Source: Candidatus Portnoybacteria bacterium | Lineage (GTDB): Bacteria; Patescibacteriota; Minisyncoccia; Portnoybacterales; GWB1-42-6 | Reading direction: 5' to 3' | NCBI GenBank assembly: GCA_028688325.1 | Contig: JAQTYI010000001.1 | Location: 31,088-95,087, forward strand | Length of the DNA: 64,000 nucleotides | In this document: in pieces, positions 1 through 64,000 of the stretch | Numbering within the stretch: position 1 is the first letter of the stretch | How the letters are laid out: each line of letters opens with the position of its first letter | Notes under the pieces: generated by a model | The model's input: only the letters and a program-made list of their open reading frames with translations | What the model was told of the DNA's origin: nothing | Database searches by the model: none | Made by a program: the position numbers and the translations under genes

Positions 1-1538
1 ATCGTGGCTGGATCTTTCGGATTGGGATAAGCAGGCCGCAGAAAGAAAATCACGGGCGCCAAATTCTTGGGCAAATCCACGCCTTCGCCGTAATTGGCAA
101 CCGTGCCAACAAGCACACTTCCTTCGCCTTGTTGAAATTTCCTGGCCGCTTCCCTTGGCTTAATGCCATTCCCGTAGCTGATGGCGTCCACGCCTTCCTC
201 GCCGGCCAGCATCAGAAACTTCTCCCGCTCTTTATTTGACACAACCACCACCAAAGAGCGCGAACCGGCATCCTGCAAATCTCGACAGGCCTTTGCTATC
301 TTGCGCAATGACCGGGTTAAATCCTGGCGGCTGCGCGATTTCACGGCCAGATTGGGAGTATCCGAGGGAATCAGTATCTTAGCGTTCTCAACCGGAAAAT
401 CTGATTCAAAAGCATAGAAAGGAAACTTGATCCCCGATTCAAATCCCAATGTCTCCGCGTCACCGATAGTCGCCGAATAAGCCAGAGTCCGAGACGCTAA
501 TATCTTTTTGATAAGCGGAGCCACATAATAAGCCCTGATGACCAAACGATACTGCGTCTTGCTGTTCTCGCCGATCTCTTGCTCATAATAACCGTAGGTA
601 TAATTTAACGGCTTGCGATTGTCCGTTTCCAAGGAATACTCCAGCGACCGCAGATAGCGCGTCAAGCTTCTTGTTATCACTTCCGCGCGCTTCAATGTTT
701 CGTGCTGTTTTAACGCGTCAATCTTGCCATTTTTCATGGCCTGACGAACAGCGCGCATCATCGACCTTGAATCAATGCCGTAAAGATCGGACAGAAGATT
801 GTTTATTTCCGCCGGTTCAAGTAAAGTGGCGGTTCCCGGCTGTCGTTTTTTTACGACCTTCATCATCTTCCGGCGAAAACTGTCCAAAATCTGCGCCTCT
901 TGAATATCGGCATTGTAGAATAGATCCACCGCTTTCTCAAGATGATAATCAGTGATTTCGTAGCTCAAAGAGCCGCGGAATACCCTGGCGATCTGATGCA
1001 CTTCGTCGATTACCAGCCCGGCCGTCTCTCCCCATTCTTCCGAAAAAAGATGAGTGAAAAGATAAAAAGCCATGGTGCAGACCACGATGCCGCCTTGTTT
1101 GGCGTTCCATTTGTCGCCCAAATATGGGCAGGGCTCGGCGCCAGCCACTTCCGTTTCGCCCGTTTCCGCATCAACACGATGAGGACAATCAAGCAAAGAG
1201 CAGGGCGCTGCTTCGGCGGAAATCTCTCCGTTGTAATACAAACACGGATACTCGTTCCGGCCATACATCACTTTGACGTCCGGATGCAGTTTTTTGGCCT
1301 GATCCACAAGGGTCTTGTTGGGCGTGATGTAAAAAAGCGAAGTTTGCCCAGCCGCTTCCAGCGTTTTCAAAAATGTGTAGCCGATAGCGGTTTTTCCGGT
1401 GCCGGTTGGCAATTCCAGCAGCAGCGAACAATCATGTTTTTCAAGCAACATCAACGCTTTTCCCTGATTACCCATAATCTTCGGGTAACGATTCTTCGGC
1501 CAATGCGCCAAAAAATCCAGATGTTCCAGATGTTTCAT
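1..1538 (-). CDS. DinG/XPD (Rad3)-family ATP-dependent DNA helicase with Fe-S domain; 3' end runs off the window
   Basis: Manual reverse translation gives a continuous ORF from the ATG at 1536-1538 to position 1. It has a Walker A-like PTGTGKT, a DEAH-type box VIDEVHQ, a four-Cys cluster (C..C..C..C) typical of XPD/DinG Fe-S helicases, and a C-terminal YGEGVDLP motif. It is missing from the ORF track because no stop lies inside the window. Confidence 0.8.
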   Translation of the reverse strand, partial: MKHLEHLDFLAHWPKNRYPKIMGNQGKALMLLEKHDCSLLLELPTGTGKTAIGYTFLKTLEAAGQTSLFYITPNKTLVDQAKKLHPDVKVMYGRNEYPCLYYNGEISAEAAPCSLLDCPHRVDAETGETEVAGAEPCPYLGDKWNAKQGGIVVCTMAFYLFTHLFSEEWGETAGLVIDEVHQIARVFRGSLSYEITDYHLEKAVDLFYNADIQEAQILDSFRRKMMKVVKKRQPGTATLLEPAEINNLLSDLYGIDSRSMMRAVRQAMKNGKIDALKQHETLKRAEVITRSLTRYLRSLEYSLETDNRKPLNYTYGYYEQEIGENSKTQYRLVIRAYYVAPLIKKILASRTLAYSATIGDAETLGFESGIKFPFYAFESDFPVENAKILIPSDTPNLAVKSRSRQDLTRSLRKIAKACRDLQDAGSRSLVVVVSNKEREKFLMLAGEEGVDAISYGNGIKPREAARKFQQGEGSVLVGTVANYGEGVDLPKNLAPVIFFLRPAYPNPKDPAT

Positions 1539-1634
1539 TGTATTCTCCTTTCAAAGAACTTTCTTGGGAATCTTTTCTAAGGAAAAGATGGCTCCCTTTC
1601 CAAAAATTCCATGGCTGAAATTCTTGGAAAGAGT

Positions 1635-2298
1635 GGTGAGAATCAGTTTTGATTCTCACCCCATAGATTGCCGGACTGAACCGTACACTGCGACACGGAA
1701 CGGTACCTATCCGGACATAAAATTATATAAAGAAAAGAATTTTAATGTAATAATGATGGTAGGAGTTCAAATGAACTCCTACCCCGCACAAAGCAATTCC
1801 GGACCGCACGCCACACTACCGAAGCGTAGCACGCATCACATTGCCTTCATTATTTTTAGTTATGGCAGAACATGATTATCAGAGGTTCTGCCCCACGCCT
1901 AGGTCCGCTAAACTACGCCCCGCACCAGCATGCTGGACATTACCTAACCCTACAAAAAAGAACTTTTCAAAAACTTCAATGACTTGAAATCTTTGAAAAA
2001 TTGACAGGAGTTCTTTTTAAAAAACTCCTGCCCCGAAGAACGCTGCGGCATACTCAACGCTACTGCACCAGAGCGAACTAAGCCGCGCGCAATCATATAA
2101 CATATATGGGTAGTTTTAAAAATTTAATTTTGGCGGGGATTAAATTTCACCCCGCCCCATGCAGGAGTGAAGATTGCTCCACTGCAGAATACTCTGCGCT
2201 GCGATACCAGATTTTTATAAAGAACTTTTCAAAAAATTCAAGCAAGTTGAATACTTTGAAAAATTGGCAGGGAATTTTTTAGATTCCCTGCCCCGAAC
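1635..2298 (-). repeat. Array of six periodically spaced GC-clamped hairpins (F 1635-1660, A 1759-1782, E 1864-1892, B 2005-2030, D 2133-2156, C 2268-2290), each followed on the plus strand by CCCC(G/A)NN; on the minus strand each reads GGGG-stem-loop-stem followed by an A/U-rich tract (terminator-like)
   Basis: Read directly from the sequence. The stems differ between copies but all keep Watson-Crick pairing, e.g. caggagtt/aactcctg versus cagggaat/attccctg versus ggcagaac/gttctgcc. Spacing between hairpins is 118-140 bp. Copies B and C share about 80 bp of flank (aagaacttttcaaaaaNttcaa..ttgaa..ctttgaaaaattgNcagg). Confidence 0.6.
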
Positions 2299-2353
2299 CG
2301 AACAGGAGCGAAACGCGCGATACTTAAGACCGCTTAACACTACTTAGCTCCGA

Positions 2354-2941
2354 TTAGACAGCTTTCTTTGATTCCCACGATTCGATCCTGAACCGACCGA
2401 AAGGTCCGCGCCGCGCCGGCCGAAAATCACCCAGACCGACAGATGAGCCGGCCCTTTCCACGAGCGTTTTGGCCTTGTCTTCAGCGCAGGCCTTCTCATC
2501 AATCGTGAAAGTCGCCGAGAAGACCCATTTGTCAAACCGAGGCCGCACGATGCAGACCGTGATGCCCTTGCCGGGAATAATCCCTCTTCTCTTGTCCGTT
2601 TTCCATTTTTCCTCCTGATTGTGGAAAGGAAAAAAGATTTCCTCAATGGCCAGGAAAGACGGTAACAAAGTCGTATCCTTGGTGGAGATGGCCCGTTTTC
2701 CCTCCAACTTCACCAAACGGCCGGCTTCCACCAGGCAACTGAAAAGATAGCTGGCCGGGATACCGATTATTCCATTTTCGTTCTTGATCACCTTTTTGGC
2801 TGCTTCCTGATCCGGCGTCTTGTCGGCATCCTTGGCTTTCCTGGCGCCTGCTCCGCCAAAAAGCTCGTTTAACATGTCATCCGTCGCCGGATTCATCAGA
2901 ATCGGCGATACTCCCGTGAATTTGGCCTTTACAGTAATCAT
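2354..2941 (-). CDS. Hypothetical 195-aa protein with RAMP-superfamily (Cas6/Cas7-like) hallmarks
   Basis: Strong Shine-Dalgarno site (aaaggagg, 5-nt spacer) before the ATG. The N-terminus is a beta-strand (ITVKAKFTGVSPILMN) followed by GIPASYLFSCLVEAG, which resembles the RAMP IPGSSxKGxLR box. Near the C-terminus is a glycine-rich loop, VGLGDFRPARRGPFGRF (GxG-x7-GxFG). The assignment comes from motifs only. Confidence 0.35.
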   Translation of the reverse strand: MITVKAKFTGVSPILMNPATDDMLNELFGGAGARKAKDADKTPDQEAAKKVIKNENGIIGIPASYLFSCLVEAGRLVKLEGKRAISTKDTTLLPSFLAIEEIFFPFHNQEEKWKTDKRRGIIPGKGITVCIVRPRFDKWVFSATFTIDEKACAEDKAKTLVERAGSSVGLGDFRPARRGPFGRFRIESWESKKAV

Positions 2942-3186
2942 ATTGCCTCCTTTGCGTTTAAGGTCCGTCGAGCATAAATTGTTTGAAAGAACCCCTAAAA
3001 TCCATCGCCAAAAGCGATTATATACAGTATCATATTATGAATATTGTGTCAACCTATTGCCAAAAACATATTTTATGATAATATATAGAAGCTAAAAACT
3101 AATTCACGCCAAATAAAATACACGCTACGCAAAACGCCATTTGGCGTAGATTAGCGTTTATTGATTAGCGTAAAGTAGCTTCTATA

Positions 3187-3444
3187 ATGAAAAAAGACAT
3201 CCATCCCCAGTATTATCCCGAAGCCAAGGCCACTTGCGCCTGCGGCAATTCGTTCATCACCGGCTCGACCAAGCCAGAATTGAATGTGGAAATCTGCGCC
3301 CAGTGCCATCCGTTTTATACGGGCAAGGAAAAACTCATCGACACGGCCGGACGCGTTGACCGCTTCCGCAAGATGCAGGCCAAAAAGACCGACATCTCCG
3401 CCAAAAAAGGCGTGAAAAAAGAACGGATAAAGAAACAGAAATAA
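3187..3444 (+). CDS. rpmE: 50S ribosomal protein L31
   Basis: [10 protein letters not shown] start and a CxxC...CxxC zinc-ribbon pattern typical of L31. Confidence 0.9.
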
Positions 3445-3454
3445 TAAAGACAAG

Positions 3455-3580
3455 ACATTTATTGTTCGAGTGAGCGCAACGAATCGAGAGCTGTAAAAGA
3501 CGGAAATTTAACTTCTCGACTTCAGTTTACCCTGAGCTTATCGAAGGGCTTGAAGAATGAATTTCCGTCTTTTTAAAATT
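3455..3580. repeat. Palindromic intergenic element: 13-bp perfect outer stem aaaagacggaaat/atttccgtctttt enclosing the ttattgttcgag..cttctcgact core; a related copy lies at 51775-51835
   Basis: Inverted repeats read from the sequence; the core is shared with the region at 51775-51835. Confidence 0.5.
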
Positions 3581-3582
3581 CT

Positions 3583-4323
3583 ATGGCCAAAGGCGTCATT
3601 TTAGAAATTCGCGCTGGAGCCGGCGGAGACGAAGCCGCGATTTTCGCGGCTAATCTTTTCCGGATGTATTCAAGATACGCCCAATCGCAAGGTTGGAGCT
3701 TTTTGGTTATAGACGAAAGCCGCAATTCCATCGGCGGGCTCAAAGAAATAACCATGGAAATAACGGGCGCGGAGTCCTATGAACAGCTGAAAAATGAAAG
3801 CGGCGTGCATCGCGTCCAGCGGGTTCCCAAAACCGAAAAGAACGGCCGGGTGCACACTTCCACCGCCACTGTCGCCATCCTGCCCAAAGTTGACGCGGCC
3901 GAGATTAGAATCAATCCGCAAGACCTGCAAATTGACGCGGTGCGCTCTTCGGGACCGGGCGGACAAAATGTCAACAAACGCTCCACTGCCGTGCGAATAG
4001 TGCACTTGCCCACCAACACGGTCGTTTTTTCGCAGACCGAGCGTTCGCAGGCGCAAAACAAAGAAATTGCCATGGAGATCTTGCGCGCCAAGGTCTACGA
4101 AAATATGCGCAACAGGGAAATGGCCAGCTTGAGCCAGGAACGAAGAGCGCAAATCGGCACAGCCGACAGGTCCGAGAAAATACGCACCTACAATTATCCG
4201 CAAAACCGCATCACGGACCACCGCATCGGCAAAAGCTGGCACGACCTGGAAACTATCATCGACGGAAAAATGGATCCGATAGTCAAGGCCTTCCGCATAA
4301 CCGCTGATAAAACGGATTTGTAA
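3583..4323 (+). CDS. prfA: Peptide chain release factor 1 lacking the N-terminal domain 1
   Basis: The sequence aligns to RF1 from about residue 108 onward. It has the PxT (PKT) anticodon-mimic motif of the RF1 type and a GGQ motif. An in-frame TAA lies two codons upstream of the ATG, so the ORF cannot extend 5'. Confidence 0.85.
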
Positions 4324-4463
4324 CGGATTGGCGGGATATTTCGATTCTATCCGTGATATCATCCAAAAAGCAGCAATGTCTGCGGCTTAGCTCTTAACAA
4401 TTCAATATCCAGGAGGAAGCAAAGGTCGTAAATTTTATTATCAATAATTTTTAATTTATCGCT

Positions 4464-5066
4464 ATGGACCCAGCCCAACAGAATTTCTCCATGCCCGGGC
4501 CTCAGTTTGGCAACGGCTCAAATGGCGACTGGCTCAAGAGAAACTCGCACAGGATAGCTTACGCCCTGGTAGCCCTACTGCTTGCCACGGGCGGATTCTA
4601 TTTCTACCGGAGCTACCAAGACAGAACCGCTTTGCTTGAACCGGATTTAAAAGGAATCGTCGCTTTGCCGGCGCCTTCCAGCAGCTCCCCTGCTCAAGCA
4701 AACACGGAAAAGGCAAAAGGCGCCCCGAGCCCGGCTCCGCAAGCCAAGCAAGCCGGCCAAGACATCGTCGCCATCGCCGCCAAAGGCAACGGCGCGACCC
4801 ATCTGGCCCGACAGGCGCTTAAAGAATACCTGAAAGACAAACCGGAACTTGCTCAGAAACTGAAACCGGAGCACCGCATCTTTATCGAGGATTATCTGCA
4901 AAAACATTTGCCCAACAAGCCAAAAACCCTGCGCATCGGCCAGCAACTGACTTTTTCCGCCGATGATTTCCAGGCCGCGATAGATAAGGCCTTGGCCTTA
5001 AACGACAATCAGCTCAAAAATCTCAACAAATATGTTCCCCTCGTTCCTTCTTTAATGACAATCTGA
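4464..5066 (+). CDS. Hypothetical membrane-anchored protein (one predicted TM, Ala/Pro/Gln-rich linker)
   Basis: ORF with a hydrophobic segment (IAYALVALLLATGGFYFY) and no recognisable family. Ends in TGA. Confidence 0.55.
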   Translation: MDPAQQNFSMPGPQFGNGSNGDWLKRNSHRIAYALVALLLATGGFYFYRSYQDRTALLEPDLKGIVALPAPSSSSPAQANTEKAKGAPSPAPQAKQAGQDIVAIAAKGNGATHLARQALKEYLKDKPELAQKLKPEHRIFIEDYLQKHLPNKPKTLRIGQQLTFSADDFQAAIDKALALNDNQLKNLNKYVPLVPSLMTI

Positions 5067-5167
5067 AATAGCATTGCTTGCCGTCCCGAATTTATTTCGG
5101 GATCTCTGTGATTCTGAAACAAGTTCAGAATGACAAATTTTAGACAATATCAAGAAACAATCCAAAC

Positions 5168-5206
5168 TAAAAACCGTCCCGCAACTGCGGGACGGTTTTT
5201 AGTTGC
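5168..5206. terminator. Bidirectional intrinsic terminator between convergent genes
   Basis: aaaaaccgtcccgcaactgcgggacggttttt: a perfect 10-bp stem with A-run and T-run flanks. Confidence 0.7.
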
Positions 5207-5212
5207 TTTCTG

Positions 5213-6526
5213 CTATCTGGCGATGATATTCAGCTGGTCCTGGATAACGCCCGCCATTTCCATCACCTTGTCCCCGTAGAAAGAATATGTGGGATTGTTC
5301 CAGCGCTTGCCTGCGAAATAAATTTGCGCGGCCTTCCATTCGGCATTATAAGTTTGTGCGGCCGCCCCCGCCTGCGTCAATTTAACGCTGGCCGCCACAA
5401 ACGCGTCTTCAATGTTCCAGGGATCGGGAGGATTGTGGCCGGTAAGTTGAGCGACTTTATCCGCATAAGACAGCCAGACCGTAGGCAAAAATTGCGCCGG
5501 GCCCATAGCCCCGCCCCAGCCGTAAGCCGGCTTGCGCGAAACCGGAGTTTTATCCGGATCGAGGTTCAACGAATCGCATATCTGAACGAATGCCTGTTGG
5601 TCCCTGGCATGCATATCGCGCCGCCAAGTGCCGGTGCCCACTTTTTCTCCCCAGCTGGACTCGTTCTTCAGCACCGCCAGCAAAAATGCCGGCCTGATAC
5701 CGGTCAAGTTGGACGCTTGTTTGGCATACTGATACGCTTTTTCCAGCGTCATTGACAACCCGACTCCTTCAAGCAAATACAGATTTTTTCTGATCGCCTC
5801 GGCGTCGGCCTTGGCCTTTCTTGCCAGGGCTTGATAGTTCGATTCTTGCCCTTTGGTTTGCGCCAATAAATTCTTCTTATCATTTTGCTGCGCAGCCAGC
5901 GCCCGGCGCTGAATTTCCTGCAACACATTCAATTGATTCATTTCGTCGCGCCTGTCTTCCAAAATTTGCCGGTCGTTTTCCAGGGTGATTTTTGATTGCT
6001 GTATGGCCGTCATGCTTTCCTGCATGCCTTTTTGGATGTTCTGCAAAGAACTCGCTCTGTCAAAAATATCCGACAATTTTTCGTTGCCCAATATCATCTC
6101 CAGCGTTCCCTGCTGGTCGGCCTCATACACCGCCCGGACATATTCGGCGAGCAGCTGTCTTTCTCTGTCAAGCTTTAATTCGGCCTGGCCCAGAGCTAAA
6201 TTCTTGTCTGAAATCCCGGCTTCAACCGCGCGGATATCCAGAGCGGTGCGCCGTATCTCGAGCCCGGCCGCTTTAATTTTACTGTCCAGCAAGGAAATCT
6301 CCCTTTTTAAAGTGCCGCCTTGTTGTTGCAAATCTGAAATATTGGCGCGATATATATCGATTTGCTTTTGAATCTCGTCTATCTGCTGGCGCAAATTATT
6401 TTTTTGATCATCGGCAAGCGTGGCTGAAGCAAAACCAAAAGGAGAAAAAACCGAAACAAAAAACCACCCCGCCGCAAAAAGCAGAGTGGCCTCGTGGAAA
6501 AATTTATTTTTAAAAAGTTTTCCCAT
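5213..6526 (-). CDS. Secreted coiled-coil protein with a C-terminal lytic transglycosylase (MltB-like) domain
   Basis: N-terminal signal/TM segment, a long Gln/Leu-rich coiled coil, then a C-terminal region with an ES catalytic motif (LKNESSWG) and GAMGPAQFLP resembling the MltB motif GAMGQxQFxP. Confidence 0.6.
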   Translation of the reverse strand: MGKLFKNKFFHEATLLFAAGWFFVSVFSPFGFASATLADDQKNNLRQQIDEIQKQIDIYRANISDLQQQGGTLKREISLLDSKIKAAGLEIRRTALDIRAVEAGISDKNLALGQAELKLDRERQLLAEYVRAVYEADQQGTLEMILGNEKLSDIFDRASSLQNIQKGMQESMTAIQQSKITLENDRQILEDRRDEMNQLNVLQEIQRRALAAQQNDKKNLLAQTKGQESNYQALARKAKADAEAIRKNLYLLEGVGLSMTLEKAYQYAKQASNLTGIRPAFLLAVLKNESSWGEKVGTGTWRRDMHARDQQAFVQICDSLNLDPDKTPVSRKPAYGWGGAMGPAQFLPTVWLSYADKVAQLTGHNPPDPWNIEDAFVAASVKLTQAGAAAQTYNAEWKAAQIYFAGKRWNNPTYSFYGDKVMEMAGVIQDQLNIIAR

Positions 6527-6547
6527 CCCGAAAAATTTTTAAAGCGA

Positions 6548-7231
6548 TTATTTTACTTGTTCCGCTTCCGCTTCGGCGGCAGCGGCAGCAGCCGCTTTTT
6601 CTTCCTCGCCGACGACCTTAACTTCGGCTACCGCTTCAACCGGCTTGACTTCCAATTCTTCCATCTCTTTGTCGGAACGCGGCGGCGACACCAAGGCGAC
6701 CGTTTCTTCCAAGTCGGCCAGAATCTTAACGCTGCCAGACAGCGCCAAATCCTTGATGTGAATTTTATCCTCGAATGTCGCCAGCGAAGAAATATCAACT
6801 TTGATTTCCTTGGGCAAGTCCTGCGGCAGCGCTTCAACTTCAACTTCCTGCATGGCGCGGACTAAAACGCCGCCGTCCGCCTTCACCGCCGGCGATTCGC
6901 CGATAAACACGAAAGGAACCTTGGCTTTCATCTTTTCATCCATTTTCACCTCAAAAAAATCCGCGTGTATCACCTGGCCGTTCAAAATATCTCGTTCAAG
7001 ATCGTGGATAAAAACATTGCGCTTTTTGCCGTCCACAGACAGGGACAAAAGAGTGGTTTCGCCGGCTTCCTTGAAAATGCCTTCAAAATCCTTGGCATTA
7101 ACCGTAATAGATATCGGTTTTTTCCCGTGGCCGTATAAAACAGCCGGAATAAATCCGGTTTTTCTCAAAGCGCTCACTTTTTTGCCAAGGATAATCCTTG
7201 GGTCGGCTTTTAGTTCCAACATGAAATTCAA
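6548..7231 (-). CDS. rplY: 50S ribosomal protein L25/general stress protein Ctc
   Basis: N-terminal L25 fold motifs (RKTGFIPAVLYGHGK..ISI) and an acidic/Ala-rich C-terminal tail typical of the Ctc form. Confidence 0.85.
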   Translation of the reverse strand: MNFMLELKADPRIILGKKVSALRKTGFIPAVLYGHGKKPISITVNAKDFEGIFKEAGETTLLSLSVDGKKRNVFIHDLERDILNGQVIHADFFEVKMDEKMKAKVPFVFIGESPAVKADGGVLVRAMQEVEVEALPQDLPKEIKVDISSLATFEDKIHIKDLALSGSVKILADLEETVALVSPPRSDKEMEELEVKPVEAVAEVKVVGEEEKAAAAAAAEAEAEQVK

Positions 7232-7328
7232 TTAACAATTAACAATTAACAATGTATCACAATCTTGGGGTAAAAACAAGTACCGCTTTTAAAAAGCGGC
7301 CTTATTGCTTATTACCGGCTGTTTGCCG

Positions 7329-7538
7329 TCAATTAACTTTGATTATTTGCACAGGGCAAATTTCCGCGCTTTCCTTGGCGCAATCGGCCGCTTCGGCTTC
7401 CAGTTCCATATTCTCGCCGTTCATTTTGCCGCCAACAATGGAAGCCAGGCCGTCATCGGCCATAAAAAAATATTTCGGGCAAACTGCGGCGCAACTTCCG
7501 CAACCGATGCATTTTTGTCTTTCTTGGGTTATTTTCAT
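7329..7538 (-). CDS. Small 4Fe-4S ferredoxin
   Basis: CIGCGSCAAVCP (CxxCxxCxxxCP) plus a second C..CP pair; 69 aa. Confidence 0.7.
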   Translation of the reverse strand: MKITQERQKCIGCGSCAAVCPKYFFMADDGLASIVGGKMNGENMELEAEAADCAKESAEICPVQIIKVN

Positions 7539-7656
7539 TCAACCCGGCGCCAATACGCGAACTTTACGAATGCCACGAAATTATTGGCGGCATTCATGCA
7601 TCATTTGCACATTGGCGTCGCTTTATAAATTACAAATTAAATTCTATCACAAATCT

Positions 7657-8769
7657 TCATAAAAGGCGATTCTTGTTTTTATGCTCCGCCAGCGACTCAT
7701 TCACGAACTTCTTTATTTTATCCTTAAAAACTTCCTTGTCGAACCTCTCTGCCTGCTGGCTGATGTATCTGGCGTTAAAATCAACCGGATTGAATTTCTT
7801 GAGCGCGCCAATCAATGCTTCGGGCGTTTGCTCGTCAAAAAATATGCCGGTTTTGCCTTCCTCCACTATTTCCAGCGCCCCGCCGCCGCGGAATGCTATC
7901 ACGGGCCGGCCCGCGGCCATGGCCTCAACGGCGGAAATGCCGAAATCCTCTTCTTGCGGAAAAATGAACGCCCGGCAATGCGCAAAATAATTAGGCAATT
8001 CCTTTTCCGCCACCAAGCCCGTAAATTCAATGTTCGGACCGGCTATTTTCCGAAGATGCCTCCTGTCCGGCCCGTCGCCGATAATTTTCAGCGGCCAGCC
8101 CAATTTGTTAAAAGCGACGATGGCCAGGTCGATTTTTTTATACGGCAAAAATCTGGCCAGCATTAAAAAATAGTCGTTATTTTTTCCGCTCAAATAAAAT
8201 CGCCTGGTTTTAACCGGCGGACAAACAACCTCCGCTCGCCGGCCGTAATATTTTTTAATGCGCGAAGCGACAAATCGGGAATTGGCCAGATAAACATCGG
8301 GCCTGGCCGAAGCCGCTTCGTCCCAAAGACGCAGATAATTCAAGAAAGGCGGGATGAACCGCTTGATCAGATTTGGATAACTGAACTCGTTTATGTATTT
8401 TTGGCTGTCGTCCCAAACATACCTGGTTGGCGTATGGCAATAGCAGATATGCAGCGTCCCCGGCCGGGTGATGATGCCCTTGGCGAAACTGGCCGAGTCA
8501 GAAATCACCAGGTCGTATTTCGCTAAATCGAACTGTTCAACAGCTAAGGGCATCAGCATCAAAAACGGCCGGTGATGGGATTTGACCATCGGTATCTTTT
8601 GCAAAAATGATGTTTTTATCTTGCGCCCTTCAAAAGCCGACCCCGTGCGCCGCCTGTCATAGACCAAAGTAAAAATGGGCGCTTCCGGCCAAATTTCACA
8701 AAAGGCCTCCAGCACCCGCTCGGCTCCGCCGTATTGATTTAAATAGTCGTGCACCAGCGCAACACGCAT
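7657..8769 (-). CDS. Glycosyltransferase family 4 (GT-B fold)
   Basis: N-terminal HDYLNQYGGAERV and C-terminal GT4 motifs (E..G.P.I; ..FPQEEDFGISAVEAMAAGRPVIA). Confidence 0.8.
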   Translation of the reverse strand: MRVALVHDYLNQYGGAERVLEAFCEIWPEAPIFTLVYDRRRTGSAFEGRKIKTSFLQKIPMVKSHHRPFLMLMPLAVEQFDLAKYDLVISDSASFAKGIITRPGTLHICYCHTPTRYVWDDSQKYINEFSYPNLIKRFIPPFLNYLRLWDEAASARPDVYLANSRFVASRIKKYYGRRAEVVCPPVKTRRFYLSGKNNDYFLMLARFLPYKKIDLAIVAFNKLGWPLKIIGDGPDRRHLRKIAGPNIEFTGLVAEKELPNYFAHCRAFIFPQEEDFGISAVEAMAAGRPVIAFRGGGALEIVEEGKTGIFFDEQTPEALIGALKKFNPVDFNARYISQQAERFDKEVFKDKIKKFVNESLAEHKNKNRLL

Positions 8770-8797
8770 AAAAAATTTAATAGTAAAATTGTATTTT

Positions 8798-8990
8798 CAA
8801 GCCGCCCATAGCGAAAAAATAATCAGAAAATCGAGATGAGCGAGTCGTTTAAAATCGCGTGCTATGGTGGGGCCCCAAGCGTCAGCTTGGGGCGTTGCGG
8901 ATAGCGATTTTAGATGAGCGAATCCGATTTTCTTTATTTTTTACGCTCGGGCGCGGTCTTTTGGCTACTTTTCTGCTGACAGAAAAGTAG
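8798..8990. repeat. About 200-bp structured intergenic repeat family, copy 1
   Basis: Shares ccgcccatagcgaaaa..aatcgagatgagcgag..cgtttaaaatcgc..ggggccccaagcgtcagcttggggcg..gcgattttagatgagcgaatccgatttt..ctacttttctgNNNNcagaaaagtag with the copies at 17907, 42311 and 49781, and more distantly with the copy at 62121. Confidence 0.75.
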
Positions 8991-9000
8991 CAAGATGATT

Positions 9001-10422
9001 TTATTTTCTCCTCCCCAACAGCACCACCAACGGCGTTTTAAATATTATCTTCAGATCCAGCCACAGAGACCAATTCTCGATATAATAAGCATCCAATTTC
9101 GCCTCTTCATCGAAATCTATTTCCGAGCGCCCAGAAATTTGCGCCAGCCCCGTGATGCCGGGCTTAACATTGAAAACTTTTTTATGCCACCTCTCATATT
9201 TGGCAACCTCTTTGGGCATATGCGGCCGGGGCCCGACCAAGCTCATATTACCAAAAAGCACATTAAAAAATTGCGCCAGTTCATCCAAGCTTGAGGCCTC
9301 CAGAAAACGGCCGAATTTCGTGCGGCGCGGATCGTTTAGAACCTTAAACACGGGGCCCTGCCGTCCGCTCTGCTTGGCGGCCAATTCATCTTCAAGCTCG
9401 CTGGCCTTGCCGTCTTTATCATACTGAGAACCGGTGCAATACTCTATTTTCATTGACCGGAATTTATAGGTATTGAAAATACCGTCCGGCCCGACGCGCT
9501 CATTTTTATATATCACGGGGCCCGGAGAATCCAGCTTCACCAGAGCCGCCACCACGGCCATGATGGGCGAAAAAATCACAATGCCGAAAATCGAACCGAA
9601 AAAGTCCAGCACTCTTTTGATTATTTTTCCCCAACCGTCAAGCGCCGTGCGCTTTAATTCAACCAGCGGAATTCCCGCCAGCGAGTCAAATTCGACATTA
9701 ATGGTCAGCGTCTGGAACAAATTGGGCACGAATTTAAAGGATAAGCGCCTCTCTTCGCAAAAATCGATCAGGCCCAAGACCTGCTCGCGGGCAAAATCGG
9801 GATTAGCCAGCATAACATCGTCTATCGATTCGCGCTTCACCGCTTCTTTTATTTTATCCAGGTCTAAATCCTGAAAATGTCCGGCCACATTATAGCCAAG
9901 AGATTTTTCGTCTTCCATTTCGCTTATCAATTCCTGCGATATCCTGTCTCCGCCCACGACCAAAATATTATGAACGCCGTATTTATAACGCGTGACTAAA
10001 AATCTTTGGATGGCGCGAACGACTATCCTGCCAAACAACACGAAAAATATCGCCAATATCCAGGCCGCGAATATCAAAAAACGAGAGTCAAACCATTCCC
10101 GGCGGATAAAACTATAAATAATCACCACGGCTAACCCCGCCGAAGCGCCAATGAGAATGCGCGCAAAGTTCTCCAAGATGCCGTTGGCGCGGCGTATCTC
10201 ATAAAGCCCGGACAGCGCGAAAATAATCAGCATAAAAAAGCCGATGAGCGCCGTTAAGCCCAGATATTTTTCCAGAGGCAAATTGATGCCAAAAAGCACC
10301 GGCCGCAAGCTGGCAACCAAAGAGCTTGTGCGCAGCCAATAAGCCGCCAGCCCGGCCAGCAATAGCATCAGATAATCCACCGGCACCAGCGCGGCTGTAA
10401 AAATTAGTTCGGATCGTTTCAT
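9001..10422 (-). CDS. Polyprenyl-phosphate sugar phosphotransferase (WbaP/bacterial sugar transferase family)
   Basis: N-terminal multi-TM region plus the C-terminal Bac_transf signature (VGPRPHMP..KPGITGLAQISGRSEI..WSLWLDLKIIFKT). Confidence 0.85.
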   Translation of the reverse strand: MKRSELIFTAALVPVDYLMLLLAGLAAYWLRTSSLVASLRPVLFGINLPLEKYLGLTALIGFFMLIIFALSGLYEIRRANGILENFARILIGASAGLAVVIIYSFIRREWFDSRFLIFAAWILAIFFVLFGRIVVRAIQRFLVTRYKYGVHNILVVGGDRISQELISEMEDEKSLGYNVAGHFQDLDLDKIKEAVKRESIDDVMLANPDFAREQVLGLIDFCEERRLSFKFVPNLFQTLTINVEFDSLAGIPLVELKRTALDGWGKIIKRVLDFFGSIFGIVIFSPIMAVVAALVKLDSPGPVIYKNERVGPDGIFNTYKFRSMKIEYCTGSQYDKDGKASELEDELAAKQSGRQGPVFKVLNDPRRTKFGRFLEASSLDELAQFFNVLFGNMSLVGPRPHMPKEVAKYERWHKKVFNVKPGITGLAQISGRSEIDFDEEAKLDAYYIENWSLWLDLKIIFKTPLVVLLGRRK

Positions 10423-10474
10423 TTACTTGTATTCTACTCCCAAAATCGCCTTAAAATCAAGATTACTGCCAGCT

Positions 10475-10502
10475 TGACAACATTTAAAACAAATTATAAA
10501 AT
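10475..10502 (+). promoter_or_regulatory. Sigma-70-type promoter for the RNase P RNA
   Basis: TTGACA, 16-nt spacer, TAAAAT; placed about 4-8 nt upstream of the GAAGTCC start of the RNA. Confidence 0.55.
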
Positions 10503-10505
10503 ATT

Positions 10506-10948
10506 GAAGTCCAAGCAAATCGGGCAATCGCCCTTCGCTACGCGAAGGGAGGAAAGTCCGAACTCTCTCTCCCTGCCACGGCGGGGTTAAAAAAGGTAGC
10601 GGCTAACAGCCGTCCATCGTAAGATGCGAGGTGCGAACAGTGACGATTTTATCCGAAAGGATAAAATCGCCCTCCGAAGCTTTACGCGTAGGAGGGCGCA
10701 ATTTGACCATAAGAAATTGCAAAATTTCCAAAGTCAAAATGAAACGGCAAAATCCTTACCGGGTGCAAGATCAAACTATGAGACCGCAAGCTTGGTTCTC
10801 ATAAGACAAGTAGATCGCCCGAGCCCCGCAGCAATGCGGGGCCCAGACAGATGATTGCCCATTCGCTCGTTGCATCGCCCAGGACTTGTCCTGAGCGAGC
10901 GCAGCGAGTCGAAGGACAAAATTCGGCTTATAGATTTGTTTGGACAAT
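10506..10948 (+). ncRNA. rnpB: RNase P RNA (bacterial type A-like)
   Basis: 5' GAAGUCCAAGC (P1); P3 hairpin cccttcgc-ta-cgcgaaggg; P4 5' strand AGGAAAGUCCGAAC; P4 3' strand ACAAAAUUCGGCUUAUA near the 3' end; the closing strand gatttgtttggac pairs with gtccaagcaaatc. A terminator hairpin follows at 10949-10980. Confidence 0.75.
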
Positions 10949-10984
10949 AAAAAATCGCTTCGAAAGAAGCGATTTTTTTATTTG

Positions 10985-11190
10985 AATTATTTTATGCCTC
11001 ACAACCAGTACTTCCCCGCCGGTGCGCTTAAGCATGGTCGTCAGAATTCTAATGCTGGTGGTTTTACCCGCGCCGTTCGGCCCCAAAAAAGCGAATATTT
11101 CGCCTTGAGCGACACTAAAAGAAGCGTGTTTTACCGCTTCAAAATCGCCGAACTTTTTGACCAGATCATTGACCTCTATGATATTCATAT
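10985..11190 (-). pseudogene. N-terminal fragment (about 68 aa) of an ABC-transporter ATP-binding protein
   Basis: MNIIEVNDLVKKFGDFEAVKHASFSVAQGEIFAFLGPNGAGKTTSIRIL.. (Walker A), then loss of similarity. The ORF runs into the rnpB 3' end and terminator. A normal ABC ATPase is longer than 220 aa. Confidence 0.5.
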
Positions 11191-11192
11191 TT

Positions 11193-11822
11193 TCAGCGCA
11201 TCTGCTCCAATTTTTGATCAATCACTTTTTTAAAATCATCGAATGGCAAGGCGCCTATGAGTTTTTGTCCGTTAATGAAAAAGGTTGGCGTGGAATCAAC
11301 TCCGCGGCCGGAGCCCTCCTCATACCACTTGGCCAGCTTGCCCTCATCTTTATTGGCATCGAAACAAGCGTTGAATTTTTGGCTGTCCAAGCCGGCATTG
11401 ACCGCCATATTTTTCAAGTCGCCTTCATTGGAAATCTGATCCTGGTGGGAAAAAAGATAGTCGTGATAAACGACAAATTTATTCTGCTCTTGGCCGCAGA
11501 GCGCGGCGCGGCCCAGCTCATAAGGCGGCAGAACATAGATTATTATTTTGACTTTCCCGGTTTTCACATATTCTTCTTTTATCTGTTCCAGCGCGCCGGA
11601 GGCGAAACGGGCGCAAGCGGGGCAAATGAAACTGGTATATTCTTCCATGGTTACGGGCGCGGAAGAATCCCCGATTAAAATTCCGGATTCAAAAGCGCCG
11701 GTCGGAGAAATTACCGGCTGAGACACTCTCGCAACGGGAGCTTGTTTTGAATAATACCAGCCGCCGCCTATTAATAAAGCGGCCAGAATAATTGCAATGG
11801 TGATAATTTTTTTATCGGACAT
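11193..11822 (-). CDS. DsbA-family thiol:disulfide oxidoreductase, membrane-anchored
   Basis: N-terminal TM segment and a thioredoxin-fold active site CPAC (FICPACARF). Confidence 0.75.
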   Translation of the reverse strand: MSDKKIITIAIILAALLIGGGWYYSKQAPVARVSQPVISPTGAFESGILIGDSSAPVTMEEYTSFICPACARFASGALEQIKEEYVKTGKVKIIIYVLPPYELGRAALCGQEQNKFVVYHDYLFSHQDQISNEGDLKNMAVNAGLDSQKFNACFDANKDEGKLAKWYEEGSGRGVDSTPTFFINGQKLIGALPFDDFKKVIDQKLEQMR

Positions 11823-12138
11823 ATTATTTGTTTTATGATATAAAATCCGTTTTTAAATCCTGCCCGGCCCGGCTATTCGTCAATTAATTGCTGCTGCGCT
11901 TTGCCTCGCTTTACCAGAATGTTCCGGTAATAATTTTCCGGGGAAGAAACAAAATCGTGATAAACATGCAAAAAATAAAAAATACTCGCCACTTCCAAAA
12001 TAATCACCGCCACCAGCCCGAATTTTATCGGCGTTCTTTCCATAGTTTCCGCGAACAACGCCAATGCCGGCCAATAACACCGGTAAGTTTATCTTTTTCG
12101 CGTTATTGGGCGTTAAGTTCGCGTTATTGGCAACTACC

Positions 12139-12807
12139 CTAAGCTCTAATATATTTTTCCCAGCGCTCAAAAAGCCCGGCGGTGGCCCGCACATCGTCGG
12201 CACAGTATTTGGCAATCTCCAAATATTTGCCTTTCTTGAAATATTCCTGCACTTTGTCGCCGCTCATGCCCTCGGTCTTGGCGCTGTCCAGTTTGAATGT
12301 CCGGCAATAAAAATCAAGCGAAAAACGCCGAAAGGCGCCGTAAAAAGTCAGTTGATCCAACAGATCGATATGCTCATCGTCTTTATAACGGTAAGGCATC
12401 AAATTCCTGGTCGGCCGCACCTTCAGGACGCCTGAGCGCAACATAATATATGGGCAATCAAAGCCCCGCCCGTTAAAGGTGATGAACTGGTTGTAGTTTT
12501 TGATTTCCTGCCAAAACTTTTCCAAGATTTCTTTCTCGCCCATAGCCAAATATTCCATGCCGCCCTCTATCACCGGTTCTGTGTTTTTCCCCGGCGACTG
12601 AAAATAAACCCGCCCCTTGTTCGTATCGGGGTTTAAAAGGCAAATGGCGGCGATTTCTCCGGTCAGGGGCCAAAGGCCGAGTTTTTCTTTGACCTCTTTA
12701 TTTTTCTTTTCGTCTTCGCCGGATTTTAAAATATACTTTTGCGCTTCCTCCGGCAATTCGTCAAAATTGGCGCCAATGGTTTCAATGTCAAAAACTATTC
12801 GACTCAT
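12139..12807 (-). CDS. DEDD-type 3'-5' exonuclease (RNase H-like, PolB-exonuclease-like/YprB family)
   Basis: Exo I motif FDIETIG and RNase H-like fold motifs further downstream; 222 aa. Confidence 0.6.
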   Translation of the reverse strand: MSRIVFDIETIGANFDELPEEAQKYILKSGEDEKKNKEVKEKLGLWPLTGEIAAICLLNPDTNKGRVYFQSPGKNTEPVIEGGMEYLAMGEKEILEKFWQEIKNYNQFITFNGRGFDCPYIMLRSGVLKVRPTRNLMPYRYKDDEHIDLLDQLTFYGAFRRFSLDFYCRTFKLDSAKTEGMSGDKVQEYFKKGKYLEIAKYCADDVRATAGLFERWEKYIRA

Positions 12808-12880
12808 AATGATAGATTTAAAAAAACAAACAAAAAAACATCCGTTTTTATTTCGCCTTTGATCAACTCTGTTGATTTTA

Positions 12881-13034
12881 TTAATCGCCCGCGAACTTTT
12901 GGCCCGGCTTGGCTTTGGTTTTGGCGCGGTGCGCCATATCTTGCCGTATACAGCGGTTTATTTCCTGCACATCGTCAAACTTGCCCTCTTTATCGCGCTT
13001 GACCCAAAAAGTTTTCTTGTGGGGCCTTAATTGG
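12881..13034 (-). CDS. Possible small basic protein (51 aa); not in the ORF track because it is shorter than 60 aa
   Basis: Manual translation: MKRTQLRPHKKTFWVKRDKEGKFDDVQEINRCIRQDMAHRAKTKAKPGQKFAGD. The intergenic location is otherwise empty. Confidence 0.25.
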
Positions 13035-13113
13035 GTTCTTTTCATTTCGCAAATAGGCACGAATCAATCACATATTTCACGAATATATTAGTGCAATTTG
13101 TGAAAAATTCGCG

Positions 13114-13893
13114 TTAATTAGCGATTGATACCTTTTTCATTATATCACCCTGCTGGATTTTTAGCACTACATCCATACCTTCAATCACCCGGCCAAAAAC
13201 CGTGTGTTTCCCGTCTAAATGCGACTGGGCCGATTCGGTCACGATGAAAAATTGGCTGCCGTTGGTATCAGGACCGGAATTAGCCATAGCCAGCACGCCA
13301 GCTTCCATTTTGTGCGAAGCGAGATCCCGCGTATATTTATATCCCTGCGCTTGATATGATTTTATGGTGTCTTCCGAGAGCCCCAGCGACCAAGGGTTTA
13401 TTTCATCCGCGAAAGAATATCCCGGCCCGCCCGTGCCGTCGCCCTTGGGGTCGCCGCCCTGGATGACAAAACCCGGCACTACGCGATGGAATGTCAGCCC
13501 GTTATAAAATCCCTTACCCGCCAAATTAACGAAATTCGCCACGGTTTTTGGCGCGTCTTTGGTGAAAAGTTCCAGCTTTATATTACCCCTCTCAGTTTGT
13601 ATCATCATTATTTTATTGGTTAAATTTTCTTGATTATTGCCGGCCTGCGGCGAGAAAGACGGGAATGCCTGCTCCGGCGAGACGCTCGCTATCGGCGAAG
13701 GCGAGAGCAAGGAGGGATTCAGCCCAGCCAGTCGCCAATTCAAGAATTTGGTTATGCCGAATATCAGTGCAGCCAGAACTACGAGTCCCGCCAGCACGCC
13801 GATAATAATGCTCTTATTGCGCTGCCGGCGCAATTCATCTTGCTGCTCGGCCTCTATTTTTTTCTGTTCGCGGATCTTTTGTATTTTTCCCAT
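13114..13893 (-). CDS. Cyclophilin-type peptidyl-prolyl cis-trans isomerase with N-terminal membrane anchor
   Basis: [25 protein letters not shown] and an [15 protein letters not shown] cyclophilin signature. Confidence 0.85.
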
Positions 13894-13894
13894 A

Positions 13895-14371
13895 TTATTT
13901 GCTTATCTGATATATTGCCGCGCCGAAAGCCACGGAAACATTCAATGATTCTTTTTGGCCCCTCATCGGTAAAAAAACGATTTTATCGCACCTTTTTAAA
14001 ATTTCCCTCGAAAGCCCCTTAACCTCGTTTCCCAGTACCAGCGCCAAAGGAAAGCGTGGCTTGAATTTAAAAATATTTTTCGCTTGTGAGTTTTTTTCCA
14101 GCGCCACGATTTGATAGCCATTCTTTTTCAAATCATCCAGCGCCCGCCAGGTCTGCCAAACGCGCTCATACGGCACGGCTTGTTCCGCGCCCAAAGCCGT
14201 TTTGGCCAGCTTGGAATGGGGCGGATGAGCGCTGTAGCCGCCTAAAATTATTTTACCGACGCCCGCCCCGTCCGCCGTGCGAAAAATAGACCCCACATTA
14301 AAAGCGCTGCGGATATTATGGCAAACAACGATTATTTTATTTGTCAATTTTTTCGTCGATTTCCTTGGCAA
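13895..14371 (-). CDS. SpoU/TrmH-family RNA 2'-O-methyltransferase
   Basis: SPOUT motifs: [25 protein letters not shown], and a C-terminal S.NVSVA.GAAIY segment. Confidence 0.8.
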
Positions 14372-14759
14372 TCTTTTCTTCTCCTTTCTTGACCGCGCCC
14401 AGCTGATTTTCTATTTTGCTGAGTAATTTTTTTATCTCATCCACTCTTTCAACCAGGGTTAGTGTTTCTTCAAGACGAACCTCGGTAACTTTTCTCCGAC
14501 CGCGCCAAGCGCCTATCAAAACTTCATCCCCAATGGCGATCGCCACCAGCAGGCCCGAAATCAATAAAATCGCTAACCCAAAAAAAATCGAAACCCAGGG
14601 ACTTAAGTTCACCCCGTCGGCCAAGTGCCAAACCCCCCGCCAGGTCAAAACGATGCCCACAATCCCGACCAGCGCATAAAGCAACGGCCAATGGCTCAGC
14701 CAATGACGGACCTTATCTTCCAGAATATCAAAAAATTTGTAAATTTTATCAAATAGCAT
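14337..14759 (-). CDS. Hypothetical membrane protein
   Basis: Two or three hydrophobic helices and a C-terminal coiled-coil-like tail. Overlaps the downstream gene by 35 nt. Confidence 0.45.
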   Translation of the reverse strand: MLFDKIYKFFDILEDKVRHWLSHWPLLYALVGIVGIVLTWRGVWHLADGVNLSPWVSIFFGLAILLISGLLVAIAIGDEVLIGAWRGRRKVTEVRLEETLTLVERVDEIKKLLSKIENQLGAVKKGEEKIAKEIDEKIDK

Positions 14760-14878
14760 GCTGTGTATTTTGACATCGTTCGGCTAATATGCCCCGTCGG
14801 ACGCATTAGCCTCCCTGGTCAAAAGAAAAAAGTGCCGACCCGACCTGCGGGCTTGTTAAAAAGATTATACTCGGAAAT

Positions 14879-15124
14879 TTATTCTCTGACAAATAAATTG
14901 TAAACCCAGGCGAAAAACCAGCCCAAAATAAAACCGATAACGGCGTGTTCTATCGCCATCACCAAAGCGCCGGCCCAGGAATAGGAAACCCAGTGCAACG
15001 CCGCGGCGCGGGTTAAGATATCGCTGGCGCGGCACGTCAGCAAAGAAAAAGCCATCACCAAAAACACGATAAGCGCGTCAAAAATCGCAAAAGCCCAGGC
15101 CAAAGCAATTTTATCAAATTTCAT
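14879..15124 (-). CDS. Hypothetical small membrane protein
   Basis: 81-aa ORF, predominantly hydrophobic. Confidence 0.4.
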   Translation of the reverse strand: MKFDKIALAWAFAIFDALIVFLVMAFSLLTCRASDILTRAAALHWVSYSWAGALVMAIEHAVIGFILGWFFAWVYNLFVRE

Positions 15125-15176
15125 ATGTTTATGTGGAAATATTAGTTTACCGGTTCGACCGCGCCGGCTAAATAGC

Positions 15177-16016
15177 TTATTTCTGGCAGGCGGGGCAAAA
15201 ATGCGCCGAGCGCCCTCCTATTTTTATCCTTGCCACCCTGCCTTTACATTTTACACAATTTTCCCCTTCTCTGCCATAAACTTTCAACTTTGCCAGAAAC
15301 CCTCCCTTGCGGCCGAAGGCGTCCAAATAGTTGTTGGCCGAGGTGCCTTTCGATCGTATGGCTTCGGGCAATATCTTTTTAATGCCTTGATAGATTTTTT
15401 TTATCTCTCCCTTCTTCAGCGACTGGTTGCGCCGCAAGGGATGAACGCCCGCAAAGAATAATATTTCATCCGAATAAATGTTGCCGATGCCGGCGATAGT
15501 TTTCGGGTCCATTAAAAATTGCTTGATTTTTGCTTTGGGCTTTTTGGCCAGCAACGCTTCAAAATCGGCTAAGGCGAAATCTTTTTCCAGGGGCTCCGGC
15601 CCCAAGCCCTCTTTTATGAAAAATTCACCGAGTTTATTCGTGTCTGCCAGCTTAATATACCCGAACTGGCGCAAGTCGTTGAATAACAAACGGGTTTTAT
15701 CGCTGAAATGAAAAACCAGATGCGTGTGCTTGCTTTCTGCCATTAACTGTTTATTGCTTGCCGTTGACTGATATACCATCTGCCCCGTCATTTTAAGGTG
15801 CGCCAAAAAACTCCAGCCATTATCCAGTTCAAAAACCAATAATTTAGCGCGCCGACCGACTTTTCTTATTTTTGCACCTTTAAGGGCGCGCTTAAATTGC
15901 GCCAGCGGCGTTTTAACCATTTTAGCCAAGCGCACTTCAACTTCTTTTATTTTTTTTCCGCCAATCAACTTGGAAAGCTGCCGGCTGATTGTTTCAACTT
16001 CGGGCAATTCTGGCAT
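15177..16016 (-). CDS. mutM: Formamidopyrimidine-DNA glycosylase
   Basis: The N-terminus after Met is PELPEVE, with Pro2 as the catalytic nucleophile; H2TH domain; C-terminal zinc finger CxxC..CxxC. The ORF-track start 30 nt upstream (MNIAEFLLPGM) lies inside a MITE. Confidence 0.85.
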   Translation of the reverse strand: MPELPEVETISRQLSKLIGGKKIKEVEVRLAKMVKTPLAQFKRALKGAKIRKVGRRAKLLVFELDNGWSFLAHLKMTGQMVYQSTASNKQLMAESKHTHLVFHFSDKTRLLFNDLRQFGYIKLADTNKLGEFFIKEGLGPEPLEKDFALADFEALLAKKPKAKIKQFLMDPKTIAGIGNIYSDEILFFAGVHPLRRNQSLKKGEIKKIYQGIKKILPEAIRSKGTSANNYLDAFGRKGGFLAKLKVYGREGENCVKCKGRVARIKIGGRSAHFCPACQK

Positions 16017-16150
16017 ACCAGGTAGTAGAAATTCGGCTATATTCATAAATCCAAACGGACTTAATTAGTTTTGCCAAATTCTATGGTTTTATCAAACTCT
16101 ACCAGTCAGCGATGATTCGGTTAAACCGCCGAATTTTCACTACCTGGTAT
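16014..16150. mobile_element. MITE copy 1a with 20-bp terminal inverted repeats (cataCCAGGTAGTAGAAATT ... AATTTTCACTACCTGGtat), flush against the mutM start codon
   Basis: Perfect TIRs read from the sequence; ATA flanks on both sides, consistent with a 3-bp target-site duplication; the internal sequence is about 80% identical to copy 1b at 48770. Confidence 0.65.
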
Positions 16151-16252
16151 AAATTCAAGCTTATATCTGTTGCTTATATTTTACTCGCCAAACGCCGTAA
16201 AGCCAAGGTATGGGCGAAATAAAAAAGGGAGCCGCATGGACTCCCCGACCGG

Positions 16253-16645
16253 TCATTCATTGCCGGCCACTTCATAAAAAAAGTACAAACACCGCGCTGT
16301 TTTTACGGCAAAATCCTTTCTTTCCCGGAGCAAGGACAGCGGCCGCAGCAGAGCAGAAGACACTTCTTCTATTTGGCCAAGCCGCTGATCAATAAAATAT
16401 ACCACGACCTGCCTCCCCCGCTTTTCTTCGCTCACGGCTATATAGACCTTCCCTTTGTCATAACTGACACAACCCGTCTCCCTGATCATCGTTTTTACTT
16501 CCCCAACTACTTCGTCGACTGTTTTCAGGTAGGCAGCCGACTTTTCGCCGCCATCGAACAAAATTAATCTTTCGGCCTCGCTTTTATCAGAAATCGCAAA
16601 AAGAGCAAAACAAACCGTCAACAACCACCATATTGCCTTTTTCAT
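16253..16645 (-). CDS. Hypothetical secreted protein (signal peptide MKKAIWWLLTVCFALFAIS)
   Basis: ORF using an internal Met that starts a classic signal peptide. Confidence 0.4.
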   Translation of the reverse strand: MKKAIWWLLTVCFALFAISDKSEAERLILFDGGEKSAAYLKTVDEVVGEVKTMIRETGCVSYDKGKVYIAVSEEKRGRQVVVYFIDQRLGQIEEVSSALLRPLSLLRERKDFAVKTARCLYFFYEVAGNE

Positions 16646-16676
16646 AGCTCCTCCTTTGCCTTTGCCGTAAAAAAGT

Positions 16677-17894
16677 TTATAAAAGAACCTTGCCGCCAAT
16701 AATCACCCCGCAAACATCCCCGCCTTGCGCCGCATAGACCAAATGCGAGACCATATTATGACGCGGCTTTAGGCGCGGTTTGTCAAAGTCAATCAATACT
16801 ATATCGGCCTGCTTGCCGATGTCAATGGAACCGATATTTTTATCAATTTTCAACGCTTTGGCGCCGTTTATGGTCGCCATGTCCAAAATTGTCTGTGCGT
16901 CGGCCGCAGCGGGGTTTCTTTCGTCCCATTTATGGATCAGCGCGGCGATTTTCATCTCGCCAAACATATCCAGACAATTATTTGACGCCGGTCCGTCTGT
17001 GCCCAGTGCCACATTAACCCCGGCCTTCAATAATTTTCCCAGCGGCGCGACACCCGAAGATAGTTTCAAATTGGAAACCGGACAATGCGCCACGCTCACT
17101 TTTTGTTTGGCTAAAATTTTTATTTCCTTTTCGCTCAACCAACAGCAATGGGCCGCCACAACATTACCGCCCAAAAATCCTATTTTTTCCAAATATTCAA
17201 CCGGTTGGCATTTGTGTTTTGCCAGGCAATTTTTTACCTCCTCCTCTGTCTCCGATAAATGAATATGCAGCAACAGATCGTTGTCATCGGCAAATTTTTT
17301 ACACCAGCGCAAGGTCTCCTCGCTCACCGCATAAATCGAATGCGGAGTCAAAACCAGTTTTATGTCTTCACCCGTTTTCGATTTTAAGCGTTCGTATTCC
17401 GCGGCAATTTGCGCCGGACCAATGTCCATTCCGCCGCTATCCAACGCCGTCAAACCGACAAAATCCTGCAAACCTATCTCCCGCGCCGCCCTTATTTCCT
17501 GCGCCGGCTGCCAATACATATTATTGAAAGTCGTCGTGCCGCTTTGCAGCATTTCTTGGCAAGCCATTTTCGTTCCCCGACAAATATCTTCCGGCCCCAA
17601 TTTTGCCTCGGCCGGCCAAATCTTTTTTTCCAGCCAATCATTAAGCGGCATATCGTCGGCAAAACCTCTCAATAGCGACATGGCTGCGTGAGTGTGCGCG
17701 TTGATGAGTCCAGGAATCGCCACTTTGCCGCGCCCGTCGATTGTTTTCTTTTTCGCCTTGGCATATTTTTTCTCTAATTTAGCACTTTGGCCGATATCGG
17801 CGATTTTATTCCCCTCAGCCAAAATAGCGCCATCTTCAATGATTTGGCGCTTGCTGTTTTGGGTTACGATGGTTGTGTTCTTAATGAATATCAC
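16677..17894 (-). CDS. Amidohydrolase-family deaminase (MtaD/SAH-MTA deaminase-like chlorohydrolase)
   Basis: Metal-binding HxH (INAHTHAAM), HLSE, and C-terminal D.G..DIVL motifs of the amidohydrolase superfamily. Confidence 0.75.
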   Translation of the reverse strand: MIFIKNTTIVTQNSKRQIIEDGAILAEGNKIADIGQSAKLEKKYAKAKKKTIDGRGKVAIPGLINAHTHAAMSLLRGFADDMPLNDWLEKKIWPAEAKLGPEDICRGTKMACQEMLQSGTTTFNNMYWQPAQEIRAAREIGLQDFVGLTALDSGGMDIGPAQIAAEYERLKSKTGEDIKLVLTPHSIYAVSEETLRWCKKFADDNDLLLHIHLSETEEEVKNCLAKHKCQPVEYLEKIGFLGGNVVAAHCCWLSEKEIKILAKQKVSVAHCPVSNLKLSSGVAPLGKLLKAGVNVALGTDGPASNNCLDMFGEMKIAALIHKWDERNPAAADAQTILDMATINGAKALKIDKNIGSIDIGKQADIVLIDFDKPRLKPRHNMVSHLVYAAQGGDVCGVIIGGKVLL

Positions 17895-17906
17895 CTTGTT
17901 TTTTCT

Positions 17907-18136
17907 CCGCGCATACGAAAAACTTTAAGACAAAATCGAGATGAGCGAGGCGTTTAAAATCGCGTGCTGTGGCGGGGCCCCAAGCGTCAGCTTGGGGCGT
18001 TGTGCATAGCGATTTTAGATGAGCGAATCCGATTTTGTTAAAGTTTTATCGCCGCACGGGAACTCTTTTGCTACTTTTCTGGTTACAGAAAAGTAGATTA
18101 AATTATATTAACCTGGATTCCCGCTTTCGCGGGAAT
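17907..18136. repeat. About 200-bp structured intergenic repeat family, copy 2
   Basis: See copy 1. This copy adds a terminal hairpin attcccgc-tttc-gcgggaat. Confidence 0.75.
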
Positions 18137-18150
18137 GACAGCCGGAGATA

Positions 18151-19185
18151 TTAATTCAGGTTCAACGAATGTATATCCAAAATATATCCCCGATAATCGC
18201 CGCTGCCGACATATTTATAGGTCGGCAAGCCGATGAGCTGGCCGGCCGAATTTATCGCCGCGCCGCCGGAATTGCCCCTGTCAATTTGCGCGTCCGTGCC
18301 AAAATATATATCGCCGGAAGTCAGATTACTGATTATCCCCTTGGTCACGGAAAAATTGAATTTGGCCGATTCCGGGAAGCCGACGATGTAAACCGGATCG
18401 CCGATCTGCGGCTGGCCAACAGCCGACCGAAAAAATTGAAAAGAGTTCAAAATGGGCGCGTTCTGCGTCTGGCCGCCGGCATCCTGATAGATTACATCCT
18501 GAACTTTCAGCAAGGCCGCATCGCGTCCGCTAAAATACCCTGCCACCACCGCCCGATATTCCCTTTTATAGCTCTGGCTGGCGGTGTCATAATCGCCGCT
18601 AAAAAGCACCAGGCAGTAATCGGGCGTTTGCCCGGAAGAAAGCTGCGCCACATGCTGATTGGTTAAGATTTTTCCATCGCTGCTTATCAAAACTCCCGAA
18701 CCCAATTGCCAGGCGCCCAGAGATTTATTTTCACAAGCGATTTGCACCACCTTTTCACTGGCTTTCCATGTTTGTATCAAATTAGCATCACCTCCCGCAA
18801 AGGGCGTTTGGCCGCTTTGCGCCTGAAGCTGCTGCAATTGTTTTTCCAGCGAACTGATTTTTTGGTTTGCGCTGCTTAACGCTTCTTGCGTTTTCAGGTC
18901 CGGCGCTGGAGAGGGCGAAGCGAAAGTCAATGCAACGGCCGAAGGTTGTTTTTTCAGCGCCTCAACTTCTCTTCTTAATTGATCAATCTCCGATTGAGTT
19001 GAAGTTCCGTTGGTATTCAACGATTTAGGAACCAAAGAAAAATCCAATTTTAAATTATTCTGGCCGCCAAAAACTGAGGTAATTTCCCTGAAGATCTTGG
19101 TTTGATATTTGTATATTAAAAAACCGGCCGCACCGACGGCCATTAAAGAAATGGTGACCAAAAAAATAAAATATCTCCTGCTCAT
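18151..19185 (-). CDS. Trypsin-like serine protease (HtrA/S1C-like, no PDZ domain) with N-terminal TM and coiled coil
   Basis: Catalytic triad contexts LTNQHV (His), DAALLKV (Asp) and GNSGGAAIN (Ser). Confidence 0.7.
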   Translation of the reverse strand: MSRRYFIFLVTISLMAVGAAGFLIYKYQTKIFREITSVFGGQNNLKLDFSLVPKSLNTNGTSTQSEIDQLRREVEALKKQPSAVALTFASPSPAPDLKTQEALSSANQKISSLEKQLQQLQAQSGQTPFAGGDANLIQTWKASEKVVQIACENKSLGAWQLGSGVLISSDGKILTNQHVAQLSSGQTPDYCLVLFSGDYDTASQSYKREYRAVVAGYFSGRDAALLKVQDVIYQDAGGQTQNAPILNSFQFFRSAVGQPQIGDPVYIVGFPESAKFNFSVTKGIISNLTSGDIYFGTDAQIDRGNSGGAAINSAGQLIGLPTYKYVGSGDYRGYILDIHSLNLN

Positions 19186-19189
19186 TTTA

Positions 19190-20422
19190 TTACAATGTAA
19201 ACAGATAATAAAACAATAAAACATCGCCCAAAACCAGAAGAACCATAGTCAGCCACCCGCCAAACACGCTTAAGCGCGTGCAGCAAAAATTTCCCATTAC
19301 TTTAGGTTCTCTGGCCAAGCGCAAAATTAAATAGATTATGACCGGCGTTATAGCGCCGACCATTACCTGCGAATAAAATAACGCCTTGATGGGGTTCAAG
19401 TCAAACAGCAACGCGGCCAGACAGAAAACAAAACCGAATGTTATCATCCCGTAAAACCCTTTGGCTTGGCTCGGTTTCCGGTTCAAACCCTCGGGCAGCT
19501 TGAAAAATTCGGCTATGCCATAAGCCGAAGAAACCGCCAAAATAGGAATTGCCAAAATACCCGAACCGATAAGGCCCAAACCGAACAGTTTCGTGGCCCA
19601 CGGCCCGGCCACCGGCGCCAACGCCCGGGCGATGTCTTTAACGGTCAAAATATTTATATCGGTCTTGAGCATAACGCTGGCGCTGGCCACGATGACAAAA
19701 AACGCCGCTAAGGCGCTGTAAATAAATCCCAGCACCACCGCCCGGCTCGAAGAGCTGATCTGCTTTGCGCCTCGCGCCTCTTCGATTTCCTGTTCCGTCT
19801 GCCAAAAAAACGCGTAGGGAGAAAAACTGGTTCCTATCAAGCCCAAGGCCGCCATAAAATACGCAATATTAAATTTTATCGGCGGATAAATGATCGATTT
19901 GAAAATCAAGCCCCAATCGGGCTTAGCCAGGATGCCGGCAAAAAAATAAGCCAGAATGATGCCGGCGAACCAGAAAAAATACCGGGCGATCTTTTTATAG
20001 CTGTCAAAAACTATCACATACCAGACGAAGATTATCAGCGGAACGATGAAATAAATATAATTCCAGCTGGTTAAAAGCTGGAAACCCGCGGCCATGCCGA
20101 TAATATCGGCCACCAGCGTCAGAAGATTGGCCACGACCAAAACCAACACCGCCAAAAGGGCCACGCGCCGGCCGAAATGTTCCTTTATCAAAGTTATGAG
20201 CCCCTTTTTGGTAACATCGCCTATTCGCGCCGTTATCTGATGGATGGCGATAAGCAGAGGAGTTGAAACCAAAAGAAGCCAGAGCTGAGAAAACCCCGTT
20301 GTCGCACCGATCACCGAGTAAGTGGAAATGCTTGACGGATCGTCATCCGCGCTGGCCGTTATGATGCCCGGCAGATAGGACCGGCGAAATCGTTTTATCG
20401 GTTTTAAAAAATAGTGGAGCAT
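19190..20422 (-). CDS. NRAMP-family divalent metal (Mn2+/Fe2+) transporter
   Basis: GIITASADDDPSSISTYSVIGATTGF..LWLL matches the NRAMP DPGN-region consensus; 10-11 predicted TM helices. Confidence 0.7.
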   Translation of the reverse strand: MLHYFLKPIKRFRRSYLPGIITASADDDPSSISTYSVIGATTGFSQLWLLLVSTPLLIAIHQITARIGDVTKKGLITLIKEHFGRRVALLAVLVLVVANLLTLVADIIGMAAGFQLLTSWNYIYFIVPLIIFVWYVIVFDSYKKIARYFFWFAGIILAYFFAGILAKPDWGLIFKSIIYPPIKFNIAYFMAALGLIGTSFSPYAFFWQTEQEIEEARGAKQISSSSRAVVLGFIYSALAAFFVIVASASVMLKTDINILTVKDIARALAPVAGPWATKLFGLGLIGSGILAIPILAVSSAYGIAEFFKLPEGLNRKPSQAKGFYGMITFGFVFCLAALLFDLNPIKALFYSQVMVGAITPVIIYLILRLAREPKVMGNFCCTRLSVFGGWLTMVLLVLGDVLLFYYLFTL

Positions 20423-20555
20423 ACAATTAAAGTATATCTAAATTACCGCTAAAAATAAAGATTCGGGCGCAAAACTTTAACCTGGCGCTAAAACCCCGCC
20501 ATGGCGGGGTTTTAGCGCTTTACTCAAACGCTTATTTATCCGTTAATTTACCGAT

Positions 20556-21524
20556 TCACTTCGTCTTCACCGGCGTCAACGGCGCCTCGCCAGATAGTAC
20601 CGCGATAATATTTTTGGCCGCCAATTCGCTCATGGCCGAGCGGGTTTCTTCCGTGGCCGAAGCGATATGGGGCACAAGTACCGTATTTGGCAACTCGGCC
20701 AATCCCGGCGCCATTTTCGGCTCTTGCTCATAGACATCCAAGGCCGCGCCTTTTATCTCGCCGGCTTTTAATGCCTCCACCAATGCGGCTTCATCAACTA
20801 TCGGACCGCGGGAAGTGTTGACCAGGTATGCCGTCTTTTTCATCATCTTCAATTTTTCAGCGTTTATCAGGTGCTTGGTTTCCGGTGTCATCGGGACATG
20901 GATAGAAACGAAATCCGATTGCTGCAACAAAGTATCCAAATCCGCGAACTGCAGATTATATTTTTTCTCCAGCTCCTCATTACGCTTGGCATCATAATAT
21001 AAAATTTTCATTTCGAAGCCATCAAACATCCTCTTGGCCACGGCCGCGCCGATCCGGCCAAAACCCACTAATCCTAAGGTCTTCCCCACCAAGTCATTCC
21101 CCAAAAACATCATCGGCCCCCAGCCCATATATTTGCCGTCGCGCATGAACTGGTCCGCCTCGACCACCCGCCGGGAAATGGCGAATATCAAGGCAATCGC
21201 CATTTCGGCGACCGACTCGGTCAGAACATCGGGGGTATTAGTAATAATCACATTATGCGCCGCCGCGTCTTTTAAATTTATGTTATCGTAGCCCACCGCG
21301 TAGTTGGCGATGATTTTCAACTGCGGCCCGGCCGCGTCCATCAATTCCGCGTCCATTTTATCGGTCAGTAAAGATAAAATTGCGTCCACGCCTTTAACTT
21401 TGGCCAGCAATTGTTCGCGCGGCAAGACCCCGTCAACGGCCGACACTTCCACTTCAAAGCCCTTTTCCTGGAGTATTTTTATACCGGCTTCCGGAAGGCG
21501 CCGGGTCACAAAAACTTTTGGCAT
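20556..21524 (-). CDS. D-isomer-specific 2-hydroxyacid dehydrogenase (glyoxylate/hydroxypyruvate reductase-like)
   Basis: NAD-binding GLVGFGRIG and catalytic motifs (R..G, E, H in PHIAS). Confidence 0.85.
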   Translation of the reverse strand: MPKVFVTRRLPEAGIKILQEKGFEVEVSAVDGVLPREQLLAKVKGVDAILSLLTDKMDAELMDAAGPQLKIIANYAVGYDNINLKDAAAHNVIITNTPDVLTESVAEMAIALIFAISRRVVEADQFMRDGKYMGWGPMMFLGNDLVGKTLGLVGFGRIGAAVAKRMFDGFEMKILYYDAKRNEELEKKYNLQFADLDTLLQQSDFVSIHVPMTPETKHLINAEKLKMMKKTAYLVNTSRGPIVDEAALVEALKAGEIKGAALDVYEQEPKMAPGLAELPNTVLVPHIASATEETRSAMSELAAKNIIAVLSGEAPLTPVKTK

Positions 21525-21560
21525 ATGTTTTACTTTCTTAATTTAAAATAATTATTCGTA

Positions 21561-22433
21561 TTATGCTTTACCGGCCGAACCGAACATCCTGATCTTTTCC
21601 GCCACCACTTTTTTAACCTCCTCAAAACTGTGCTCCAAAATCTTATACGGCGTGGTTTCGTCGGGTTTTTCCGCCAATTCCTTATCCAATCCGGCTTTAT
21701 AGGCCAAGCGAAGTTCCGTGTTGATGTTGACTTTCGCGATTCCCATCTCTATCGCCTTTTTAACATCTTCAGCTGGAATGCCGGAACCCCCGTGCAAAAC
21801 TAAAAACGCCTTATCGCCAATAGCTTCTTTAATCTCCGCCAGGCGCTTCAAGTGCAGTTTTTCTTCGCCCGCCGCGAAAACGCCATGCGCGTTACCGATA
21901 ACCACGGCCAAGGAGTCCACGCCTGTTCTCTCAATAAAATCCAACGCCTGTTCCGGGCTAGTCAGATCACTTTCTTTAATTTCCAGTTTTTCCTTATGCA
22001 AAGATGAGGCGCCCCGCAGATAACCTAGCTCCCCCTCCACGATAATTTCCCGGTCAAAAGTTTTTTCCACCTGCCGGATGTATTTTACGACTTCATTCGT
22101 CTGCGCCAAGTTCTTCTCATAGGGCAAAGAAGAGCCGTCAAAATGCACGGCGTTGTAGCCCGCGGCCACGACTTTTTTTATTATCTCCAGGCTCTTGCCA
22201 TGGTCCAGATTCAAAATTATCGGCAATTTGGTCGCCTCGCGCCAGGCCTCAACCAAAGCAGCGGCTTCGCGCATACCGATAAAACCCGCCTCCCCCTCGG
22301 AAGTTGAAACGATTATCGGCGATTTCAATTCTTGCGCCGCGGCCACAATGGCCTTTAAAATTTCCGCGGTGGAAAAATTAAAGGAACCCACGGCGTATTT
22401 TCCTTGTTGGGCTTTTTTTAGAATTTCTTTCAT
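21561..22433 (-). CDS. fba: Class II fructose-bisphosphate aldolase
   Basis: Zn-binding LNLDHG, VLHGGSG and the class II FBA/tagatose-bisphosphate aldolase family fold. Confidence 0.85.
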   Translation of the reverse strand: MKEILKKAQQGKYAVGSFNFSTAEILKAIVAAAQELKSPIIVSTSEGEAGFIGMREAAALVEAWREATKLPIILNLDHGKSLEIIKKVVAAGYNAVHFDGSSLPYEKNLAQTNEVVKYIRQVEKTFDREIIVEGELGYLRGASSLHKEKLEIKESDLTSPEQALDFIERTGVDSLAVVIGNAHGVFAAGEEKLHLKRLAEIKEAIGDKAFLVLHGGSGIPAEDVKKAIEMGIAKVNINTELRLAYKAGLDKELAEKPDETTPYKILEHSFEEVKKVVAEKIRMFGSAGKA

Positions 22434-22437
22434 ATTT

Positions 22438-22900
22438 TAACTACTAAATACTAATTTTTACGAATATACTAAAAATTATTTAATATTCAAAACTCTTTTA
22501 AATTTAACTCCAGTTTTTGAGAAGTGAGCAATAATTCCCAGCATCAAACCCTTGGCTTTTAAATAAGAATACAGCTGGCTAATATCTTTTTTAGAAAAAT
22601 AATCCCTGACTTTAATTTCTAAAACTATTTTGTCGTCGATCAAAAAATCGAAAAAATACTTTCCCACTATGCTCCCGCGATAGTTAATTTTTACCGGCAA
22701 TTGCTCAATAAAAACGATCCTTTCTCGTTCCAAATCTTTAGCTACTGCTCTTTGATAAAAAACTTCTTTGTGGTTGCTGCCAATATTGCTCCATACATTA
22801 AACAAAATACCCACAATCTTATAAGATAACTCCGGATATACCAAATCATCCCTTATCTTCACCATTTTGTATATTAGTACAAATTAGTATTTAGTAGTTA
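22438..22900. mobile_element. 463-bp cassette bounded by perfect 20-bp inverted repeats (TAACTACTAAATACTAATTT) that carries the GxxExxY gene
   Basis: The left TIR at 22438-22457 is the reverse complement of 22881-22900. The cassette fills the gap exactly between the fba start codon (22433) and the stop codon of the upstream 422-aa gene (22898-22900). Confidence 0.65.
22476..22865 (-). CDS. GxxExxY-family protein (PD-(D/E)XK-like)
   Basis: YPELSYKIVGILFNVW..G.....EVFYQRAVAKDLE..KINYRG matches the GxxExxY family pattern; 129 aa. Confidence 0.7.
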   Translation of the reverse strand: MVKIRDDLVYPELSYKIVGILFNVWSNIGSNHKEVFYQRAVAKDLERERIVFIEQLPVKINYRGSIVGKYFFDFLIDDKIVLEIKVRDYFSKKDISQLYSYLKAKGLMLGIIAHFSKTGVKFKRVLNIK

Positions 22901-24166
22901 CAACTCGATGAATCCTTTCTCAATATTGTTCAAAACTAATTCCCTCAACTTTTCCTCCCCCATAAATTCCATGAATATCTTATTCCACAGCGATTCCTGC
23001 TGGTGATAAAGATATTTTCCAAGACCCCCGTGGGTCAAGGCCACGATATTGTCTATCAGATCAAAGCTCACGATTTCTTCGCCTTTTTTACCGGCCAGGA
23101 ATATATCGCCGGCAAAATCATCGGCGCCACGCCAAAATTCCATATCGGCTTGCGGATATTTTTCCGCCAAAAGATCCATTTCTTTTTCCGCCCGCAGCCA
23201 ATGTAAATTCTCCGTGTTCACATGGGGCTCAAAAAGCCGCGGATCCTGAGGATCCGCCTTGGCCAAATATCTTTGGATAACTCTCCAAGATATTTTTCCG
23301 TCCTGCAAAGCGGCGCCCGATGCTTTGCCGGAAAGTAAATCCACAATGTTTTTTCCAAAGTCCGGCCGCTTTGCGTATCGCCTGAACAACTCGCAATAAA
23401 AATCGATTTCGTGAATATAGTGCAAGACCAAACTGAATGTTTCCGCGATCCGGCCGGGAGCGTAGACATGGACGCCGCCGTTCCCGTTAGAGGCCTCGGG
23501 GATGATAAAAACAAGGCCAAGCTCTTTCAAGTGGCTGATGTGATGAAGCTTTTTGCCGACAAATTTAGCGCCGATCTTCGCCCATTTTTCAGAAAGCACG
23601 CGCACTTTTATTTCCCTTTCTTCAAAATTATCCGCGGTTAAGTCATTATACGGCCTGAAAAATGTTTCGTTCAGCCAACGCTCGTTTTCCACAAAGCGCA
23701 AGGCGGCAAAAACTTCATACAAATTCTCCTTGGCCAGCATTTCTTGCACGCCGGCGTACCCTAAATCGCCCAAAATATTTTTGGGCGGATTCAAGAACAA
23801 AAAATCGCGCAGTTTTTCTTCTTGCAAAAAAAATCCGTTTTTTACGCCAGAAATTTCCTTTATCTTGCCTATCATGACTCCGCAGCCGTCCTGCTTGCTC
23901 AGATCCGGCTCGCCCAAAAATTCATAGAATGCCTTGTCGGCTTCTTTGGTTTTTTCAAAAAGCTTCGCCTGCACCAATTGAGCATCGGCTTTTTCTTCCG
24001 CTATGCCGAGTTCCTTTAATTTTTGCTTGACTATAGCTTCGTTCTCCTTGCAAATTTTTTCGGCCACGCCGGTTGTGCCGGTCAATTTTTCCATTTTGGC
24101 GAAAATCTCGGCCAAAACGCTTTCGGGCGAACGCAATAATGCGGCGATTTTTTGGACTGGTGTCAT
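22898..24166 (-). CDS. Hypothetical protein (422 aa), no family recognised
   Basis: Long uninterrupted ORF between the mobile cassette and the sugar-kinase gene. Confidence 0.5.
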   Translation of the reverse strand: MTPVQKIAALLRSPESVLAEIFAKMEKLTGTTGVAEKICKENEAIVKQKLKELGIAEEKADAQLVQAKLFEKTKEADKAFYEFLGEPDLSKQDGCGVMIGKIKEISGVKNGFFLQEEKLRDFLFLNPPKNILGDLGYAGVQEMLAKENLYEVFAALRFVENERWLNETFFRPYNDLTADNFEEREIKVRVLSEKWAKIGAKFVGKKLHHISHLKELGLVFIIPEASNGNGGVHVYAPGRIAETFSLVLHYIHEIDFYCELFRRYAKRPDFGKNIVDLLSGKASGAALQDGKISWRVIQRYLAKADPQDPRLFEPHVNTENLHWLRAEKEMDLLAEKYPQADMEFWRGADDFAGDIFLAGKKGEEIVSFDLIDNIVALTHGGLGKYLYHQQESLWNKIFMEFMGEEKLRELVLNNIEKGFIEL

Positions 24167-24176
24167 TTTATGGAAT

Positions 24177-25169
24177 TTATTTTTTTATACCCTGCGCGGA
24201 TACTTGCACCTTTTCCCAGGGCCCCCATTCTCCTTTTTTCAACAAGCCGTTTTTGGCGCCAAGCTTTTGAATCGTGCCAGTGGCGTTGGCTGTGCCGAAT
24301 TGTATGGCCTCGCTGACTGAGCCGCCGTTGATTATCGTTGCCGCAAAGCCAGAACCGAACGCGTCGCCCGAGCCCGTGCGATCAACATAGCCGGATTCGG
24401 GAATCCCGGCCCGATAAATGTTCTTGCCGTCCGAGACCGCCACGCCGTCTTTTCCCTTGCTCATCACTGCGATACCCGGCACCAGTTCGTCAAATTTTTT
24501 GAACAGTTCCTCTTCTTCCTTAAAATAAATGCCGGTTATCAGTGTGGCTTCTTCTTGATTAACCAATAAAATGTCTATTTTGTTCAAAAGTTTTTTTAAA
24601 ACATCCAGGTCTTTTGTTAGCTGATCGTGGCCGGGATTTACCGCCAATTTGATTTTATTATCCGCGGCAAAATTAATTATCGGCTCAAATGTTTTTGATG
24701 CCTCGCCCGACAACCCCGAAAGATAGAACCACCTGGACCGCTTCAGCCGCTCAAAAGGAATATCTTCCAGCGATAAAAGATGCGACGCCCCCTCATACAC
24801 CAAAATGCTCCTGTCTTTGCCGAGAGCGGATAAAATTATGGAATGGGGCGTGCTCGCCTTTTGAGTCGTCTTTATAAAACTGCAATCAACGCCCAAATCG
24901 TTCATTTCGCGAAATACTTCCAGCCCGCTTTGGTCATTGCCTATAAGCCCGACATACGCGGTTTCCAGCCCTTGCAGCGCAAACGACGCGGCACAATTTG
25001 TGCCGCCTCCGCCCGTGGCGAAAACCAATTCTTCAATGTAAATTTTCCCGCCCGCTTCCACGGCCAAGGCCTTGCCGGTCACAAATTCCGGACTATCAAT
25101 GATTTTAAATTCCTTGCCGCGCACGAAAATATCGCGTGTGGCCGAGCCGAAAGTTATTACATCATACAT
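24177..25169 (-). CDS. PfkB-family carbohydrate kinase (ribokinase/fructokinase-like)
   Basis: PfkB signature 2 DRTGSGDAFGSGF and an N-terminal GG motif (ATGGGGTN). Confidence 0.8.
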   Translation of the reverse strand: MYDVITFGSATRDIFVRGKEFKIIDSPEFVTGKALAVEAGGKIYIEELVFATGGGGTNCAASFALQGLETAYVGLIGNDQSGLEVFREMNDLGVDCSFIKTTQKASTPHSIILSALGKDRSILVYEGASHLLSLEDIPFERLKRSRWFYLSGLSGEASKTFEPIINFAADNKIKLAVNPGHDQLTKDLDVLKKLLNKIDILLVNQEEATLITGIYFKEEEELFKKFDELVPGIAVMSKGKDGVAVSDGKNIYRAGIPESGYVDRTGSGDAFGSGFAATIINGGSVSEAIQFGTANATGTIQKLGAKNGLLKKGEWGPWEKVQVSAQGIKK

Positions 25170-25212
25170 AAATTATGATCTGTCATTCTGGCGAAAGCCA
25201 GAATCCAGGTTT

Positions 25213-25470
25213 TTATAATTCGTAATACAAATCGCGCCATTGAGGATTTATTTTTTCAATCAATTCTATTTTCCATTTTCTTTTCCAATTTTTCAGTTGT
25301 TTTTCTCTATTTAAAGCGCTGTATGCATCATTGATATAATCATAATAAACAAGCGAATGTAACTTGTATTTCTTAGTAAAGCCCATCGACCGCATTACTT
25401 TTATGTTCCCAAATCCTTTTTTTCAAATTAGAAGTAACTCTTATATATAAAGTACCGTTTCACCCGCCAG
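25213..25470 (-). pseudogene. Degraded GIY-YIG nuclease-family gene (multiple frameshifts)
   Basis: The track ORF (MGFTKKYKLHSLVYYDY..REKQLKNWKRKWKIELI) matches the C-terminal half of small GIY-YIG proteins. Upstream, YYVYILAGG (the GIY-YIG N-terminus) and LKKRIWEHKSN lie in two other frames separated by stops. Confidence 0.5.
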
Positions 25471-25535
25471 CAAGAATATAAACATAATAATTCTTCAAAT
25501 TCATTCCTGGATGCCGGGTCAAGCCCGGCATGATA

Positions 25536-27791
25536 CTAATTGATAGCTTTTTTTATCTGCTCCAATATCCCCTGCGGATCAAATTGCGCCAGTTTATAAA
25601 CATCCGCCACCGGTCCGGATTTAAGAAATTTGTCTATCTCCAGAGTCCGCTTTTCATAATCGGCCGGCAGCATAAACGGGTCCAAAAAGCCCGACCAGCC
25701 GTTATGGATAGTGATGACAATTTTCCTGTCTTCATCCGAAAAGATTTCCTCGGCTTTGGCCGGATTGTTCCTGCGCAGTTCCACAAAAAGCTCAGGCGAG
25801 GTCACCGCCACGATCTTAACATCCGAGTCCTTTTCCAGCTCCGGCAGGATTTCCAAGGTATTGGCCAGCGATTGCCCGCCGCAGATCGCCAAACAAATCT
25901 TACGCTTGCCGTTGTTTGCAAACGGCTTAAAAACATACGCGCCGTTAACCGCTTCCCTGGCCGCGGGAACCGTAAAATCGCCATACGCCCCATCTCCGCG
26001 CTTCAAAACAGGCGTCAGCGGACGCATCACGGAAAAAGCCACCGGCTCTTGTTTGGCCATCGCGTAAAAAAGCATTTCTACCGCTTCGTTGGCGTCCATG
26101 GGCTTATAAACTTTGATGCCGGGATACGCGTCAAAAAGCGCCATCCAGAAAAGCCCCTGATGGGTCGGGCCATCTTCACCCGTCTCGGGGCCATCGTGCG
26201 CCGCCAACATGATGAAAAATCCGTTCATAGCGGGATTGACCATATTGTTGATTATCGCCATGCGCACCGCGTTGCCCATCATGGAAGTAAAAACGCCGTA
26301 GGTTGAAAAAATGCTCATGGCCTTAAAACCGCCCGGCAAAATATCCTGCGTGATAGTTGCCGACATCATCGCCATATTGGGCTCGGCGATGCCGAATCTG
26401 AATCCCCTGCCCAACGGATTTTTCGCATTGACTATGCCGTAGATATTTTCCGCGGCCGCCGTCAGGGTTGATTTTGCCAGATCATCCGAGCCGGCGTAAA
26501 AAAACGCGCTCTGCCCCATCATCCATTTAAAGAATGCCTCGGTCGCTTTCCGGACAGCCGCCGGCTCGCCTTCTTTGAAAACCAGCTCCGGCGGCAAAAC
26601 AGCCGGCCGCTTGATGGAACGGTAATCGGCCATGGGTCTGCCGGCCAATGCCGCTTTCATCTTTTCCGCCAGCTCGCTTTCGGGTTTCAACATTTTTTTG
26701 CTGACTTCCATGCGCTCCAGAACATAAAACACATCATCGCGCGTAAGCTTGGATAAAACGACTTTGACATCGTCGGCGGTTTGCCCTTCAACGCCCGGAA
26801 TATCAAAACCGAGTTTTTTCATTATCTCGACATATTCCGGGTGCGGCGCCGGCGTGCCATGCGAATCGGCCGTGCCTTCCAATTTTCCGTAATCCTTGCC
26901 TTTGATGGTATGACAGACAACCGCCGTGGGCCGGCCATTGCCAAAACCCGCGCACGCTTTTTTGTACGCTTGCGCCAATTCCAAAACATTGTGGCCGTCA
27001 ACTTCTATAACATTCCAGCCAAAACCCAGCCAATGGTTCAGATACGGAGTTGAAATAACATCGGTAATAGGACCGTCAATGCCAAAGCCGTTCCAGTCCA
27101 CCGAGACAATGATATTATCGCCGCCCATGGAAACGATGGTATTTCGCGCTTCGTAGCTTATGCCTTCTTCGGTTTCCGCATCGCCAGATAGAACGAAAAC
27201 TTTTCCATCCAGGCCATTGGTTTTTTGCAGCATCGCCAAAGCCAGCGCGCAGGAAAGGCCGTGTCCGGATGAGCCGGTTGATGCGTCAGCCAAAGGATAT
27301 TTTGACTCCACATGGCCGCTCGGGCCGTCGCAGCGCCGGAACTTTTCCAGGCAAACCGGCAAGTCAAAACCCAAAATTTCCTTATCGGCCTTGGTGCCGC
27401 CTTTTTCTATAACATCATATATTAAAGCCAAAATCGCATGATGCAGCGGCGTGCAGTGGCCCGCGGACCAGACAACCCTGTCGCGGCCGGGGTTTTTCGG
27501 CGCCATCGGATCAAAAGCCATCACGCCCGAAAATATCATCGCCAAAAGCTGTTCCACCTTGGAAGAAGAACCGCCTGGATGTCCGGATTTTATGCCATCG
27601 ATCGCGGCGAACGCCAAACCGCGGATAATTTTTGCCAGCCGATTTATTTTTTCCACATCGAGACCCTCGATCGGCGCCAATTCCAAACCTTTAATATTCA
27701 AATATACTCCGCCTTCGGATTTGAATTCAAATCTTTGCGGCTCGGCCCGTTTTAAAGCATCCAGGTCTTTTTGCTCGAGAATATTATACAT
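25536..27791 (-). CDS. tkt: Transketolase
   Basis: TPP-binding N-terminus GHPGGSSS, DGHN motif, and pyrimidine-binding and C-terminal domains. Confidence 0.85.
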   Translation of the reverse strand: MYNILEQKDLDALKRAEPQRFEFKSEGGVYLNIKGLELAPIEGLDVEKINRLAKIIRGLAFAAIDGIKSGHPGGSSSKVEQLLAMIFSGVMAFDPMAPKNPGRDRVVWSAGHCTPLHHAILALIYDVIEKGGTKADKEILGFDLPVCLEKFRRCDGPSGHVESKYPLADASTGSSGHGLSCALALAMLQKTNGLDGKVFVLSGDAETEEGISYEARNTIVSMGGDNIIVSVDWNGFGIDGPITDVISTPYLNHWLGFGWNVIEVDGHNVLELAQAYKKACAGFGNGRPTAVVCHTIKGKDYGKLEGTADSHGTPAPHPEYVEIMKKLGFDIPGVEGQTADDVKVVLSKLTRDDVFYVLERMEVSKKMLKPESELAEKMKAALAGRPMADYRSIKRPAVLPPELVFKEGEPAAVRKATEAFFKWMMGQSAFFYAGSDDLAKSTLTAAAENIYGIVNAKNPLGRGFRFGIAEPNMAMMSATITQDILPGGFKAMSIFSTYGVFTSMMGNAVRMAIINNMVNPAMNGFFIMLAAHDGPETGEDGPTHQGLFWMALFDAYPGIKVYKPMDANEAVEMLFYAMAKQEPVAFSVMRPLTPVLKRGDGAYGDFTVPAAREAVNGAYVFKPFANNGKRKICLAICGGQSLANTLEILPELEKDSDVKIVAVTSPELFVELRRNNPAKAEEIFSDEDRKIVITIHNGWSGFLDPFMLPADYEKRTLEIDKFLKSGPVADVYKLAQFDPQGILEQIKKAIN

Positions 27792-27803
27792 AACAAACTT
27801 TTC

Positions 27804-28538
27804 TTAAATTATTTTTTTAAAATCTTCCAGCGCCTTAGCGGGATCGTCGTCGGCAAAAATCGCCGAGCCAACAACTAAAAAACCAGCGCCGGCTTCAGCC
27901 AGCTTTAAAATATTTTCTTTATTCACTCCTCCATCCACTCCTATTTTAACATCGGGATACTTTTGCCGCAATAAAATAATTTTGGGGATAACGCTCTCTT
28001 CGAATTTTTGCCCGCCCTGCCCCGGCTTGACGCTCATCAGAAGAACCATATCAATCTCGCTGATGAAATTATTCAGCACGGTTATCGGCGTTTCCAGGTT
28101 CAGCGCCACGCCGAATTCCTTGTTGTTCCTGTGCGCTTCTTGCGCAAGATTGGAAATCGGAAAACCCGCGCCAACCTGCGTTTTATACGGTAAAATTTCG
28201 TGATTGTGTATTTTCTCTATCGCCTCCCAATGCAAAATGACTCGTCCGACCTTGCTGTTTAGCCACTCATTCAAAACCCGATGGGGATTATCCACCATCA
28301 AGTGCGCCTCCAAAAAAAGATTTGTTTCTAATTTTTCCAGATCATTTACTGAGGGTTTACCCTGAGCGAGTCCCGAGCCGTGGTCGAGGAACGAGTCGAG
28401 GGGCCAGGTTTTATCGGACACAAAAATACCGTCCATAACATCAAGCTGAACGGTCTTCGCGCGCCTCTCAACGAGTTTGATTTTTTCCTTTAACTCGTTA
28501 AAATCTTTAGCAATGATGGCGGGAATGATTTCTGACAT
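27804..28538 (-). CDS. rpe: Ribulose-phosphate 3-epimerase (with an extra segment that matches a palindromic repeat)
   Basis: IIPAIIAKDF, DVMDGIFV, HLMV and VDGGVN..GAGFLVVGSAIF motifs. It is about 20 aa longer than typical Rpe. The extra segment coincides with the repeat ccctgagcgagtcccgagccgtggtcgaggaacgagtcgagggg at about 28355-28400. Confidence 0.8.
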   Translation of the reverse strand: MSEIIPAIIAKDFNELKEKIKLVERRAKTVQLDVMDGIFVSDKTWPLDSFLDHGSGLAQGKPSVNDLEKLETNLFLEAHLMVDNPHRVLNEWLNSKVGRVILHWEAIEKIHNHEILPYKTQVGAGFPISNLAQEAHRNNKEFGVALNLETPITVLNNFISEIDMVLLMSVKPGQGGQKFEESVIPKIILLRQKYPDVKIGVDGGVNKENILKLAEAGAGFLVVGSAIFADDDPAKALEDFKKII

Positions 28539-28544
28539 AAATTC

Positions 28545-28640
28545 CTAATGTCTAATGAAATACCCAATGCCAAATGTCCAAATGTCCCGCAGAGCGGGAC
28601 TGAATTAGAAATTAGTAATTAGAAATTTGACATTTTTATT
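28545..28640. repeat. AT-rich ATGACA/TGTCAT-rich palindromic intergenic element
   Basis: Member of a family also present at 30965-31135, 31860-31990, 32805-32890, 36535-36715 and 62600-62695. All are tandem aaatgacNaa units arranged as long imperfect palindromes at gene boundaries. Confidence 0.5.
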
Positions 28641-29076
28641 CTTCCATCTCCTCCGCTTTCCTCAGCCGTCTTATATGCCGCTCGTCTTCGGAAAATTCCG
28701 TATCCAGCCAAATCTTCACGGCTTTCTTGGCGGTCTCGGCATCCGTCACCCGGCCGCCCAGGCATATCACATTTGCGTTCAGATGATCCGCCGCGTCCTG
28801 AGCCGTAAATTCGTTATAGACGACAACAGCCCGGATTCCCGCCACTTTATTGGCGGCCATGCACATCCCCTGCCCCGTGCCGCAGATCAAGATCCCGCCG
28901 GCGTTTTCATCCTGCACAACTTGCTCGGCTAATTTTAAAGCATAGTCGGGATAATCGTCCGCCAAGTCCAATTCGTCGGCACCCAAATCAACCGTTTCAT
29001 AGCCCTCTTTGGCCAAAAATTCTTTTAATTCCTCTTTTAGCGGATACCCGCCATGATCCGCGGCGATGTAAAGCAT
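28636..29076 (-). CDS. rpiB: Ribose-5-phosphate isomerase B
   Basis: RpiB/LacAB family: ADHGG, ILICGTGQGM, CLGGRV. Confidence 0.85.
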   Translation of the reverse strand: MLYIAADHGGYPLKEELKEFLAKEGYETVDLGADELDLADDYPDYALKLAEQVVQDENAGGILICGTGQGMCMAANKVAGIRAVVVYNEFTAQDAADHLNANVICLGGRVTDAETAKKAVKIWLDTEFSEDERHIRRLRKAEEMEE

Positions 29077-29084
29077 AATTAATC

Positions 29085-29172
29085 GTCATCCTGAGCACAT
29101 TCGCTCCGCTCAGTATAAACTCCGCGAAGGATCTATAATAGATTCTTCGGGCTACGCCCTCAGAATGACAAA
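29085..29172. repeat. Palindromic element of the gtcatcctga...cagaatgac family (intergenic copy)
   Basis: cgtcatcctgagcac..gaaggatctataatagattcttcggg..cctcagaatgacaa. An in-frame homologue lies at 43253-43356 inside the GT39 gene. Confidence 0.6.
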
Positions 29173-29177
29173 TTATT

Positions 29178-29822
29178 TTATTTTGACATTTTTCTTCTCC
29201 ATTCCTCAATCTCCTTATGATTCCCTCCCAATAACACCTCCGGCACCTTCCAATCATTAAACTCCTCGGGTCTGGTATATTGCGGATATTCCAGATAACC
29301 ATCAGATGAGAAACTTTCCTCTGCTAAACTATCTTCTTTACCCAAAACGCCTGGTAAAAGCCGCGCCACAGCATCCACCACTATCATAGCAGGAATCTCG
29401 CCGCCCGTCAGCACAAAATTACCCACAGACAGCTCTTCGTCCACTATATGCTCCGCTACCCGCTCGTCCACCCCTTCGTAGCGCCCGCAAATCATTATCA
29501 AGCGGTCATATTCGGCCAGCCGCCTGGCATCAGCTTGCGTGAACGGTTTCCCTTTGGCGGAAAACAATATTAGGCGATCATTACTCTTTTTCTTTATGGC
29601 TTTAACGGCTTTATAAATCACATCCACCTTCATCACCATTCCCGGCCCGCCGCCATAAGGACTATCATCCACTTTTTTATGCTTGTCGCTCGCCCACTTG
29701 CGCAAATCATGCGCCTTGATTTTTATCAACTTTTTCTTCTGCGCCCGCGCCAAAATGCTCTCGCCAAAATACGAGTCGAAGATTTTCGGAAAAATTGTAA
29801 TGATGTCAAATTTCATAGACAA
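29178..29822 (-). CDS. trmD: tRNA (guanine37-N1)-methyltransferase
   Basis: SPOUT/TrmD motifs: DIITIFP, YGGGPGMVM, GRYEGVDERV. Confidence 0.9.
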   Translation of the reverse strand: MSMKFDIITIFPKIFDSYFGESILARAQKKKLIKIKAHDLRKWASDKHKKVDDSPYGGGPGMVMKVDVIYKAVKAIKKKSNDRLILFSAKGKPFTQADARRLAEYDRLIMICGRYEGVDERVAEHIVDEELSVGNFVLTGGEIPAMIVVDAVARLLPGVLGKEDSLAEESFSSDGYLEYPQYTRPEEFNDWKVPEVLLGGNHKEIEEWRRKMSK

Positions 29823-29883
29823 AACAAAAGCCGCGCTATTTATAGAATAGCACGGCTTTTGCGTAATTGCGAAGCAAATTCGA

Positions 29884-30210
29884 TTAGAATTTCAGATCGT
29901 CAACCATCTGGTCGACATTTCTCGCAGGGGCTTCGGAGCGTTCGCGGACGACTCTGCCGCCTTCCGGCTCTTCGATCTTGAAATTGATGCGAGCGTTGTG
30001 CTTGGCACCAATGACTCGAAGCAGTGTGCGGATTGCGCGAGCTGTGCCACCCTGGCGGCCGATAACCTGACCCATATCCTGGGGATTGACCTTGAGAGTC
30101 AAAAGAACTCCCATTTCGTCAATCTTGCGGTCGGTTGAGACCTCTTCCGGGTGATCAACTAAACCCTTGATCACAAACTCCACAAACTCCTGATCGGCGT
30201 ATTTAGCCAT
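29884..30210 (-). CDS. KH-domain RNA-binding protein (YlqC-like)
   Basis: GxxG KH motif (VIGRQGGTARAIR) and the conserved rpsP-KH-trmD gene order. Confidence 0.8.
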   Translation of the reverse strand: MAKYADQEFVEFVIKGLVDHPEEVSTDRKIDEMGVLLTLKVNPQDMGQVIGRQGGTARAIRTLLRVIGAKHNARINFKIEEPEGGRVVRERSEAPARNVDQMVDDLKF

Positions 30211-30340
30211 ATCTTTCTTTCCGTATATTTATGTAATTTTTAATTTAGTAGCCGACCTGTCCATCCGTTTATGGCGGAGAACTGTCTACTATTATCCACA
30301 ATATAGCATTTTAAAAATGTAGTGTCAATTTTCTCGCATT

Positions 30341-30380
30341 CTCTCCCCTCTTTTCGTAAAGAGGGGTTGGGGGGGAGATT
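30341..30380. repeat. Poly-G/poly-C palindromic element (intergenic copy of the family inserted in miaB/gatB/gatA/miaA)
   Basis: ctctcccctcttttcgtaaagaggggttgggggggagatt. Confidence 0.5.
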
Positions 30381-30557
30381 TAGTTTCTTATTTTTTTACA
30401 AATAAAAAAGGAGAACGGTTTTCCGCTCTCCTCTCGCGTTATTCAAAAAAGTAAATAAAATTCACGCAGTCATAAAATTCACGCAGTCAGAGTGCGTGAG
30501 ATTACTCTATTATAGGTCCTTCGGTCGCTGCTGCTCCCTCAGGATGACAGAATACCG

Positions 30558-30962
30558 TTATTCTGTTTTAACTTCTTCCGCCGATTTTTCTTTTTTCGGC
30601 TCTTGCGCAACAGGGGCTTCGGCCGACTTGGCTTTGGCATCCTCGGCGGCCTTGATCGCGTCGGCTTCTTTCGCTTTTCTGGCTTCAACGGTTTTTTTCT
30701 TTGGGTGCCAGGCCTTGACTTTGGCGCCGGTGATTATTTTCTCGTTCACGAAAAGATTATGCACGGTGTCGGACATCTGCGCGCCCTTGGAAATCCAGTA
30801 CTGGATGCGTTCTGTTTTCAATTGCTTGGCTTTCTCTATCGGGCTATAGGAACCTAATATTTCGATGAACTTCCCGTTAACGGGATTTGTTTTCTCAGTC
30901 AAAACAACCCTGAACGAGGGTTGATTCTTTTTGCCGATCCTGGTCAATCTGATTACGAGCAT
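30558..30962 (-). CDS. rpsP: 30S ribosomal protein S16 with a Lys/Ala/Glu-rich C-terminal extension
   Basis: MLVIRLTRIGKKNQPSFRVV S16 N-terminus. Confidence 0.9.
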   Translation of the reverse strand: MLVIRLTRIGKKNQPSFRVVLTEKTNPVNGKFIEILGSYSPIEKAKQLKTERIQYWISKGAQMSDTVHNLFVNEKIITGAKVKAWHPKKKTVEARKAKEADAIKAAEDAKAKSAEAPVAQEPKKEKSAEEVKTE

Positions 30963-30964
30963 AA

Positions 30965-31135
30965 AATATAAAATTAATTAACTATTAAAAGATATACGAA
31001 AAACGATAAAATGTCAAATGACGAATGACTAATGACAAATCAATTTCAAAGCCCAAAATCCAAATTTTGACATTGGACATTAGGATTTTATTTGTCATTT
31101 GTCATTGGAAATTAGTCATTTAAGACAAGTTCCTT
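30965..31135. repeat. AT-rich ATGACA/TGTCAT palindromic intergenic element
   Basis: aaatgtcaaatgacgaatgactaatgacaaatc ... gacattggacattagg ... tttgtcatttgtcattgg. Confidence 0.5.
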
Positions 31136-31162
31136 CGCTTCGTTCAGGATGACAAATTGGCC

Positions 31163-31912
31163 CTACTTCCCGCTCGCCCCGTTCCACCCCTTGGCCGCCA
31201 GCGCGTTTTCAGCCGCTTTTTGCTGGGCATCCTGCTTGGAAACCCCCTCGCCCTCAGCTACCAGCTCATCATTCAAATATACCCCTATCTTAAAATTCTT
31301 TGCGTGATCCGGCCCCCACTCTTTCAAGACCTCGTAGCTCGGCGTGATGCCCGCCCGCTCCTGCGCCTCTTCCTGGAACATGCTTTTGGCGTCGCGATAC
31401 GCTCCTTCTTTCAGAATTTCCGGCAGATGAGCCAAGATATTTTTTTCTATGAACTCGCCCGCCACCTCGATTCCCTGGTCCAGGAATATCGCGCCGATAA
31501 GCGCTTCCATCGTGTTGGCTAAAATATACTGGCGCGCCCGGCCGATATCTTTGGATTCGCCGCGGCTTAACATCAAAAAATCATTAAGACCGATGGCTTC
31601 GGCGATTTCCGCTAATTTTTTAGCGTTGACCAAAGCGGCGCGCCAATTGGTCAGCTCGCCTTCGGGATTGGGATAGGTCGCGTAGAGATGCTTGGTGACG
31701 ACCAATTCCAGCACCGCGTCGCCCAAAAATTCCAACCGCTCGTTATGGGGCAACTGGAAATCAGGATTTTCATTCAGAAAAGACCGGTGCACGAACGCCT
31801 GCTGCAGCAGATCCTTATTTTTAAAAGATACGCCTATCTTATTCTCGAGTTTAAATAGCTCCTTCATTACAAAATCCAAATGACAAAATCCAAATGACCA
31901 ATCAATGACCAA
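31163..31912 (-). CDS. rnc: Ribonuclease III
   Basis: ERLEFLGDAVLELVV RNase III signature and a C-terminal dsRBD. Confidence 0.9.
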   Translation of the reverse strand: MVIDWSFGFCHLDFVMKELFKLENKIGVSFKNKDLLQQAFVHRSFLNENPDFQLPHNERLEFLGDAVLELVVTKHLYATYPNPEGELTNWRAALVNAKKLAEIAEAIGLNDFLMLSRGESKDIGRARQYILANTMEALIGAIFLDQGIEVAGEFIEKNILAHLPEILKEGAYRDAKSMFQEEAQERAGITPSYEVLKEWGPDHAKNFKIGVYLNDELVAEGEGVSKQDAQQKAAENALAAKGWNGASGK

Positions 31913-31990
31913 GCCCTAAATCCCAAAAATTCATTTTGACATTAGGATTTGGGATTTTATTTGTCATTGGGACTTTGACATTTGACATTA
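31860..31990. repeat. AT-rich ATGACA/TGTCAT palindromic intergenic element
   Basis: aaatccaaatgacaaaatccaaatgacc..cctaaatcccaaa..tttgggatttt..gtcattggg..gacatttgacatt. Confidence 0.5.
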
Positions 31991-31994
31991 AAAA

Positions 31995-32432
31995 TTACTC
32001 GTCTTTCTGCGGCTCGCCAATCTCGCGGTATACGGTTCCCAAAACTCCGTTGACGAATTTGCCCGATGATTCGCCACTAAAACTCTTGGCCAGTTCAATG
32101 GCTTCATTGATAGCCACTTTTGGCGGCACCTCCCGGCGGTCGCCCAGCAAAAGCTCATAAAGTCCCAAGCGCAAGATGTTGCGGTCGGTGATGGTTATCT
32201 GCTCCAAGGGCCATTCCGGAGCGGATTTTTCGATTATCTTATCGAGCTTGGGATAATTTTCCGCCACGCCCTTAACCAGCCGCTGGATGAAATCCGCGCC
32301 GTCCATTCCGGGCCCAAATTCAGCCGTATTTTTAGCCACCGCTTCCTTTAATTTATTCTCGTCCTTGCCCCAAAAATCCCACTCATAGAGCGATTGCATG
32401 GCGATGGATCTGGCAAGGTGTCTGTTGGCCAT
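31995..32432 (-). CDS. nusB: Transcription antitermination factor NusB
   Basis: R.R.AR..A.Q.LY N-terminus and the NusB fold; 145 aa. Confidence 0.85.
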
Positions 32433-32447
32433 ATTTTCCTTATGTCA

Positions 32448-32535
32448 TTCCGAGTATAGCGAGGAATCTCCCGCGAATGCGGGGCCGCCCATTCGGGCGA
32501 GATCCCTCGTCGCTACGCTCCTCGGGATGACAATC
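32448..32535. repeat. About 90-bp imperfect palindrome of the gtcattcc...gggatgac family
   Basis: gtcattccgagtatagcgaggaatctcccgcgaatgcgggg..gagatccctcgtcgctacgctcctcgggatgacaa. Confidence 0.55.
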
Positions 32536-32798
32536 TATTTATGCTCGTGTTCTTCATGAGCGGCTTCTTCCTGCGCCGCCAGCTCTTTCTGGCGCTTTTT
32601 CTGCTCGCGCTTGGTGAGCTTTTTCATCACATCCAAAACTTCGCGGCCTTTATAAGTGCCGCAATTTTTGCAGGCGATGTGCGGCAAAACGGGCTGGCCG
32701 CATTTAGGGCAACTCTTAACTCCTGTTGTTTTCAGCGCTTGGTGAGACCGCTGCCTGTTTCTTTTTGATTTGGTGTGTCGTTGTCGTGGTACCGGCAT
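32535..32798 (-). CDS. rpmF: 50S ribosomal protein L32
   Basis: MPVPRQRHTKSKRNRQRSH start, CPKCG..C..CG zinc ribbon; an acidic/His tail is added. Confidence 0.85.
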   Translation of the reverse strand: MPVPRQRHTKSKRNRQRSHQALKTTGVKSCPKCGQPVLPHIACKNCGTYKGREVLDVMKKLTKREQKKRQKELAAQEEAAHEEHEHK

Positions 32799-32891
32799 AT
32801 CTTTAAAATTTCTAAATCCTAATTTCTAATTTCTAAACCAATCCTCGCTCCGCGAGGACTTCATTAGACATTAGATATTAGAAATTTGTCA

Positions 32892-34970
32892 TTATTTAGT
32901 GAACGGTATCAGCCCCATATTGTCCAAATAGCTTCTGGCGCTTTTGTTGTTCGGCTCAATTTCCAAAACTTTTTGCCAGGCGCGGCGCGCTCCGGAAAAA
33001 TCCCCCTCCTGATAATAAATCCTGCCCAGCGGCAGATAAGCATCAATATATCCGTCGTCCAATTCTATCGCCTTTTTGAAATAGGCCTTGCTTCGTTCGG
33101 TATCGTTTTTTGCCTCGCAGAGCATCCCGTTCGCCAGCCAAACCTGCTTGGCGCCGGGATTTTGTTCCAGCGCCCGGTCAAATGCCTGAATGGCCAAATC
33201 GTTAAGGCCCGCTGTTTGGAAAAACGAACCCAAACGCACTGAATCAAAAAAATCATTGTCGACCAAGTATTTGTAAATATACCGGCCTAAATTTTCTTGA
33301 TTCAAGGCGTATTTGAGGATCAAGGGTTTATTGGCTTGATTGTCCCGGGCCCAGATAACGATTGCCGAGTCGAGATAAACCATCTTCCAGCCGCTCCTTT
33401 GCACCATCCGGCGAATAAATGATTGCCCCCAGGGAGTCGCGTCGGTATGGGCGAAAAAAACAAAATTTATCCCATAGGTATCATCTGCGTATTTTTGCCA
33501 GGCCGCATCGCCTGTCTGCATCGGAATATATACCGATTGAAAAAAATCCGCCGGATACGCTTCGGGCCGGCCGTCAATAAAAACTTTGTAATCGGGCCAG
33601 GCCTTCCAAATAAGAAAACCGCCGATATCAAAATTATTGAACATGGGGCCGGAAACCCTATTCTGTTTTAAAAAATCAATCGCCGCATCCGCTCCCGCCG
33701 GGATGCCCAAGCCGAAGCGCTCGCTTTCCATTGATTTTAAGTAAAAACGGTTGGAAACAACCGAGTAAATACTCCCAATTAAAATAACAAAAATAAGGGC
33801 AATGGTCAAGAGATGCGCGACGCCTCTCAGCCGGATTTTCTCCCATCTGGCAAAATATCTGGCATATTGCTCGCGAGCACAAGCAAAATTAGCCGATAAA
33901 ACCGGGATAGCCGCCAGCCCCAACAACGGAAAATTGCGTATAGCCGACCAAGAAGTTATAACGAAAAATACCGATAAAAACAAATAAAACGGCCTCATCT
34001 TGCGCCAATTGAACAAAAAAGAGACAGCCAGCGCCGCCAGCGTTATTTTAAAAAAAATGATCGCGGGATTGAACATCAGCTTCTCCAAAAAGAACGGCGA
34101 CTGATTTTCCGCGATGGAATAGCCGTAGTTGTTAAAAATATAAAAGGGATAAAGTGCGCCGCGCCAAACATTGGGGTTTGCCAGCGCCGCCGCGCCGGCG
34201 AGCAACCCAAGCAAAATAACCTGCGCCATATAACGGTCCAATTTTTTCTGCCGCGCCAAAAGATACACGGCGCGGCGGCGCATCCAGAGCCGATCCAGAA
34301 AAAAGAAAAATATCAGCGCAAGGCCGTAGATAAAAGAAATATGCAAATTGACCCAAAGCAGCTCCAGCGGGATAAGTAGCCAAAAAGACCGGGAGATTTT
34401 TTCTTTATTTTTGTCCAGGATAAAAAGAAACAGAGCGAAAAGCAAAAATCCGAAGGTCTCGGGCCTGATATCCGTGCGCTCCAAAATCAATCCCGCGCCG
34501 AGAATTGCCGCCAAAATGGAAAAAATTAAATATTTTTTTCGCCAAGCCAGCTTCCAGACCAGCGCAAACGCCGCCAAAATGATTAAAGCGTTAAAAATTA
34601 TGAGGCCCTTAATGCCAATGGCCAAAGACAGCAAATAATAAATGACTTCGCTCAGCCAGTGATGATTGACGAATGGAAAGTTGGGATTGGTATAAGAAAA
34701 AAAGTTGGTATCCGGGATCTGCTTAGTATGCCAAATTAATTCGCCCAATTTCAAATGCCGGCCCAAATCCTGATTCACGGCCGAAGCGCTGTGAATTAAA
34801 AAAACCGCCAATGTCATCAAGACCAGCTCGACTAATATCCACTTCGAAACGACCGGCCAGCCGAGATCAAACTGGCGGCGATCGACGCTTTTTTTATTTT
34901 TTGGCGCCTCGACCGGCTGCGAAAATCTTTGATCGTCGGGGATCAATTGAAACATATTTTTATTATACAT
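32892..34970 (-). CDS. Large polytopic membrane protein with C-terminal TPR repeats (putative glycosyltransferase/oligosaccharyl-transferase-like)
   Basis: More than 10 hydrophobic helices, then TPR-like repeats (AIQAFDRALEQNP, AYFKKAIELDDGYIDAY, ARRAWQKVLEIEPNN). Confidence 0.55.
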   Translation of the reverse strand: MYNKNMFQLIPDDQRFSQPVEAPKNKKSVDRRQFDLGWPVVSKWILVELVLMTLAVFLIHSASAVNQDLGRHLKLGELIWHTKQIPDTNFFSYTNPNFPFVNHHWLSEVIYYLLSLAIGIKGLIIFNALIILAAFALVWKLAWRKKYLIFSILAAILGAGLILERTDIRPETFGFLLFALFLFILDKNKEKISRSFWLLIPLELLWVNLHISFIYGLALIFFFFLDRLWMRRRAVYLLARQKKLDRYMAQVILLGLLAGAAALANPNVWRGALYPFYIFNNYGYSIAENQSPFFLEKLMFNPAIIFFKITLAALAVSFLFNWRKMRPFYLFLSVFFVITSWSAIRNFPLLGLAAIPVLSANFACAREQYARYFARWEKIRLRGVAHLLTIALIFVILIGSIYSVVSNRFYLKSMESERFGLGIPAGADAAIDFLKQNRVSGPMFNNFDIGGFLIWKAWPDYKVFIDGRPEAYPADFFQSVYIPMQTGDAAWQKYADDTYGINFVFFAHTDATPWGQSFIRRMVQRSGWKMVYLDSAIVIWARDNQANKPLILKYALNQENLGRYIYKYLVDNDFFDSVRLGSFFQTAGLNDLAIQAFDRALEQNPGAKQVWLANGMLCEAKNDTERSKAYFKKAIELDDGYIDAYLPLGRIYYQEGDFSGARRAWQKVLEIEPNNKSARSYLDNMGLIPFTK

Positions 34971-34996
34971 TAAAATAATGATAAATAAAAAATCGC

Positions 34997-35728
34997 TTAG
35001 CCATCAAAAGATTCTTTTTTACAAGGCACGAAACTCCGCCGATGTATGGAGCAGGCGCCGTATTGTCCGATGGCCGCCATATGCGCTCGCGTGCCATAGC
35101 CCTTATGAGAATCAAAGCCGTATTGCGGAAATTTGGCATGATATTTTAACATCAGCCGGTCGCGCGTGACTTTGGCGATAATGGAGGCCGCGGCGCAAGA
35201 CCAGATCTTTTCGTCTCCGCGAGTTACGGCTTTTTGGCTGACAGACAGGTCTTCCAATAAAAAATTGCCGTCCAGCAGGAGATAATCCGGCTCCCCTTTC
35301 AAGTCAACCAGCGCCCGCTTCATCGCCAGCTTTGTCGCTTCCAGAATATTTATCCGGTCGATTATTTTTTCCGAAACGATGCCGATGCCATATTTTATAT
35401 CGGGGCTGGCGGCCAAGATTTCAAACCACCTTTCTCGCTGATTGGCGGAAAGCTTTTTAGAATCGCGGATTTGAAGCCGCTTTTCTGTCCTTCTCGCGCC
35501 ACGCCCCTCGGTAGCCATGGGCGAAGGAGGGAAAGCGGGACTCCAGGGCCTGGATCCCGGGTCAAGCCCGGGATGACAAATCAGGACCGCCGCAGCAACC
35601 ACCGGTCCGGCCAGCGGCCCGCGGCCGACCTCGTCCAGGCCGACCACAAAATCATAGCCCTGCCGCCAAAGCTTTTGCTCATAACTGAAATCCGGATTTA
35701 TGGATTTTTGCTCTGCCAGTATTATCAT
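34997..35728 (-). CDS. rnhB: Ribonuclease HII carrying an in-frame insert of about 30 aa encoded by a palindromic repeat
   Basis: GLDEVGRGPLAGPVVAAAV...DSKKLS are RNase HII motifs. The extra CHPGLDPGSRPWSPAFPPSPMATEGRGARR maps onto the repeat ccagggcctggatcccgggtcaagcccgggatgacaa at 35530-35577. Confidence 0.85.
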   Translation of the reverse strand: MIILAEQKSINPDFSYEQKLWRQGYDFVVGLDEVGRGPLAGPVVAAAVLICHPGLDPGSRPWSPAFPPSPMATEGRGARRTEKRLQIRDSKKLSANQRERWFEILAASPDIKYGIGIVSEKIIDRINILEATKLAMKRALVDLKGEPDYLLLDGNFLLEDLSVSQKAVTRGDEKIWSCAAASIIAKVTRDRLMLKYHAKFPQYGFDSHKGYGTRAHMAAIGQYGACSIHRRSFVPCKKESFDG

Positions 35729-35793
35729 GGCACAATTCTAACATATTTTGCTGCTTGCTTGTGCGGCAAAGCAAAATTGCCTATAATATAAAG

Positions 35794-35930
35794 CATATGC
35801 CAGGTAGTGAAAATTTGACGGGTTATTTTTTCCGTAAAAATCCTGCCGAATCTTTACAACCTCGGCAAATATGTATATATAATAAATTTGACTTATTAAT
35901 TATTTAGTCAAATTTCTACTACCTGGTATG
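35794..35930. mobile_element. MITE copy 1c (same 20-bp TIRs as 1a and 1b, divergent interior), flush against the start codon of the 35928 ORF
   Basis: catatgCCAGGTAGTGAAAATT ... AAATTTCTACTACCTGGtatg; TATG/ATG flanks consistent with a target-site duplication. Confidence 0.6.
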
Positions 35931-36533
35931 GCGGAAAATAAATTAGGCCTCAATTGGTCGGCCGCGGAAAAAGCCCTGGCCGAAGGAACTTTTTCTGGCT
36001 ACAAAATCGGCATACTGGAAACCGAAAAGATATTCGAGGAGTTGCTCAAGAATAAGCAGATCCCCGGCGGCTCAACCGAACGCAAAATAAAATACATTCA
36101 GCGCTTTTTAAGCTTGCCGGATAAGCTGGATTACAGCCAGCATGTTTATGAGCGCATCCTGCACGAGCCGCATTTTGAGATATCGCGCGAAGAAACAAAG
36201 CACATAATTTCCGGCTACTGGCAGGCCATGCTGGACATTGAAGAAGCGGTCGCCTCTTTGAGCATGCGGGAAAAAATTTCACTAAGAGCCCGATATATTT
36301 CAGCTATGGCGGTAAAAAATGCGCGCAATGTTGTTTTGGCGATTTTGGGCGTCTCCGCTGTTATCTGGTTCCTGGCCGAAACGAATATCGGCAAAAAGAT
36401 CGCCTCTGTAATTATTGCCGCCAATCATTTTTTTATTTTTAAATTTCTGTTCTGGACAATGGTCATATTGGCAATACTGCTGGTCATCGGCGGCGTACTG
36501 TATTTTTTGACAAGAAGGAAGAAGCGCTTTTAG
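35928..36533 (+). CDS. Hypothetical membrane protein (C-terminal TM helices)
   Basis: ORF whose ATG immediately follows the MITE TIR. Confidence 0.5.
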   Translation: MAENKLGLNWSAAEKALAEGTFSGYKIGILETEKIFEELLKNKQIPGGSTERKIKYIQRFLSLPDKLDYSQHVYERILHEPHFEISREETKHIISGYWQAMLDIEEAVASLSMREKISLRARYISAMAVKNARNVVLAILGVSAVIWFLAETNIGKKIASVIIAANHFFIFKFLFWTMVILAILLVIGGVLYFLTRRKKRF

Positions 36534-36534
36534 A

Positions 36535-36715
36535 ATGCCAAATGACGAATGCCTAATGACTAATCAATACCAGCTTCGCTGGTATCCCGCAGTTGCGGGA
36601 TGATTGCCGAGGCAATCAAAGCTCAAAATCCAAATTTGACATTGAGGCATTGGGATTTTATTTGTCATTAGTCATTGGAAATTTGTCATTTCATAAAATT
36701 TTACCAAATCACATC
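36535..36715. repeat. AT-rich ATGACA/TGTCAT palindromic intergenic element with three central mini-hairpins
   Basis: ccaaatgacgaatgcctaatgactaatcaa..taccagcttcgctggta..tcccgcagttgcggga..gattgccgaggcaatc..gacattgaggcattggg..tttgtcattagtcattgg. Confidence 0.5.
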
Positions 36716-36720
36716 CGATA

Positions 36721-39700
36721 ATGAAGTTTACCCACCTCCATGTCCACTCCCACTATTCCCTGCTCGACGGTCTCGCCAAGATAGACGGGCTTGTCGACCG
36801 CGCGCTGAAATTAGGAATGGATTCGCTGGCTTTAACCGACCACGGCTCGCTTTACGGCGCGGTGGAGTTTTACAAAAAAGCCAAAGCCAAGGGGCTAAAG
36901 CCCATAATCGGTACGGAGCTTTATGTGGCGCCGGAAAAACTGACTGATAAGCGCCCTCGCATAGATGATAAAAATTACCATTTAATCTTGTTGGTTAAAA
37001 ACAAGACCGGATATCAAAATCTGGTTTTTTTGATGACCGAGGCCTGGCTCAAGGGATTTTATTACAAGCCCCGCATCGACAAGGACTTGCTGCGCGGCCG
37101 CGCCGAAGGCCTCATCGCCTCTTCCGCGTGTTTGGCCGGTGAAATTCCTCAGGCCATATTAAAAGGCAATCTCGATAAAGCGAAAGAGTTGGCTTTGGAA
37201 TACCAGGAAATTTTCGGCGCAGGCAATTTTTTTCTGGAATTGCAACACCATGCCAATTTGCCCGAGCAAGCCAAGGTCAACGCCGAACTTATAAAAATAA
37301 GCAAGAAAACCGGCGTGCCGCTGGTCGCGACAAACGATGTTCATTATCTAACTCCCGATCAGGCCCAAGCCCAGGATATATTGATGCTGGTCAACACCAA
37401 CGCGGATATCGACGACCCGGAACGCCTGTCGATGAGAGACAATGATTTTTCTTTGCGCCCACCACAGCAATTGATCGATTATTTCCAAGATGTTCCCGAA
37501 GCCATCTCAAACACACAAAAAATCGTCCAGCAATGCAACTTTGAATTCGAGCTGGGCAAATACCAGCTGCCGCATTTTAAAGTGCCGACCAAACAAACGC
37601 CCGAAGCGTTCTTGAAAGAACTTGCCTACAAAGGCATCAGCCACCGCTATCCAGGACAGACCAGCCAAGAAGTTCTGGAGCGGCTTGAATATGAGCTGGG
37701 AGTCATCAACAAGATGGGCTTCGCTTCGTATTTTTTAATCGTGCAAGATTTTGTCAATTGGGCAAAAAACCAGGGCATAGGTGTCGGCCCCGGCCGCGGT
37801 TCGGCCGCCGGCTCCATTGTCGCCTACCTTTTAAACATCACAGAGATAGAACCCTTAAAATACGACTTGCTGTTTGAAAGATTTTTGAATCCCGAACGCA
37901 TTTCCATGCCGGATATCGATTTGGATTTTGCCGACAATCGCCGGGACGAGGTCATCGCGTATGTGCGCCAAAAATACGGCGATGACCATGTGGCTCAGAT
38001 CATCACCTTCGGAACTATGGCGGCCCGCGCGGCCATCCGCGACACCGGCCGCGCCATGGGCGTGGCGTATCTCCTTTGCGACCAAGTGGCCAAAAGTATT
38101 CCCTTCGGCCTGACGCTGGACAAAGCTCTCACCGACTCCCAGGAATTCAAACAGCTTTATGATTCCGACGAGCAAGTCAAAAAACTTATAGATACCGCCT
38201 TGGTGTTGGAAGGCGTGGCGCGCCACGCTTCCACCCACGCGGCTGGAGTCCTTATTACCAAAGACCCGTTAAATACCATCGTGCCCTTGCAGCGGCCGAC
38301 GCAAGACAGGGAAAACGGCGGCAATGTTTCCCAATACGAAATGCATGCCATTGAAGACCTGGGTCTTTTGAAAATGGACTTTTTGGGGTTGAAAACCCTA
38401 ACCCAGATAGAAAATACTGTTAATATCATCAAAAATACCAAGGGCGAAAAAATAAATGCGGGCGCGCTGGCGTTGGATGATAAAAAAACCTACAAGCTTC
38501 TGCAAGAAGCGAAAACCACGGGCGTGTTCCAGCTGGAATCGGGCGGAATGAAACGGAATCTGAAGGAATTAAAGCCCACGGTTTTTGAAGATATTATCGC
38601 CATGGTGGCATTATACCGGCCCGGCCCGATGGACTTCATTCCGGATTTCATCGCGCGCAAACACGGCCACAAAAAAATCGAATATATCCACCCGGCGCTG
38701 GAAGGCATCATCGGCAACACCTACGGCGTCGTCGTCTATCAAGAGCAAGTCATGGCCATTGCCAGCCGCTTGGCCGGCTTTACCATGCCCGAAGCCGACA
38801 CGCTGCGCAAAGCCATGGGCAAAAAGATAAAAAAACTCATGGACGAGCAGCGCGAAAAACTCATCCAGGGCATGACGCGCAATAATATCACCGGCGGCAT
38901 CGCCGAAAAGATATGGGAATTCATCGAGCCCTTTGCCCAATATGGCTTCAACAAAGCGCACGCCACCTGCTACGCCCTGCTCGGATATCAGACCGCGTAT
39001 CTTAAAGCCCACTACCCGACGGAATTTATGGCCGCGTTGATGAATTCCGAATCCGACGATATCGAGCGCATCGCTTTTTTAGTGGACGAATGCCGACAGA
39101 TGAAGATCGATGTTCTGCCGCCCGACATCAATGAAAGTTTGGGTTCGTTTACCGTGATGAAAGACGGCGCCATCCGTTTCGGGCTGAAGGCCGTGAAAAA
39201 TGTCGGTTCCAATGTGGTGGATGCCATTGTTAAAGAAAGAAAACAAAACGGCGCGTTCAAAACCATCGCCGAAGTCATTGAAAGAGTGAAGGACAAGGAC
39301 TTGAACAAAAAATCTTTGGAAAGCTTAATAAAATGCGGCGCGCTGGACGCCATCGGCGAACGCGGCCAATTTTTGGCGAACCTTGAAGCGTTGTTAAACT
39401 ATGCCCGCGAAGTCCAACGGCCAAAGACCAACGGCCAAGCCAGCTTATTTGGCGGAGCGGAAAATAAAAATCTTCTGCCGCCGCTGAAATTGCAGGAGGC
39501 GGCTCCGGCCGGCAAGAAAGAAAAGCTGGACTGGGAGAAAGAATTGCTGGGGCTTTATGTTTCCGAGCATCCGGCCAGGGAATACGAAAAAGTCATTTTA
39601 CAGCGCGCTTTTATGCCGTCCAAGCTGACGCACGAAATGGTCGGCAAATCCTTGAAAGTCGGCGGCGTTTTGAGCCATGTTAAAAAAATAATCACCAAAG

Positions 39701-39915
39701 CGGGAAAGCCAATGCTATTTGTGGGGTTGGAAGATGAAAAAGCCAAACTGGAAATTCTGGTCTTCCCCAAAATGCTGGAGCGCACTCCGACTTTCTGGCA
39801 GGAAGGCAAAGTCGTGATTGTTTCGGGGCGACTGGACGACAAAGAAGGCAATTTCAAACTCCTTTGCGAAGAAGTGCAGGAGCTGAACGCCAACCACCTC
39901 AAAAACGCGCAGTAA
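36721..39915 (+). CDS. dnaE: DNA polymerase III alpha subunit
   Basis: PHP domain (HLHVHSHYSLLDG), polymerase core (GVGPGRGSAAGS), OB-fold; 1064 aa. Confidence 0.9.
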   Translation: MKFTHLHVHSHYSLLDGLAKIDGLVDRALKLGMDSLALTDHGSLYGAVEFYKKAKAKGLKPIIGTELYVAPEKLTDKRPRIDDKNYHLILLVKNKTGYQNLVFLMTEAWLKGFYYKPRIDKDLLRGRAEGLIASSACLAGEIPQAILKGNLDKAKELALEYQEIFGAGNFFLELQHHANLPEQAKVNAELIKISKKTGVPLVATNDVHYLTPDQAQAQDILMLVNTNADIDDPERLSMRDNDFSLRPPQQLIDYFQDVPEAISNTQKIVQQCNFEFELGKYQLPHFKVPTKQTPEAFLKELAYKGISHRYPGQTSQEVLERLEYELGVINKMGFASYFLIVQDFVNWAKNQGIGVGPGRGSAAGSIVAYLLNITEIEPLKYDLLFERFLNPERISMPDIDLDFADNRRDEVIAYVRQKYGDDHVAQIITFGTMAARAAIRDTGRAMGVAYLLCDQVAKSIPFGLTLDKALTDSQEFKQLYDSDEQVKKLIDTALVLEGVARHASTHAAGVLITKDPLNTIVPLQRPTQDRENGGNVSQYEMHAIEDLGLLKMDFLGLKTLTQIENTVNIIKNTKGEKINAGALALDDKKTYKLLQEAKTTGVFQLESGGMKRNLKELKPTVFEDIIAMVALYRPGPMDFIPDFIARKHGHKKIEYIHPALEGIIGNTYGVVVYQEQVMAIASRLAGFTMPEADTLRKAMGKKIKKLMDEQREKLIQGMTRNNITGGIAEKIWEFIEPFAQYGFNKAHATCYALLGYQTAYLKAHYPTEFMAALMNSESDDIERIAFLVDECRQMKIDVLPPDINESLGSFTVMKDGAIRFGLKAVKNVGSNVVDAIVKERKQNGAFKTIAEVIERVKDKDLNKKSLESLIKCGALDAIGERGQFLANLEALLNYAREVQRPKTNGQASLFGGAENKNLLPPLKLQEAAPAGKKEKLDWEKELLGLYVSEHPAREYEKVILQRAFMPSKLTHEMVGKSLKVGGVLSHVKKIITKAGKPMLFVGLEDEKAKLEILVFPKMLERTPTFWQEGKVVIVSGRLDDKEGNFKLLCEEVQELNANHLKNAQ

Positions 39916-39927
39916 GCAGAATTATTA

Positions 39928-39957
39928 TTGACAGCGTTCGCCTAAAAAGCGTAAAAT
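39928..39957 (+). promoter_or_regulatory. Sigma-70-type promoter (TTGACA, 18-nt spacer, TAAAAT) driving the thrS leader
   Basis: Read from the sequence immediately after the dnaE stop. Confidence 0.5.
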
Positions 39958-39963
39958 GTATTC

Positions 39964-40182
39964 ATAAACGAGCAATAAAGCGGACTCACCAACCCCTCGA
40001 CAGACCCAGGGCAAGCCGTCCAAAGCTGTCAACGCTCACGCGGGATACCGGCGCGCTGGTATTATAAAGAGTCCGGCTTTTATCTTAAAGCCGGAAAATT
40101 GGGTGGAACCGCGAGGTATAAAAATACCCCGTCCCAAATATCTTCTTAATTGAAGATTTTTAGGACGGGGCTTTCTTTTTAA
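39964..40182 (+). ncRNA. Putative T-box leader (Thr specifier ACC) upstream of thrS
   Basis: AAAATTGGGTGGAACCGCGAGG at 40095-40116 matches the T-box consensus AAUUAGGGUGGNACCGCG. A candidate specifier ACC-A lies in gactcACCAacc. An intrinsic terminator follows at 40127-40180 (ccccgtcc...ggacgggg plus a T-run). Confidence 0.5.
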
Positions 40183-40360
40183 TTCTACTGCGCACGGTCG
40201 GGATAAAAGAAATCCCATGTTTTCCGATCCATGGGCTCCAGATCGACGCAACCGCAGCTTCGGCAGTCCACGATCATCCTTACGACATTTAATTCTTTAC
40301 CGTCCGGACTTGCCTGCGGCCATTCCTGAAACATCGCTGAACATTGCCCTTTGTCAGCGA

Positions 40361-40468
40361 CTAATGTACCGCACACTGCGGACAGCACCAAACAACATCT
40401 TCCGGCAATTCCACTGAGCCGCCGCAAGCCAAATAGCCCAAACCTATCCTGGTTTTTACACCGCTCAT
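40361..40468 (-). CDS. Small Cys-rich ORF (35 aa, CxxC) with a strong Shine-Dalgarno site; may be a frameshifted, longer zinc-ribbon/rubredoxin-like gene
   Basis: aaaggaggagaat-ATG; MSGVKTRIGLGYLACGGSVELPEDVVWCCPQCAVH. The overlapping 80-aa track ORF (40185-40427) in another frame carries CRSCGC. Confidence 0.3.
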   Translation of the reverse strand: MSGVKTRIGLGYLACGGSVELPEDVVWCCPQCAVH

Positions 40469-40523
40469 ATTCTCCTCCTTTAAGAACTGTATTTATACCA
40501 CTTATTAACTTTAATAAAAAACT

Positions 40524-42278
40524 ATGTCAACTAAAAACGAAAGTCAATTGGAAATCCTCCGCCATTCTGCGGCTCATGTTCTCGCCGCCGCGGTTTTAGA
40601 GATGTTCCCCGAAGCCAAATTTGCCATCGGGCCAAATATTGAAGACGGGTTTTATTATGATTTCGATCTGCCCCGCACGCTAATACCGGAAGACCTGGCT
40701 TTGCTGGAAGAAAAAATGTGCGCGATAATCGGGCAGGATCTGCCTTTTGAAAAAAGCGAAGCGGATGCAAAAGAAGCTATAAAGCTGTTCAAAAAAGCCG
40801 GCCAGCCGTATAAGGTTGAACTGATAGAAGACCTGGCCAAAAATGAAGGCGCAGAGAATGTCTCGCTTTATAAATCCGGCCCATTCGTGGACCTGTGCCG
40901 CGGCCCGCATATTGAATCGGCCGGTAAGATAAAACCGGACGCTTTCAAATTGCTCAAAATTTCCGGCGCTTATTGGCGCGGCAGCGAAAAAAATAAGATG
41001 CTCCAGCGCATCTACGGCACGGCCTGGGAATCAAAAAAGGACTTGGCCGCGTATTTGAACCGCCTGGAAGAAGCGGCCAAACGCGACCACCGAAAAATTG
41101 GCAAAGACCAGGACTTATTTTCTTTCCATGATGTGGCCCCGGGCATGCCGTTTTTTCATCCCAAGGGAACCGTCATTTATAATCTGCTAAAAAACTTCTG
41201 GGTTGAAGCGCAAAAAGAATTTGGTTACGATAATATCCTCTGCCCCTCAATGCTGGATGTGGCCATCTGGAAAAAATCCGGCCACTGGGACCACTATAAA
41301 GACGATATGTATTTCATCAAAGCCGGAGAAGACGAGAAAGAATACGCCTTGCGGCCCATGGATTGCCCGGGCGCCATTTTGATATATAACAATTCTTTGC
41401 ATTCTTATCGCGAACTCCCCTTGCGCTATGCCGAACCGGGACTCATTACCCGTAAAGAAAAGTCCGGCCAACTAAACGGCCTCTTGCGCGTGCAGCAATT
41501 TGTGCAGGATGACGCGCATATCTTTTTAACTGAGGGACAGATAGAACAAGAAGTGAAAAATGTCATCAATTTAGTAGATAAAATATATAAGCCGTTCGGT
41601 ATCAAGTATAAAGCGTATCTTTCTACCAGACCCGATGATTATATGGGCGACATCAAATCATGGGAAAAAGCCGAAAACGCGTTAAAAAATATTTTGGATG
41701 AAGTTTACGGACAAGATAATTACGGCCTAAAAGAAAAAGACGGCGCATTTTATGGGCCCAAAATCGACTACCAGCTGGAAGACGCCATTGGCCGCACCTG
41801 GCAGTGCGCCACCATCCAGCTGGACTTCCAAATGCCGGAAAAATTCGGCTGCCGCTATATTGATAATGAAGGCAAAGAGCAACGACCCGTAATGATACAT
41901 CGCACTATTATGGGCGCATTTGAGCGCTTTATGGGCATCCTGATAGAGCATTATGCCGGCGCCTGGCCCGCGTGGCTGGCGCCTGAACAGGCCTGGCTCT
42001 TGCCCATCGGCGAAAAGCATACCGACTATGCCAACTCGGTCGCGCAAAAACTCCGCGCCGCCGGCATTCGCATTGCCGTCAAAAATGAAAGCGACACTAT
42101 CGGCAAAAAGATCCGCGCAGGCGAACAACAAAAGGTATCGTATCTTCTGGTTATGGGCGATAAAGAAATCGCCGCCGATTCCGTCGCCGTGCGCGAACGA
42201 GGCAAGGGAGACCTGGGGGCAATGAAGGTTGAAGATTTTGTTGAAAAAATAAAAGAAGAGATCGACAATAAATCATAG
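40524..42278 (+). CDS. thrS: Threonyl-tRNA synthetase (lacks the N-terminal TGS domain)
   Basis: Editing-domain HSAAH, class II aaRS motifs, C-terminal anticodon-binding domain; 584 aa. Confidence 0.9.
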   Translation: MSTKNESQLEILRHSAAHVLAAAVLEMFPEAKFAIGPNIEDGFYYDFDLPRTLIPEDLALLEEKMCAIIGQDLPFEKSEADAKEAIKLFKKAGQPYKVELIEDLAKNEGAENVSLYKSGPFVDLCRGPHIESAGKIKPDAFKLLKISGAYWRGSEKNKMLQRIYGTAWESKKDLAAYLNRLEEAAKRDHRKIGKDQDLFSFHDVAPGMPFFHPKGTVIYNLLKNFWVEAQKEFGYDNILCPSMLDVAIWKKSGHWDHYKDDMYFIKAGEDEKEYALRPMDCPGAILIYNNSLHSYRELPLRYAEPGLITRKEKSGQLNGLLRVQQFVQDDAHIFLTEGQIEQEVKNVINLVDKIYKPFGIKYKAYLSTRPDDYMGDIKSWEKAENALKNILDEVYGQDNYGLKEKDGAFYGPKIDYQLEDAIGRTWQCATIQLDFQMPEKFGCRYIDNEGKEQRPVMIHRTIMGAFERFMGILIEHYAGAWPAWLAPEQAWLLPIGEKHTDYANSVAQKLRAAGIRIAVKNESDTIGKKIRAGEQQKVSYLLVMGDKEIAADSVAVRERGKGDLGAMKVEDFVEKIKEEIDNKS

Positions 42279-42310
42279 AGTTCCTCGCGCATATAAAGAA
42301 CCTTATCATT

Positions 42311-42587
42311 CAAGCCGCCCATAGCGAAAATGGGGGTTGTTCTGCCGCGCATACGAAAAACTTTAAGACAAAATCGAGATGAGCGAGGCGTTTAAAATCG
42401 CGTGCTGTGGCGGGGCCCCAAGCGTCAGCTTGGGGCGTTGTGCATAGCGATTTTAGATGAGCGAATCCGATTTTGTTAAAGTTTTATCGCCGCGCGGGAA
42501 CTCTTTTGCTACTTTTCTGGTTACAGAAAAGTAGATTAAATTATATTAACCTGGATTCCCGCCCCGCATTTGATGCGGGGCGGGAAT
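42311..42587. repeat. About 200-bp structured intergenic repeat family, copy 3 (extended)
   Basis: Nearly identical to copy 2. The terminal hairpin is lengthened to attcccgccccgca-tttga-tgcggggcgggaat, with pairing preserved. Confidence 0.75.
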
Positions 42588-42600
42588 AACAATATATACG

Positions 42601-44103
42601 ATGAATCTCCTTAAAAAATCCTGGCCGTTCATATTCCTGACAGCTTTATCGCTCATAATCCACTTCTCCTTTTTAAGCTACCCCAGCCAGGTGGTTTTTG
42701 ACGAGGTGCATTTTGGCAAGTTCGCGGCCGCCTATTCCACGGGCCAGTATTATTTTGACATCCATCCGCCGCTTGGCAAACTGATGATAGCGGGTTTTAC
42801 AAAATTGGCCGGCATTGATCCGGTTTTTGATTTTAACAACATCGGCGAGAATATGCCCGCCGGCACTCTTTTTGCCATGAGATTTCTGCCCGCGCTTTTT
42901 GGCGCACTTTTTGTTTTGGCCTTTAGCTGGTTGGCGTGGCTCGCAACTCGCGACAAAAAAATCGCCCTACTGGCCGGTTTTTTGATATTGCTGGATAACG
43001 CTTTTTTAGTGCAATCAAAATTCATTCTGGTGGATATTTTTATGCTGTTTTTTGAAGTTTTAACGCTCTGTTTTTTCTTCCTGTGGCAAAGGCAAAAAAG
43101 CTTTGGCGCAAAATGGTTTTCATATTTATTCTTGACCGCAATATTTTTCGGACTGACAATTTCCATTAAATGGACAGGGTTGGCGACTATCGGCATCATT
43201 GGCGTTATTTTGTTTATAAAAATATTTAGCAAAAAAATATCTATCTACTTAAGTCATCCTGAACCGCCAGTGGGCGGTGAAGGATCTTTAATAGATTCTT
43301 CGGCCTCGACGGAGTTTATGCTGAGTGAAACGAATGTGCTCGGCCTCAGAATGACAAAATTAAACTTGCTCAAAGAATGGCTGGTTGGTTTTTCTGCTAT
43401 CATACTTATCGGTTTCCTCGTATACCTCATCCCCTTCTATATCCACTTCGACCTTCTCCCCAACTCCGGCCCGGGCGATGCTTTTATGAGCCCGCAATTC
43501 CGGCAGGAACTGCAATACGGCCGCGCCAATGTTTATCAGCCGCTGCCCTTTTGGCAAAAATTTACAGAGCTCAATAAAACCATGTATACGGCCAGTACCA
43601 ACCTGACCACCGAGCATCCTTTTGGCAGCAAGTGGTATAGTTGGCCGCTGAATAGCAAGCCCGTCTATTATTGGAATAGGGATGAAATTGCGAGCCGCCC
43701 CGACTGGCAAGCCAAGATATTTTTTTCCGGCAACCCTGCAATCTGGCTCATAGCGGCCATAGGCATAATTTTCGTTCTAATAAAACTAGCAACCAAAAAA
43801 GGTCGGCGCGATTTCGGTCCGTTTTTTTTTATTTTATTGATAGCTTATTTTGCCAATCTCCTGCCGTTCATTTTTATTAAACGGGTGGCGTTTCTATACC
43901 ACTATCTGCCCCCGGCGATTTATGCCAATTTTATTTTGACTCTGCTCCTGGCTAAGCTCTGGCCGAAAGAAAAAAACTTTTTTACCGCGGCTATAATTTT
44001 TGTTATTCTCGGATTCATCCTGCTCTCGCCGCTTTCTTACGGCTGGCCGATGCCGCCAAAACTCGATTGGGCGGAAACAAACTTCATCGGTCTTTTTCAT
44101 TAA
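42601..44103 (+). CDS. GT39/PMT-family (ArnT-like) membrane glycosyltransferase with an in-frame insert of about 35 aa encoded by a palindromic repeat
   Basis: The FDEVHFGKFAAAY PMT motif and many TM helices. The extra SHPEPPVGGEGSLIDSSASTEFMLSETNVLGLRMTKL maps to the gtcatcctga...cagaatgacaaa repeat at 43253-43356. Confidence 0.7.
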   Translation: MNLLKKSWPFIFLTALSLIIHFSFLSYPSQVVFDEVHFGKFAAAYSTGQYYFDIHPPLGKLMIAGFTKLAGIDPVFDFNNIGENMPAGTLFAMRFLPALFGALFVLAFSWLAWLATRDKKIALLAGFLILLDNAFLVQSKFILVDIFMLFFEVLTLCFFFLWQRQKSFGAKWFSYLFLTAIFFGLTISIKWTGLATIGIIGVILFIKIFSKKISIYLSHPEPPVGGEGSLIDSSASTEFMLSETNVLGLRMTKLNLLKEWLVGFSAIILIGFLVYLIPFYIHFDLLPNSGPGDAFMSPQFRQELQYGRANVYQPLPFWQKFTELNKTMYTASTNLTTEHPFGSKWYSWPLNSKPVYYWNRDEIASRPDWQAKIFFSGNPAIWLIAAIGIIFVLIKLATKKGRRDFGPFFFILLIAYFANLLPFIFIKRVAFLYHYLPPAIYANFILTLLLAKLWPKEKNFFTAAIIFVILGFILLSPLSYGWPMPPKLDWAETNFIGLFH

Positions 44104-44120
44104 AGGCGTTCTGTGATAAA

Positions 44121-44597
44121 ATGCGGTTATATATGCCGACCAAGAGAAAATATCCTTACAATCGCGAACGGCTCTTGTTGACCGCCCTGGTCGCGGTAAC
44201 ATTTTTCGGCTTCCTTTTGTGGTCCATAGAACAAACCGCGTCCGAACAAGAAGACCTTCTAACCGCCTCCGCGATCATCAGCTTTCCAAACAGCAACAGA
44301 TCGATCAGGGCCTTGTCACCAAAGATTGGCGCCGCCATAAAAAGCCCCGTGGTAATTTCAGGGCGCGCCTCTGTTTTTGAAGCGGTGTTGCAAGCAAGGA
44401 TAAAAGACGCTTCCGGCCTGACCCTGGCACAAACGAAAATCATGGCAAAAGAGGGGCAGAAAATGTCGCCCTTCAGCGCTTCGGTAAAATACAAAAAGCC
44501 GACCAGGCCCAAAGGAACGATTGAAGTTTTCTCTCTTTCCGCCAAAGACGGCTCCGAGATCAACAAAATAACTATTCCGGTCGTTTTTAAAGATTAG
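44121..44597 (+). CDS. Hypothetical membrane-anchored protein
   Basis: ORF with one N-terminal TM segment and no recognisable family. Confidence 0.45.
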   Translation: MRLYMPTKRKYPYNRERLLLTALVAVTFFGFLLWSIEQTASEQEDLLTASAIISFPNSNRSIRALSPKIGAAIKSPVVISGRASVFEAVLQARIKDASGLTLAQTKIMAKEGQKMSPFSASVKYKKPTRPKGTIEVFSLSAKDGSEINKITIPVVFKD

Positions 44598-44696
44598 TAA
44601 TCGCTAATTTGCGCGAATTGACACGAATAAAAAACGAATAATATCGATGCGGCGGCGCTTGTAAAAGAGCCGCTGTTTTGTTAGTATGCCAACGAT

Positions 44697-46022
44697 ATGA
44701 ACTATTTTACCATTACCTATGGCTGTCAAATGAATAGGTCCGACAGCGAGAAAATCACGACCCGCCTCCGTAAAATGGGTCACCAACCGGCCAAAAACGC
44801 GGCTCTGGCCGAATTAATAGTGGTTAATCTTTGTTCGGTCAGAGAAAGCGCCGTCCATCGCGCGCTGGACCAGATACATAAACTATCTGATGGTCGAAAA
44901 AAAATAATCGCGGCCGGATGCATTCTGCCGCAAGACAGAAAAAAGCTGGCTGCCAAAAATATCGCTATCTGGCACCCGGATGATTATTTTTCGCAAGTCC
45001 CCCTGCGGGAAAGCGAATTCAGCGTGTTCGTGCCGATAATGACCGGCTGCAACAACTTCTGTTCTTATTGCGCCGTGCCCTTCACGCGGGGCAGAGAAAA
45101 ATCACGCCCCGCCAAAGAAATAATCGCCGAAATAAAAAAACTGCTCAAAAACGGAGCTAAAGAGATAATTTTGCTTGGGCAGAATGTGAATTCTTATAAA
45201 GATACCGCCGAAACATTTAATCCCCCCACCCCCCTTTTGCGTAAGGGGGGCGAAAAACCCGTATCTGCCTCCCTTGTAAAAAGGGGGGCGGGGGGATTAA
45301 AAAATACCTCGATCGACTTTCCGGCCCTATTAATAATAATCAACGCCCTCTCCGGCAACTTCCGCCTTTCCTTCATCACTTCCCATCCCAAAGATATGTC
45401 GGATAAGCTGATTGAAACGATGGCCAAGTGTAAAAAAATTATTCCTTATTTGCATTTGCCCGTTCAAAGCGGCGACGACAAGATCTTGCGGGCTATGAAC
45501 AGACATTATAGTGTCGCGCATTATAAAAATTTGATAAAAAAGATCCACTCCTCCTTTGCCCGCTGGCGGGCTTCGGAGGACAAGCCGCCCTTTTCTCCCA
45601 TAGCCATCTCCACCGACATAATTGTTGGCTTTCCCGGCGAAACTGCTAAACAATTTCAAAACACGCTAAAACTGATAAAGAATGTTAATTTTGATATGAT
45701 ATATTTTGCCCGGTATTCTCCGCGATCCGGCACCGCGGCCGCCAAATTAAAAGACAATGTTTCGCCGAAAGAAAAAAGACGCCGGGCGCAAGTGATAAAT
45801 TCCCTGCTAAAAAAACAGGCACTGGAGTTGAATAAAAAATATATCGGGCAAGAAGTCGAGATACTGGTGGAAAAAGTCGACGCGAACTGGGCCCGGGGAA
45901 AAACTTCAACTAACAAGGAAGTGATGTTGCCGCGAAAAAAATTGAAGATAGGACAATTTACAACGGTAAAAATAACCGAAGCCGCCGCTTGGCATTTGAA
46001 GGGATTAGAAAAGCCGCGCTAA
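44697..46022 (+). CDS. miaB: MiaB/RimO-family radical-SAM methylthiotransferase (likely tRNA i6A37 methylthiotransferase) with an in-frame insert of about 25 aa
   Basis: N-terminal MTTase domain (YGCQMN), radical-SAM CNNFCSYC, TRAM domain. The insert TFNPPTPLLRKGGEKPVSASLVKRGAGGLK is encoded by the poly-G/C palindrome at 45218-45300. Confidence 0.85.
   Translation: MNYFTITYGCQMNRSDSEKITTRLRKMGHQPAKNAALAELIVVNLCSVRESAVHRALDQIHKLSDGRKKIIAAGCILPQDRKKLAAKNIAIWHPDDYFSQVPLRESEFSVFVPIMTGCNNFCSYCAVPFTRGREKSRPAKEIIAEIKKLLKNGAKEIILLGQNVNSYKDTAETFNPPTPLLRKGGEKPVSASLVKRGAGGLKNTSIDFPALLIIINALSGNFRLSFITSHPKDMSDKLIETMAKCKKIIPYLHLPVQSGDDKILRAMNRHYSVAHYKNLIKKIHSSFARWRASEDKPPFSPIAISTDIIVGFPGETAKQFQNTLKLIKNVNFDMIYFARYSPRSGTAAAKLKDNVSPKEKRRRAQVINSLLKKQALELNKKYIGQEVEILVEKVDANWARGKTSTNKEVMLPRKKLKIGQFTTVKITEAAAWHLKGLEKPR
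45218..45300. repeat. Poly-G/poly-C palindromic element inserted in frame in miaB
   Basis: aatccccccaccccccttttgcgtaaggggggcgaaaaacccgtatctgcctcccttgtaaaaaggggggcggggggatt. Confidence 0.7.
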
Positions 46023-46204
46023 CATTAAGTCAGCCGGCCATCTAATATACATGTATTCTGACCTTGCTTGAGCGGCGCGAATTTTGGCGTGCCGCCTTTG
46101 CCGGCCGTAAATAAAACGCGTTTTCCGCACAAAAGAACTATAACAACAAAAAAGTGCCGTTTTCGGCGCCTTTTATACACTCATTTTAACTTTTTACCGA
46201 ACCT

Positions 46205-47224
46205 ATGTCAAAGCCAACTTATCCCCAAAAACCGATAATCGTCGTGGTCGGCCCCACGGCCTCGGGAAAATCCGACTTAGCAGTTAAGCTCGCTAAAAAA
46301 TTCAACGGCGAGGTTATTTCGGCCGATTCGCGCCAGGTTTACAAAGGCATGGATATCGGCACGGGAAAGGTGCCTCTCTCAAGTCCCCCCCTTGCGCAAA
46401 GGGGGGCCAGGGGGGTTAAACCTGCTGGCTACTACGGCGGCATTGCACATTATTTAATCGATGTGGCCTCGCCAAGCCGCCGATTTACCGCCGGGCAATA
46501 CAAAAAACTGGGGCAAGCAGCAATAAAAAAGATACAAGACAAAAACAAGATTCCCATCGTTTGCGGCGGCACCGGATTTTATATCCGCATGCTTGTGGAC
46601 GATCTGCAAGTTCCGGCCGTCAAGCCGGACTTAAAACTGCGCGCCAAATTGGAGAAAAAGACAACACAAGAACTATTCGCCGAGCTTAAAAAACTGGATC
46701 CGCGCCGCGCCGCGGAAATCGACCGCGCCAATCCCCGTCGGCTCGTTAGGGCGCTGGAGATAATTTATCTAACTGGCAAACCCGTGCCGCCGCCCCCCCC
46801 CTCTGTCATTCCGGGCTTGACCCGGAATCCAGAACCTGGATCCCGCATCAAGTGCGGGATGACAAATAATAATGTATTGTTCCTCGGCATCCGCCTCCCC
46901 CGACCCAAACTCGCCAAACGCATCAAAGCGCGCCTGGCTAAACGCCTTAAACAAGGAATGCTCGCCGAAGTCAAAAAACTCCGCGCGCAGGGCGTTTCCT
47001 GGAAACGACTGGACAGCTTCGGCCTGGAGTACCGCTGGCTGGCGAAATTTTTGCAAAACAAAATCTCCTATGAGGAGATGGTTGAGCGCCTGCAAAAAGA
47101 TATAGAACATTATGCCAAACGGCAGATGACCTGGTTTGGCCGCGATGAACGGATTCGCTGGATAAAAAATTCTGCGCAAGCGGAAAAATTTATGGCCAAA
47201 TTCTTGAAAAAATCAGCTCTCTAG
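46205..47224 (+). CDS. miaA: tRNA dimethylallyltransferase with two in-frame repeat-derived inserts
   Basis: P-loop GPTASGKS, and SADSRQVYKGMDIGTGK. Insert 1 at about 46384-46420 is LSSPPLAQRGARGVKPA (poly-G/C family). Insert 2 at about 46790-46866 is PPPPPSVIPGLTRNPEPGSRIKCGMTNN (gtcattcc...gggatgac family). Confidence 0.85.
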   Translation: MSKPTYPQKPIIVVVGPTASGKSDLAVKLAKKFNGEVISADSRQVYKGMDIGTGKVPLSSPPLAQRGARGVKPAGYYGGIAHYLIDVASPSRRFTAGQYKKLGQAAIKKIQDKNKIPIVCGGTGFYIRMLVDDLQVPAVKPDLKLRAKLEKKTTQELFAELKKLDPRRAAEIDRANPRRLVRALEIIYLTGKPVPPPPPSVIPGLTRNPEPGSRIKCGMTNNNVLFLGIRLPRPKLAKRIKARLAKRLKQGMLAEVKKLRAQGVSWKRLDSFGLEYRWLAKFLQNKISYEEMVERLQKDIEHYAKRQMTWFGRDERIRWIKNSAQAEKFMAKFLKKSAL

Positions 47225-48772
47225 TTTTTTCTTCAACATCCCAACCACCACCTGAGGATTGGCCTTGCCCTTCGTGGCGGCCATGACTTTGCCGACAAGA
47301 AACATCAGCGAGTTTTGCTTGCCTTTTTTAAAGTCCGCCACCGGGCCGGGGTTGGCGCTTAAAACTTCTTCGATTGCCAGATTCAGCTCTTCCTCATCGC
47401 TCACCTGGCCCAAGTCCTTTTCGGCAATGACATGCGAGGGATCCGCTCCCGTGGCGAACATTTCCGCCAGCACCGTTTGCGCGCCGGAAGATGAAACCAC
47501 GCCTTGCGCTGTCAGTTTGATGAACTCGGCGAATTTGGCCGGTGTGATTTTTACGGCGGAAAAATCATTGCCCGACTGATAAACCAGCCGCTGGAGCTCC
47601 GTAATCAAATAGTTCACCGCCAGTTTTGCCGATTTGGCATAGTCAATTTTCGGCTCGGCCATTTTAGCCAAAGCCGCCAATTCGCTGGCCGTTTTTTCAA
47701 AATAATTTCCCAGATCGAAATTAACGACTAAAACATCGATATCTCCGGCCGACAAACCGTATTCTTTGGCGAATCTCTCCCTTTTTTGCGCCGGCAATTC
47801 CGGAAGCTCTTTTTTCAATTCCTCGCTCAAGATCACCAACCCCTTTAGCGGCGGCAGATCCGGCTCGGGAAAATAGCGGTAATCATGCGCCTCTTCTTTC
47901 GCGCGCTGACTGAATGTCTCGCCTGTTGCATCATCCCAACCGCGCGTTTCCTGAATTATCTTTTCGCCCGCTTCCAACGCCTCGGTTTGCCTTTTTATCT
48001 CATAGTCAATCGCCCGCTCAACTACTCGAAAAGAGTTTAGATTTTTTATCTCTACCTTCGTCCCTAATTTCTTTAACCCTCCTGCTTCCCCCTTTACAAG
48101 GGGGGCAGATACGGGTTTATCTCCCCCCTTACGCAAAAGGGGGGTTGGGGGGTTAAAGTCCACGGGCCGTATACTAATATTGACTTCGCACCTCATCTGC
48201 CCTCGCTCCATATCCGCATCGGAAATTCCCAAATATCTAAAAATTAATTGCAACTCCTGGCAAAATTTGCGTGCCTGAGCGCCGGATTTTATATCGGGCT
48301 CTGTTACCAATTCCATCAACGGCACGCCGGCGCGGTTTAAATCCACAAGCGAATAGTCAGCTCCCTTGGGATGCGTTAATTTGCCGGTGTCCTCCTCAAG
48401 ATGTATCCGGGTTATCCTGACGCGGGCTTTTTCATCGTTTTCTCCGATATCCAAATACCCGCCTTCAATTAGCGGCTGGTCGTATTGTGAGATCTGGTAA
48501 CCCTTAGGCAAATCGGGGTAAAAGTAGTTCTTGCGGTCGAACTTGGATGTGTCGCCGATCTGGCCTCCCAGGGCCAATCCCGCCTTTAGAACCATATGCA
48601 CCGCTTCCTCGTTGATGACAGGCAAGGTTCCGGGCTGGCCGGAGCAGACGGGGCAGATATCAACATTGGGCTCGGTTTCAAGGCCCAGCCCGTTGGGACA
48701 AGAACAAAACATCTTGCTCTTGGTTTTCAGCTCGGCGTGGATTTCCAGGCCTATAGTCGGTTCGTATTTCAT
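47213..48772 (-). CDS. gatB: Asp-tRNA(Asn)/Glu-tRNA(Gln) amidotransferase subunit B with an in-frame insert of about 25 aa
   Basis: Starts MKYEPTIGLEIHAEL and has GatB/YqeY domains. The insert DFNPPTPLLRKGGDKPVSAPLVKGEAGGLK is encoded by the element at 48073-48156. The track start (MNITEFLLPGM) lies inside MITE 1b. Confidence 0.9.
   Translation of the reverse strand: MKYEPTIGLEIHAELKTKSKMFCSCPNGLGLETEPNVDICPVCSGQPGTLPVINEEAVHMVLKAGLALGGQIGDTSKFDRKNYFYPDLPKGYQISQYDQPLIEGGYLDIGENDEKARVRITRIHLEEDTGKLTHPKGADYSLVDLNRAGVPLMELVTEPDIKSGAQARKFCQELQLIFRYLGISDADMERGQMRCEVNISIRPVDFNPPTPLLRKGGDKPVSAPLVKGEAGGLKKLGTKVEIKNLNSFRVVERAIDYEIKRQTEALEAGEKIIQETRGWDDATGETFSQRAKEEAHDYRYFPEPDLPPLKGLVILSEELKKELPELPAQKRERFAKEYGLSAGDIDVLVVNFDLGNYFEKTASELAALAKMAEPKIDYAKSAKLAVNYLITELQRLVYQSGNDFSAVKITPAKFAEFIKLTAQGVVSSSGAQTVLAEMFATGADPSHVIAEKDLGQVSDEEELNLAIEEVLSANPGPVADFKKGKQNSLMFLVGKVMAATKGKANPQVVVGMLKKKLES
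48073..48156. repeat. Poly-G/poly-C palindromic element inserted in frame in gatB
   Basis: The reverse complement is nearly identical to the miaB copy (ttaaccccccaaccccccttttgcgtaaggggggagataaacccgtatctgccccccttgtaaagggggaagcaggagggttaa). Confidence 0.7.
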
Positions 48773-48903
48773 ACCAGGTAGTAGAAATTCGGTTATATTC
48801 ATAAATCCATACGGATTTTTAAATTGCCGAATTCTATAGTTTTATCAAATTTTGCCAATTAGTGATAGTTAACTAAACTGCCGAATTTTCACTACCTGGC
48901 ATA
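48770..48903. mobile_element. MITE copy 1b with 20-bp TIRs, flush against the gatB start codon
   Basis: cataCCAGGTAGTAGAAATT ... AATTTTCACTACCTGGcat; the interior is about 80% identical to copy 1a; ATA flanks. Confidence 0.65.
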
Positions 48904-48911
48904 TCTATATT

Positions 48912-49754
48912 CTACTCTTTTTTTGAAGCCAAATAAACATTCCTCAAAAGCAGTGCTACGGTCAATGGGCCAAGGCCTCCCGGCACCGGCGTTAAAAACG
49001 CCGCCTTGCCTTCTACGCTTTTTGCGTCTACATCTCCTGCCACCTTACCGTCGTGATACCGAGTGACACCGGCGTCTACTAAGATTGCGCCTTCTTTTAT
49101 CATCTCTCCTTTTATCATCTGCGGACAGCCGCAAACCGATATCAAAATATCCGCTTCTTTTATTTTTTTTTCCGCGCCAAAAACCACGCAGGTATTGCGC
49201 ACCATATAATCAATATCCGCCCCTTCGCGCTTTAAAATTATTTTCAAGGTCTCTCCGAATTTTTCGGAGTTCACCAGCGCCAACATCTTCTTACTGTCAA
49301 ATTTATTTTTCATCGCCGCCTGCAATACCGCCAGGATGGCCGAGGGCAAGACCGGTATCAGATTTTCTTTGCTCCTTTCCAGCAGTTTTTTATTTTCCTT
49401 GTGAAATCCATCAACATCCTTGGCCGGATCAATGGCATCAATAATTCTGTCGACATTCAAGACCGCCGGCAAGGGCAGTTGGACGATTATGCCGTTAACA
49501 TCCGTATCCTCGTTTAAATGTTTGATATAAGAGGTTATTTCATCTTCCTTGGCTTGAGCACCGAACCTGTGCTCAACCGCTTCGATGCCCACCTTGGCGG
49601 CGGCCGCCTTTTTCAGTTTTATATAAAGCTTGGAGGCCTCATCATCGCCGACCAAAACAATCGCCAGCTTTGGTGCTCTTTTTTCCTTGCTCACACTTTC
49701 TTTCAATTCCTTTAAAATTTTATTGGCCAGTGCTTTACCGTTGAAAAGTTTCAT
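48912..49754 (-). CDS. folD: Bifunctional methylenetetrahydrofolate dehydrogenase/cyclohydrolase
   Basis: FolD motifs (K..A...GI, NGIIVQLPLP, GVTPGGVGP). The internal Met (MKLFNGKAL) is preferred because the upstream ATG lies inside repeat copy 4. Confidence 0.85.
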   Translation of the reverse strand: MKLFNGKALANKILKELKESVSKEKRAPKLAIVLVGDDEASKLYIKLKKAAAAKVGIEAVEHRFGAQAKEDEITSYIKHLNEDTDVNGIIVQLPLPAVLNVDRIIDAIDPAKDVDGFHKENKKLLERSKENLIPVLPSAILAVLQAAMKNKFDSKKMLALVNSEKFGETLKIILKREGADIDYMVRNTCVVFGAEKKIKEADILISVCGCPQMIKGEMIKEGAILVDAGVTRYHDGKVAGDVDAKSVEGKAAFLTPVPGGLGPLTVALLLRNVYLASKKE

Positions 49755-49780
49755 TAAATTTATAAATAATGATTCGGATT

Positions 49781-49973
49781 CCCCACCCATAGCGAAAAAA
49801 TAATCAGAAAATCGAGGCGAGTTGAGCGTCTAAATTTGCGTGCTGTGGTGGGGCCCCGACCGTCAGGTCGGGGCGTTGCGGATAGCAAATTTAGCGAGAC
49901 GAGCCAGATTTTCTTTATTTTTTACGCTCGGGCGCAGGTCTTTTGGCTACTTTTCTGCCTGCCAGAAAAGTAG
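49781..49973. repeat. About 200-bp structured intergenic repeat family, copy 4
   Basis: The central hairpin is ccccgacc-gtca-ggtcgggg here versus ccccaagc-gtca-gcttgggg in copies 1-3: compensatory changes with pairing preserved. The distal hairpin is ctacttttctg-cctgc-cagaaaagtag. Confidence 0.75.
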
Positions 49974-49985
49974 CGAGGAAAAAAA

Positions 49986-51215
49986 CTAATATCTAAAATC
50001 CTTATATATAGGAAACTTCTTTACCAGTATTTCCACTTCCTTTTTTATCTCACTCCGCAATTTTTTATTCTCAAAATCCTTAAGCAACTGAGCGATCAGC
50101 CCCGCTAAAAATGCCGCGTCTTTTTCCTTAAATCCCCTGGTGGTAATGGCCGGCGAGCCCAAACGGATGCCGGAAGGATTGAACGGCGGGCGCGGATCGT
50201 TGGGAATAGAATTGCAATTTAAATATATGCCGAGTTTATCCATTTCATTTTGCACTTGGCGCATATCCAAATTAAAATCAGTCAGATCCAAAACCATTAG
50301 ATGATTATCGGTGCCGCCGCTGACAACTCTTATTCCTTGCTCTGCAAATTCCTGCGCCATAGCATGGGCGTTTAAAATGACTTGGTGCTGATATTTTTTA
50401 AATGCCGGCGCCATCGCTTCCAAAAAACAAATCGCCTTGGCCGCCACGATATTATCCAGTGGCCCGCCCTGCGTGCCAGGGAAAACGCCTTTATCAATAA
50501 GACGCGCCAGCTCTTTTTTGCACAGTATCAGCCCGCCGCGCGGGCCGCGCAAGGTTTTATGGGTCGTTGAAGTAACAACATCGCAATGCGGAAAGGGATG
50601 ACTATGCTCGCCCGCGATAACCAGACCCGCGATATGGGCGATATCCGCCATCAGATAAGCGCCGACTTTTTTGGCGATCTTTGAAAAACCCTCGAAATCC
50701 AGCTTGCGCGAATACGAGGTCGTACTGACGACTATGAGCTTGGGTTTCTGCTCCAATGCGATTTTTTCCACCTTCGCCAGATCGACAAGCTCGGTTTTTG
50801 CGTCAACTCCGTAATGCGCAAAATTATACATCTGTCCGGAAAAATTGACTGGCGAGCCGTGCGTCAAATGCCCGCCGTTGGCCAAACTGAAGCCCAAAAT
50901 TTTATCGCCGGGTTTGAGCAGCGCCAGGTAAACCGCGGCATTGGCTTGGGAACCGGAATGCGGCTGAACATTGGCGTGCTCGGCGCCAAATAACTTTTTG
51001 GCGCGCTCCACGGCCACGCTTTCTATCTCATCAATGAACTCATTGCCGCCGTAATATCTTTTGCGCGCATAACCCTCCGAGTATTTATTGGACAAGGGCG
51101 TTCCCATAGCGCGCAAGACCTCCTCGGAAGCGTAGTTTTCCGAAGGAATCAAAGTCAGCCCGTCCCGCTGGCGAACAATCTCTTTTTTGATTAACTTGTT
51201 TATTTTTTTATCCAT
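49986..51215 (-). CDS. glyA: Serine hydroxymethyltransferase
   Basis: PLP-binding HKTLRGPRGG and SHMT N-terminal motifs. Confidence 0.9.
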   Translation of the reverse strand: MDKKINKLIKKEIVRQRDGLTLIPSENYASEEVLRAMGTPLSNKYSEGYARKRYYGGNEFIDEIESVAVERAKKLFGAEHANVQPHSGSQANAAVYLALLKPGDKILGFSLANGGHLTHGSPVNFSGQMYNFAHYGVDAKTELVDLAKVEKIALEQKPKLIVVSTTSYSRKLDFEGFSKIAKKVGAYLMADIAHIAGLVIAGEHSHPFPHCDVVTSTTHKTLRGPRGGLILCKKELARLIDKGVFPGTQGGPLDNIVAAKAICFLEAMAPAFKKYQHQVILNAHAMAQEFAEQGIRVVSGGTDNHLMVLDLTDFNLDMRQVQNEMDKLGIYLNCNSIPNDPRPPFNPSGIRLGSPAITTRGFKEKDAAFLAGLIAQLLKDFENKKLRSEIKKEVEILVKKFPIYKDFRY

Positions 51216-51264
51216 AATCTTTCCGCGTTAATCCGTGTATTGTTAAATCCGCGTCAATCAGCGA

Positions 51265-51690
51265 TTATATTATTCCGCTGCTCCCAAATCTTTTTTCTCC
51301 CCTATTGGTCGCCGGCATTTCCTGAACTTCTTCAATTTCCGGCATCTCTATCTTTTGGATAAGCAACTGGGCAATTTTTTGCCCCTTTTTTATCTCAAAG
51401 TCCTCTTGGCTCAGGTTAACCAGGCCTATCAGATATTCGCCGGTATAGTTGCTGTCATAAACCCCGCCCAGCGTCTTTATGCCGAATTTATGCGACGGCC
51501 CGCCTTTATCCCAAATAAGACCGACAAAGCCATCCGGAATTTTAATGGCTATTCCGGTCGGACAGGAAATCCTTTGCCCGGGCTTTAAAACAACATCTTG
51601 CGATGAATAGATATCCATTCCCGCATCCCCCTCGCTCCCAAAGTTCGGCAACTTCGCCTCGGCTGATAATTTTTTAACCTGAATTTTCAT
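51265..51690 (-). CDS. dut: dUTP diphosphatase
   Basis: dUTPase motifs (G.DIYS, GLIWDKGG, GVYDSNYTGE, RGEKRFGSSG). Confidence 0.85.
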   Translation of the reverse strand: MKIQVKKLSAEAKLPNFGSEGDAGMDIYSSQDVVLKPGQRISCPTGIAIKIPDGFVGLIWDKGGPSHKFGIKTLGGVYDSNYTGEYLIGLVNLSQEDFEIKKGQKIAQLLIQKIEMPEIEEVQEMPATNRGEKRFGSSGII

Positions 51691-51839
51691 CTTAAAATTT
51701 GAAACGGCGCAAATAAAAAAGGGGTTCTTGATATTTAATTTATACCAGAAAACCCCCGTTTAATCAATGACGCTATTTTTATTGTTCGAGCTTGTCGAGA
51801 ACTATTTTAACTTCTCGACTCCGCTCTAAGAATAATTGA

Positions 51840-53261
51840 CTATACCTTCCTTTCAGAAAAATAATCCCCCGACTTGCGCAAATCGATGTCGCGGCCGCAA
51901 TAACGCGCCCCCTCGGCGCATTTGCCTGTCTTAAAGCACGGCGGCTCAAGCACACTCAAAAGGGATGCTTTATTGCCGCGAATCGATTCTATGCCTTGAC
52001 GCAGACCACGACCGAGATGATATATCTCCTCCTGGGCGCACCAGCAAAGACGCTTGCCCTGCTCGTGAAAAATGGCATTGAGCGAGCCCTTCTTGTCGTA
52101 GGACACCATCGCCCCATAAGGCGCGATAGCCGCGGATAGGGTTGGCGGCAAGGATTTGGCCAAATCCAGCCATGCATACAGATATTCCTTGGCAATTCCG
52201 GCCATATTCGGCAGCATCGCGATAACCGGCGGCAGATAAAAATTGCCCGTCAAAACCGGCTTGCCGCGGCGAATGGTGCGATGGCGCTGGTCCTGGCCCA
52301 TGCAGGCCAAAGAAATTTCCACCGAGGTTTTCACATCATGGATATTGTTATCCATATATTCGGGCAGAAAATGAAGCAAGTCCACCGGATACATATCTTC
52401 CGGCTCGGGAAGGACAATCTGGCCATCAATATCGCCCAGATTTGCCAAAATTAATCCCGGTTTGAATTTTACCCGGCTGTCAATCCGCAAAATATTTGGC
52501 GACCAAGTCCGGCCCCGGCGGGAAAACATATAAGCGACTTCCGGGTGGCGCGCCAAAACCAGATCCGCCATTTTTTGCGTCAGATGCATTAAGCCCGGAG
52601 TCCAGGCCGCTTTATAAAGAGACACCAAACCGATCAGGTCAAAAGTATGATCAAACCCGGTCGGAAAAATCGCTGAGATGAACGAGCGCAGCTGTTCCTG
52701 TGCGATTTTGGGAGCATTGGCCTCTATATACTTTGCCGGGGCATTGGGCCGCTCCTTGGCGATGGTTTGGGCGGTTAGCTTCGTCGCCGCTTCGATATGG
52801 CGATGGTAAATTTCTACGCCATTTTTTGCGAAATCCATTACCCGCTTCAACGACTCCGCCGGCAAGTCCGGCCAGAGTATCCGGATGTATTCTTCGATGG
52901 AAGGAAAATCTGGATTCAAAAACATTTTGGCGCAAAAACGGCCGCTGCGCTGGTCGGAATTGTAGAAAGGATGATCCAGGTGCGCGCCGAGCGTGATATC
53001 GCTTACCGCGATGCCTTCGATGTCAAAGGTGAAATAATGATGCTCCAGGGTCGTGTGATGGCTGGTTTCAAAAAGACGGCCTTTCACATTGATCTGGCTG
53101 CCCAATTTTGGCGACTCGGCCTGATAACATTTTTGCGCCGCGTGGCTGGCCAAGAGCAAAAGACCGTCCCTCTTTTTAAACAACGCCGAAATCACACGAT
53201 AAATTCTGTCCTGCCATCTTTCCACTAATATTGTTTCTGCTCTTAATTTTACTTCTATCAT
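51840..53261 (-). CDS. Tandem ThyX-like (flavin-dependent thymidylate synthase family) fusion protein with a Cys-rich C-terminal tail
   Basis: N-terminal half: HHTTLEHHYFTFDIEGI..HLDHPFYNSDQRSGRF aligns to the ThyX segment HETPFEHIVFTF..FRHRIASYNELSGRY, but the RHR motif is replaced by LDH. C-terminal half: EISLACMGQDQRHRTIRRG retains RHR. The tail has CWC..CFKTGKC..C. Confidence 0.55.
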   Translation of the reverse strand: MIEVKLRAETILVERWQDRIYRVISALFKKRDGLLLLASHAAQKCYQAESPKLGSQINVKGRLFETSHHTTLEHHYFTFDIEGIAVSDITLGAHLDHPFYNSDQRSGRFCAKMFLNPDFPSIEEYIRILWPDLPAESLKRVMDFAKNGVEIYHRHIEAATKLTAQTIAKERPNAPAKYIEANAPKIAQEQLRSFISAIFPTGFDHTFDLIGLVSLYKAAWTPGLMHLTQKMADLVLARHPEVAYMFSRRGRTWSPNILRIDSRVKFKPGLILANLGDIDGQIVLPEPEDMYPVDLLHFLPEYMDNNIHDVKTSVEISLACMGQDQRHRTIRRGKPVLTGNFYLPPVIAMLPNMAGIAKEYLYAWLDLAKSLPPTLSAAIAPYGAMVSYDKKGSLNAIFHEQGKRLCWCAQEEIYHLGRGLRQGIESIRGNKASLLSVLEPPCFKTGKCAEGARYCGRDIDLRKSGDYFSERKV

Positions 53262-53285
53262 CTTTTCCTCCTTTTTATGATTATC

Positions 53286-53891
53286 CTATAAAACCGCTAA
53301 GATTTCTTGATGCACCGCTTCCGCGCTTTTTTCTCCGTCAACCACGGCAAACGCTTTGCTGAAACGCTTTGACCGAGCCAACATTTCGTAATTGGCCGCC
53401 ACCTTCCGCATCTTTTCCAACTTCTCAAAGATACGAATATTTGTTCCTCTGCCGTTTATCCGGCGCAAGCATTCTTCGGGATCAACACGCAAAAGAACGA
53501 CCTTATCCGGGCAGAGGAAATCATCGTTAAGCGACAACAGCTTGCGCAATGGCACATCGATGCTGCCAAACGCCACGGAAGAAAAGGCATATCGGTCGCT
53601 CACGACTATTTTGCCTTCCCGCAACATCGGAATAACTTCTTCTTCTAAGTGCTCGGAGCGGTCTTGCGCGAATAATTCCTGTAATTTTAAAGGAGCTGCT
53701 TGTTCCCTGCCTTCCAGAATATCCTTTATTTTCTTTCCCGCTCCCGTGCGCTGAGTCGGCTCTTTAGTTAAAAAAACAGGCAAGCCGCGCTCGGCAAAAT
53801 GCTTTTTCAAGCGCCTGGCCTGTTCGCTTTTGCCCGAGCCGTTCAAGCCCTCAAGAACGATAAATCTTCCTCCGTAAAGATTTTGTTTCAT
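53286..53891 (-). CDS. tmk: Thymidylate kinase
   Basis: P-loop GLNGSGKS, DRY-like motif, lid region. Confidence 0.85.
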   Translation of the reverse strand: MKQNLYGGRFIVLEGLNGSGKSEQARRLKKHFAERGLPVFLTKEPTQRTGAGKKIKDILEGREQAAPLKLQELFAQDRSEHLEEEVIPMLREGKIVVSDRYAFSSVAFGSIDVPLRKLLSLNDDFLCPDKVVLLRVDPEECLRRINGRGTNIRIFEKLEKMRKVAANYEMLARSKRFSKAFAVVDGEKSAEAVHQEILAVL

Positions 53892-53971
53892 AATTCCTCC
53901 TGCGTTATGAGATACACCTAATTTACTTCAATGGAACAAAAAAAGCAAGAATGATTTTTTCGCTTTTTTTA

Positions 53972-54490
53972 TCATTGCTTGTCATAATTTTCCAAAGAAT
54001 CGTCGATTATATCAAGCTTGACTTTCGCCTTCTTGAAAAGCTCCCGGCTTTGTGCGTCGGCGTGGTATCTTTTCTGCGCCACTACCCTTTTGATGCCGAC
54101 CCTGGCAATGCGCCTGGCGCAATTGATGCAGGGGGTCATTTTGCAATAAAGCGTGGCCCCGCGCAGAGCGATGCCGTCCATGGCCGCCTGTAAAATGGCG
54201 TTCTCTTCAGCGTGCAGAGTGCGCACGCAATGTTGGGACTGATTGCCTTTATTGTCAATAAGAGTAACCATCAAATGCCCCGCCTCGTCGCAATGCTTGT
54301 CTCCTGGAGCCGAACCGACATAACCGGTGGTTAATATGGTATTTTTATCGCTCACTATTATCGCACTGCTTCTCCCGCGATCGCAGGTGGCGCGCCTGCT
54401 CAACGGCTCTATTAATCCCAAAAAATACTCGTCCCAATTCGGCCGGCTGTATTTTATAATCTTTGATTCGAGTTTTGCTTTTTTTGCCAT
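53972..54490 (-). CDS. dCMP deaminase (ComEB-like)
   Basis: Zinc-binding HAE and PCINC motifs. Confidence 0.85.
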   Translation of the reverse strand: MAKKAKLESKIIKYSRPNWDEYFLGLIEPLSRRATCDRGRSSAIIVSDKNTILTTGYVGSAPGDKHCDEAGHLMVTLIDNKGNQSQHCVRTLHAEENAILQAAMDGIALRGATLYCKMTPCINCARRIARVGIKRVVAQKRYHADAQSRELFKKAKVKLDIIDDSLENYDKQ

Positions 54491-54605
54491 AAAGATAGTG
54501 ATTGGCTGCTTAAAAAAGACAAATTATTGTCATGCCGAACTTGTTTCGGCATCTCAGCCATGGATCCTGAAACAAATTCAGGATGATAAAAATATAAAAA
54601 ATGCT

Positions 54606-55151
54606 CTAATTCTTTAAAATCTCGTCCACTTGTTTATACAATTCCTCATAACTCCCATTATTGTCTATTAAAAAATCAGCGCGGTTTTTCAGATCCTTTA
54701 TTTGCAGCTCCGACTCATCTTCATTCGCCTTCTTGAAATCATCGAAGGTTTTCTTGGCATCATCCGCATTTTCTCCTCTCTTCACGATACGCTCATAACG
54801 GATATTCATATCGGCCTCCAAATAAGTCAGCTTGAATTTCGGATTGGCTTTTAAAAATTTTATATCGGCCAAACGGCGGATACCGTCGATGACTATAACT
54901 TCGCCGGCCTCTTTTTTTACGTCTTCCGCCATGACCTGCGCGAATAGATCTTCGCCGAAGCTCTGGCGCAAGACAGTAGACAATTTTTGCATGTTGTCGC
55001 GCGATTGTTCCAGCGACAACCTGTCCAGCACATCGCGCAGCATTGTTGAAAAACGCCGGGTTTTGGCGCTATATTTTTCCGTCGCGTATTTGGCGACAGT
55101 CCCCTTACCCGAAGCCATTTCTCCCGCCAGCCCCAAAATTATTTTCATCAT
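54606..55151 (-). CDS. P-loop nucleoside/nucleotide kinase-family protein (dNMP/adenylate-kinase-like)
   Basis: Walker A GLAGEMASGKGT; its position in the thymidylate cluster suggests a nucleotide kinase. Confidence 0.5.
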   Translation of the reverse strand: MMKIILGLAGEMASGKGTVAKYATEKYSAKTRRFSTMLRDVLDRLSLEQSRDNMQKLSTVLRQSFGEDLFAQVMAEDVKKEAGEVIVIDGIRRLADIKFLKANPKFKLTYLEADMNIRYERIVKRGENADDAKKTFDDFKKANEDESELQIKDLKNRADFLIDNNGSYEELYKQVDEILKN

Positions 55152-55264
55152 TTCGATAGAGTTTATCTTCGTCAGTATACTAAATTTACACCGCCCAAAA
55201 ACAAAAAGCAAGCTCCGCTGGAAGCTTGCTTTTATGCCCAACTATTGATGTCTGACATCAATAG

Positions 55265-55687
55265 TTACTCTACCTTAATGCCCATACTGCGCGCCGTTCC
55301 TTCCACTATTTTCATAGCGGCTTCGATGTCGTTTGCGTTCAGGTCGGCCATCTTTTTCTCGGCTATTGTCTTGATCTGATCTTTTGAAACTTTGCCGACT
55401 TTTTCCTTTAAAGGATTGGCTGCGCCTTTTTCAATGCCGGCCGCCTTGCGCAGCAAATCCGCCGCGGGCGGGGTCTTGAATTTCAGCTCGTATGTCCGGT
55501 CCTCGTAGATTATGACTTCCACCGGAATGACATCGCCGATGTTCTTTTTCGTGCCCTCGTTGAAACGGCTGCAAAATTCCATCAGGTTAAGCCCGTGGGG
55601 GCCCAGCGCTTGGCCCACCTTTTGGCCGGGAGTCGCCTGTCCCGCGGGCAACTGCATTTTCAATAATGTTTTTACTTTTTTTGCCAT
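55265..55687 (-). CDS. rplK: 50S ribosomal protein L11
   Basis: [26 protein letters not shown]. Confidence 0.9.
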
Positions 55688-55734
55688 AAATTTATTTAAT
55701 ACGCGGCCAGAAGCGTGCGGCGTATTTTTACTGT

Positions 55735-56277
55735 TTATATCTTTTTAATCTGTAAAAAGTCCAGCTCCACCGGCGTTTCGCGCCCGAACATGGAAATCAG
55801 CACTTTCAGGCGGCCGCGCTCTTCATCAACCTCCGCCACCTTGCCGTCAGTGTCCTTGAACGGCCCGTCCACGATCTTAACCGAATCGCCCAAAACGATA
55901 TCCATTTTATATTTGGGCTCTTCAACGCCCATCCGTTTTTGCAATTCTTTTATCTCTTCGGGCGAAATGGGAGTGGGAGTTGTGCCTGAGCCCACAAAAC
56001 CCGTAACTCTCGGGGTATTGCGCACAACATACCAGGAGTCGTCCGTTACAATCATTTCCACCAGGACATATCCGGGATAGATCTTTTCTTCCACCACTTT
56101 CCTTTTACCCGCTTTAATTTTGATCTTTTTCTCAATCGGAACCAGAACACTGAAGATCTTATCTTCCATGCCCATTGAGTCAATGCGCTGGCGCAGATTG
56201 CGCGCCACCGCTTCTTCGTATCCGGAATAAGTATGCAGAACATACCAATTCCGCCCCCTTGAGACCTGTTTTGCCAT
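55735..56277 (-). CDS. nusG: Transcription termination/antitermination factor NusG
   Basis: NGN domain ([11 protein letters not shown]) and a KOW motif (GD.V.I..GPFKD..G.V). Confidence 0.9.
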
Positions 56278-56291
56278 AATAAAAATTTTTG

Positions 56292-56477
56292 CTAAATAAT
56301 GAACTTATTCATCAACAGTTGAAAGACGAAATCCGCCAAGCCCAAAAACAAAGCCGCGCCCAGTGAAATTCCAACCACCGTCAAAGTATAGTTGTAGGTT
56401 TCCTGGCGCGTGGGCCAGGTGACTTTTTTAAGCTCAGCTTTCACCTCGCTGAAGAATGTGATGATGCGATTGAACAT
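56292..56477 (-). CDS. secE: Preprotein translocase subunit SecE
   Basis: 61 aa with a single TM segment, KKVTWPTRQE, and the conserved secE-nusG-rplK order. Confidence 0.8.
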   Translation of the reverse strand: MFNRIITFFSEVKAELKKVTWPTRQETYNYTLTVVGISLGAALFLGLADFVFQLLMNKFII

Positions 56478-56534
56478 ATTCGTATTTTTTTGTTTTTTAA
56501 AACCCCCTCGCGGGGGTTAAAGTATCTATGCTGT

Positions 56535-56563
56535 AGAATACTCTCCGCCGCTTTATCTGTCAA
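56535..56563 (-). promoter_or_regulatory. Sigma-70-type promoter for secE-nusG-rplK (TTGACA, 17-nt spacer, TATTCT); the 5'-UTR carries a poly-G/C hairpin (56497-56522)
   Basis: Read on the minus strand. The UTR hairpin aacccccgcgagggggtt belongs to the poly-G/C repeat family. Confidence 0.45.
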
Positions 56564-56588
56564 TAGTTTATAAACAACAACATAATAT

Positions 56589-56700
56589 GTCATTCCCGCC
56601 CCACATCAAGTGGGGGTAAACTCCAGCGGGAATCCAGGGCCTGGATCCCGGGTCCCGCCTTCGCAATGCTTCGGCGAGGCAAGCAAGCCCGGGATGACAA
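56589..56700. repeat. Composite palindromic repeat (gtcattcccgc..gcgggaatcc + agggcctggatcccggg..cccgggatgacaa), intergenic
   Basis: Same modules as the in-frame copies in rnhB (35530-35577) and miaA (46804-46866). Confidence 0.6.
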
Positions 56701-56712
56701 AATTATATATAT

Positions 56713-58872
56713 TTATATATCCAAATTCACAACATTCTTAGCATGCGTTTGAATAAATCTCTTCCTAGGCGCGACTTCATCGCCCATCAGAATATCGAAA
56801 ACTTTATCCGCTTCTTTGGCATCGGCGATGTTCACCTGTTTTAACATGCGCCTGGCCGGATCCATAGTGGTTTCCCAAAGCTGCCCCGGATTCATTTCTC
56901 CAAGACCTTTATAGCGCTGGACGCTGACGCCGCTGATTTTTTCTTCATCTTCCATAACCTCGCTCTCGCTTTCTTCCGCTTCTTCTTTGGCCACCTTGCC
57001 GCCTTTGGCCGCAGCTTTAGCCGCCGCTTTATCCGCTTTCAACTTTTTGAATTCCCCTATCAATTTATCCCTTTCGGCTTCATCATACGCATATCTAACA
57101 TCTTTGCCTTTAGCCACGCGAAAAAGTGGCGGCTGGGCGATATAAATATTTCCCGCGTCTATCAAGGGCTGAAAATATCGGAAAAACAAAGTCAAAAGCA
57201 AGGTGCGGATATGCGCGCCGTCCACATCGGCATCGGTCATAATGACGATGCGGTGATAACGCAATTTTGATATGTCGAAAGAATCGGCAATAGCCGTGCC
57301 AAGGGCGATTATCAACGCCTTAACTTCTTTGGAGGTTAAGGCCTTATCCAGCCGCGCTTTTTCCACATTCAAAATTTTTCCGCGCAACGGCAGTATCGCC
57401 TGGAATTTCCGGTCGCGGCCTTGCTTGGCCGAGCCGCCGGCCGAATCCCCCTCAACTATGAAGAGTTCCGATTCTTCCGGCTTGCGCGAAGAGCAATCGG
57501 CCAATTTTCCCGGCAAGGCCAAGCCCTCCAGAATGCCTTTTCGCAAAACGGTATCCTTGGCCGCTTTGGCCGCCTGGCGAGCCTTGGATGCCAAAATACA
57601 GGTGCCTAAAATTTCCTTGGCGTCATTGGGATTTTTTTCCAGATATTCTTCCAGGCCGTAGGCCACAACGGTATCTACCGCCGTGCGCGCTTCTGGATTG
57701 CCCAGCTTCGCTTTGGTTTGGCCTTCAAATTGCGGCTCGCGCAATTTCACGGAAATCACGGCCGTTATTCCCTCGCGCACATCATCGCCCGTCAGATTCT
57801 CGTCGGAACTTTTCAGGAAATTATTCTTGCGGGCATAATCATTGAGCCCGCGCGTCAAAGCGGTGCGAAAACCCGTTAAGTGCATGCCGCCTTCAATGGT
57901 ATAAATATTATTGGCAAAGCTCATTTCGTAGCCCTGCAGATCATCGGTGTATTGAAACGCAACTTCCACTTGAAGACCCTCTTCTTCGCGATTAACATAA
58001 AAAATGTTGGTGTGGCGGACTTCGTTGTCATTGTTCAAAAATTTTACATAAGAGACGATTCCGCCTTCAATGAAAAAGCCGTATGAGCGCTCGCCCTTGT
58101 CTGGGCCGCGCTCTTCCATGATGATTTTTTTCTTGCCAGCCACCTGGCAGACGCCGAAAAATTCCTCGGCTTTTTTATTAACCTGGCGTAAGTCGCGGAT
58201 AATTATCTTGGTGCCCTTCACAAGGTATGCCTGCTGGCGTAAATGCCCGATAATGGTGTCCCGGTTGAATCTGATATCTTTGAAAATTTCCGGATCCGGT
58301 TCAAAATAAATGGTGGTGCCCTGCGCGTCGCACTTGCCGACTTTTTTCACACTGTGCTTGGGCTTGCCTTTGGAATATTCCTGAACATACAAAGAGCCGT
58401 CGCGGCAGACCTCCGCGCGCAGCCAAATGGACAAAGCGTTGACCACAGAAACGCCCACTCCGTGCAAACCGCCGGAAATTTTATATGACTCTCCTCCGAA
58501 TTTTCCGCCCGCGTGCAAGGTGCAAAGCACGGTTTCCAAGGCCGATTTTTTCGTTTGCTTGTGAATGTCCACCGGAATGCCGCGACCGTTGTCTTTCACG
58601 CGAACGCGATTTTGCGGCAAAAAAGACACTTCGATTTCCGAAGCGAAGCCGGCCATGGCCTCATCGAGAGAGTTATCCACCACTTCCCAAACCAGATGAT
58701 GCACGCCGTCTATGCCCGTTGAGCCGATATACATTCCCGGGCGTTTGCGCACCGGGTCCAAGCCCTCCAAAACATAAATATCCTTGGCTTCATAAGAAGC
58801 GTTGGCAACATTGCCATCGCCGCCATCGCCGCCGTTGCCGTTCTTGCCGTTTTGGCCGTTATTTTTTGCCAT
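56713..58872 (-). CDS. gyrB: DNA gyrase subunit B
   Basis: GHKL ATPase, TOPRIM (EGDSAGGS), and a Gly/Asn-rich N-terminal extension. The start is taken at MAKNNG. Confidence 0.9.
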   Translation of the reverse strand: MAKNNGQNGKNGNGGDGGDGNVANASYEAKDIYVLEGLDPVRKRPGMYIGSTGIDGVHHLVWEVVDNSLDEAMAGFASEIEVSFLPQNRVRVKDNGRGIPVDIHKQTKKSALETVLCTLHAGGKFGGESYKISGGLHGVGVSVVNALSIWLRAEVCRDGSLYVQEYSKGKPKHSVKKVGKCDAQGTTIYFEPDPEIFKDIRFNRDTIIGHLRQQAYLVKGTKIIIRDLRQVNKKAEEFFGVCQVAGKKKIIMEERGPDKGERSYGFFIEGGIVSYVKFLNNDNEVRHTNIFYVNREEEGLQVEVAFQYTDDLQGYEMSFANNIYTIEGGMHLTGFRTALTRGLNDYARKNNFLKSSDENLTGDDVREGITAVISVKLREPQFEGQTKAKLGNPEARTAVDTVVAYGLEEYLEKNPNDAKEILGTCILASKARQAAKAAKDTVLRKGILEGLALPGKLADCSSRKPEESELFIVEGDSAGGSAKQGRDRKFQAILPLRGKILNVEKARLDKALTSKEVKALIIALGTAIADSFDISKLRYHRIVIMTDADVDGAHIRTLLLTLFFRYFQPLIDAGNIYIAQPPLFRVAKGKDVRYAYDEAERDKLIGEFKKLKADKAAAKAAAKGGKVAKEEAEESESEVMEDEEKISGVSVQRYKGLGEMNPGQLWETTMDPARRMLKQVNIADAKEADKVFDILMGDEVAPRKRFIQTHAKNVVNLDI

Positions 58873-58888
58873 AATAATTTTACTTGTT

Positions 58889-59266
58889 TTATTGTTCTTT
58901 CTCTTGGTATAAAAACGCCATTTCAATGGCAGCGGTTAAGATCAAAAAGATCAGCGCCGTCCACCAATAAAAAACCCGGTAAACATTCATTATTAAAAAT
59001 CCGACCAGCAACAAAGCGAGCAGGGTCCCTTCGCGGAACGAAACCGTCAGCAAGCTGTCGGACAACCTTCCCGCGCGCCGGCCGCGCCAGTAAAAACCGG
59101 CCAGACCGAACCCCCCGCACAGCGCCAGAAATAAGCTGGAAAACAGCAAAATTAAAATACCGGCGCCTCCGCCGTCGGGCGAAACAAACCATAAAATTGC
59201 CGTAAAAGAAATTAGAGCCAAAAAACTGGCCAGACCAATGCCCCAGAGATACGATTTTAAGGTCAT
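58889..59266 (-). CDS. Hypothetical small membrane protein
   Basis: 125 aa, about four hydrophobic helices. Confidence 0.45.
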   Translation of the reverse strand: MTLKSYLWGIGLASFLALISFTAILWFVSPDGGGAGILILLFSSLFLALCGGFGLAGFYWRGRRAGRLSDSLLTVSFREGTLLALLLVGFLIMNVYRVFYWWTALIFLILTAAIEMAFLYQEKEQ

Positions 59267-59436
59267 TTTCCGCGTTTATTTTATACTTTAATTTTAGTAT
59301 ATTTTCAATCAAAAAACAAGCACCGAATGTGGATAAAACACGCAGCAAACACACAGGGTAAAATAACCTAAAAAACCGCCCAAACAGGCGGTTTTCTGCG
59401 GCGGGGCTTACACCCCTTCGCTCACTTTGTTCGCTG

Positions 59437-59512
59437 CGGGCCGTACGGGATTCGAACCCGTGGTCTTCTCCGTGACAGGGAGACGCGTTAAGCCTGGCTA
59501 CGCTAACGGCCC
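59437..59512 (-). tRNA. tRNA-Asp (GTC)
   Basis: Manual fold: acceptor GGGCCGT/ACGGCCC, D arm GCGTAGCCAGGC, anticodon loop CTGTCAC, T arm GGTTCGAATCC. CCA is not encoded. Confidence 0.85.
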
Positions 59513-59537
59513 ATAAACATTTTCACGATAAAACTCG

Positions 59538-59611
59538 TAGCTGCGAGTGGACTCGAACCACTGACCTGGCGCTTATGAAGCGCCCGCTCTAACCGACTGA
59601 GCTACGCAGCC
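59538..59611 (-). tRNA. Elongator-type tRNA-Met (CAT), or Ile2 if the C34 is lysidinylated
   Basis: Acceptor GGCTGCG/CGCAGCT with G1·U72, D arm GCTCAGTCGGTTAGAGC, anticodon loop TTCATAA, T arm AGTGGTTCGAGTCCACT, pyrimidine11:purine24. Confidence 0.85.
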
Positions 59612-59805
59612 CAACTACGCTCCGATTTTCATCGGAGCTTCGATGGGCAAGTGATGTAATAAATAAACTTCTTGCCCTTCCGAAGCTCAAATGCAATTTG
59701 GGCGAAGGAGGGAGCTACGCAGCCATGCACCCTCTCTATAAAAAATAATAACGCCTGAACTAAATTCTGTCACCATTTAATTTACGGCGCTAATATTTTA
59801 ATATG

Positions 59806-59876
59806 TTGCGGGGCCCGGAATTGCACCGGGGTCTGGGGCTTATGAGACCCCCGAGATACTTCTTCTCTACCCCGCG
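59806..59876 (-). tRNA. Initiator-like tRNA-Met (CAT) with atypical D and T loops
   Basis: C1xA72 mismatch, A11:U24, and an acceptor/anticodon arm very similar to E. coli tRNA-fMet (CGCGGGG..CTCATAA..CCCCGCAA). The D loop AGAAGTA lacks G18G19 and the T loop is TGCAATT (G55). Confidence 0.6.
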
Positions 59877-59892
59877 ATAAGTTGACCTTGAC

Positions 59893-59921
59893 AGTATAAC
59901 TAAAAATATTGAATTTAGCAA
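59893..59921 (-). promoter_or_regulatory. Promoter for the tRNA cluster (TTGCTA, 17-nt spacer, TATACT) 16 nt upstream of the initiator tRNA
   Basis: Read on the minus strand. Confidence 0.45.
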
Positions 59922-59971
59922 GCTGAATTAAATAAAAATAACCTGCAAAATAATGAGGTTATCTTTATTTA

Positions 59972-60003
59972 AGCACTTTTAAGCTATAGCTTAAAAGTGC
60001 TTA
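59972..60003. terminator. Perfect 15-bp palindrome aagcacttttaagct-at-agcttaaaagtgctt downstream of the 60021 gene
   Basis: Read from the sequence; the flanks are A/T-rich. Confidence 0.5.
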
Positions 60004-60020
60004 AATGCGCTTATTCGCCC

Positions 60021-60545
60021 TTACGACAAATACTCCAATTCCCTCAATGCCGCTTCAAAATCGGCGATTGTTTTTTCCGCTTCTTCCTGCGATAAATGGA
60101 AATTGGGCTGATGCACTATCATATCGCGGGTCCTGTGCCCTTCCCAAACTTTATCCACGCTCCCAACTTCTTGAACCTCTATTTGTTTCAATCGCTCTTC
60201 AAAAGTGGCGCCGGGCAGACCCATGCGCTTTAAAATTTCGTCCATTAAATTGTCGGCCTCAATGACCGCCAGTTTCAAGTTCGCCTCGTCCCCTTTTTGC
60301 AAGCGCGCTTTCACTTGCTCCCAGCGCTGATTGGGATTCAGCCCGTAAGCAAAATTTTTAGCCAAAGCGCCCTCCCTTATCCACCAGCCCGCGTCCGATC
60401 GTTTCAGCAAAACCACTATCATCCATAAAAGCAATACGGAAACCAGCCAGCTGGTAATTTGCAATATCAAAACTATCGCGCTGATATTGGCAGAGCCGAA
60501 ATAATTGACTATCAGGTCATAGAGATCCAGAAAATATGTGATCAT
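60021..60545 (-). CDS. Hypothetical membrane protein
   Basis: 174-aa ORF with an N-terminal TM pair. Confidence 0.45.
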   Translation of the reverse strand: MITYFLDLYDLIVNYFGSANISAIVLILQITSWLVSVLLLWMIVVLLKRSDAGWWIREGALAKNFAYGLNPNQRWEQVKARLQKGDEANLKLAVIEADNLMDEILKRMGLPGATFEERLKQIEVQEVGSVDKVWEGHRTRDMIVHQPNFHLSQEEAEKTIADFEAALRELEYLS

Positions 60546-60596
60546 ACTTACAATTATTATATAAAATTTCTACTTTATTTGCTACTCGCCCCATCT

Positions 60597-60627
60597 TGTC
60601 ATCCCGGCTCAAGGCCGGGATGACAAA
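60597..60627. repeat. Short perfect palindrome ttgtcatcccggcc-tcaa-ggccgggatgacaa (gtcat family)
   Basis: Read from the sequence. Confidence 0.55.
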
Positions 60628-60655
60628 AAAAGAAAAAATAGATGCTATTCGCAGA

Positions 60656-62113
60656 TTAGAATCGCATTGCGTCTTCAATGGTTTGAGCAACCCGAAAAAT
60701 CAAGTCCTCCGAAAAATGCGGGCCGATTATTTGCAGACCGACGGGTAATTTTCCGATCTTGCCGCAAGGCATTGATAGGGCCGGCACACCGGCCAAATTC
60801 ACCGGCACGGTGTAGATATCGGATAGATACATCGTCACGGGGTCGTTGATCTTCTCGCCTATTTTAAAAGCGGTCGTTGGCGCCACCGGCGTCATTATCA
60901 AGTCAACTCCGGCAAACGCCTTTTTAAAGTCATCGGCGATCCTGGTGCGCACTTTTTGCGCGCGCAGATAATAAGCGTCGTAGTAACCGGAAGACAAAGA
61001 ATAAGTTCCCAGCATAATGCGCCGGCGCGCCTCCGCACCCAAATACTGGCCGCGACTTTGCAAATAGACATCCAGTAAGCCGCTAAGCGCTGATTGCTTA
61101 TCGCTAATCGCGGATGTGCCGTATTTTATCCCGTCAAAACGCGCGAGATTCGCCGAGACCTCCGAAGCCATAATAATATAATAACAGGCCAAGGCATACT
61201 CGGAATAAGGCAAACTTATTTCCACGATTTTAGCCCCAAGCGCGGTCAATTTGCCGATGGCGGCGCTTACCAGTTTTTCCACCTCCTTATTAAGGCCTTT
61301 GGCAAAATATTCTTTGGGGATCCCAATTTTCAAATTATTAACCCCCTTTAATCCCCCCTTTAAAAGGGGGGCTGGGGGGTTAGCGCTGGTCGCGTCGCGC
61401 GTATCTTTTCCTTTTATAGCGTCAAACACCATCTTGCAATCGGCCACATTCTTGGCTAACGGCCCTATCTGATCCAAAGAAGAAGCCATCGCCATAACGC
61501 CATAGCGCGACACCGCGCCGTAAGTCGGTTTAAATCCGACAACTCCGCAAAAAGAAGCGGGCTGGCGGATGGAACCGCCGGTGTCCGAGCCCAAAGAAAA
61601 AACGCATTCATCCGCCGCCACGGCCGCGGCCGAACCGCCCGAAGAGCCGCCGGGCACCCGCTCTAAGTCGTTGGGATTTTTAGTCGCCCCGTATGCCGAG
61701 TTCTCCGTGGAAGAGCCCATGGCGAATTCATCCATATTGGTCTTGCCTAAAAATATCACGCCCGCCGATTTTAATTTCCTGATGACCGTGGCGTCGTAGG
61801 GCGCCACATAATTGGCCAATATTTTGGAAGCTGCGATGCATTTTTCTCCTTCAACCAAAATATTATCTTTGATGGCGCAGGGCACGCCTTCAAGCGGCCC
61901 GATTTTCAAACCGGCGGCAATTTTTTCATCGACTTTTTCGGCTTGTTCAAGCGCCAGCTTTTCCGTCGTCGACAAATAAGCATGGACTTTGGCGTCCTCT
62001 TTTTTTATATATGACAAAAACCCCTTCACCAATGCCTTGGCGGTGAATTCCTTATTTTTAAGCCCATTGTGGACTTGGGAGATTGTCAGATTTTTTAATT
62101 CCATGGAGTTCAA
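60656..62113 (-). CDS. gatA: Asp-tRNA(Asn)/Glu-tRNA(Gln) amidotransferase subunit A
   Basis: Amidase signature (GGSSGGSAAAVA) and Ser-cisSer-Lys triad. The segment TSANPPAPLLKGGLKGVNN is encoded by a poly-G/C palindrome at 61338-61384. Confidence 0.9.
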   Translation of the reverse strand: MNSMELKNLTISQVHNGLKNKEFTAKALVKGFLSYIKKEDAKVHAYLSTTEKLALEQAEKVDEKIAAGLKIGPLEGVPCAIKDNILVEGEKCIAASKILANYVAPYDATVIRKLKSAGVIFLGKTNMDEFAMGSSTENSAYGATKNPNDLERVPGGSSGGSAAAVAADECVFSLGSDTGGSIRQPASFCGVVGFKPTYGAVSRYGVMAMASSLDQIGPLAKNVADCKMVFDAIKGKDTRDATSANPPAPLLKGGLKGVNNLKIGIPKEYFAKGLNKEVEKLVSAAIGKLTALGAKIVEISLPYSEYALACYYIIMASEVSANLARFDGIKYGTSAISDKQSALSGLLDVYLQSRGQYLGAEARRRIMLGTYSLSSGYYDAYYLRAQKVRTRIADDFKKAFAGVDLIMTPVAPTTAFKIGEKINDPVTMYLSDIYTVPVNLAGVPALSMPCGKIGKLPVGLQIIGPHFSEDLIFRVAQTIEDAMRF

Positions 62114-62120
62114 GTTTGCA

Positions 62121-62310
62121 AACCGCCCATACGAAAAATTTTGTTATAAATTCGCGATGAGCCGAGCGTCTAAAATCGCCGGCGGGACGAGAAAGCGAAA
62201 CGAGTTGTTCGCGGTGATTTTAGCGAGGCGAATTCGAATTTGTCAAAATTTTATCGTCAGGCGGCGGTTTTTCCGCCGCTTTGGCGTTTACCCCGTTCTA
62301 CGGGGCCGGC
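62121..62310. repeat. About 200-bp structured intergenic repeat family, copy 5 (divergent)
   Basis: Shares the 5' box aaccgcccatacgaaaa..gcgatgagc..gcgtctaaaatcgc and a two-hairpin 3' architecture (gcggcgg-ttttt-ccgccgc; ccccg-ttcta-cgggg), but with different stem sequences. Confidence 0.55.
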
Positions 62311-62329
62311 AAAAAAGCGGCAAAAGATT

Positions 62330-62611
62330 CTAATCAAAGACAGCTTTAACTTTTATATAATTATCTTTCGCCTCCGGCGCGTTGGCCAAAAGTTTTTTCC
62401 GGCTTTCTTCCTGCCGCTTGATTCCTTCGTCGCGGCGCATCACACTATTTAAGCCCGTCGCCTGCAAAGTCGGCTCAACGCCTTCGACATCAACTTCCTT
62501 TAATTTATCGATAAAATCCAAAATCGCCGTCAAATCTTTGGCGAATTTTTTTTCGTCTTCCCGACTCAATCCTAAGCGGGCTAATTTGGCGATATGGGCT
62601 ACATCAAACAT
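62330..62611 (-). CDS. gatC: Asp-tRNA(Asn)/Glu-tRNA(Gln) amidotransferase subunit C
   Basis: 93 aa; V.HIAKLARL..E.....DL..IL.F...L GatC pattern; directly upstream of gatA. Confidence 0.85.
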   Translation of the reverse strand: MFDVAHIAKLARLGLSREDEKKFAKDLTAILDFIDKLKEVDVEGVEPTLQATGLNSVMRRDEGIKRQEESRKKLLANAPEAKDNYIKVKAVFD

Positions 62612-62695
62612 ATAAACCCGACACTAATCCACGAATTGGCACGAATGACACTAATTGATTCGTGCCATTCGTGTGTCATTTGTGTATTGGTGTCG
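62600..62695. repeat. AT-rich palindromic intergenic element (ggcacgaatgacac / gtgtcattcgtgcc)
   Basis: Overlapping inverted repeats between the gatC start and the ligA stop. Confidence 0.45.

Positions 62696-64000
<1,305 letters not shown>

What the first reader, a model, noticed from the sequence alone, without database searches (positions are those of the whole stretch)
1629..2941. Periodic array of six covarying GGGG-clamped hairpins between a DinG-family helicase gene and a RAMP-like protein gene
The 1540-2353 interval has no credible ORF. It contains six hairpins at roughly 118-140-bp spacing (1635, 1759, 1864, 2005, 2133, 2268). Each stem is different but perfectly paired (caggagtt/aactcctg, cagggaat/attccctg, ggcagaac/gttctgcc, ggcgggg/ccccgcc, gtaggagttca/tgaactcctac, ggtgagaatca/tgattctcacc). 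Each is followed on the plus strand by a conserved CCCC(G/A)NN. Read on the minus strand they become GGGG-stem-loop-stem followed by an A/U-rich tract, which is terminator-like. That minus-strand orientation matches both flanking genes. Two units also share an 80-bp upstream block (TTGAAkTTTTTGAAAAGTTCTTT) that could act as a -35/spacer. Variable stems with a constant flank and regular spacing fit a tandem array of small-RNA genes, or processing/binding sites for the adjacent RAMP-like protein. Neighbouring genes encode a DinG helicase (Csf4-like in type IV CRISPR-Cas) and a Cas6/Cas7-like G-rich-loop protein, so the locus could be a minimal, non-canonical RNA-guided or RNA-processing system.
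Basis: partly seen in the sequence, partly recalled or inferred. Interest (0 to 1): 0.78.

Follow-up and report, generated by a model that had tools for sequence, protein, structure and literature searches.

The report
VIPR guide-RNA array with helicase
The six hairpins are the 3' ends of six small guide-RNA genes of a VIPR system, a CRISPR-like RNA-guided DNA-recognition system first described in 2026 preprints, here sitting in the chromosome of a tiny Patescibacteria (CPR) bacterium next to a DinG/XPD-type helicase.

Summary
Six GC-clamped hairpins lie on the minus strand between a 195-aa gene and a DinG/XPD-like helicase gene.

The 195-aa protein folds as a single-domain Cas7-like RAMP. It is homologous to the SUSP1 Vipr protein (profile E about 1e-10). 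A covariance model built from these units finds exactly six copies in the window, none convincingly elsewhere in 64 kb, and also recovers the four experimentally shown vrRNAs of phage SUSP1.

The locus is therefore a VIPR system (bioRxiv 10.64898/2026.04.26.720920): Vipr protein, an array of vrRNA genes, and a helicase accessory gene. In 25 Patescibacteria loci the same gene pair flanks arrays of very different length, with conserved hairpin tails and fast-changing variable positions.

It is a new member of a very recently described kind, with the YNNNG repeat variant. I could not find targets or establish the pairing rule for this variant.

The parts
2354..2941 (-). vipr gene: 195-aa single-RRM RAMP (Vipr homologue)
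   Evidence: - No Pfam, NCBIfam or PADLOC hit; PHROGs phrog_4652 at E 1.7e-17.
- AlphaFold model pLDDT 88.8, pTM 0.84.
- Profile of 55 homologues against SUSP1 Vipr: hhalign probability 97.2%, E 3.8e-11. Against PDB 36pp_D 'SUSP1 Vipr protein': E 9.7e-11.
- G-loop GLGDFRP..GPFGRF and thumb R133-P134 are invariant.
2258..2352 (-). vrRNA gene 1: repeats 2293-2352 (start 2 nt after the vipr stop codon), hairpin tail 2266-2292
   Evidence: Covariance model R1: 47.5 bits, E 1.3e-14; this unit was not in the training set. Hairpin GGCAGGGAAT/ATTCCCTGCC followed by AAUUUUUC is terminator-like. Repeat register shown.
2124..2216 (-). vrRNA gene 2: repeats about 2157-2211, hairpin tail 2132-2156
   Evidence: R1: 43.6 bits, E 2.7e-13; not in the training set. 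All 10 pentamer positions checked by eye carry [G/C][U/C]. Repeat register shown.
2214..2241 (-). promoter-like element for vrRNA 2 (TTGAAT-N16-TATAAA), inside the AT-rich palindrome 2223-2265
Evidence: Read directly from the sequence. Inverted repeat I3. Function is inferred.
1995..2092 (-). vrRNA gene 3: repeats 2033-2092, hairpin tail 2003-2032
   Evidence: R1: 52.6 bits, E 2.5e-16; not in the training set. Terminator-like site. Sigma-70-like promoter 2120->2092, TTTAAA-17-TATGAT.
1856..1952 (-). vrRNA gene 4: repeats 1893-1952, hairpin tail 1864-1892
   Evidence: R1: 40.1 bits, E 4.1e-12; not in the training set. Preceded by the AT-rich palindrome 1961-2002 (I2).
1750..1843 (-). vrRNA gene 5: repeats 1784-1843, hairpin tail 1758-1783
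   Evidence: R1: 63.3 bits; the identical sequence from L001 was in the training set. Terminator-like site.
1627..1720 (-). vrRNA gene 6: repeats 1661-1720, hairpin tail 1635-1660
   Evidence: R1: 61.9 bits; the identical sequence was in the training set. Sigma-70-like promoter 1751->1722, ATTACA-18-TATAAT.
1596..1631 (.). third copy of the AT-rich imperfect palindrome, between the last hairpin and the helicase start
   Evidence: Inverted repeat I5 and direct-repeat family D1. Function unknown.
3..1538 (-). vap-like accessory gene: first 512 of 596 codons of a DinG/XPD-family SF2 helicase (runs off the window start)
   Evidence: - Pfam DEAD, ResIII, Helicase_C_2 and DEAD_2. PADLOC typeIV_DinG at E 3.6e-31. 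NCBIfam dinG_rel at 7.5e-12.
- Closest solved relatives are archaeal XPD, E 2e-8.
- Walker A PTGTGKT, D178-E-V-H, and four Cys (C99, C113, C118, C137) where XPD/DinG carry the Fe-S domain, read.
- Full length is seen in L001 11404-13194.
- The gene lies downstream of vipr plus array in 25 Patescibacteria loci.
3034..3063 (-). sigma-70-like promoter upstream of vipr (TTGGCA-18-CATAAT)
   Evidence: Consensus scan, 10 of 12 matches. Function is inferred.

Best explanation
**What it is.** The locus is a VIPR (Viral Interference Programmable Repeat) system domesticated in the chromosome of a Candidatus Portnoybacteria bacterium.

**Components.**
- The 195-aa gene encodes a Vipr protein, a minimal Cas7-like RAMP.
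- The 814-bp 'gap' holds six vrRNA genes on the same strand.
- Three more vrRNA genes lie beyond the helicase, outside the window.
- Each vrRNA is about 95 nt. It has 10-12 pentanucleotide repeats, Y-N-N-N-(G>C), closing with YNNGG. A GC-rich hairpin of 7-13 bp follows, then an A and a U-rich stretch.

**Inferred mechanism, by analogy with the SUSP1 structures.**
- One Vipr protomer binds each pentamer and the protomers form a helical filament.
- The G-loop (D172/F173/R174) and the thumb (R133) sequester the conserved bases.
- The variable bases are presented to read a DNA target non-contiguously.
- The hairpin caps the 3' end and also terminates transcription.
- At least three units appear to have their own promoter. 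Unit 1 probably comes off the vipr transcript.
- The DinG/XPD-like helicase is the accessory (Vap) effector, acting on the bound DNA much as CasDinG does in type IV-A CRISPR-Cas.
- The likely role is interference with phages or other mobile elements of the host.

**Shown here:** protein fold and homology, RNA gene architecture, strand bias, conservation of the three-part locus, and rapid turnover of variable positions.

**Inferred:** transcription, RNP assembly, DNA targeting, the helicase role and the defence function.
For: 1. **Protein.** Confident model with only CRISPR RAMPs as top structural neighbours. Profile homology to SUSP1 Vipr at E 3.8e-11 and to the PDB chain 36pp_D named 'SUSP1 Vipr protein' at E 9.7e-11. 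An intermediate homologue (L037) hits the SUSP1 gene by tblastn at E 4e-11. The SUSP1 RNA-contact residues D177/W178/R179 and R138 (paper 10.64898/2026.04.26.720927) align with D172/F173/R174 and R133, which are invariant in 55 homologues.
2. **RNA periodicity.** A position matrix over 116 units shows [G>C][U>C] every 5 nt from -56 to -5, with near-uniform bases between. Over 210 units from 29 loci the profile is Y 94%, N1-N3 roughly uniform, G/C 95%.
3. **Strand and period specificity.** Period-5 clusters number 106 on the vipr strand against 5 on the other. Periods 4, 6 and 7 give 0-4.
4. **Covariance model.** Model R1 finds exactly six units in the window, E 4e-12 to 6e-20, all on the minus strand. 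It finds 385 matches in related loci, almost all on the vipr strand. It also recovers the four SUSP1 vrRNAs, one upstream and three downstream of the genes as published.
5. **Tail.** All 10 stem pairs show compensatory changes: 111 double-changed cells against 27 in shuffles.
6. **Locus conservation.** The vipr-array-helicase arrangement occurs in 25 Patescibacteria loci, with gaps of 436-2591 bp holding 2 to more than 20 units.
7. **Guide turnover.** Against a relative with 81% vipr nucleotide identity, four positionally equivalent tails are nearly identical. The variable positions of three guides are at chance identity (19-39%); one is at 81%.
8. **Published description.** It matches: vipr plus one vap, about 100-nt vrRNAs in flanking intergenic regions, 9-16 repeats plus a structured tail, alternative YNNNG repeats, and helicase or nuclease vaps in types III-V.
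Against: - There are no expression data for this organism.
- No target was found. 251 guides searched against 1.8 Mb of local sequence under eight pairing rules gave only background. Six exact-pattern scans of viral and metagenome collections gave 0 hits.
- The SUSP1 positive control also gave 0 hits, so these negatives are weak.
- The repeat consensus differs from the characterised GGY/NN type. The first G is free, and the second is C in about 31% of repeats. The published 1-nt-skip code therefore cannot simply be assumed.
- Only 2 of 6 units pass a strict sigma-70 scan and only 3 of 6 hairpins pass a strict terminator scan.
- The hairpin covariation count is inflated, because units were selected for having a hairpin.
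- The text I could read does not mention Patescibacteria or DinG, so I could not assign the VIPR type.
Confidence: 0.85

Rival explanations
1. It is the same RNP, but the RNAs are not guides. The pentamer tracts would only be assembly or titration scaffolds for the RAMP protein, in the manner of TRAP on its 11 triplet repeats or CsrA on CsrB. The variable bases would be neutral spacers.
For: No target was found under any rule tried. Base composition at N1-N3 is close to uniform.
Against: Homologous SUSP1 RNPs are experimentally programmable through exactly these variable positions. Tails and Y/G positions are conserved while N positions are replaced wholesale between close relatives, which is not expected of neutral spacers in a scaffold. 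Arrays of up to 20 different units make little sense for titration. The negative target searches are weak, because the positive control also failed.
Confidence: 0.07
2. It is a VIPR system, but one used for the cell's own needs, such as gene regulation, chromosome maintenance or control of a resident prophage, rather than for defence against incoming phages.
For: The locus sits between housekeeping genes (rpmE/prfA and rpsB/tsf) and not in a defence island. It is kept at the same site in a relative. A prophage-like recombinase and terminase lie about 6 kb away. Published VIPRs act by transcriptional repression and often target resident prophages.
Against: No match above background was found to the 64-kb window or to the 20-kb L001 locus, which includes the prophage edge. 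Guide turnover is fast, which fits an arms race better than regulation. Only about 84 kb of a genome of at least 789 kb could be searched.
Confidence: 0.15
3. It is a degenerate or minimal type IV CRISPR-Cas locus: Csf2-like Cas7 plus Csf4/DinG, with a decayed CRISPR array.
Against: There are no identical direct repeats and no spacer-like unique segments of foreign origin; the 'spacers' are themselves pentamer repeats. Csf1, Csf3, Cas6, Cas1 and Cas2 are absent from the neighbourhood. The protein is nearer to type III and type VII Cas7 structurally, and is sequence-homologous to Vipr rather than to Csf2. The solved helicases nearest by sequence are XPD, not CasDinG.
Confidence: 0.02
4. They are ordinary intrinsic terminators or REP-like intergenic hairpins with no link to the flanking genes.
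For: Three of the six hairpins satisfy a terminator consensus.
Against: No further copy occurs in 64 kb; the best other hit has E 0.097. Each hairpin is preceded by a phased pentamer tract. The arrangement is conserved with the same two genes across Patescibacteria.
Confidence: 0.01

Closest known systems
VIPR systems, characterised type II (Escherichia phage SUSP1, Pseudomonas fulva prophage); bioRxiv 10.64898/2026.04.26.720920 and 10.64898/2026.04.26.720927
   Same: - A ~20-kDa single-RRM RAMP with the same G-loop and thumb residues.
- RNAs of about 100 nt made of about 12 pentanucleotide repeats plus a structured 3' tail.
- RNA genes encoded on the vipr strand in the intergenic regions on both sides of a two-gene operon.
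- Hypervariable positions within a conserved repeat frame.
- One covariance model detects both sets of RNAs.
   Different: - The repeat is Y-N-N-N-(G/C), with three free positions, instead of Y-N-N-G-G.
- The tail is a simple GC hairpin that looks like a terminator, rather than a pseudoknot.
- Many units appear to have their own promoter.
- The accessory gene is a 596-aa DinG/XPD-like helicase instead of a small DNA-binding Vap1.
- The host is a Patescibacteria chromosome, between ribosomal-protein genes, rather than a phage.
- Arrays are larger: 9 units here and more than 20 in L030.
- The pairing rule is untested.
- The Vipr residues next to the RNA contacts differ systematically: LMN-P and [I/V/T]-R-P against LMN-R and H-R-P.
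Type IV-A CRISPR-Cas (Csf complex plus CasDinG/Csf4)
   Same: A RAMP-backbone RNP is paired with a DinG-family helicase rather than a nuclease. No adaptation genes are present. The helicase hits the PADLOC typeIV_DinG model. The likely outcome, binding plus helicase action rather than cutting, is an inference.
   Different: There is a single RAMP and no Csf1, Csf3 or Cas6. There is no CRISPR array. The guides are gapped pentamer tracts, each with its own variable hairpin. The Vipr protein is not a Csf2 orthologue.
Cas7 backbone subunits of type III and type VII effectors (Csm3, Cmr4, Cas7 of type VII)
   Different: In those systems each protomer covers 6 nt of a contiguous spacer without base specificity, which is established knowledge. 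Here the period is 5 nt, with two base-specific positions. No catalytic partner subunits are present.
TRAP bound to its trp-leader triplet repeats, and TIGR-Tas guide arrays (both recalled from my own knowledge, not tested here)
   Same: TRAP is a protein oligomer that reads about 11 short repeats spaced 5-6 nt apart. TIGR-Tas is another non-CRISPR array of small guide RNAs.
   Different: There is no homology to either protein. TRAP RNA has no programmable positions. TIGR arrays use Nop-domain proteins and contiguous dual spacers.

Membership tests
VIPR system | Vipr protein: a small RAMP with one RRM core, a G-loop and a thumb, homologous to SUSP1 Vipr | tested here: met
VIPR system | RNA-contact residues of the SUSP1 structure (G-loop D177/W178/R179, thumb R138) | tested here: met
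   These align with D172/F173/R174 and R133. D, R and R-P are invariant, and W is replaced by F throughout this clade and its phage relatives. H17 of SUSP1 is N here.
VIPR system | vrRNA: 9-16 tandem pentanucleotide repeats with conserved positions alternating with hypervariable ones (YNNGG, or the related NNNGG, YNNNG or NNNNG) | tested here: met
   There are 11 repeats of Y-N-N-N-(G 64%/C 31%) plus a final YNNGG. Y is 94% pyrimidine and N1-N3 are near-uniform. This is the YNNNG variant named in the preprint's methods, not the characterised YNNGG.
VIPR system | A conserved, structured 3' tail after the repeats | tested here: met
   A GC-rich hairpin immediately follows the GG of the last repeat. 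All 10 of 10 pairs show compensatory changes (the units were pre-selected for a hairpin). Tails are conserved between relatives while guides change.
VIPR system | vrRNA genes lie in the intergenic regions flanking vipr, on its strand | tested here: met
   All six units in the window are on the minus strand. Period-5 clusters number 106 against 5 in favour of the gene strand. 385 model hits are almost all on the gene strand, on both sides of the helicase.
VIPR system | A minimal locus with one conserved accessory (vap) gene acting on DNA | tested here: met
   The DinG/XPD-like helicase is present downstream in every Patescibacteria locus whose contig reaches far enough, 25 loci in all. The preprint states that types III-V carry nucleases or helicases. 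Which type number applies could not be checked.
VIPR system | vrRNAs are expressed as ~100-nt RNAs and co-purify with Vipr | not testable with these tools
   This needs small-RNA sequencing or a pull-down. The only indirect signs are promoter-like and terminator-like sites.
VIPR system | Non-contiguous recognition of DNA targets by the variable positions (1-nt skip in type II) | tested here: inconclusive
   Eight rules were tried locally and six collection scans were run. No target was found. The SUSP1 control scan was also negative.
CRISPR-Cas type IV-A | A CRISPR array of near-identical direct repeats separated by unique spacers | tested here: not met
   The hairpins differ from unit to unit, and the segments between them are pentamer repeats. 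Rfam finds no CRISPR repeat family here.
CRISPR-Cas type IV-A | A multi-subunit Csf effector (Csf1, Csf2, Csf3, Cas6/Csf5) | tested here: not met
   There is only one RAMP gene. The neighbours are rpmE, prfA, rpsB and tsf.
CRISPR-Cas type IV-A | An associated DinG-family helicase | tested here: met
   PADLOC typeIV_DinG at E 3.6e-31. However, the nearest solved sequences are XPD rather than CasDinG.
Rho-independent terminators | A GC-rich stem-loop directly followed by a U tract | tested here: inconclusive
   Three of the six hairpins pass the consensus scan. Across 210 units the hairpin is followed by A (88%) and then a T-rich stretch, 44-59% T at positions 3-7. This is compatible with a dual role as tail and terminator.

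The most novel reading that the evidence does not exclude
The Patescibacteria vipr-array-DinG clade may be a mechanistically distinct VIPR branch. Its vrRNAs have three free bases per pentamer (Y-N-N-N-S), which would imply a recognition code different from the published two-read, one-skip rule. Its XPD/DinG-like helicase may be recruited to the RNA-DNA complex as CasDinG is in type IV-A CRISPR-Cas. That would make it a host-domesticated, helicase-armed VIPR and a possible living analogue of the step from VIPR to class 1 CRISPR. The systematic Vipr substitutions next to the RNA contacts (LMN-P and [I/V/T]-R-P) would then be the determinants of the altered code.
Probability: 0.3. Interest if true: 0.7.

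Novelty: new member of a known kind. Interest (0 to 1): 0.45.

Why it matters
- VIPR systems were described only in April-June 2026 preprints. Only the phage type II version, with YNNGG repeats and a small DNA-binding Vap, has been characterised in the text I could read.
- This locus and its 25 or more Patescibacteria relatives provide about 200 natural guides of the YNNNG variant, coupled to a DinG/XPD-like helicase. They sit in chromosomes of organisms with very few known defence systems.
- This is a ready data set for deriving the pairing rule of the three-variable-base repeat.
- It can be used to ask what a helicase adds to a binding-only RNP.
- It can be used to test the proposed evolutionary link between VIPR and helicase-using CRISPR types.
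- Practically, Rfam, Tandem Repeats Finder and the Pfam, NCBIfam and PADLOC protein libraries gave no informative hit to these arrays or to Vipr. A period-5 [G/C][Y] scan or a small covariance model finds the arrays cleanly.

Tried and rejected
- **Rfam.** On the region and the whole window it gave only chance sub-threshold hits, plus RNase P and tRNAs elsewhere.
- **tRNA and tmRNA scan.** Nothing in the region.
- **Tandem Repeats Finder.** It does not see the degenerate pentamers.
- **Protein family searches.** Pfam, NCBIfam and PADLOC give nothing for the 195-aa protein. tblastn of the CPR protein against 50,697 phage records gave no match. The link to SUSP1 needed an intermediate homologue or a profile.
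- **Histidine substitution idea.** I tested whether loss of the first repeat G is explained by H17->N. It is not, because the YNNGG-type homologues in my set also have N there.
- **Substitution classes from near-duplicate guides.** Only one true orthologous pair exists among the CPR units, so nothing could be inferred.
- **Target and rule search.**
  - Local search of 251 guides against 1.8 Mb under 8 rules gave background only.
  - Viral-contig scans of two guides at target periods 3 and 4 gave nothing.
  - Metagenome-contig scans of two guides at period 3 gave nothing.
  - The SUSP1 control also gave nothing.
- **Hammerhead ribozymes in related arrays.** Seen by eye in L015, L010 and L011, but Rfam gave no hit at the gathering threshold or at E<=1.
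- **AlphaFold-database fold search.** It was unavailable, so I could not check whether this protein clusters with the preprint's seed A0A1F4YLN4.
- **Readings rejected.** CRISPR array, scattered terminators and small ORFs were considered and rejected; see the rival explanations.
Full report
**Observation.**
- Window 1540-2353 has no credible ORF.
- It contains six perfect GC-containing hairpins at 1635-1660, 1758-1783, 1864-1892, 2005-2030, 2132-2156 and 2266-2292.
- Dinucleotide shuffles of the region give 0.12 such hairpins on average, against 5-6 observed.
- The flanking genes are both on the minus strand. One is a 195-aa ORF at 2941-2354. The other is a helicase ORF that starts at 1538 and runs off the window.

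**Flanking genes and genomic setting.**
- The helicase has DEAD, ResIII, Helicase_C_2 and DEAD_2 domains.
- Its best defence-model hit is PADLOC typeIV_DinG at E 3.6e-31. It also hits DinG/YoaA models.
- Its nearest solved relatives by sequence are archaeal XPD helicases.
- It carries PTGTGKT, DEVH and four cysteines at the Fe-S position (read).
- The 195-aa protein matches nothing in Pfam, NCBIfam or PADLOC.
- The same sequence occurs in GCA_028710785.1, Candidatus Portnoybacteria, on a 789-kb contig. There the two genes sit alone between rpmE/prfA and rpsB/tsf, and the helicase is 596 aa.

**The small protein is a Cas7-type RAMP.**
- It has 171 homologues, nearly all 'hypothetical' and from Patescibacteria.
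- The invariant C-terminal motif is GLGDFRPxxRGPFGRF.
- An AlphaFold model built with 55 homologues has pLDDT 88.8 and pTM 0.84.
- Foldseek against the PDB returns only Cas7 subunits: Csm3, type VII Cas7 and Cas7-11, at E about 1e-7.
- PHROGs places it in phrog_4652, a family of unknown function.
- Viral predicted structures give three matches, one of them labelled a RAMP protein.

**Related loci.**
- A scan of one genome per species returned 79 loci.
- In 25 Patescibacteria loci the same helicase lies downstream, separated by a non-coding gap of 436-2591 bp.
- Those gaps are filled with 2 to more than 20 hairpins at 90-150-bp spacing. Each is preceded by GG and followed by A plus a T-rich stretch.
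- The remaining homologues, at 30-37% identity, come from Proteobacteria, Planctomycetes, Magnetococcales and others. They sit in phage or prophage modules with a PD-(D/E)XK nuclease, AAA_24, DUF669 and a RecD2-like helicase, or with tail genes.

- I aligned 116 units on the first hairpin base. This shows [G>C][T>C] at -6/-5, -11/-10 and so on to -56/-55, with near-uniform bases between.
- In register, each unit is 11 x Y-N-N-N-(G/C), then Y-N-N-G-G, then the hairpin.
- Stringent period-5 clusters occur 106 times on the gene strand and 5 times on the other. All five are in one locus with a divergent layout. Periods 4, 6 and 7 give 0-4.
- In the window itself the lag-5 z-score is 7.0.
- The phage-type homologues have adjacent tracts of YNNGG instead.

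**Identification.**
- These preprints describe VIPR systems. Vipr is a ~20-kDa RAMP. One accessory vap gene accompanies it.
- The ~100-nt vrRNAs are made of 9-16 YNNGG repeats plus a structured 3' tail, and are encoded in the intergenic regions around the genes.
- One Vipr protomer binds each repeat, sequesters GGY and presents NN. The NN bases pair with dsDNA while skipping every third target base.
- Seven types are defined. Types III-V carry nuclease or helicase vaps. Alternative NNNGG, YNNNG and NNNNG repeats are noted.

**Direct tests of membership.**
- The profile of my 55 homologues aligns with SUSP1 Vipr (YP_009199429) at 97.2% probability, E 3.8e-11.
- The same profile hits PDB chain 36pp_D, 'SUSP1 Vipr protein', at E 9.7e-11.
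- An intermediate homologue hits the SUSP1 gene by tblastn at E 4e-11.
- The RNA-contact residues of the SUSP1 structure align with invariant D172/F173/R174 and R133.
- I built covariance model R1 from 30 Patescibacteria units.
  - It finds exactly six units in the window, all on the minus strand: 2352-2258, 2216-2124, 2092-1995, 1952-1856, 1843-1750 and 1720-1627. E values run from 1e-14 to 6e-20, and four of the six were not in the training set.
  - Nothing else convincing turns up in 64 kb.
  - It finds 385 matches in related loci.
  - It recovers the four SUSP1 vrRNAs in exactly the published layout.
- The hairpin stem shows compensatory changes at all ten pairs. The caveat is that units were chosen for having a hairpin.

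**Anatomy and dynamics at this locus.**
- Unit 1 starts 2 nt after the vipr stop codon.
- Units 2, 3 and 6 have sigma-70-like promoters: 2241-2214 by eye, and 2120-2092 and 1751-1722.
- Three hairpins pass a terminator scan.
- Three more units follow the helicase, outside the window.
- I compared the locus with a relative whose vipr is 81% identical in nucleotides and which has the same synteny (L086).
  - The arrays differ in length: 561 against 816 bp, and 1049 against 630 bp.
  - Four positionally equivalent tails are nearly identical.
  - The variable positions of three guides are at chance identity (19-39%), and one is at 81%.
- This is the 'hypervariable N in a conserved frame' behaviour reported for vrRNAs.

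**Differences from the characterised type.**
- The clade's repeat has a free base where type II has its first G, and C in about 31% of cases at the second G.
- The tail is a plain hairpin.
- The accessory gene is a large DinG/XPD-like helicase.
- Two Vipr positions next to the RNA contacts co-vary with the repeat type: LMN-P and [I/V/T]-R-P here, against LMN-R and H-R-P in the YNNGG loci. This is a correlation only.

**What I could not establish.**
- I found no target and could not establish the pairing rule for this variant. All local and collection searches were negative.
- A published-rule control with a SUSP1 guide was also negative, so the negatives say little.
- The held text of the preprints does not name Patescibacteria or DinG. 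Their type table is not available to me.
- One of their five seed proteins has an accession (A0A1F4YLN4) of the series used for CPR genomes. That is my inference only.

**Verdict.**
- The locus is a new member, with the YNNNG repeat variant and a helicase accessory gene, of a kind that became known in 2026.
- Its mechanism is inferred by homology and has not been shown for this clade.

Noticed in passing
L001 13202-13301, 13328-13421, 13469-13562 (beyond the window's left edge): Three more vrRNA units lie between the helicase stop codon and rpsB, so the locus has nine guide genes, not six. Many related loci also carry units on both sides of the helicase.
   Followed up: partly
window 2223-2265, 1961-2002, 1596-1631: An AT-rich imperfect palindrome (AACTTTTCAAAAAnTTCAA...TTGAAnnCTTTGAAAAATT) follows the hairpins of units 1, 3 and 6. 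Part of it reads as a promoter for the next unit. Position-equivalent AT-rich palindromes of different sequence occur in the L014 and L030 arrays. It could be an operator or a second terminator.
   Followed up: partly
L015 about 6714-6760 and 7063-7105; L010 about 7650; L011 about 7612: Some related arrays carry short hairpins followed by CUGAUGA...GAAA, which looks like a hammerhead core. The preprint reports hammerhead-interspersed vrRNA arrays. Rfam gave no hammerhead hit at the gathering threshold or at E<=1.
   Followed up: partly
Vipr alignment: residue 18 and residues 131-134 of the window protein: Loci with YNNGG repeats have LMN-R and H-R-P (thumb). The Patescibacteria loci with YNNN(G/C) repeats have LMN-P and [I/V/T]-R-P. 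These are possible specificity determinants for the first repeat G.
   Followed up: partly
L031 (helicase 5704-3941 on the opposite strand; units 2420-3916 on the minus strand): In one locus the helicase is divergent from vipr and has its own array on its own strand. This accounts for all the 'wrong-strand' period-5 clusters.
   Followed up: no
L001 19051-20588: A serine recombinase and a terminase large subunit lie about 6 kb beyond the helicase. This could be a prophage edge and a candidate target region. No guide matched the part held.
   Followed up: partly
window 10512-10946 (+): A bacterial RNase P RNA is called only just above threshold, at 109 bits against a gathering score of 100. The match spans 435 nt for a 367-position model, which suggests insertions.
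   Followed up: no
window 38746-38827 (-): There is a marginal match to the vrRNA model, at 9.4 bits and E 0.097. It is probably chance.
   Followed up: no
L033, L076, L082 (record titles): Some vipr homologues with arrays sit on contigs binned as archaea (Woesearchaeota, Methanoregula, Bathyarchaeia). This may reflect archaeal viruses or mis-binning.
   Followed up: no

What the first reader, a model, noticed from the sequence alone, without database searches (positions are those of the whole stretch)
2354..2941. Stand-alone 195-aa protein with RAMP (Cas6/Cas7-like) hallmarks and a strong ribosome-binding site
The gene has an excellent Shine-Dalgarno site (aaaggagg) and so looks well translated. 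Its N-terminus is a beta-strand followed by GIPASYLFSCLVEAG, which resembles the RAMP IPGSSxKGxLR box. A glycine-rich loop GLGDFRPARRGPFGRF (GxG-x7-GxFG) sits near the C-terminus, where Cas6/Cas5/Cas7 proteins carry their G-rich loop. No cas1, cas2 or effector gene is present within 30 kb, and the adjacent repeats are not CRISPR-like. If real, this is a RAMP-fold RNA-binding or cleaving protein used outside CRISPR.
Basis: inference. Interest (0 to 1): 0.6.

Follow-up and report, generated by a model that had tools for sequence, protein, structure and literature searches.

The report
Vipr guide-RNA protein with helicase
The 195-aa gene encodes a Vipr protein, the small Cas7-like core of the recently described CRISPR-independent VIPR RNA-guided DNA-recognition systems, and the "non-CRISPR" repeats next to it are its guide RNAs, one of which spells out a conserved motif of a phage gene.

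Summary

The 815-nt gap downstream holds six guide-RNA (vrRNA) genes on the same strand. Each has 10-12 pentamers G-Y-N-N-N followed by GG plus a stem-loop. A DinG/XPD-like helicase gene follows; its best profile match is PADLOC typeIV_DinG (E 1e-37). The vipr-array-helicase layout recurs across Patescibacteria.

Read with the published "two bases, skip one" rule, guide vr6 matches 22/22 positions in eight IMG/VR phage contigs. Every match lies on the I-F-G-D-V-L-T-E-V-Y-G motif of a Vut_1/YhhQ transporter gene, with skipped bases at codon wobble positions.

Two features seem not to be covered in the preprint text I could read. The fifth repeat position tracks the target's wobble base, and guides look antisense-only.

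Verdict: a new member of a known, very recently described kind.

The parts
2354..2941 (-). vipr gene: a 195-aa minimal RAMP (Cas7-like) protein. NCBI lists it as MDD2753024.1, hypothetical protein PHT44_00170, Candidatus Portnoybacteria.
2946..2953 (-). Shine-Dalgarno sequence AAAGGAGG, 4 nt upstream of the vipr ATG.
   Evidence: Read directly from the sequence.
3034..3063 (-). Promoter-like site for vipr: TTGGCA, 18-nt spacer, CATAAT.
   Evidence: Consensus scan, 10 of 12 matches. The region holds 10 such sites against 2.6 expected. Function is inferred.
2266..2348 (-). vr1: 11 G-Y-N-N-N pentamers (2348-2294; three are degenerate) followed by GG and a stem-loop (2292-2266). It starts 5 nt after the vipr stop codon. 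It may be decaying, because it is the only guide of this genome with stop codons in the antisense decoding frame.
   Evidence: tail z -5.0.
2132..2207 (-). vr2: 10 pentamers (2207-2158) and a GG stem-loop tail (2157-2132). It is preceded by TTGAAT, a 16-nt spacer and TATAAA.
2003..2088 (-). vr3: 11 pentamers (2088-2034) and a tail (2033-2003). A promoter-like site lies at 2120-2092. It has a tentative target, a 79-aa ORF on two IMG/VR contigs (21 of 22 positions, in frame).
1864..1963 (-). vr4: 12 pentamers (1953-1894; possibly 14, starting at 1963) and a tail (1893-1864).
   Evidence: No exact target in IMG/VR.
1758..1844 (-). vr5: 12 pentamers (1844-1785) and a tail (1784-1758).
   Evidence: No exact target in IMG/VR.
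1635..1716 (-). vr6: 11 pentamers (1716-1662) and a tail (1661-1635). Its own promoter-like site lies at 1751-1722 (ATTACA, 18-nt spacer, TATAAT). The guide is antisense to the I-F-G-D-V-L-T-E-V-Y-G motif of Vut_1/YhhQ genes.
   Evidence: Target evidence.
1..1538 (-). vap gene: DinG/XPD-family SF2 helicase, 596 aa in full. The window holds the first 512 codons. Four cysteines (C98, C113, C118, C137) sit where XPD and DinG carry their Fe-S cluster.
   Evidence: Full gene from L001. PADLOC typeIV_DinG E 1.4e-37, full length. Helicase_C_2, DEAD and ResIII domains. phrog_2488 DNA helicase. Thermoplasma XPD 4a15, E 1.8e-8. Found next to vipr in 23 Patescibacteria loci. The cysteine positions are read from the sequence; the comparison with the XPD/DinG Fe-S cluster position comes from my own knowledge and was not tested.
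1539..1634 (-). Leader between vr6 and the helicase start. It contains an AT-rich hairpin (copy of repeat D1) and the helicase Shine-Dalgarno site (GAAAGGAGA).
   Evidence: conserved in L095 and L097.
2208..2265 (-). Inter-unit element after vr1: AATTTTTCAAA, an AT-rich hairpin, and a promoter-like TTGAAT/TATAAA pair for vr2. A second copy follows vr3 (2002-1964).
   Evidence: Repeat family D1. The element is conserved in strains L095 and L097 as TTGAAA, spacer, TATAAT.

Best explanation
The gene encodes Vipr, the single-RRM RAMP protein of a VIPR (Viral Interference Programmable Repeat) system. This system sits in the chromosome of a Candidatus Portnoybacteria (Patescibacteria/CPR) bacterium.

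The cassette reads, on the minus strand: promoter, vipr, six vrRNA genes, DinG/XPD-like helicase. Three more vrRNA genes lie just outside the window. Each vrRNA is about 80-100 nt. It consists of 10-12 pentamers (G, pyrimidine, three variable bases) and ends in GG plus a stem-loop that also looks like an intrinsic terminator. Most units have their own sigma-70-like promoter.

The proposed mechanism is by homology with the solved SUSP1 complex. One Vipr protomer binds each pentamer. The protomers form a helical filament that buries the G-Y bases in the G-loop and thumb pockets. The window protein keeps D172, F173, R174 and R133, which align with SUSP1 D177, W178, R179 and R138. The filament presents the variable bases to double-stranded DNA in steps of three target nucleotides.

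Shown here: the two bases after G-Y follow the published 'NN, skip one' code. Guide vr6 is a perfect 22/22 antisense match to codon positions 1-2 of a conserved Vut_1/YhhQ motif carried by diverse phage contigs.

Inferred: binding blocks transcription or replication of invading DNA, and the helicase is recruited to the R-loop as the effector, as CasDinG is in type IV-A CRISPR.

Also inferred, from statistics: in this helicase-linked clade the fifth repeat position, which is an invariant G in canonical GGY repeats, mirrors the target's third codon base. The guide triplets therefore copy a contiguous target sequence.
For: Protein:
- A profile of 62 homologues hits PDB 36pp_D 'SUSP1 Vipr protein' at E 3.3e-11 over residues 2-190. 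hhalign gives 97.2% probability with 167 aligned columns.
- The AF2 model has pLDDT 90.5 and pTM 0.84.
- The G-loop GLGDFRP aligns with GVGDWRP of SUSP1, whose D177, W178, R179 and R138 contact the GGY bases (bioRxiv 10.64898/2026.04.26.720927).

Guides:
- There are six tracts of 10-14 pentamers on the vipr strand. No tract of 10 or more repeats occurs elsewhere in the 128 kb of both strands.
- Over 67 pentamers, position 1 is G in 53 and position 2 is a pyrimidine in 65. Positions 3-5 are mixed.
- Every tract is followed by a hairpin (z scores -2.3 to -5.8). Five of seven stem pairs show compensatory changes across units and loci.
- Promoter-like and terminator-like sites lie on the same strand.

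Conservation:
- The same arrays are present in L004, L009, L014, L017, L019, L023, L025 and other loci.
- The helicase lies downstream of vipr in 23 Patescibacteria loci.
- Strains with 88% and 69% identical Vipr keep the tails but carry different guides. The 69% strain has the cassette in a different chromosomal neighbourhood.

Code and target:
- A pattern from only nine repeats of vr6 (18 specified bases) gave 11 IMG/VR hits. In 8 of them the two repeats left out of the pattern also match, giving 22/22.
- All 8 hits lie in Vut_1 genes (PF02592) that are only 42-50% identical to one another. The skipped base falls at the codon wobble position.
- One of these genes lies two genes from a DpdA gene.
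- Equivalent 18-base patterns from vr1, vr2, vr4 and vr5 gave 0 hits each, which serves as an empirical null.

The published description fits: 9-16 pentanucleotide repeats, a 3' tail, alternative YNNNG repeats, and helicase accessory genes (bioRxiv 10.64898/2026.04.26.720920).
Against: - Nothing here shows that the vrRNAs are transcribed, that they bind Vipr, or that DNA rather than RNA is the target.
- Only one of nine guides has a clear database target. The eight matching contigs are homologous genes, so they count as roughly one independent event, with a chance expectation of about 0.01 per 22-base pattern.
- The matching phage contigs have 46-69% G+C. They are unlikely to be phages of this 47.5% G+C CPR host, so the true natural target is unidentified.
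- Guide vr9 decodes to a class B penicillin-binding-protein motif, which is a cellular rather than a typical phage gene.
- SUSP1 H17, which contacts the first G, is N17 here.
- A single-sequence tblastn against 50,697 phage genomes found nothing. The link to SUSP1 therefore rests on profile methods.
- The VIPR literature is two preprints.
Confidence: 0.85

Rival explanations
1. The system is a VIPR locus, but it has been domesticated. The guides repress the bacterium's own genes (for example a penicillin-binding protein or a transporter) as a programmable regulator, rather than attacking foreign DNA.
For: - The cassette is chromosomal and sits between rpmE/prfA and rpsB/tsf.
- Two decoded guides correspond to families that are mainly cellular: Vut_1/YhhQ for vr6 and a class B PBP transpeptidase for vr9.
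- A Vut_1 gene lies 1.5 kb from a vipr gene in another Patescibacteria contig, L005.
- VIPR acts as a transcriptional silencer in the published work.
Against: - No match above shuffled controls for any of vr1-vr9 was found in the roughly 72 kb of this genome that I could read.
- The one Patescibacteria Vut_1 gene seen (L005) has a different motif, ITTDVIGEVYG, and scores only 15/22.
- Guides differ completely between strains with 88% identical Vipr. That is the turnover expected of an arms race rather than of a housekeeping regulator.
- The preprint found no self-targets for types III and V.
Confidence: 0.1
2. The guides target messenger RNA rather than DNA. Vipr-vrRNA filaments bind transcripts of foreign genes, as type III and type VII Cas7 complexes do, and the helicase acts on RNA or RNA-DNA hybrids.
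For: - Guides look exclusively antisense to coding sequence. Decoded in the antisense frame, 95 guides have 16 stop codons against 29.1 +/- 4.0 in shuffles. The sense frame shows no depletion, with 57 against 49.
- vr6, vr9 and vr3 are all antisense.
- The closest structural neighbours are the RNA-targeting Csm3, Cmr4/Cmr6 and type VII Cas7.
Against: - The characterised Vipr complexes bind double-stranded DNA on either strand.
- The partner is a DNA-helicase family, DinG/XPD.
- An antisense bias could also come from how guides arise, or from a preference for the non-template DNA strand.
Confidence: 0.12
3. The locus is a stripped-down or decaying type IV-like CRISPR-Cas module (a Cas7/Csf2-like protein plus CasDinG) that has lost its array and other subunits. 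The pentamer tracts are unrelated repeats.
For: - The helicase gives a full-length match to PADLOC typeIV_DinG (CAS-IV-A) at E 1.4e-37.
Against: - There is no CRISPR array in the window, and no Csf1, Cas5 or Cas6 homologue among 57 ORFs.
- The protein matches no Cas profile in Pfam, NCBIfam or PADLOC, but it does match Vipr.
- The pentamer arrays are conserved with the gene across dozens of loci.
- One guide encodes a gene motif under the VIPR code.
- The cassette is intact and conserved, not decaying.
Confidence: 0.03
4. This is the first reader's idea: a stand-alone Cas6-like RAMP endoribonuclease that binds and cleaves the neighbouring hairpin RNAs.
For: - The fold is RAMP and has a G-rich loop.
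- Hairpins are adjacent.
- vr1 starts 5 nt after the vipr stop codon, so it would need processing if it is co-transcribed.
Against: - The protein has a single RRM and no Cas6 family match.
- Most units have their own promoter-like site and a terminator-like tail, so cleavage is not required.
- Conservation lies in the G-Y periodicity. The hairpin sequence is not conserved.
Confidence: 0.04

Closest known systems
Type II VIPR of Escherichia phage SUSP1 and a Pseudomonas fulva prophage (Vipr + vrRNA; PDB 36pp; bioRxiv 10.64898/2026.04.26.720920 and 10.64898/2026.04.26.720927)
   Same: - The Vipr proteins are homologous and about 200 aa long (28% identity to the profile; E 3e-11).
- They share a single RRM, a thumb and a G-loop with the D-aromatic-R-P motif.
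- The guide RNAs have 9-16 pentanucleotide repeats followed by a structured 3' tail, arranged in arrays beside the gene.
- The target is read in steps of three nucleotides, with the two bases after the pyrimidine matching codon positions 1-2.
- There are no cas1 or cas2 genes and no CRISPR array.
   Different: - The repeat here is N-G-Y-N-N (one conserved G) rather than G-G-Y-N-N. SUSP1 H17, which reads the first G, is N17 here.
- The tail is a simple GG plus hairpin rather than a pseudoknot.
- The accessory gene is a 596-aa DinG-like helicase rather than a small DNA-binding protein.
- The cassette is chromosomal in Patescibacteria rather than phage-borne.
- Guides appear antisense-only, whereas SUSP1 targets lie on both strands.
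The helicase-associated VIPR type of the same preprint. By elimination this is type IV: types III-V carry 'nucleases or helicases', and only III and V carry nucleases.
   Same: - A helicase accessory gene is present.
- The repeat consensus is an alternative one; the preprint lists YNNNG.
- The context is cellular.
   Different: - I could not see the preprint's figures or tables, so the type assignment is an inference.
- The preprint text reports target searches only for types II, III and V.
- The preprint text I could read mentions neither a CasDinG affinity for the helicase, nor a Vut_1 target, nor the position-5/wobble relation, nor an antisense bias.
Type IV-A CRISPR-Cas (Csf2/Cas7 filament plus CasDinG/Csf4 helicase, nuclease-free interference)
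   Same: - A RAMP backbone protein is paired with a DinG-family helicase and no nuclease.
- The helicase gives a full-length match to the PADLOC typeIV_DinG model (E 1.4e-37).
   Different: - There is no CRISPR array, Cas6, Csf1 or Csf3/Cas5.
- The guides are pentamer-repeat RNAs with a gapped code, not contiguous 32-nt spacers.
- From my own knowledge (not tested here), characterised CasDinG has only a vestigial Fe-S domain. This helicase has four cysteines at that place and, among solved structures, is nearest to archaeal XPD.
Type III and type VII Cas7 proteins (Csm3, Cmr4/Cmr6, Cas7-11 domains)
   Different: - Sequence identity is only 12-17%, and there is no profile-level sequence match.
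- Those proteins bind contiguous crRNA spacers with a flip at every sixth base and target RNA.
- Vipr is smaller and works without Cas5, Cas10 or Cas11 partners.

Membership tests
VIPR system (Vipr + vrRNA) | Protein is homologous to an experimentally characterised Vipr. | tested here: met
   hmmsearch of the family profile against PDB finds 36pp_D 'SUSP1 Vipr protein' at E 3.3e-11, covering residues 2-190 of 2-191. hhalign gives 97.2%. The gene also matches phrog_4652 at full length.
VIPR system (Vipr + vrRNA) | Minimal RAMP architecture: one RRM core, a thumb and a glycine-rich loop, with no second RRM. | tested here: met
VIPR system (Vipr + vrRNA) | Residues that hold the conserved repeat bases (SUSP1 H17, R138, D177, W178, R179). 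| tested here: inconclusive
   R133, D172 and R174 are identical to their SUSP1 counterparts. F173 replaces W178. R133, F173 and R174 are invariant, and D172 is nearly invariant (90% or more), in the 62 homologues. H17 is replaced by a nearly invariant N17, in step with the loss of the first conserved G in the repeats.
VIPR system (Vipr + vrRNA) | Flanking non-coding RNA genes made of 9-16 pentanucleotide repeats, with a conserved G/Y core alternating with hypervariable bases, followed by a conserved structured 3' tail. | tested here: met
   There are six units of 10-12 (up to 14) pentamers. G is 79% at position 1 and Y is 97% at position 2; the rest is variable. GG-hairpin tails carry compensatory changes. 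The consensus is the YNNNG variant named in the preprint. Guides differ between strains while tails persist. Transcription was not tested.
VIPR system (Vipr + vrRNA) | No CRISPR array and no adaptation genes; a one- or two-gene locus with a vap accessory gene. | tested here: met
   No CRISPR-like tandem repeats in the window. No Cas1 or Cas2 among 57 ORFs. The helicase is conserved beside vipr in 23 loci.
VIPR system (Vipr + vrRNA) | Gapped recognition code: the variable dinucleotides match targets with one skipped base, usually the codon wobble position. | tested here: met
   vr6 matches 22/22 in 8 phage contigs, with skipped bases at wobble positions of a Vut_1 motif. vr3 is tentative at 21/22. 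Four other guides gave no hit.
VIPR system (Vipr + vrRNA) | Vipr-vrRNA ribonucleoprotein forms, binds double-stranded DNA and silences it. | not testable with these tools
   This needs small-RNA sequencing, pull-down, and binding and reporter assays.
CRISPR-Cas type IV-A | CRISPR array plus Csf1, Csf2 (Cas7), Csf3 (Cas5) and Cas6. | tested here: not met
   No array. No Csf1, Csf3 or Cas6 hit in PADLOC among 57 ORFs. The protein itself hits no Cas profile.
CRISPR-Cas type IV-A | CasDinG (Csf4) helicase. | tested here: inconclusive
   PADLOC typeIV_DinG matches at E 1.4e-37 over the full length. However, phmmer against PDB finds archaeal XPD first (E 1.8e-8) and finds no CasDinG chain. NCBIfam gives only sub-threshold DinG and YoaA matches.

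The most novel reading that the evidence does not exclude
The helicase-linked Patescibacteria clade may use a different version of the VIPR code. Only two RNA bases (G-Y) per repeat would be sequestered, and all three variable bases would mirror a contiguous target triplet. Guides would be made only antisense to coding sequence and aimed at the most conserved protein motifs of foreign genes. With its CasDinG-like partner, this would be a living intermediate between phage VIPR systems and type IV-A CRISPR-Cas.
Probability: 0.3. Interest if true: 0.75.

Novelty: new member of a known kind. Interest (0 to 1): 0.5.

Why it matters
VIPR was described only in April-June 2026. It was presented as a CRISPR-independent and possibly pre-CRISPR way of recognising DNA, using a small RAMP protein and a repeat-encoded, gapped guide.

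This window supplies a clean chromosomal example from the candidate phyla radiation, with nine guides and a DinG-like helicase. It adds an independent check of the published code, because the code predicts a specific conserved motif of a phage-borne Vut_1/YhhQ gene. In at least one contig that gene lies beside the DpdA DNA-modification gene.

Three points, if confirmed, extend what the preprint text I could read reports:
- The helicase partner resembles the type IV-A CRISPR helicase.
- In this clade the fifth repeat base carries the target's wobble base.
- The guides are antisense-biased.

These points bear on how the code works and on the proposed descent of CRISPR from VIPR. They are directly testable with a 3-kb cassette.

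Tried and rejected
1. Pfam, NCBIfam and PADLOC scans of the protein gave no hit. Rfam found nothing in the array region.

2. tblastn of the single protein against 50,697 phage genomes found no match.

3. I searched for self-targets of vr1-vr6 in the window plus L001 under eight pairing rules: NN with 0, 1, 2 or 3 skipped bases; NNN with 0, 1 or 2 skipped bases; and a shifted register. Nothing exceeded shuffled controls, apart from the array matching itself. The one exception was a marginal 18/22 for vr1 in a shifted register at window 59143 (control maximum 17), which I treat as chance. The same search for vr7-vr9 was negative.

4. An all-against-all search of 75 Patescibacteria guides against about 0.7 Mb of fetched loci showed no signal under any rule. 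None of the other guides hits the Vut_1 contigs.

5. IMG/VR scans with nine-repeat patterns of vr1, vr2, vr4 and vr5 gave 0 hits each. vr9 gave 0 hits in IMG/VR. In the JGI metagenomes it gave a single 27/32 hit, in an actinobacterial PbpA gene. This confirms the decoded motif but is not the true target.

6. The vr3 hit in a terminase gene (L092, 19/22) was rejected as chance, because the skipped bases fall on codon position 2.

7. Searching the protein database with decoded guide peptides failed.

8. I considered a TIGR-Tas-like or retron-like array and dropped the idea once the 5-nt periodicity and the Vipr match were clear.

9. The exact VIPR type number could not be confirmed, because the preprint's figures and tables are not held.
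Full report
**The observation.** The ORF at 2354-2941 on the minus strand is real. It is 195 aa, starts with ATG, and is preceded by AAAGGAGG at 2953-2946, four bases upstream. Both fall in the most conserved blocks of a 62-sequence alignment, whose invariant residues include R133, P134, G169, F173, R174, P175, G179, F181 and G182. Pfam, NCBIfam and PADLOC have no model for the protein. PHROGs does: phrog_4652, function unknown, E 1.7e-17 over the full length. The protein is MDD2753024.1, annotated as hypothetical, on a 788,852-bp contig of a Candidatus Portnoybacteria MAG.

**The family.** A profile of the alignment searched against all PDB sequences hits one chain convincingly: 36pp_D, 'SUSP1 Vipr protein', E 3.3e-11, aligned end to end. 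hhalign gives 97.2% probability. Vipr is the protein of the VIPR systems described in two 2026 bioRxiv preprints, 10.64898/2026.04.26.720920 and 10.64898/2026.04.26.720927. According to these preprints:
- A roughly 20-kDa ancestral RAMP polymerises on vrRNAs made of 9-16 YNNGG pentamers plus a 3' tail.
- The GGY bases are buried by the protein.
- The NN bases read double-stranded DNA with one target base skipped per repeat.
- There are seven types, some with alternative repeats (NNNGG, YNNNG, NNNNG) and accessory genes that include nucleases and helicases.

The SUSP1 residues that hold the repeat bases are D177, W178, R179 and R138. They align with D172, F173, R174 and R133 here, all invariant or nearly so in the family. 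H17, which reads the first G, is a nearly invariant N17. The family is large. It has 6,551 clusters at 50% identity with E no higher than 1e-3 in 1.84 billion representatives.

**The guide array.** The 815-nt gap between the vipr stop codon (2354) and the next gene (start at 1538) is not a set of generic hairpins. On the vipr strand it contains six tracts with strict 5-nt periodicity. Each is followed by GG and a stem-loop. The tracts are vr1 2348-2294, vr2 2207-2158, vr3 2088-2034, vr4 1953-1894, vr5 1844-1785 and vr6 1716-1662.
- Over 67 pentamers, position 1 is G in 53 and C in 13. Position 2 is a pyrimidine in 65. Positions 3-5 are mixed.
- No tract of ten or more such repeats exists anywhere else on either strand of the 64 kb.
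- The six tails fold far better than shuffles (z -2.3 to -5.8). Their stems differ in sequence while keeping pairing. Across 18 distinct tails from four genomes, five of seven stem pairs show changes on both sides. That alignment was constructed from individually detected hairpins, so only the diversity of pair types is informative.
- Promoter-like sites precede vipr, vr3 and vr6. Three tails score as intrinsic terminators.
- The AT-rich element between units carries a conserved TTGAA(A/T), 16-17-nt spacer, TATAA(T/A) promoter in this genome and in two related strains.

**The helicase.** The next gene (1538 to 1 on the minus strand, truncated by the window; 596 aa in full) is a DinG/XPD-family helicase. 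It has Helicase_C_2, DEAD and ResIII domains and matches phrog_2488 'DNA helicase'. Among solved structures its best match is Thermoplasma XPD (E 1.8e-8). In PADLOC it matches typeIV_DinG, the helicase of type IV-A CRISPR, at E 1.4e-37 over residues 35-576 of the protein and positions 33-561 of the 575-position model. Housekeeping DinG and YoaA models score far below their cut-offs.

**Conservation.** Seventy-seven related loci were fetched from GTDB representative genomes.
- The helicase lies next to vipr in 23 of the Patescibacteria-type loci. It is downstream on the same strand in all but one (L026).
- The Patescibacteria-type loci without the helicase are on contigs that end within about 2.6 kb of vipr.
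- Those loci carry the same arrays, 9-14 G-Y-N-N-N repeats plus a GG hairpin, with up to 15 units in L025.
- In this genome three more units follow the helicase, just outside the window.
- A strain with 88% identical Vipr has the same synteny and nearly the same tails but entirely different guides. A 69% relative has the cassette between clpP and pth instead of between rpmE and rpsB. The cassette is therefore portable, and its guides turn over.
- IMG/VR holds 131 relatives at 31-42% identity. None of the best 80 has this helicase. Several of the ten inspected have the canonical G at position 5, up to 84%.

The helicase-linked form with one conserved G thus appears to be a Patescibacteria chromosomal clade. 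By elimination from the preprint's text it should be type IV: types III-V carry nucleases or helicases, and only III and V carry nucleases. I could not check this against the preprint's figures.

**The code and the vr6 target.** I tested the published code directly. I took the two bases after G-Y from only the last nine repeats of vr6, with one free base between them (18 specified bases). Scanning IMG/VR with this pattern gave 11 hits.
- In 8 hits the two 5' repeats that were not part of the pattern also match, giving 22/22, while the free bases vary.
- All 8 hits lie in Vut_1/YhhQ-family genes (PF02592, E 1e-51 and 2e-46 for the two scanned). These genes share only 42-50% identity and come from contigs of 46-69% G+C.
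- Every site is the motif I-F-G-D-V-L-T-E-V-Y-G. The guide is antisense, the specified bases are codon positions 1-2, and the free base is the wobble position.
- One such gene lies two genes from a DpdA gene (PF23859). Others sit among RecA, SbcC-like and clamp-loader genes. Phage-encoded YhhQ as part of 7-deazaguanine DNA modification is known to me from the literature but was not tested here.
- Equivalent patterns from four other guides gave no hits. This sets the chance rate at about 0-3 hits per 18-base pattern, or about 0.01 per 22-base pattern.

The eight hits are homologous, so they count as roughly one independent event. They are unlikely to be phages of this host. The real natural target remains unknown.

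**Other guides.**
- vr3 matches 21/22, in frame, in a 79-aa ORF on two IMG/VR contigs. This is only suggestive, since about 0.2-0.6 such matches are expected by chance. A third hit is out of frame in a terminase gene and I rejected it.
- vr9 lies outside the window. Before any search I decoded it to A-D-I-L-A-I-V-S-H-P-K-Y-D-P-N, a class B penicillin-binding-protein motif. The only metagenome hit is that exact motif position in an actinobacterial PbpA gene, matching 27/32. This raises the possibility of cellular or self targets.
- I found no self-target in the roughly 72 kb of this genome available to me.

**Two statistical observations beyond the preprint text I could read.** In 95 guides from this clade I decoded each guide as antisense, taking the wobble base from position 5 of the preceding repeat.
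- This decoding gives 16 stop codons. Shuffling position 5 within guides gives 29.1 +/- 4.0, and none of 500 shuffles was as low.
- Taking the wobble base from any other repeat shows no depletion. The sense orientation shows none either, at 57 against 49.
- In vr6, position 5 picks the family-consensus residue at all five ambiguous codons. In vr9 it picks Y, D and N of the YDPN signature.

Position 5, the slot of the first G in canonical repeats, therefore carries the complement of the target's third codon base. The guides also look antisense-only. Whether position 5 actually pairs, or merely records how the guide arose, cannot be decided here. The antisense bias leaves RNA targeting open as a minority reading.

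**Verdict.** The finding is a correct call of a non-CRISPR RAMP. More precisely, the protein is the Vipr of a helicase-coupled VIPR system, and its guide array lies in the adjacent 'repeats'. It is a new member of a kind published months ago, not a new kind. The value of this locus is threefold. It is a clean CPR example. It provides an independent confirmation of the gapped code with a named target motif. It also yields three testable extensions: the CasDinG-like partner, the position-5/wobble relation, and the antisense bias.

Noticed in passing
L001 13196-13527 (same contig, just beyond the left end of the window, downstream of the helicase stop): Three more vrRNA units (vr7-vr9) lie between the helicase and rpsB. 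vr9 has 16 repeats and decodes antisense to ADILAIVSHPKYDPN, a class B penicillin-binding-protein transpeptidase motif. Its best database match is an actinobacterial PbpA gene at 27/32 (L099).
   Followed up: partly
L001 19051-20588 (about 6 kb beyond the helicase, outside the window): A serine recombinase gene (Resolvase/Recombinase/Zn_ribbon_recom) lies next to a terminase large-subunit gene. A prophage or integrated element may therefore sit close to the VIPR cassette. None of the guides matched the part I could read.
   Followed up: partly
window 2208-2265, 1964-2002 and 1539-1634 (minus strand): A conserved AT-rich inter-unit element (AATTTTTCAAA, a hairpin, then TTGAAn, a 16-17-nt spacer and TATAAn) follows vr1, vr3 and vr6. 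It recurs in related strains L095 and L097. It probably combines the terminator U-tract of one vrRNA with the promoter of the next.
   Followed up: partly
L005 1745-2350: A Paceibacterota contig carries its own Vut_1/YhhQ homologue 1.5 kb upstream of its vipr gene. Its motif is ITTDVIGEVYG, not the IFGDVLTEVYG spelled by vr6 of the window, and it scores only 15/22.
   Followed up: partly
L085 7974-9338 and L090 1612-2535: In the phage contigs hit by vr6, the Vut_1 gene sits next to a ParB_N + DUF6610 protein (L085) or near a DpdA gene (L090). This suggests 7-deazaguanine DNA-modification modules.
   Followed up: partly
window 3583-4323 (+): The release-factor gene next to rpmE encodes only 246 aa with PCRF and RF-1 domains. 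To my knowledge (not checked here) this is about 100 residues shorter than typical RF1/RF2. The same short form occurs in the related strains (241 aa in L095).
   Followed up: no
window 10512-10946 (+); 59436-59876 (-): A bacterial RNase P class A RNA scores only 109 bits against a 100-bit cut-off. There is also a cluster of three tRNA genes: Asp-GTC and two Met-CAT.
   Followed up: no
window, ORFs outside the cassette: The PADLOC scan of 57 ORFs gave matches that I did not assign to genes or examine: dCTPase (2 ORFs, E 8e-19), PDC-M51B (9e-17), PDC-S48 (3e-12), RT-Protease_XI (9e-10) and VakA (2e-8). Some may be housekeeping homologues.
   Followed up: no
window 59143-59175 (+): vr1 read in a shifted register (positions 4-5, skip one) matches 18/22 here, against a maximum of 17 in 30 shuffles. 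I regard this as chance.
   Followed up: no

Follow-up and report, generated by a model that had tools for sequence, protein, structure and literature searches.

The prfA gene at 3583..4323 on the forward strand of the 64-kb stretch of DNA analysed here (the window), which belongs to a Candidatus Portnoybacteria genome (Parcubacteria, CPR), encodes a release factor 1 (RF1) of 246 aa that consists of domains 2, 3 and 4 only, and this short protein is an intact, selected RF1 core, neither an artefact nor a recent truncation. What it lacks is domain 1, the N-terminal helical domain through which RF1 contacts RF3 and the L11/L7-L12 stalk. Taken as a whole, the explanation that we regard as quite probable is that the gene is an orthologous prfA, that domain 1 was lost long ago and throughout a clade, that the product cycles independently of RF3, and that the hairpin now lying just upstream of the gene came later and had nothing to do with the loss.

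Gene boundaries, domains and motifs of the short RF1

The gene upstream is rpmE (3187..3444, forward strand), which encodes ribosomal protein L31 (85 aa; Pfam PF01197, E 2e-30) and ends in TAA TAA; it is followed by a spacer of 138 bp (3445..3582, forward strand), the length given in an earlier note made from the letters of this DNA. The same note held that an in-frame TAA two codons before the ATG prevents the reading frame from extending upstream, and the barrier is real although its position needs a small correction: the TAA, read directly at 3574..3576 on the forward strand, is the third codon upstream, AAT and TCT being the sole codons between it and the prfA ATG, and no extension to an ATG, GTG or TTG is possible. 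Stops occur in each of the three frames of the spacer, which could encode a maximum of ~45 aa, so it is impossible that a domain 1 of ~100 aa is hidden there. On the 3' side of prfA lies a conserved ORF of 200 aa (4464..5066, forward strand) that ends in a TGA stop, matches no Pfam family and has orthologues in L003, L004 and L005, three species-representative genomes in which the short RF1 has 83-85% protein identity to that of the window. The sequence of this ORF product appears membrane-anchored.

Three kinds of alignment agree on what is missing from the protein. Pfam finds the RF-1 domain whole (PF00472, E 2e-38) and the PCRF domain (PF03462, E 4e-46) over profile positions 100-194 of 194 only; the NCBIfam prfA models NF001859 and TIGR00019 align from position 104 and over positions 112-352 of 361, respectively; and solved RF1 chains align end to end with the short protein from residue 123 (S. 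mutans), 88 (T. maritima), 106 (T. thermophilus) and 110 (E. coli), with about 47-55% identity to their domains 2-4. The match to RF1 thus starts only at about residue 104-112, which bears out the earlier estimate of an alignment from about residue 108 without domain 1. The initial methionine corresponds approximately to residue 107 of E. coli RF1, and the first strand of domain 2 begins 6-7 residues further on. On both prfA equivalog models the protein scores below the cut-off (378.6 bits vs 400 for NF001859, 373.4 vs 423.25 for TIGR00019), a deficit that corresponds to the missing domain 1. It is because of a score below the equivalog cut-off (373 vs 423 bits) that the NCBI name is merely 'PCRF domain-containing protein', and the names found for these proteins in public databases are this one and 'peptide chain release factor 1'. 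As such genes miss the equivalog cut-offs, automated surveys may score prfA as missing in genomes of this kind.

The motifs of an RF1 are in place. The sequence GAGGDE (aa 12-17; 3616..3633, forward strand), at the tip of helix alpha5, contains the G-x-x-E element, with G12, G14, G15 and E17 invariant in a 64-sequence alignment; this element presumably reads U1 of the stop codon, as in the established RF1 structures. The retention of a PxT motif (PKT) and of GGQ, reported previously, is read directly from the DNA: the PxT 'tripeptide anticodon' is PKT at aa 82-84 (3826..3834, forward strand; P82 and T84 invariant in the 64 sequences), and the catalytic GGQ is at aa 126-128 (3958..3966, forward strand; G126, G127 and Q128 likewise invariant). 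Both are kept in 120/120 of the best-matching clusters described below. The tripeptide is of the RF1 type, PxT, not the SPF of RF2, it lies in the context RVQRVPKTE, HTST is present, and the third-base pocket has kept its Q and T. An AlphaFold2 model built from the 64-sequence alignment has a mean pLDDT of 86.9, and Foldseek superposes it on ribosome-bound T. thermophilus RF1 (9mtr and 9mtq, 70S) with a TM-score of 0.93 and an rmsd of 2.0-2.1 A over ~247 columns. On this modelling the short RF1 is predicted to take the open, ribosome-bound (accommodated) shape of RF1.

Family assignment and the fate of domain 1

A class-I factor without domain 1 could be a specialised paralogue, i.e., an alternative factor or a rescue factor of the PrfH or ArfB type, with a canonical full-length RF1 encoded elsewhere in the genome. 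PrfH likewise has no domain 1 (PMC1586002, PMC6514570), and the sequence that was read comprises 64 kb plus ~6 kb of flank from a 789-kb contig. We nevertheless consider a paralogue improbable, in the first place from the profile scores, which are 373-379 bits on the RF1 models vs 240 bits on the RF2 model, 89.6 bits on the PrfH model TIGR03072 (cut-off 166.65) and 45 bits on the ArfB model (cut-off 100), the last in a match over 34 residues only of a protein that has domains 2 and 4. PrfH (RF-H) is indeed a class-I release factor homologue that is naturally without domain 1 and has a decoding-type domain and GGQ, as the short RF1 does, but its decoding residues are divergent, it is paired with RtcB and it belongs to ribosome or RNA repair, whereas the short RF1 keeps the RF1-specific PxT, occupies the ancestral rpmE-prfA locus and has rpmE, the 200-aa ORF, an SLT-like gene and rplY as neighbours, with no rtcB among them. 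ArfB, ICT1 and mtRF-R also have the GGQ domain and act without RF3; they are, however, devoid of the codon-recognition domains 2 and 4, which the short RF1 retains, and use a C-terminal tail. With canonical RF1 (TIGR00019 / NF001859) the short protein shares PxT, GGQ, GxxE, the predicted fold and the rpmE-linked locus, the difference being the domain 1 of ~105 aa that is entirely missing here, hence the score below the equivalog cut-off.

The distribution of full-length RF1s likewise speaks against a paralogue. Among representatives at 50% identity, the short family is essentially P0123 (242 aa) and P0124 (269 aa), and the next matches are full-length RF1s of 345-361 aa with 55-58% identity; the nearest of the full-length proteins come from other lineages (Sungbacteria, GW2011_GWA2_45_30). 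When the matches of a search seeded with P0125, the nearest full-length relative of the short RF1, were set against the best 120 clusters, no full-length RF1 was found on a contig equal in length to one that carries a short RF1, which argues weakly in the same direction. Candidates rejected as further natural short RF1s were P0127, P0141, P0186, P0197, P0132, P0144 and P0245, which are frameshifted, chimeric or partial calls, and P0121 was rejected as a natural RF1 form because it is a tandem-duplicated chimera. Within the window, tblastn searches with its own RF1, E. coli RF1 and E. coli RF1 domain 1 as queries identified no remnant of RF1 domain 1, no frameshifted part and no second prfA (E < 10), and neither prfB nor prfC is present in these 64 kb, which make up 8% of the 789-kb contig. 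The short protein would in our reading be the cell's RF1.

Still less probable is a split gene, in which domain 1 would be made as a separate polypeptide and associate with the remainder in trans. Nothing supports it directly, although domain 1, described as the least conserved domain of RF1, is a flexibly attached and autonomous helical bundle (PMC1586002). Against it, the window contains no domain-1-like sequence, the conserved neighbours (the 200-aa ORF, the SLT-like protein and L25) have no resemblance to domain 1, and sister lineages have partial internal deletions of domain 1, which suggests erosion rather than fission. The relatives of P0125 are Sungbacteria-like and other Parcubacteria, with RF1s of about 336-360 aa; the search also returned 30 clusters with RF1s of 290-312 aa (e.g., P0504, from a 923-kb Sungiibacteriota contig and named 'PCRF domain-containing protein'), in which the first ~45 residues of domain 1 (helices 1-2) are kept and its second half is gone. 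In a neighbour-joining (NJ) tree this class falls into two groups inside the full-length clade, and since the half-deleted forms nest among full-length RF1s, their deletion is independent of the loss in the short RF1, with which these Sungbacteria-like proteins have in common the organism group and the trend towards a reduced domain 1. In L006, a relative with 57% GC, it is seemingly the first half of domain 1 that is gone and the second that is kept, if the protein starts at MNHPELIEQLK. Judging by these sequences, domain 1 was reduced several times, and by different routes, in this part of the CPR.

Conservation of the short form and the spacer hairpin

Among the best 120 clusters (at 90% identity), identity to the protein of the window varies between 61% and 100%, and the organism names, where given, are Portnoybacteria, 'Parcubacteria group' and 'Patescibacteria group'. 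Nearly all (117/120) have lengths of 234-262 aa, the others being fragments of 197 and 214 aa and one form of 281 aa that has a short N-terminal tail of unrelated sequence; the typical strand E-I-R-A-G-x-G-G is found in 114 of the 120, with the start lying 1-24 residues (mostly 6-11) before it. Contig JAQTTM010000001.1 (788,852 bp) of the Candidatus Portnoybacteria MAG GCA_028710785.1 encodes an identical protein, and so does an independent contig in the ENA. The order rpmE then short prfA is kept in all relatives examined in detail, and in L019, L021 and L023 there are divergent tsf-rpsB upstream and a convergent SLT-like gene and rplY downstream. Whether the short form is lineage-wide had been left by the earlier note to a comparison with related genomes, and it proves to be so, given 120/120 of the best clusters, conserved synteny and independent assemblies. 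Estimates of dN/dS by the Nei-Gojobori method are 0.059-0.105 against L003, L004 and L005, with dS near saturation, and on these ratios the short prfA is under strong purifying selection. The 61 short forms sampled for the NJ tree, which was built from the core domains, fall into one contiguous block, within which P0124 and P0098, with an unrelated N-terminal tail of 30 aa, are nested; from this block we conclude that the loss of domain 1 was ancient and probably a single event for the short-form clade.

The spacer between rpmE and prfA contains a long hairpin (3495..3573, forward strand) with perfect 14-nt arms (3495-3508 and 3560-3573) and a structured interior of 51 nt, flanked by an A-run on its 5' side and by the T-run TTTTT (3570-3574) on its 3' side. 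A 93-nt segment containing it folds at -27.5 kcal/mol (z = -3.97) with a basal stem of 16 bp, and 0/200 shuffled sequences were as stable. The palindrome with a perfect stem that had been pointed out in the spacer is therefore real, its arms measuring 14 nt instead of 13. It had also been proposed that insertion of this element caused the truncation, i.e., that in this genome a mobile palindrome severed domain 1 by settling in front of prfA, behind rpmE, and this part fails, since relatives at 61-85% identity are equally short without the palindrome. In place of the 138 bp found in the window, the rpmE-prfA gap is 132 bp of unrelated sequence in L003, 64 bp in L005, 31 bp in both L021 and L023, 13 bp in L004 and -4 bp (an ATGA overlap) in L019, and neither the spacer sequence nor the palindrome of the window is present in any of these six. 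Since relatives without the palindrome have the same short gene, their common ancestor was already without domain 1 and the spacer element arrived later. A strong hairpin with perfect arms directly before a truncated gene is a suggestive arrangement, and parts of the spacer do recur once more in the window; the insertion scenario is nonetheless scarcely credible, as the short form spans the best 120 clusters in one clade and a dN/dS of ~0.07 indicates long-term function. Within the 64-kb window, moreover, the 14-nt arms have no copies besides those at 3495 and 3560, and as the palindrome is single-copy there, it cannot be shown to be a repeated mobile element.

The recurring parts belong to a small intergenic repeat with two copies in the window. 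Copy 1 (3458..3521, forward strand) consists of two exact blocks, 3458-3470 (13 nt) and 3507-3521 (15 nt), with the left arm of the hairpin between the blocks, and both blocks are found again, with order and orientation unchanged, in copy 2 (51778..51820, forward strand), which has a core hairpin GTCGAGAA-N10-TTCTCGAC (z -3.9). A blastn search found the spacer sequence only in L001 and L002, where it is identical, making it strain-specific, and an Rfam scan of the spacer gave no real match, only one to a miRNA model far below threshold. In its A-run, stem and T-run the hairpin resembles intrinsic terminators and REP-like palindromes, and hairpins with this succession also lie between other genes of the window (e.g., 5165-5204 and 20485-20518). 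It differs from intrinsic terminators, which have loops of 3-8 nt, in its 51-nt interior, and a scan with a terminator consensus did not call it because this loop exceeds 8 nt; it differs from REP-like palindromes in that its arms are single-copy in the window and that it is not conserved in relatives. Read most simply from its shape, it would be a terminator-like or attenuator structure after rpmE. If it terminates rpmE, prfA needs a promoter of its own; the only promoter match before prfA is a weak sigma-70-like one (3550-3579, 9/12) that is too near the ATG. We infer that the hairpin is a later, strain-specific intergenic structure unrelated to the loss of domain 1.

That the gene is a pseudogene, a mis-assembly or a gene-calling artefact can be dismissed almost outright, for although some short-looking RF1 representatives at 50% identity are artefacts (P0127, P0141, P0186 and P0197), this gene is identical in two independent assemblies, concordant in 120 clusters, under strong purifying selection and predicted with confidence to have an intact fold, and rpmE abuts or overlaps the prfA start in relatives. 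The concern that a frameshift or an assembly error might conceal an upstream part is removed by the same architecture in 120/120 clusters and in the independent assemblies.

Termination without domain 1

As an orthologous prfA product, the short RF1 would recognize UAA and UAG in the A site, and its hydrolysis of peptidyl-tRNA would be that of an ordinary RF1. After release it would leave the ribosome without RF3-driven recycling, its departure being either a spontaneous dissociation or one aided by RRF and EF-G. A laboratory counterpart is available in an E. coli RF1 engineered to have no domain 1 (Mora, Zavialov, Ehrenberg & Buckingham 2003, Mol Microbiol 50:1467, via PMC1586002), with practically the same boundary; in the account given in PMC1586002, this truncated factor carries out peptide release in vitro and works in vivo, and the only loss described there concerns RF3, to which it does not respond and whose nucleotide exchange it no longer stimulates. 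RF3-independent cycling of the short RF1 fits this behaviour as summarized in that source. The E. coli protein is a laboratory construct, whereas the short RF1 is natural, fixed in a lineage and under purifying selection; by analogy, the former would be the best functional model for the latter.

Many bacteria do without RF3, which is absent from 72/191 genomes, most of the small ones included, and the compensation suggested for its absence is that class-I factors bind more weakly (PMC1780047). An absence of this kind would be a permissive setting at most for the loss of domain 1. The RF1s of Bacillus, Mycobacterium, Streptomyces, Mycoplasma, Chlamydia and Rickettsia are not known to lack domain 1. 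All of these bacteria are without RF3 (PMC1780047), and as they keep the domain all the same, the absence of RF3 is not the whole explanation of its loss, and another role for domain 1 is implied, such as docking at L11/L7-L12. The loss in the short form thus carries further information on the ribosome of CPR bacteria or on its stalk.

The second class-I factor, RF2, is expected to be active alongside the short RF1. The orthologues of the 200-aa ORF at 4464..5066 in L003, L004 and L005 stop at the identical residue (...VPLVPSLMT(x)), and TGA is the terminator of 7/54 long ORFs in the window, so TGA is read as stop and RF2 activity should be present. We conducted an RF2 search seeded with the prfB of L016, a Patescibacteria gene with the classic CTT TGA C frameshift; the best 120 matches carry Kazan- or Kerfeldbacteria names, almost all are full length with at least 307 aa, and three shorter entries, on contigs of ~1-2 kb, are fragment-like. 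None of these best 120 matches to L016 prfB is Portnoybacteria-named, and none lies on a contig equal in length to one that carries a short RF1, except for an agreement at 7,775 nt (P0294 and P0076) between contigs that turned out to be unrelated.

Domain 1 has been described as constant in canonical RF1 and RF2, a broad survey naming only PrfH and ArfB as without it (PMC6514570), and a study of the reduced ribosomes of CPR bacteria does not discuss release factors (PMC9297842). In the literature on release factors and CPR, Patescibacteria or Parcubacteria we found neither a description of a natural RF1 without domain 1 nor a statement on RF3 in CPR. The short RF1 is a natural variant of a known factor, in keeping with the prediction from the engineered truncation. 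On balance we lean, by a modest degree, towards the broader view that in a CPR lineage of phylum level, made up of Portnoybacteria and allied Parcubacteria, a single RF1 without the GTPase- and stalk-interacting domain serves all UAA and UAG codons, and that neighbouring Parcubacteria independently deleted half of this domain. If this is true, domain 1 would be an accessory that living cells can do without even on an evolutionary time scale, and the lineage would amount to a natural, long-running experiment in termination that needs neither RF3 nor the stalk and that may have co-evolved with the reduced ribosome of CPR bacteria. A housekeeping RF1 without domain 1, together with relatives at intermediate stages, provides natural sequences with which to probe the purpose of the domain and of RF3, and the lineage lets one ask whether weaker binding can stand in for RF3 and what sets CPR ribosomes apart at their stalk.

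Partial domain-1 reductions in related release factors

Among the RF1 proteins recovered from database searches we identified about 30 clusters (P0452, P0486 and P0494-P0530), all of 290-312 residues and from Sungbacteria-like Parcubacteria, e.g., the 303 residue P0504 encoded on a 923,469-nt Sungiibacteriota contig. In this class domain 1 comprises helices 1-2 only, its second half having been removed by an internal deletion; these proteins are a partial, independent version of the domain-1 reduction. In the RF1 of another Patescibacteria relative (L006:2449-3528; GC 57%, 62% identity) domain 1 appears, from the sequence, to be represented by its second half alone, with ~48 residues ahead of the EIRAG strand that opens domain 2, if translation starts at MNHPELIEQLK; a longer, GTG-initiated ORF upstream looks non-coding. 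The prfB gene of a Kazan-like member of the Patescibacteria (L016:3640-4729), located between infC upstream and ftsE-ftsX downstream, encodes a complete domain 1 and has the programmed +1 frameshift site in its classic form (GGAGG TAT CTT TGA C).

A further relative, L021, encodes an RF1 of 269 residues. At 1-5307 and 16043-19696 it also carries a PEP-utilising enzyme interrupted by a LAGLIDADG-containing intein, a pair of free-standing LAGLIDADG genes, and an MG2-domain protein of 2,873 residues.

Repeats and palindromes in the window

A small intergenic repeat is present in two copies in the same orientation, at 3458-3521 (in the rpmE-prfA spacer) and 51778-51820. The copies share exact blocks of 13 nt (TTTATTGTTCGAG) and 15 nt (TTTAACTTCTCGACT), in the same order and orientation, which flank a TCGAGA(A/G)...TTCTCGA hairpin; that of the second copy had a z of -3.9. 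Perfect palindromes of 13-19 nt, each with an A-run/stem/T-run arrangement, were found at 5165-5204, 20485-20518, 42555-42587 and 10949-10978, and by sequence they resemble bidirectional intrinsic terminators. The first sits between convergent genes that end at 5066 and 5213, and the other three also appear to lie between ORFs.

A 23-nt inverted repeat (45216-45301; arms TTTAATCCCCCCACCCCCCTTTT and AAAAGGGGGGCGGGGGGATTAAA, 96% complementary and spaced by 40 nt) lies in frame within a MiaB-like radical-SAM gene (44697..46022, forward strand), where it encodes ~30 additional residues (TFNPPTPLLRKGGEKPVSASLVKRGAGGLKN). It looks like a palindromic element inserted in frame into a coding gene, reminiscent of the Rickettsia palindromic elements.

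The rpmE-prfA neighbourhood and translation starts

In the window genome a 195-residue ORF, for which no Pfam family was recorded in its contig annotation, and a DEAD/ResIII helicase gene separate rpsB-tsf from rpmE (window 2354-2941, reverse strand, and L001:6166-7956). In L019, L021 and L023 rpsB directly adjoins rpmE; the ORF and helicase gene were inserted locally in the window genome, upstream of rpmE-prfA. In L019 (9795-10720) an ATGA overlap joins rpmE to the short prfA, which suggests that L31 and RF1 are translationally coupled in that lineage. No Shine-Dalgarno-like purine run precedes the window start codons of prfA (3583), rpmE (3187) or the downstream ORF (4464), nor the prfA starts of L004, L005 and L019, and translation initiation in the window lineage may be Shine-Dalgarno-independent.
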